64,000 nt of DNA. It comes from Oculina patagonica. Its lineage: Eukaryota. Below, one piece after another: positions 1 to 64,000 of the stretch. The position numbers and the translations under genes were made by a program. The notes beneath the pieces are model-generated. The model searched no databases. It was given only the letters and a program-made list of their open reading frames with translations, and was not told the DNA's origin. The first letter of the stretch is position 1, and the number at the start of each line of letters is the position of its first letter. The DNA is taken from positions 24,924,001-24,988,000 of the forward strand of contig NC_135760.1 in the NCBI RefSeq assembly GCF_052425735.1. Direction: 5' to 3'.

Positions 1-46
1 AGAGATAGAGCAACAACTCACCGATCGACAGCCGTCGTCAGATAGG
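1..46 (+). CDS. Putative upstream DNAH10 exon (3' part; coding or UTR)
   Basis: Strong donor AG|GTGAGT at 47. Frame 1 is open and ends in phase 1, matching the phase-1 acceptor at 1440. Confidence 0.4.
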
Positions 47-1063
47 TGAGTTTTTCATTAGTTTGGCGTTAATTCCGGTTTGAAGTGGAGGAGGTCGCCT
101 GTCGGCCGCCGACTGCAAGCCTTGTCTCCTCTTTCTTTCTTACGGCCTTCGGCCGGCTAAATCAGTTAAAAAAGCGCTTAAAACGGCCCGCGCAGGCGAA
201 AAAATACGACACATGAGTCGATAAACATTTCATTAAACTTTATTGAGATATTTAGAGCGAAATGTAGTTTAGATATTTTATTTCTAAAGCTTTATTTCAG
301 TAGCCCTTATCGATTTCAAAATTTCTTTTGTTCGTCTCATGTCAACAACAATAATTAACTACGAACACATAGGGTGGTCTGCCTGTGTTTCTTCATGCAC
401 ATGTACATGTGCAGAACATTGCAAAAGCAAATGCAAGCACAAGTGCACGTGATCTGCATACCATTTGTATATACCATCTTGGAAAAAACATCAAATACGA
501 CCACTTTTATGCATGTGCTTACTCTTGCGGTAGATGTGTATATGTAATGTGCCCCACAGACAGTGCTCAAATCGTACAGATTCAAGACAACTTTATTGAA
601 ACATTTAACTTTCTTTTTTTTACAAATATATAATTATAAACCAATGGCAGATGTTAAATGTGAACCAGACATGAAGGGGCATTATCATGAACATCACTAT
701 GAAAAGTTAAAAGACAAAAAACATATTTAGGGCCTCTTTACTTGAGAGCCAAGATGAGTTTTGTCCCAGAATGAAAAAGTTTTCATTTTATATGAGTGTG
801 TTCATCCCCGGATGCCGGGACGTAAGTCGTCCCGCCCATCTCGCCTGTGCTTACGTTACATTACATTTCATCCCGGGAAGACTGTTTACATGGCGTTTTT
901 CGTCACGTATCATCCCTGGATGGCATTTCATCCCAGTGCTTAGGACAGCCCTGATCATGCCCCGAGTCGCCGGTATGAACACAGTGACTACCACTATCAG
1001 ATGAAGACTCATTTCACTGGCCAGTGTCAGTGGAATCATTTGTCAGTTGACATTTGTCCCAGA

Positions 1064-1367
1064 CAATTCCGGTTATAAGCCCTGGGTTATACAACTTGTG
1101 GGGTTTGGGGGTTAAGGGGGGGGGGATATAGGGGGGGGTATAAAAGGAAAAAAAAAAAAAAAAAAAGAAAGTTGACTTGGAAATACGTTTTTGAGTTAAA
1201 AACGCACAATAAAGCAACATTTAGCCCTATTCAGTACTGTCGTCCGGTAGAGGGCGGCTGATATCCGGGGGGGGGGGGGGGCTTATAATCGGATGTATTT
1301 TTTTGTTTCCAGGATGATGGGCCTATAACCGGGGGGGGGGGGGGCTTATAACCAGAATTTTACGGTA
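1064..1367. mobile_element. MITE-like element with G-runs
   Basis: AATTCCGGTTATAAGCCC vs GGGCTTATAACCAGAATT inverted ends. Confidence 0.55.
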
Positions 1368-1439
1368 ACTGGTTGAAGATGTGCACCAAACTGGTGGTAT
1401 TAGTATTGCACTGATGCCTTTGTTATATTGGGTACTTAG

Positions 1440-4400
1440 AACCAGAACTTCTAGAGCTGACACCTAGTGGTGATGAAGAAGGTGAAAAGACCTCAACAGA
1501 TGGTGCTGAAGTAGTGGCTGCTGAAGGTGATGATTTGGTCATGGAGAGAGTTCCCTCTGCAAGATCCAAGGCTGCTGACGAGACGTCATCTGTCAGGGAT
1601 GGTTCTCAGGCTGCGGAGGCACCACAGACTAATCCTGAGACTGGAGAGGAGGTGGCTGCAACTCCTGCTGAAGGGGCTGAAGGTGGTGTGGCAGAGGAGG
1701 GAGAAGAGCATCAGACCACCCCTCCACTTCCCAGGACTGTAAGTCTACTCTGCACATGTACATGCAATGTTTTAATGCAGTCCCAAATGCTGTGATTATT
1801 GGAACCACGAAGCAGTGTTAACAGTCTGTCAGCCACTGGGCTGTCATTAAGGTTTTAAGCTGTTGTTACATTGAATTTATCACCCGTAACATTTCGCTCT
1901 GTACACAAGCTGAGTGTAACATACATGTTAACACCAATCTCGATGTCTTCACCTCAGCCGTAACAGGATATTACGGGTTATTGCCCTTAATGACAGTCCT
2001 TTGTCAGCCACATGCATTTATCATTTTTTTGAACAAGCTTATTCTTCATTTAAGAATGTTTTGTATTATAGCCGAAGCCCAATAACTCGAACCTTCAAGG
2101 GAAATCAAAAAAGGTTCGAGATATCCATTATCGGGAGTTCGAGTTATTAAGGGTAAAATTAGTAAGAAAATGACCTGAAGGGGAATCAAAAAAGGTTCGA
2201 GTTAGCGGGAGTTCAAGTTACTGAGGGTTCGAGTTATCGGGATTCAACTGTATGTTCATGCAAATCATTTGCATTACATTTTCTATCAGCATATTTTCAT
2301 ATGAAAAAGTTACAACTTCTCAAGGGAAATTTATACCATGTGGTGGTACTTATTTTTCAATTAAGATGTACAATACTTGTACATGTGGGCAGGTCTTGCA
2401 TATATACTGCTTGTCCTCGTCAGGCAATAAGGTTTACTTGCTGGTACATATCCAAGGTGCTACATGTACATACAGTGATGCATATCTTATTTTACTAGCT
2501 GAACACAAGCAGTTATCAGTCAAATCATCACCAGGCCATTTACATCCCAACTCACTACATGATGAGACAAATGACAATATACCTCATTATTTTTGACGTT
2601 CCTGTTCTCTCAAACTTGCATATTTTCTAAAATAAGATACTTGCCACCCCGATCATCTCTCATGGAAATCACATTTTGTTTTATGTCTTTCAATTTGCAG
2701 AAAATCATAATTCAGAAAGTTATCAGGACAGTAATGTACGTTTGTTATGAGCACCTTCCTGAAGAGTTTGCCGATGAGAATGCCTTTTACTTTCTACGGA
2801 ACACCACTGGTCCTGTCCCCCTGCCGTCAACACTGGAGGAAGCAGAAGAAATACTTTCTCCTCTCTTTGAGTTTGGCTCACAAAATGGACCCTCACTGCA
2901 AATGCTGGAGCATCTTCTAACTCTGGTCTACATGCCGCTTCTCTCACACAATGGCCAGCGAAACGAGTCTTCATCTGATAGTGGTAGTCACAGTATTCAT
3001 ACCGGCGACTCGGGGCATGATCAGGGCTCCGAAGAAAGTAGATCAAGGGTTATCTTACGAGATGAGTTCTTGATGAACATGCAAAAATTTGCGTCACACA
3101 TTAGCAGGACAATTCATCAGTTAGAGGGTGATATTCGACTTGAAATGCCTGATGTCATGCTGGGTGATGATATTGCTGAGATGACAAAAGACACAGAACT
3201 GGTAGCCATGTTGGAAGAAACTCTTCACAATTGGGAAGTGACAATCTCTTCTGCCTTGGAAGTACAGCTAAAGAAAACTCCGCAAGGCAATGGGCCCTTG
3301 GCTGAGATTGATTTCTGGAGAGAAAGGAATGCAACATTGAGTGCAATCACAGAGCAGTTGAAATTGCCAACTGTCAATAAAGTTGTGGCTATCTTGACTA
3401 ATGTCCATTCTGAAAGTCTCGCAAGCTTTGAGTATCACAGAGCAGAGCTAACAAAATACTACACAGAAGCTAAGGACAATGTGAGATTCCTTTCAACTCT
3501 TGAGAGACATTTTAAAAATTTAGCTCATGGTGCAAGCTTCAACATTGTCTTAGAGACAATACCTTCAATGATGAATGCTTTAAGAATGGTGTGGATCATA
3601 TCACGGCATTACAACAGAGATGAGAGGATGGTGCCGTTAATGGAAAGGATCGCCTGGGAACTCAGTGAAAGAGTTTCCAAGATTGTCAATGTTCGCACTA
3701 TTTTTAAGTAAGTATTGTCAACTCTTCATAATTTCAGAACTAAATTTGAGGTTTACACGTACAGCTTTACATTGTACATGTACACGCAAAATACTATTCG
3801 TAAGTCTGCGAGTAAGAAAAGAAAAATAATGACTGCCTTAAAGTCACTTTCAATTGACAAGGTAACCACATTTTAAAGGAAATTGTCGCAGTTGATAAGT
3901 GAAAAGATTCTTCAAACAAGGACTACATGTACTGCAAGAAATGTCTTGTGATACATACACCTATCAGTGTCATTGATTCATTGAAAAGAACTACTGTTTT
4001 AGCCATGGGGCATAATTTTTTCCTTACAATAATTATAAATATCACTTTTTCATTTAAAGTAAGCTACAACAGCTTGGAGGTCAATACTTACATGTCTCAG
4101 GTTTTCAAAGTTAATGTCAGTAAATCCCAGCCAATTGGGGATTTCAGTGTTTCTTGACAGTCACAGATGTTCCTGCCATAATTTATCAAATAGAGTGAAG
4201 AGCACCTAGGTTTCCACACTTTGTTCTTCTTTGTACAAGCTCTTTCTCATTAACACCTCCAGTCCATCACAAACTATTTACACATACATGTAACTTTGCT
4301 AATTTTCCTAGGGAGCCGCCTTATCTCATGAAACAAAAAACCTCTGAAGCCAAGAAAACATTAGAAACGTGGAAGGAATCCTACTTTGATGTGCGAGCCA

Positions 4401-7400
4401 AGATAGAAGCTTCAGGCAGAGATGCCAGGTGGGAGTTTGACAGAAAACGCTTGTTTGAGAGGACAGATCACATGGCCTCAATCTGTGAAGATTTGAAGGA
4501 GGTGGCGACGGTGATGGAGGAGTTCTATAACATCTTTGGACCAGAACTCAAGGCAGTGACTGGAGATCCCAAGCGTATTGAGGATGTGTTAAAAAGAGTT
4601 GATGGACTTGTGAAGCCCATTGAAAATGTAAGTTCTAGATGTCCAGTGATCTGTTTGAACCCAGCAGTGACACACTGTCTCTCTCCATCCAAAATGGTGC
4701 TCAGTGAATTATTGCCATGGCAACATAACAAAATTTTGGGGAGGCATGGAAAGGAGGAGGAGGGAGGGGAATGGGAGTAATCTGTGATGGTTCAGGGAAG
4801 TGTTCATCAGGCTATCTTTGAACTTTTATTTCATAATTATATAAAAAGTTGCATTATAACTGGTTTCTGGACTTACAGACACCATGCAAATACTAATTAA
4901 ATTTACTGACAAGTCTTATTGTGAGGAAACAAAAAATAACTAATACAGTTTTTGTGTTTTGCGGCAGCCGCAATGGCTGCAAGCAAAACACATTGAGAGC
5001 TGAAGTTTGTGCCGTAAGGTGTAAGGTGTAAGTGCCGTAAGGTGTAAGTGCCGTAACAGAGGAGAAATCTGAACTACCGATGTCAATCAAATCCATGAAC
5101 AAACAAAATCGAAACCAATAAACCGTAGCGCTGATCGCATTCGAAGTTACGGGCCAAAGTATTCGAACGCAAACCACGTTGGACACGTTGGAAAACAGAA
5201 AACCGATTTAAAAGTATATCGCATTGGGAAAGAAAACAAACTGTGGCGCGACCACTCCAGTTTTATGAGAAAATTATTCTGCAGTTTTCATCATTTACGA
5301 AAAGAGCGAAGACTTGGAACCTCGCCGAAGGTCATAAATATTTTCTCCAAAGGACCGGTTAGTGCACAGTTTGTAAACTTTCGCTTTGAAAATAAACTTA
5401 CCCTCACCTTGTCTACACTGTCTACAGCATACTAGTACTGTATTAACTCTGAACTTCATATTTTAAAATAAAATGTATGAACGTGTAACTTGTCACGCAA
5501 AGACAGCTGGAAAGGAATATACCATGCTGGTAGGCTGCACCGCTAATTGTAGCTGTATTCGAGCTATATAAAAGACAGCTAGAAACGAATTAATACTAGT
5601 AACATCACAATGGGAAAGAAACTTATTCAGTGGTGCACACCGTCGAAAACAAAGAAATATTAAAGGAAGTTCTCATTCACCAGATTCACTGCATCAGATG
5701 CAACATTCGTCAGTTCGTGTTTAAATGCGTGGCGACCAGTTTGTTTACTAGTTATTAAAAAATAATACGGTCTTCATTTAATAAACAGTTCATCCTTAAA
5801 TTTCAGCTTTTCTACGACTGACAGGTAGGTACTATAGTATAAGCCCCGCTAAAATAGCTGGAAAGGGAAAGTTTTTTGAAAAATGAATTTTTGACTGCCA
5901 GACGCGCTGGCGCCACATGTTTATTTTGTGAAGATTAATTAAACGCCGTGAAAAATAGAATTTGATGTCCTCAGTGAATCCTCCAACTTCACAAATTTCT
6001 AAAACTTTAAGAAAACGAACTTTCGCAGAATCAAAAATTGGTCCTTATCGATCTTCCGATCTTGTTGTGAAGACACTGAAATTCGACGAGTGTTCATGCG
6101 TGAAGGGATGACTGACGAATGATAATAATTATTTGTAAACTTTCGCTTTCAAAATGAACTTTGCGTTACGTTCAACGCCGTCTTTCTGTTGTTGTACGCC
6201 GGTGCGCGTGCGATTATTTATAATTTCTGAATTTTGCATATTTAACTCAGGGTGACACAACAAGTTTGTTAAGAGTTAGTTGTTCCAGTGTTTAATTTGG
6301 GTGAAAGTGGTTAAAGAACCACTGTCTTGTCACTAATAAATATATCACATTGAGTTCTTATAAGGTCAATAGATTCTGTCTTTTTCGTTGTTGTTAAAAC
6401 GCTACCATTGTGACAATGATTCCAAATACAACTAACGGTAACCAGTGAGATAACGCCACTAAAAGAATCACATTGAGTTCATTGAGATTTTTTTATAATG
6501 TTAAGAGTTACTGTTTTTTATCAAAGAGACAATCATGTCAGACATTACGTTAACTTACTAGTAATTAAATTGTGTTTGCTGTCTTTGATTTCAACATAAC
6601 ATTGATCAGTAAAATTATCAGGATTGAATTAACACAAAGTGACTACAATATAGTGCAATTATTAACCTGCACACAAGTGACAGACAATAAAAGACGTTGG
6701 ATTTCAATCTCGACTCACTTGTCTTTCATCAACATGTTCCCTAAGACTTTGCTCTAGCAGCAAAACACATGGACCCATTGGGGCCCTATTTTTTTATATT
6801 TTAGCCATTTACGTGCTTGCTGAAGATTGGAAATAAAAATGCATGGGGTTGTTTGTTCCCTGTCACTCCCCTTGCACCCCTTGTTCTTGCACCTCTCTCC
6901 TCCGCAGAGACTCCTTCAGTGGGGGAAGGTGAAAAACATGAAAAATGAGAAATAGCTGGAGCACGGGGGAAGACGGGAAAGGTGAAAGATTCTCTCCAGG
7001 CTCTGCGCGCTTACTTTTCACCTCTCCCCATTTCCCAGCCTGTAGGAAATATGAAAGAGGCCTCTGTGGAGGAGAGAGGTCTTGCACCTTAAATAGTAAC
7101 TATGTGTAGGTGCAAGGTGCAACATTCTGATCTTTGAACTATTTCTGCTTGTTAGGTTGGATTTGATGCCTTCAGTCTCAGGCATGCTGCGAGTTGGCGC
7201 AATGTTATGGACTGGTTCCACAGGGAAGTGACAGCCATTGAAAATGAAGCTAGACACTTCATTGACGACTCGTTCAAGACACTGAGATCTGCAGAGGGAG
7301 CTTTTGACATGCTCTTGAACTTCAGACACATTAGATCTCGTGAAGCTATTAACTCACAAATGATGAAGAAGTTTAATGACATTCTGGTACAGTTTGGAAA

Positions 7401-10400
7401 AGAGGTATGCTTAATTACTTAGAGTTCAAGGTGCATTTTAACCTCTAGGCAAGAACCTTGAACTTGCAGCTCTCGAGCAGCGCTCATCGTCGCTTATGCA
7501 GCACTCATGCAGTCAATTTTTGAAACTGCTGAGCGCTATGAAAACAGTGTTCGTGCAACCTGCATGCAGTGCTCATTGTAGCGCTTGTGAGTGGCTAAAG
7601 CAGCGCTATGTAAACAGATTCTGTAATATTGTACGGGCATGTACAGTGTAACACTGGGAGAATTTTTGCTTTGTTCCCTCTTTACATGGCAATTATAATA
7701 ATTCAGAACCACTAAGAAAATGACAATCAATCACAAACAGTATAACTGCAGATCTATCAGTAGAGAATTTCAACTAAATTCCAAATTGAATTTTTTTTCT
7801 GAAAATACACCATTAGTCAGAATTCTTTGTGTTTCAATTCTGCAGTCATCAGTCATTTGGTGTTGTAGATTTCTAAGTGTCCCTACATGTAACTTCTATT
7901 ACATTCAACTGCTAGTATTGACATTCTTTTCATTTATTTCCCCTCTCCCACACCATCCCACCCTGTACCACTAAACAAAACCAAAAAATTTGAATTTATC
8001 AACTTTATTGGTCTCAATATAATTAAAAACATATAAAATAAATAAATAAATAAATAGCAGAATTAAAAAAAGGACCTAATGGGATTGCACGAATGGGAAA
8101 AGTATCCCATGCGAGGTGCAACCCTAAAATCTAGTAAAAAACGTGATACAAAATCTAAAATTATTAAATGAAATTTGAGAGCAATCTTAGAAAGAATCCA
8201 GAGGCAGGCAGCTCGTTTTTTTTAGAGTTATTTGCTTGACATTTGCATGTTTTATCATAATAGGTTGATGCAATGTATGCACTGTTCAAAGCCAACTCTG
8301 AAAAGCCTCCAATCTTCAAGAATCAGCCTCCTGTAGCTGGGGCCATCACCTGGGAACGCTCTCTCTTCCTTCGCATAAAACACACCATCTTGAGATTTCA
8401 AGAGATGGAGGACATGCTAAACTCAGAGCAAGGGAAACTGGTAAGACATGAATACTGTAATTCATTTTCAACAAACAGGCATCAAGAAATTATGCCGCTT
8501 GGAGGTGGCCTAGGTAATAGCTACCTTTTTTAGGATTTTTTTGGGTTTGAAATTTTCGATTCCGGGATTTTTTTGGGTTGGAAAATTTGGCAAGTATATT
8601 TTTGGGTATCTTGATTTAGATAGGGGATTTTTGGGGTATTAGAAACGAACTAATGTGCCTTGTCGGGTCTTGGCGTATTTATGGTATGATGAATAAACAA
8701 AACGAGCGTTCTTTGTGTTATTTTATTGCACCTCCTGGCAATTTAGGGGTAATTTGACAAGGGATTCTTTGGAGGGTTAATTTTGGTTCAGGGATTTTTT
8801 TTGGGTAATGTCGGAAGACTTAGGGATTTTTTTGGGTCCTGAATTTTGCCTCCATTCGATCATCCCCGTCATTTACAAGCCAGAGTACCCCCCTGAGATC
8901 TGGATTAAGTGGTCCAGGGTCTGGACTGGTCTGCTGTGTTGTGGTCTTTAGCAAGACAGTTGCTTCTCCCATGGTGCTTCTCACTATTCTGGCAATTGAT
9001 GGGTTGTTGGGAGGGGGGGGGGGGGTGTTAACTTGACATTGGACTAGGCACTCGTTGTGGCTTCATGCCTTTTTGGTGGCTTGCTTTAATTACAGTAGTA
9101 TTTCATTTTTTCATCACTTTGCTTCCTCTTTTTTAAAGGCAAGCAAGAAGTATCTTAGTGTGGCTCGGCAAATGAAGGATTATGAAGACAAAAAATATGA
9201 AGCATGGAAGGAACAGGTTGAAGCCAATCTGCTGATCTACCTCAAGAAGAATCTGCTGACTAAACCCTCAGCCAGCTCTGCCACTACACACAGGAGTGTT
9301 GCTGATGAAGGAGCAAGCTCTGAGGATGCTTCAGGAAGCCTGGCTGCAGCTGTGCAGTCTCAAGGTAAAGCAGAGTTCTTTTGTTTCATTGCTCAGAAAG
9401 CCATGTTAAGGGTGTGAATAAAAAAAAAATATTGCCTTGACCCTAGACACCAAGATGCCAAGGCCCTAGTATTTATAAAAATTCAAGACTTCAACACTCA
9501 ATAGAGTCTTTAAAGTTTGGACCATTCAACACCCCTAAAATTGTTGTTGTTTTTTATTTCAGCCTCACATCCCAACTTACAGTACATAGCAGATTTTGCA
9601 CCAGAGTTAGGATTGATCATTATGGAGACCAAATACCTTGAACAACTTGGTTTCCAGGTTCCTGAACTGGCCAGAAATGTTGCTTTGCAGGTGCGTCATC
9701 AAAACTGTTGTGGTAATATTGTGTGAATAATTCTAATTTCTTGCAGATGCTTTCAGGGTTAGATCCAGGAAACTCAAAAAATAATGGGGTGGGGAGGATG
9801 GTAGCAGCTGTGGAGAGAGCGTAACCACATGGCATGGACATGACAGCTTAGTACATGCAGGCCTTAATTGAAAAATATTACATTCTAGAGACAAAAAGCT
9901 CTTACAAGTACATGTGCAGTGCTCAAAATTAGAAAAAAATCCAGGTTGTCCTTATGGCAAATGCCGGACAACCTAAACCCTGAGTTTGGTTGCCCTGCTG
10001 AGGGCTTGGTTGTCCGTATTAAGTGTTGTATTTTTTTATTACAATTTTTGTTCTCAGGTCATGAGACGATAACATTTATTTTACAATTCACACGGTGTGA
10101 AACTGCTCATCCTAAACAAAACTGCAGAATTCCTTTATAGTAAATGAACACAACACTTTCACTTACTTTTAATGTTTATGAAAATACTTCTTTGTACTTT
10201 CAGAAGCGATATACCGGTAGTCATTTTGTAACTTCCTATACACGCAAAAACACACCAACTCAAAACAGCTAAAATGTAAATTATTCCCAGACAACAGCCA
10301 GACAAGATGCATCTCAATTACACGTGGGTCACAAATCTGTTCGCTTAAAAAAGCCAAAAATTCTGAACTTTAGTTTGAAATATGAAAGAAACTTGAATTA

Positions 10401-13400
10401 AACTTTGCTCAGAATTAATGCATTCCAAAGCGCCAAGATATTGTGAATTTTGAAGTCATGCAAACCTGCATACGTAATTAACTAGTCACTTTCAACATGC
10501 GTCAAAATATTTCAACGAGGTCTGTACGTGTTTAAAGACAACACGGCAAGCTTATCTCGGCTTATTGCACTCGACAAACGTCCAATTAACTGTTTCAACC
10601 TTTGCTTTCCTTTTCCTAAGAATTATGATGGATTCCATCGATTAGAAGAGAGCTATTTTCATGTTTAAACTTACATTTTCTTTGGTTTATTCTGTTGGGT
10701 GATCACGGAAATGTAAGTTCTTTGGTTGTCCGGCGGTTTTTTCTCGGGCAACCAGGCCTTAAAATTTCTAAAAAACTGGCTGTCCAACGAACCTTTAGTC
10801 GTCTCGGACGACCGGACAACCGCTAATTTCGAGCACTGCTTGTGTACATGCAGTCATGGTCCCATCAGACATGACAACTGCAATAACTCCAATACAAATC
10901 TGTGGACTTTGCATACAAACAATCTGCAGTCAGAGATGCACTGTACCTGTAGTCTTGGTTGCCGTCTGGAAGCCATAGTTATGAGTTTCTGCTGCTGGCT
11001 ATTCATATAGTTTGCACATTTTGTACAATATATTCTTCTTGTTCAGTATGAGGTTTGTTTAAAAAAAAATAAAAAAATAAATGGTGTTTATAGTGGCCAT
11101 GCACTAATTAGCTTCATATCTCTACGAGATAGCTATAGTTTACAGGCATGCCACTGAAACAGAGGAAACAAATATTTTTAAATGAACATAACAAGGTTAA
11201 AAATCCCAACTGGCAGGAGGCAGACCAGTTGGCTATATACAAAGCGTGGTCAAGGATTTGAACTTGGGACAACTGAGAAACAAATCCAGCTAGTGGCCAG
11301 GGCAGGTCTTGAACCGGGGACCTCCGGATTACAACACCAGCGCCCCAAACCACTCAGCCACGCTTGCCTTCTCCCATTTACAGTAATTCATTTTTGCCAT
11401 CCAAGTGAAAATTTTGTTTAAGTCTGCTTGGCTTTATTATTATTTTTGTTTATTAACTGAGTAATTTTCTGTTACCAGGAAGAGAAGTACATTAAATATG
11501 TGGATGGTCTGAAACTGATGCTGGATAGGTACCACACTGTTCTTGGAAGTCTCAATGTTGCAGAGGTATGTGCATTGTACATTGTATTTACAAATTAAAC
11601 CTGCACTAGCTCATTTGAAGCATTGATCAGACTGATAAAAACGTTGTGTTATTCTTAACTTTACAGACACAACTTCTGGAAGATCACATCAAGGAATTAA
11701 AACGAGTTCTAAAACCAGGGGCGAAGAGATTAAATTGGAACTCACTTGGAATCAGTGACTACATCACAAGATGTGGACAGGTAAGTAAAGGTTATGTCTT
11801 GTCACTTTTGTACTACAATTTGTATGACTGCCAGGCCACTGGTACTGGTGAAGTCTTTGTTTAAGCCTAGTGGTCCATCAATCCTGATTTTCATAGCATG
11901 AAGCAACTAGGAGTATTTCTACTCCCCCCTGGTGGAGATGCTAGTCCATCCCAGGGTTACTCCCCCCCCCCCCCCCCAGCAATAAATTTTTCAGTACCCA
12001 TTTATAGTGTATCTGGCCTCAAGAGTCCTCACGGTAACTAAATTGAAGGAAAATTGCTTGTCCTTGTCGGAATTTAAGTTTTTCCATAAGCGTTGTCGTT
12101 TGTCGCGATTTTATTTTATGTGTTGTCCCTACTTATTGGGCCATGTCGCTTGTTGGAATTTACCCTGGCAGGGCCTCTAGATCTGCACAAGCAAACTAAT
12201 TCATTTGTGAATACTTTTTGTCCACAGGCAATCAGCAAGTTTGAATCACTTGTGAATCAAATCCAGAAAAATGCCAAAGACATCAACAGTCGTCTGGAGA
12301 TGATAGAGAACACAGTGTTGTTCAAGCATCCACCGCCCAAGATAGGAGGAATGCTACCTGATGCTAAGGTGACCAGATTGTTTACAATAATTTTTTTATT
12401 GATAAAGATGCAGGTCAGCACTTATGCTGTAACCCTGGTTTCTGCAGCCAGGAGTAATGCTATCCCCCTCTCAGAATAAGATGCTAATCCACTGTCACAG
12501 TGGGATTTCTACCGGTATTTTGGTGGAGCAGTATGATGGCACAGTGGTGAGAGACCTCACCTCACACCAATGTGGCCTGGGTTCGATTCCTGCCTGGTGT
12601 CATACATGTATGTAGGTTGAGTTTGTTGTTGGTTTTCGCCTTGCTCTGAGCGTTTGTTCCCTCCTTAAAAACCAACATTTCCAAATTCCAATTTGACTGG
12701 ATTATAGCTGCATGAAAACCAGTTAGAGCTGATGTGGCTTCCTCTCTAAATATAGCATATAACAGGTTGCCCAAACAGTTTGTTCATTCTTATTAAATTA
12801 CACTGTATACCTCAGTGTGGAGGGAGGCACTGTGAGAGTAAAGTGTCTTGCCCAAGAACACAACACAAACTGTTCCTGGCCATGGTGTTTTCATCATGTC
12901 ACCTATATAAGATTGATGTTCCATTACTGAGTGATATTGTCCAAGCCTTTAGAAAGCTCTTTCTAAGGTGTTGCATAATGTTTTTATATGCATAATGTTT
13001 TAAAATATCAACTGTTTTAAGTAGTAGTTATTGAATATTCCCTGTGTTTTTCTTGCAGGAGTTCTTTGAATACCTTGAGAAGGCACGAGCCTTAGAGCTT
13101 GAGAACTTGGCTAGGAAATACCGAGCAATTGGTCCACTATTAACAAAGATGGAAGGACTTGTAGTGCACACCAACACAGGCCGATCAACCAAACTACAGC
13201 CTTACTATGCTTACTGGGAGAATGCGGTTTATGAAGCTCTCACCAAGGTTACACAGAAAATGCTCCCATGATGCCTTCCTTTATACTCCTTAAAATGCAC
13301 ATCTGAAATAACATTATTTTGTACAGTACTGTATAAATTATTGAAAATCAAAAAGCATAGCATGGAAGTGCTACTCAATAGCTTTCATTTCAATAGTAAC

Positions 13401-25349: not shown

Positions 25350-25849
25350 NNNNNNNNNNNNNNNNNNNNNNNNNNNNNNNNNNNNNNNNNNNNNNNNNNN
25401 NNNNNNNNNNNNNNNNNNNNNNNNNNNNNNNNNNNNNNNNNNNNNNNNNNNNNNNNNNNNNNNNNNNNNNNNNNNNNNNNNNNNNNNNNNNNNNNNNNNN
25501 NNNNNNNNNNNNNNNNNNNNNNNNNNNNNNNNNNNNNNNNNNNNNNNNNNNNNNNNNNNNNNNNNNNNNNNNNNNNNNNNNNNNNNNNNNNNNNNNNNNN
25601 NNNNNNNNNNNNNNNNNNNNNNNNNNNNNNNNNNNNNNNNNNNNNNNNNNNNNNNNNNNNNNNNNNNNNNNNNNNNNNNNNNNNNNNNNNNNNNNNNNNN
25701 NNNNNNNNNNNNNNNNNNNNNNNNNNNNNNNNNNNNNNNNNNNNNNNNNNNNNNNNNNNNNNNNNNNNNNNNNNNNNNNNNNNNNNNNNNNNNNNNNNNN
25801 NNNNNNNNNNNNNNNNNNNNNNNNNNNNNNNNNNNNNNNNNNNNNNNNN
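25350..25849. other. Assembly gap (500 N)
   Basis: Run of exactly 500 N. Confidence 1.
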
Positions 25850-57245
<31,396 letters not shown>

Positions 57246-57924
57246 TACAGTTTGTGGCAGCAAGTGCGCAGGAAGATACACAGAGGGAACTACAAAGTGA
57301 CAAAGTCTAAAGGCCCCTCAGACGAATCAGAGAACAGAAACGATGTCTGACAATGTTGATGATCTTCAATCAGTGTAATGCAAACGACTATTGCAGACAA
57401 CTTTAAACAACAAACCTTACAGTATTTACAAAGGTTATCTATAAGTATTGTAGGTAATAAGCAGGAAAGACCACATAAGCCTATGAGGTCAGCTAGCCAA
57501 CAAGAGCTGTTAATAGGTTAAAAATATCAGGACCGGGTTGTTGCGATTAGCTAATCCAGGATTAGCGTGAATTTTAATTTCAATTATTAACTTTTCTGTT
57601 AGGTTTCTGTTTATATTTTCTGTCCTTTAATTTTACGTTGACTTAATTCAAACTCCACAAAACATAAGCAATATAAAACACTTTTATACAAGAGAAATTG
57701 AACCCTCGATCAACTTTTAATCCTGGGTTAAAGCCTTTAATCGGCTTTCGAACAACCCAGCCGTGATGATAAAGTCCAGTAAAAACCTTATTAGAGGGTC
57801 TGTGTGGGGCTTAATTGATAGCTGAGAAATGGTCACAATTTTAGCTGTCAGCTGATAAAAGACGCGTTTTGTTGTGTAAAAAAAAAAAAAAAAAAACAGT
57901 AGATTTTAGTATGCTAAGTTTTAG

Positions 57925-58331
57925 AACGTTCTCTCGGTCACTACGTTCCAGTGGCCAAGAACTGCTAACTGAGCCCATGGCTAAACTCAAGACCTACGGA
58001 GACCGGGCGTTCAGCACTGCTGCGCCAAGGCTGTGGAACAACCTGCCACTGAGCATCCGAAAATCAGCATCAGAAGACATTTTTAAGAAGAACCTAAAAA
58101 CTTATCTTTTTAAAGAAGCTTATGACATTTAATTTTTATTTCTTATACACGTTTACTTTAAGTCCAGTTAAATAATCATGATATTTTTAGTTTTTAATTT
58201 TTTAACTTTTAAAACTTCACTTTCTGCATGTATAGATATTTTAGCTCAATAGATTAATTTAGTTAGGTATTTTTATATTTTATTTTTATATTTTAGCATA
58301 GTGATTGTAAAGCGCTATGAAAGACTAGCTA
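57925..58331 (+). mobile_element. L2-type LINE 3' fragment
   Basis: RSLRSS..KTYGDRAFSTAAPRLWNNLP..FKKNLKTYLF, then AT-rich UTR and TGTAAAGCGC, running into the gap. Confidence 0.8.
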
Positions 58332-58466
58332 NNNNNNNNNNNNNNNNNNNNNNNNNNNNNNNNNNNNNNNNNNNNNNNNNNNNNNNNNNNNNNNNNNNNN
58401 NNNNNNNNNNNNNNNNNNNNNNNNNNNNNNNNNNNNNNNNNNNNNNNNNNNNNNNNNNNNNNNNNN
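58332..58466. other. Assembly gap (135 N)
   Basis: N run. Confidence 1.
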
Positions 58467-59030
58467 GGCTTTAAAGGTGTTATAGTATGGGATCCACAAA
58501 TGAATGGGTTCCCAAGCCACCACTGAGATCAGTGGGTACATATAAAGGGGATGGAAAATGTGTGTGGGTATTGGGGAAGGGGTGTGTTGTAAGCATAAGG
58601 GACCAACAGACTGCAAAGCAGTCACGTCTGCCACAAGGCAACACAACAAAAACAAAAAATCAAAATTTAATAAATAAATAGAATAAAATAACAGAAAAAT
58701 AGCAGAGTAGGATGTATCAGACAAATTGAGTTAAAACTGAGGTGTGGGGGGGGGGGGTTATATCAGAAAGCTGAGATCTGAGATCTGCAAAATTTACTGA
58801 TAGCTGTAGAAGTCACCGAAAATTTAACTGATATTAAACTTACATTCTAGCACACCCATCCAGACCATCTTATTAGGGGTGTTTGCGAAAGGAGTAACCC
58901 CTGGTTACGATTTTAATTACCTGATCATAGTGGTTAGGTGGTAAGACAACACTGCAAGGGACCGCGAACGATAATGCTGCTATTCGTAGGATCTACTGAG
59001 AGATCTGATCAGCAATAAAATGAAATAACA

Positions 59031-59358
59031 AACAGCTGCAAGCAAGGCTGACCATATACGTGAAAATAGGCTTTGCGAGACAACACCACGACAACACAAC
59101 ACGTGATGTGGCAGCGCGTGATTCGGGGGACAAGTAAGTTCAAAGTACGGAACTTGATACAGTGTACGGGTTATTGGGCAATTTATTTGCGTTGGCCTTT
59201 GGGCTGGCGTCATTTAGATTCGCTACACCGCGCTGATGAGTTCCAATAAGAACGAAACAGCTGTCCGCGGTTGCAATCCTGCTGTATCGGTTCCAGTCGT
59301 GGTGTTGTCTCGCAAAGCCTATTTTCACGTAGTATGGTCAGCCTTGCTTGCAGCTGTT
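59031..59358. mobile_element. Penelope-like pseudo-LTR / retrozyme-like fragment with inverted arms
   Basis: ~62-bp near-perfect inverted repeat (59031-59092 vs 59296-59358) enclosing the hammerhead. Confidence 0.7.
59227..59271 (+). ncRNA. Minimal type I hammerhead ribozyme
   Basis: ACCGCG-CTGATGA-GTTC caataa GAAC-GAAAC agct GTC-CGCGGT: stem I 6 bp, intact core, stem II 4 bp, short stem III with palindromic loop, GUC cleavage triplet ending at 59265. Confidence 0.85.
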
Positions 59359-60137
59359 GGTTAGGTGGTGACTTGAAATGCACTGTGCTCAACCACCAGT
59401 TTAGAGACTTGGCAGGCGGAGCCATGCAAGTTCAATTCCTCAGCAAATAGCCAACTAGTCCAGAACCTCCCATTGTTACAAGTAATATTCTCATCAAGTT
59501 CATGTTCCTTTTGCAATATCGTGGTTCTTCAGTATAGTATGCAGGCTCTCTTGTCTCTTTGCCCAAAACGTTTCAAAGCACTTTTCAATTTTTTGCGCTT
59601 TAAAACTGTTGCAAAGTTGAACGCATGGTCCATTTTAAATGCAGTTACAATACTGGTGTGCAGCATGTAGCCTCGTTTACAAATCTGTCACGGCCTCCTG
59701 GCGACTTCTGCTACGCTAGTTTCCAGGACCATACGATCATTTTGGAAAGTTACGTAAATTGGGGCAGACAGTTCGAAGCTTCTCTTCGTACATTATTTAT
59801 TTTTTATTAAATTTATTTTATTTTATATTTTTGCTGGTAAGAGCCTAAAAATATAAAGTTCAGCATATGGACGTTAAACAATCTGTATATTTTATCCAAT
59901 TCGATCATGTAGCCGTCTCAAAAAGAAGTCGGGGTGACACGTGAGGCTAGGATTTAAAAAAAATTTTTTGGGATGCCCCCTGTCCCCCTCCCCCGTGAAG
60001 TTTTTACGTCATATTCCGAGCGGCGGCTCGACGATCGAGCACGGCTGTTTTATCTATTGAATCAGAAAAAAAATAGAGATTGTTCCCAAACTATAAGGAT
60101 ACAAATTTTTTCGTTATAAACGAAATTATACACATGT

Positions 60138-60326
60138 ATTGCTGGCTTGCAACTGACGTCACGGCGGCCATTTTGGAGACAAGAACAAAGCGTTTCCCTT
60201 CGCTGGGAATTTAACTTTTTTTTTATCATGCAAATTTTGCGAAAATTTATTTTATTGTTTTGACCGCTCCCCCCCCCCCCCCCCCCCCAACATGGCCGCT
60301 TTGTCACGTGGTTGCAAGCCAGCAAT
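60138..60326. mobile_element. MITE
   Basis: ATTGCTGGCTTGCAAC / GTTGCAAGCCAGCAAT perfect inverted ends. Confidence 0.75.
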
Positions 60327-60767
60327 TACAAGTCGTTGCCCGCAACGCAGTTTGTTCTTATTATAGATTTCAACTTTTTTATTAGATAGGAGATAAATTT
60401 TAACAAAGTTTACGACACATAGGTGAGTGGCCCAGAATTAAAGAATTACGCATAAAGAGTTTGTTGGGTCTATTATTTTATATTTTAAAAAGCACCTCAC
60501 CCCACCCAATTTCGTACGAAAAACTGGTTGCACAATAACAATTACCCATGATCCTCGCCAAGCATGCTCACTGTGCTGACATTTTGTTTTATCTGTACAT
60601 ACTATGTGTGATTACAAACCCACTACTCAGGCCGTGTTTGTATTTTATTTCGTTGGTGTCCCATCTTTAGATGTTCATTCGACAAATTTTAGCGCCCATT
60701 TACTGAAGTTCATATTTATTTATTTAAACTTCTCTCTGCTCAAAAGGAGAATGGTTTTTTTGACATC

Positions 60768-60985
60768 TATGGCGCTTTACATTAGTCAGAACTGGCCGAT
60801 CAGACCGGTATATTCAATAGCAAAATGCCATTGCTTGTCAGATTTGTTTTGTCAAATCAAACAATACATAAATATTATACACTATCGTGGTGGATTTGTG
60901 GGAAAATCTCGTGGAAAAGGCCCATTTCACATTCAAAACAACTGGACCGGCCGGTCAGTTCTGATAAATGGCAAGCACCCCTAAT
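60768..60985. mobile_element. Harbinger-like MITE (degenerate)
   Basis: TCAGAACTGGCCG / CCGGTCAGTTCTGA inverted subterminal motif. Confidence 0.5.
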
Positions 60986-63725
60986 TCTTATTTTTTAGAA
61001 ATTGTAATTTTTTTAAAAAAAAAAAGAGGGCCACAGGTTTTTCAGAATTTCTGTTACGTGCTACCCTCTTTAAATAAAGTTGTCTATCTGTCTATCTATT
61101 CCCTGATTTGAGTTTCTATTCGACACCTGTCGTTTTTCGTTTGTTGGGAATTTTATCAAATGTAATTCAATTGGTGCGAAACTCGAGGTCAGTGTTCAGA
61201 AAAATAGGAATATTTACTGAGGCTATATTAATTCAACACCTTTATCACTTGGCAGCGGAAAGGAAAAATAGCAGACCATGCAAACTGTTGAGTCATCGTA
61301 GAATAAGATTTATTTTTAGTGAATCATTTTTTCCGCTTTATAATTTAGCTGAGTCATTGTGAAGTCTTGTTTGTCAACATGTTTATTAGCAAGGTCTGGT
61401 AAAGACCTTTGCCGTCAATAGAAGTTTTCGACTTCTCGTTCAGCTTGGTTTCATGAAAATTCGGGCAAAGATGCAAGGTCACTAATGGTTTATTTGCAGA
61501 ATAAATGTCAAGAAGGCAAAACATCAAAATTGAAGTGAGTTTAATGACGTAAAACAATTTTATATTCGATTTCTTGTAGGCTATCACACCGAGCGGTATC
61601 ATATTTTCTTACTCGGGGAGAACAAGTATGATGGCTTTCATAGATCTAGTTACATACAACTTTTGAAAGAACTTATTTTTTTTTTCATTATCAACATCAG
61701 AATCTCCTTTAAAAAAGATCTTTGAGATCTGTCAACAATTCCGAGTAATTAATTGCGAAGCGCGCGATGTCTTAAAAAACTAGAGTGTATATGAATATAA
61801 ACCCCCACGAGGCTCAGAAAACAACAGCGTGTTCTGAGAGAGAGAGAAGAAATCTAGGCAAAGTTTTCGGTTTATGAAAGTGTTTAAGGAACACCGGTTG
61901 TTTTTGAAAGTGTTTTAGGAAAATCGTCCAACAATCCGGTTTGTTTGTATGAGTCTTGTCGGAGTCGTGACGTCACTCGCGGTAGATTTTGCACTCCGCG
62001 ATCGACAATTTTATACCAACGGGGCTCAAGAGAAGATTTTTATATAATTACGTTTTACTGATAATCATCATTAGTTCTTGATAGTACTTTAATGAACACG
62101 TTGTGAGTTCGACAAATTAAATTTTATTAAGATTTGTGCAGTTTACAATGACAGGTGAATCAATTTTTAGTGAATTGATTATAAAACGAAAAGTTTTTTA
62201 ATGATCTTTTCATCGTTTTCCACCAGTTTATAGTTTTAGTACCCTGCGAGCACAGTTACCTTCGATGTCATGGTTTTAGTTTCCAAAAGAAATAATTCTT
62301 GACTAAAAACCTTAATAGGCGACAAATTTTATTTCAAAATAATAATACATATCGTTAAAGAATAGAATGTGAGTAAACACGTTTCGCTGTTCAAACGAAT
62401 GTTTTTACTGAAAGGTTTTTAAAATACCAATTTTTTGCGACTATTTTTTCACCGTTCTTTTCTTATGCTATTGGCTTATTGAGTCATATTTGGCACAATT
62501 TTGCGAGGACAAAAAGCTGAGAGCACTATATTTAAGATTTTCTCAAGTACATTTATAAATTAATCATGACTATCATCGAAATATTTAAAATTGAAATGCT
62601 AATTTAAGCAAAACAACATCACGATCCACTGCTCATTAACTTATTAAAGCTTCGCAGCAAGATACAAGCTACGTTTTTTTCTCGTAAATCGTCAAGCATT
62701 ATTGTTGTTATTGGCAGAGCGACCTTAGATTTTCTGGCTCTTTGAGTTCGCTCGAAAGTAAAAGAAGTTGACGTGACCTGATTGCGGACGAATTCGCGGC
62801 GTGTCGTTGTCCTGACGTCAGAAGATTATATTAGGTATAGGCTTGCAAGAGGAAAACTGTCAATCTTCGGCACGAAACGTTCAAGTCTTACCTTCCGGTG
62901 CTTCAGTTTACATAACAAGAAGTTTGTGGACGTCGTGAAGCAATGCACAGGTCGAACTGAGGTAAGAATTTCTCAGATAGACATTGATCTTATCAATCAT
63001 TCAGTTTTATGCATGTAATGCAAGACCGATCAGATGCTAATAGCTAAACTTGTACCCATTCATACGGTAACATCTACGCCAACCAAACCACTTCAGAAGA
63101 ACTCAAATGTTGTACGTCAGTACCGCTCTTTAGACGGGAAAAACGTTATTGGTGTTTCCAGCAAACTCAGGCAATTTGAAAAGAAGTTCTAGCTGCTTAC
63201 ACACTACTGTCACTACTAGTTTTATAACATAGAGCTGTGTTTTGTCCGAATATGTATTGGAGTGTGTGCATGCATGGCGCTCTCTTGTAAAATTCCACGT
63301 CACGCATGAAGTATAATTTTTTAACACAACGGAATACCAAGGGTAGAAATTGTGAACATCATCATGTACTCTAAAGTGCATTTTAGCGTTATGTAAATCT
63401 GAGAATCCACCGTTCATTGTTATTATTGTTGTCATTATTGACGACACGACATGCCGAGTCGTTGACCTTTTACACGAGGCCGGATTTTTCACCGTTGAAA
63501 TCTCATGTAAGTAAATAGGTTCCACAATTTCCGTTGATTCCTCGAAAGGTCGGATATAACACTGTTGCTAACACGTTGGGATATTGGGTGTACTAAAATA
63601 TTGGGCACGGTTTATATTTTTGCACGTTACGCTCTACTGACGTCTCTACTGAGCACGTGTGTAGCCTCTGAGCCGAACGAGTAAAGGGGCTGGGTAGGAG
63701 GTACTGCGAAGGTACTGCTAGAGTA

Positions 63726-63954
63726 CGGGTGACTCTATTCGGCAGAATGGCAGAATGTCATTAGTTTGCTTGCGGTTAGCTTCACCTTGGTTTGCTTGCC
63801 GTGTTGCGTTAAGCTTCGCCCCCGTTTGCTTGCGGTTAGCTTTCACTCCGGTTTGCTTGCGGTCAGCTTTTTTGTTGGTTATACGTTAGGGCCATAAACT
63901 GAAAGATGTTGCCGTTCTGTTGTTCAGCCATTCCGCCGAATAAAGTCACCCCTG
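63726..63954. mobile_element. hAT-like MITE with internal ~30-bp repeats
   Basis: TIR GGGTGACTCTATTCGGCAGAATGGC / GCCATTCCGCCGAATAAAGTCACCC; flanking GAGTA repeat; internal GTTTGCTTGCGGTTAGCTT repeats. Confidence 0.7.
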
Positions 63955-64000
63955 GAGTACATGTAGCCTGCGTTGCTGTCGGGCGTGTCACAAAACCCTT

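Follow-up and report, generated by a model that had tools for sequence, protein, structure and literature searches.

The window analysed here is a stretch of 64,000 nucleotides of the Oculina patagonica genome (assembly GCF_052425735.1, contig NC_135760.1, positions 24,924,001 to 24,988,000 of the forward strand). It holds exons of an adhesion GPCR and, beyond them, a type I hammerhead motif embedded in a short insertion (Table 1). Since the GAIN, GPS and 7tm_2 exons all lie upstream on the plus strand (49908-55114), the hammerhead is downstream of the receptor and on its strand, as the initial annotation of this DNA had stated. About 4.1 kb separate it from the end of the last recognisable 7TM exon; the initial annotation had given about 2 kb from the last exon.

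Several other repeats occur in the window. Upstream of the GAIN exons, an ORF fragment on the plus strand (47774-48178) matches zf-RVT with 26.4 bits, just under the cut-off, and is likely to be the remnant of a non-LTR retrotransposon. A repeat of about 170 bp with a tRNA-like core is found at 27024-27189, 39490-39658 and 25010-25066, the first two copies being 93% alike (Rfam tRNA 41.3 and 34.4 bits; ARAGORN tRNA-Thr(GGT) at 27058-27133); a tRNA-derived SINE or a tRNA-headed retroelement is its probable identity. Large ORFs at 44.0-46.9 kb were considered as a nearby RT and rejected. Pfam finds nothing in them, and they consist of hexanucleotide microsatellites, (TTGTGC/GCTCGT)n over about 0.6 kb (44227-44859) and (TGCTTG)n over about 1.2 kb (45629-46847), which are stop-free on both strands and mimic ORFs of 265-456 aa.

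Table 1. Features of the receptor and of the insertion in window positions, with two examples from an autonomous Penelope-like family elsewhere in the genome. E numbers are positions in the family E unit as measured on locus L004; L numbers denote genomic loci.
Feature	Position	Strand	Basis
GAIN exons	49908-50315 and 51235-51591	+	
GPS exon	52089-52466	+	
7tm_2 end	54845-55114	+	
Left target-site duplication, 12 bp, TGGTTAGGTGGT	58931-58942		direct repeat; TSD scan; empty-site contig
Partial copy B, E288-441, with tail and T1 end (...TTAGTCTTAC)	58943-59092	-	97% to L004:1699-1852 reversed
Left inverted arm, part of copy B overlapping copy A (E288-355)	59026-59092		inverted repeats; predicted hairpin
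Junction (5 bp) of the head-to-head partial copies	59093-59097		gap between two BLAST segments
Partial copy A, E90 to about E350-355, T2 terminus, with hammerhead	59098-59357	+	99% to L004:1501-1766
Type I hammerhead motif	59227-59271	+	RF00163, 37.7 bits; compensatory changes in stems I/II between paralogous families
Right inverted arm, part of copy A overlapping copy B	59296-59363		inverted repeats
Right target-site duplication, 12 bp, TGGTTAGGTGGT	59358-59369		direct repeat; TSD scan; empty-site contig
Autonomous Penelope-like family, examples	L063:1483-3141; L066:2088-2140	- (L063)	

An Rfam scan of the whole window, a check that the initial annotation had proposed, returns a single hammerhead, which matches RF00163 (Hammerhead_1, type I) over model positions 1-45 of 45 (E 6.6e-6) and exceeds the gathering score of 34 bits. 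Direct reading gives ACCGCG / CUGAUGA / GUUC-CAAUAA-GAAC / GAAAC-AGCU-GUC / CGCGGU, in agreement with the letters, the complete core and the fully paired stems I and II first described. Helix I (ACCGCG/CGCGGU) has 6 bp and helix II (GUUC/GAAC, loop CAAUAA) has 4 bp. Every nucleotide of the core (CUGAUGA ... GAAA) is there, including the cleavable C after GU. Helix III is formed by 2 bp (A-U, C-G) and the tetraloop AGCU, 2 bp and a tetraloop being the usual arrangement in invertebrates (PMC7229834), and it sits within the self-complementary palindrome ACAGCUGU; the tiny, self-complementary stem III of the earlier description is therefore the same structure. From these letters a cut would be expected after C 59265, i.e. 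between 59265 and 59266.

For the isolated 45-mer, thermodynamic prediction gives -14.3 kcal/mol for an alternative fold, in which the core GCUG is paired with the CAGC of helix III, as against -8.1 for the hammerhead fold; the isolated window monomer is predicted to favour this inactive fold. The local fold of 59205-59295 is no better than that of shuffled sequence (z = 0.32), a value to which no weight is given, as the hammerhead core is beyond what nearest-neighbour folding can represent. Thermodynamic predictions are uninformative as to hammerhead activity. The palindrome is predicted to form a self-duplex of -11.1 kcal/mol, and the RNA of the full insertion a hairpin of 60+ bp (z = -12.4) with the hammerhead in its 203-nt loop.

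The initial annotation had placed the motif in an inverted-repeat cassette, a unit of about 330 bp (59031-59358) with 62-bp arms. The arms are real, but their length is now 67-68 nt with one bulge (59057-59092 pairs with 59296-59331 over 36 nt at 100%, and 59026-59056 with 59333-59363 over 31 nt at 97%), and both the unit and the architecture have to be revised. The true inserted unit is 58943-59357, 415 bp between perfect 12-bp direct repeats, and it belongs to a family whose unit is longer (see below). Nearly all genome matches to its right part begin exactly at window position 59098, and this partial copy A is 99% identical to more than 25 other loci in addition to the one listed in Table 1. 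The left part (58941-59092) aligns with these loci too, in reverse orientation, over a stretch that overlaps the right arm and runs beyond it. The order in the window is RC(E288-441), 5 bp, E90-355. As read from these alignments, the inverted arms are the 68-bp overlap (E288-355) of two head-to-head partial copies, attributable to one insertion event, and no terminal repeats. Only partial copy A includes the hammerhead; partial copy B is without it. Because the ends of the insertion share microhomology with the target, family E homology is readable 2-6 nt into the duplication.

In one run of a close relative, 58930 is followed directly by 59358 on a contig that lacks the intervening 427 bp, with 12 letters common to both sides. 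The same contig has 4 differences in 179 nt of left flank (about 2% divergence). It is an unoccupied site with a single copy of the duplicated target. Since the close relative has this empty site, the insertion is recent, and it is not a conserved part of the receptor gene. The 99% identity to sister copies likewise indicates a young age. Labels of the public runs in which the locus occurs refer to corals ('coral metagenome' and coded organisms).

A search of the organism's own genome (529 Mb in 1951 contigs, 14 of them large) with 58940-59380 found 140 matching pieces at 85-99% identity. Together with about 54 hammerhead cores, these answer the question of copy number raised by the initial annotation: the element is multi-copy. 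The unit of this family, termed family E here, is about 520 bp, as measured on the tandem L004:1412-2382 (period 520 bp, 1.87 units). On this ruler the hammerhead occupies E219-263 and the predicted cut falls at E257/258. Tandems of the family have a spacing of 512-520 bp (L004; C3:9306443 and 9306955) and comprise about 2 units each.

The anatomy of family E was read from 30 fetched loci, of which 24 insertions were judged independent. Fifteen insertions are head-to-head composites, and 11 of these 15 have one T1 and one T2 outer end. The T1 terminus lies at E436-446 (...TTAGTCTTAC) and the T2 terminus at E349-364 (...GCAGCTGTTTGTTA), with a one-sided tail of about 86 bp from T2 to T1. Other insertions are 5'-truncated single copies ending at T1 or T2, or partial tandems. 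Target-site duplications are clear in at least 11 sister insertions and have lengths of 10, 11, 12 or 14 bp. No ORF of at least 130 aa was found inside the copies at the 30 loci, in keeping with the earlier remark that no RT ORF is nearby, and neither RT nor EN was found within 1.5 kb of these 30 copies. Linkage to a PLE RT/GIY-YIG ORF, for which the initial annotation had suggested looking, was likewise absent over that distance. The ORFs that adjoin family E copies are host genes (cytochrome P450, Branch enzyme, apextrin C-terminal domain, F-box/WD40 and RmlD-like epimerase). An Rfam scan of 20 sister loci found hammerheads only, many of them in divergent pairs, and no tRNA-like module.

The possibility that the 5' ends of copies cluster where the hammerhead would cut (E257/258) was also considered and dropped, as a single copy fits. 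This copy, L016 (G000:C7:12155705-12156323), starts at E259, 1-2 nt from the predicted site. A template whose 5' end had been made by the ribozyme would leave such a start, but this is one example and may be due to chance.

The 33-nt hammerhead core of family E has 44 exact and 10 one-mismatch occurrences in the genome, as against 0 in the reversed control. Because 6 of the 10 mismatches, including that in the second unit of L004, hit core nucleotides, individual genomic copies of family E appear to be decaying neutrally. The wider architecture CUGAnGAG-N12-CGAAACAGCUGUC occurs 315 times in the genome with many helix II variants (control 0), and a search with RF00163 gave on the order of 7x10^4 rough first-look candidates, the cut-off being passed by 71 of the 74 that were scored. 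The window hammerhead is one of thousands in the Oculina patagonica genome. A higher-scoring hammerhead family with 554-bp spacing shares about 70% identity with family E over 200-320 bp.

Conservation of the hammerhead stems can be followed between four paralogous families: family E as represented by the window, family 2 (L032; helix I ACUCUG/CAGAGU, helix II GACC/GGUC), family 3 (L059; GCAGUG/CACUGC, GUCC/GGAC) and family 4 (L066; GCCAUG/CAUGGU, GGCC/GGCC). Between these families, both-sided changes are seen in 6 of 12 pairs of stems I and II. Pairing is found in 98.1% of the stem I/II cells, as against 21-43% when partners are slid by 1-3 columns, and the covariation score of the two stems was reached by none of 500 shuffles. 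Helix III and the core, including the core columns CUGAnGA, GAAA and the cleavable C, are constant throughout the alignment. The sample is small (9 sequences from four lineages in one genome), but the direction is clear: to judge from the alignment, helices I and II appear to be kept by compensatory changes between paralogous families. Hammerheads within family E are identical or carry single uncompensated core mutations, and for that reason selection on individual copies is not visible. According to the initial annotation, a lack of stem I/II covariation across genomic copies, together with a lack of cleavage as monomer or dimer, would speak against a self-cleaving element. Such covariation exists between the paralogous families but not among the identical copies of family E.

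The sequence at 58943-59357 is very probably one recent insertion of the protein-free family E, with its unit of about 520 bp and its type I hammerhead, which would have been mobilised in trans in the manner of Penelope-like elements. This supports the essence of the initial annotation, namely a non-coding hammerhead retroelement of Penelope-like or retrozyme kind, without an RT of its own and with a dimer-capable palindromic stem III. A single event would have inserted two partial copies whose 5' ends meet inside the insertion and whose 3' ends face outward, T1 (E~441) being the end of one copy and T2 (E~355) that of the other, and would have duplicated 12 bp of target. The RNA of the element may have been reverse-transcribed from both 3'-OH ends of a staggered break in the target by an enzyme supplied in trans, presumably from an autonomous Penelope-like element with an RT and a GIY-YIG nuclease. 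During the life cycle of the element, the hammerhead would serve to release unit-length RNA from multimeric or tandem transcripts, acting as a monomer or in two copies paired through the palindrome ACAGCUGU. We infer three parts of this scheme: the mobilising enzyme, the two-ended priming and the catalytic activity of family E.

Penelope-like insertions are marked by strong 5' truncation and frequent partial tandems (pseudo-LTRs), by an adjacent inverted 5'-truncated copy that often forms inverted repeats, by a tail of 30-40 bp at one end only, by duplications of variable length and by hammerheads in the pseudo-LTRs, and their integration mechanism has been termed undefined (PMC8557442, PMC4209133). 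Family E has each of these hallmarks, from 5' truncation, partial tandems and the adjacent inverted copy to the one-sided tail, the variable duplications and the hammerhead, the last of which lies inside the repeated part as it does in the pseudo-LTRs. However, family E differs in having no RT/GIY-YIG ORF and a longer tail (about 86 bp vs 30-40 bp).

The genome contains 860 GIY-YIG candidates. Loci L061-L068 represent an autonomous Penelope-like family with RVT_1, a zinc finger and, at the C terminus, a GIY-YIG (ORF read in L063), and share a conserved minimal hammerhead about 65 bp before the 3' end (GCUC-CUGAAGA-AGGCC..GGCC-GAAAC-GUA-GAGC). Its bulged helix II and 4-bp helix I were described for Penelope-like elements in 2014 (PMC4209133). 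No hammerhead above the Rfam threshold was found in 20 GIY-YIG loci; the minimal hammerheads were found by a looser regular-expression scan. The hammerhead of this Penelope-like family (bulged long helix II, 4-bp helix I, ACGU without a loop) is of a different type from the classical 45-nt motif of family E. As candidates for an autonomous partner of family E, the GIY-YIG loci L061-L080 match at the hammerhead level only, in a search that covered one Penelope-like family out of the 860 candidates. Because no sequence-matched autonomous element was found, it is from anatomy that we infer the Penelope-like mobilisation of family E.

Some further observations were made at the GIY-YIG loci. Two copies of the L061-L068 family form an inverted pair at C7:6.718/6.721 Mb. 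A hammerhead module in L066 and L068 was considered as a link between Penelope-like elements and the classical hammerhead and was rejected, as it belongs to a separate hammerhead repeat family of about 219 bp with a tandem spacing of 339 bp and the hammerhead GCCAUG...CAUGGU (L066:994-1246; G000:C4:35532430-35532987). In L066 this module lies between 39-bp perfect inverted arms, directly beside a 5'-truncated Penelope-like copy, and its position in L066 and L068 is probably due to nested or adjacent insertion. Loci L069-L078 (e.g. G000:C5:25725695-25728916) are ten copies, 100% identical over 2.6 kb, with a 1371-aa open frame that encodes a superfamily-1 helicase/AAA and a GIY-YIG domain, with no RT domain in the part read. 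These do not look Penelope-like and have the appearance of a very young mobile element of another kind.

Part of the same anatomy could also be produced if family E depended, in the manner of a SINE, on a LINE that encodes an AP or REL endonuclease, in which case twin priming would give the head-to-head arrangement, with the hammerhead as incidental cargo. L1-type target-primed reverse transcription, too, typically leaves duplications of 10-14 bp and inverted 5' segments, the window also contains the zf-RVT fragment of a non-LTR RT (47774-48178), and the comparison with L061-L080 yielded no sequence-matched Penelope-like partner. However, a poly(A) or microsatellite tail is absent from both 3' termini, T1 and T2. 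Moreover, partial tandems combined with a one-sided tail of about 86 bp and a hammerhead are the published Penelope-like signature (PMC8557442, PMC4209133), and hammerhead-bearing Penelope-like elements are abundant in this genome. Mobilisation by a LINE is therefore regarded as improbable.

The position of an intact hammerhead core downstream of the receptor exons and on the same strand might suggest a co-opted ribozyme that processes read-through transcripts of the adhesion GPCR or terminates them; the cutting of such read-through RNA had been raised in the initial annotation. This is highly unlikely, given that the empty site in the close relative marks the insertion as recent and that the copy, at 99% identity to its sisters, shows no locus-specific change. 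The hammerhead also stands alone, its stem III has 2 bp, an inactive fold is predicted to compete with it, and no reads support transcription through the site: at the locus, a small-RNA run gave 4 partial matches and a poly(A) run gave 0, contig depth in runs of uncertain type ('RNA?') fits DNA copy number, and the runs yielded no usable sign of read ends at 59265/59266 or of circular junctions. These read data do not speak against expression as such. The single hammerhead copy, located downstream of the receptor gene, is most likely an inert passenger. In runs X12 and X16, which come from a related coral, high-depth contigs over 58951-59321 pass from 59034 to 59157 through 17 letters of other sequence and also join 59186 to 59260; these joins suggest that a variant of the family, rearranged or shorter, is abundant in that coral.

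Scarcely any credence can be given to a MITE or foldback DNA transposon with the 67-bp inverted repeats as its functional ends and a chance or captured hammerhead, since the near-perfect arms, the flanking direct repeat and the very stable predicted hairpin that recall such an element are outweighed by about 85 bp of element outside the left arm, which is hence not terminal, by sister copies that vary in junction, arm length and orientation and are in many cases tandem or single, by a duplication length that is not fixed (10 to 14 bp), and by a hammerhead architecture far above chance (315 vs 0 in the control).

A Penelope-type insertion of family E thus remains the preferred account, and it can be set beside several known systems. 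The animal non-LTR retrozymes, first worked out in Acropora millepora, where there are more than 6000 type I hammerheads in 16 families, carry the classical metazoan hammerhead, and Penelope-like elements have been proposed as their likely mobilisers (PMC7229834). Like family E, they are non-coding and multi-copy, occur in tandem copies and coexist with Penelope-like elements, have target-site duplications of more than 4 bp, and share the type I architecture with helices of 6 bp (I), 4 bp (II) and 2 bp plus a palindromic tetraloop (III). In contrast, their units measure 170-400 bp (220-240 bp in the published coral retrozyme) vs about 520 bp, and their arrays reach up to 62 units vs about 2. 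Family E insertions also differ in being mostly head-to-head composites, and the family is known here from DNA. For vertebrate retrozymes, derivation from Penelope-like elements and mobilisation by them have likewise been argued in a 2026 preprint (Li, Clavereau & Pollet 2026, 10.64898/2026.07.22.740005). That argument is based on the phylogeny of pseudo-LTRs, whereas the support for family E is insertion anatomy in a cnidarian, with no matched partner. A weak helix III with a palindromic loop is shared with the dimer-dependent hammerheads of newt satellite 2 and other amphibian sequences and of schistosomes, in which, according to Forster et al. 1988 as cited in PMC4209133, such loops let two motifs form one extended helix III. 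As represented in that citation, these hammerheads lie in long tandem satellites with a partner always near, whereas the window has one sense hammerhead only.

In corals, protein-free retroelements with hammerheads are a familiar and common class, documented by the thousand, and the copy in the window is genuine but ordinary. For annotation, the lesson is that where inverted repeats frame a ribozyme in this genome, they should be taken as a composite retro-insertion and not as a terminal-repeat unit. The modest value of family E lies in its young, clean copies, whose ends, duplications and head-to-head junctions can be placed to the exact base, and which make it good material for the study of Penelope-like integration and of the dependence of retrozymes on Penelope-like enzymes. 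The two termini, T1 (E~441) and T2 (E~355), are 86 nt apart, and the insertions have 10-14-bp duplications with microhomology at the ends. It is conceivable, if rather doubtful, that the head-to-head T1/T2 pattern records the Penelope-type integration step itself, with both target strands priming on multimeric or circular RNA at two preferred sites. If this is true, then because the family E hammerhead is of the classical retrozyme type, the pattern would supply direct anatomical evidence for the mobilisation of invertebrate retrozymes by Penelope-like enzymes, and two-site priming would explain the long-unexplained inverted pseudo-LTRs and the one-sided tail.
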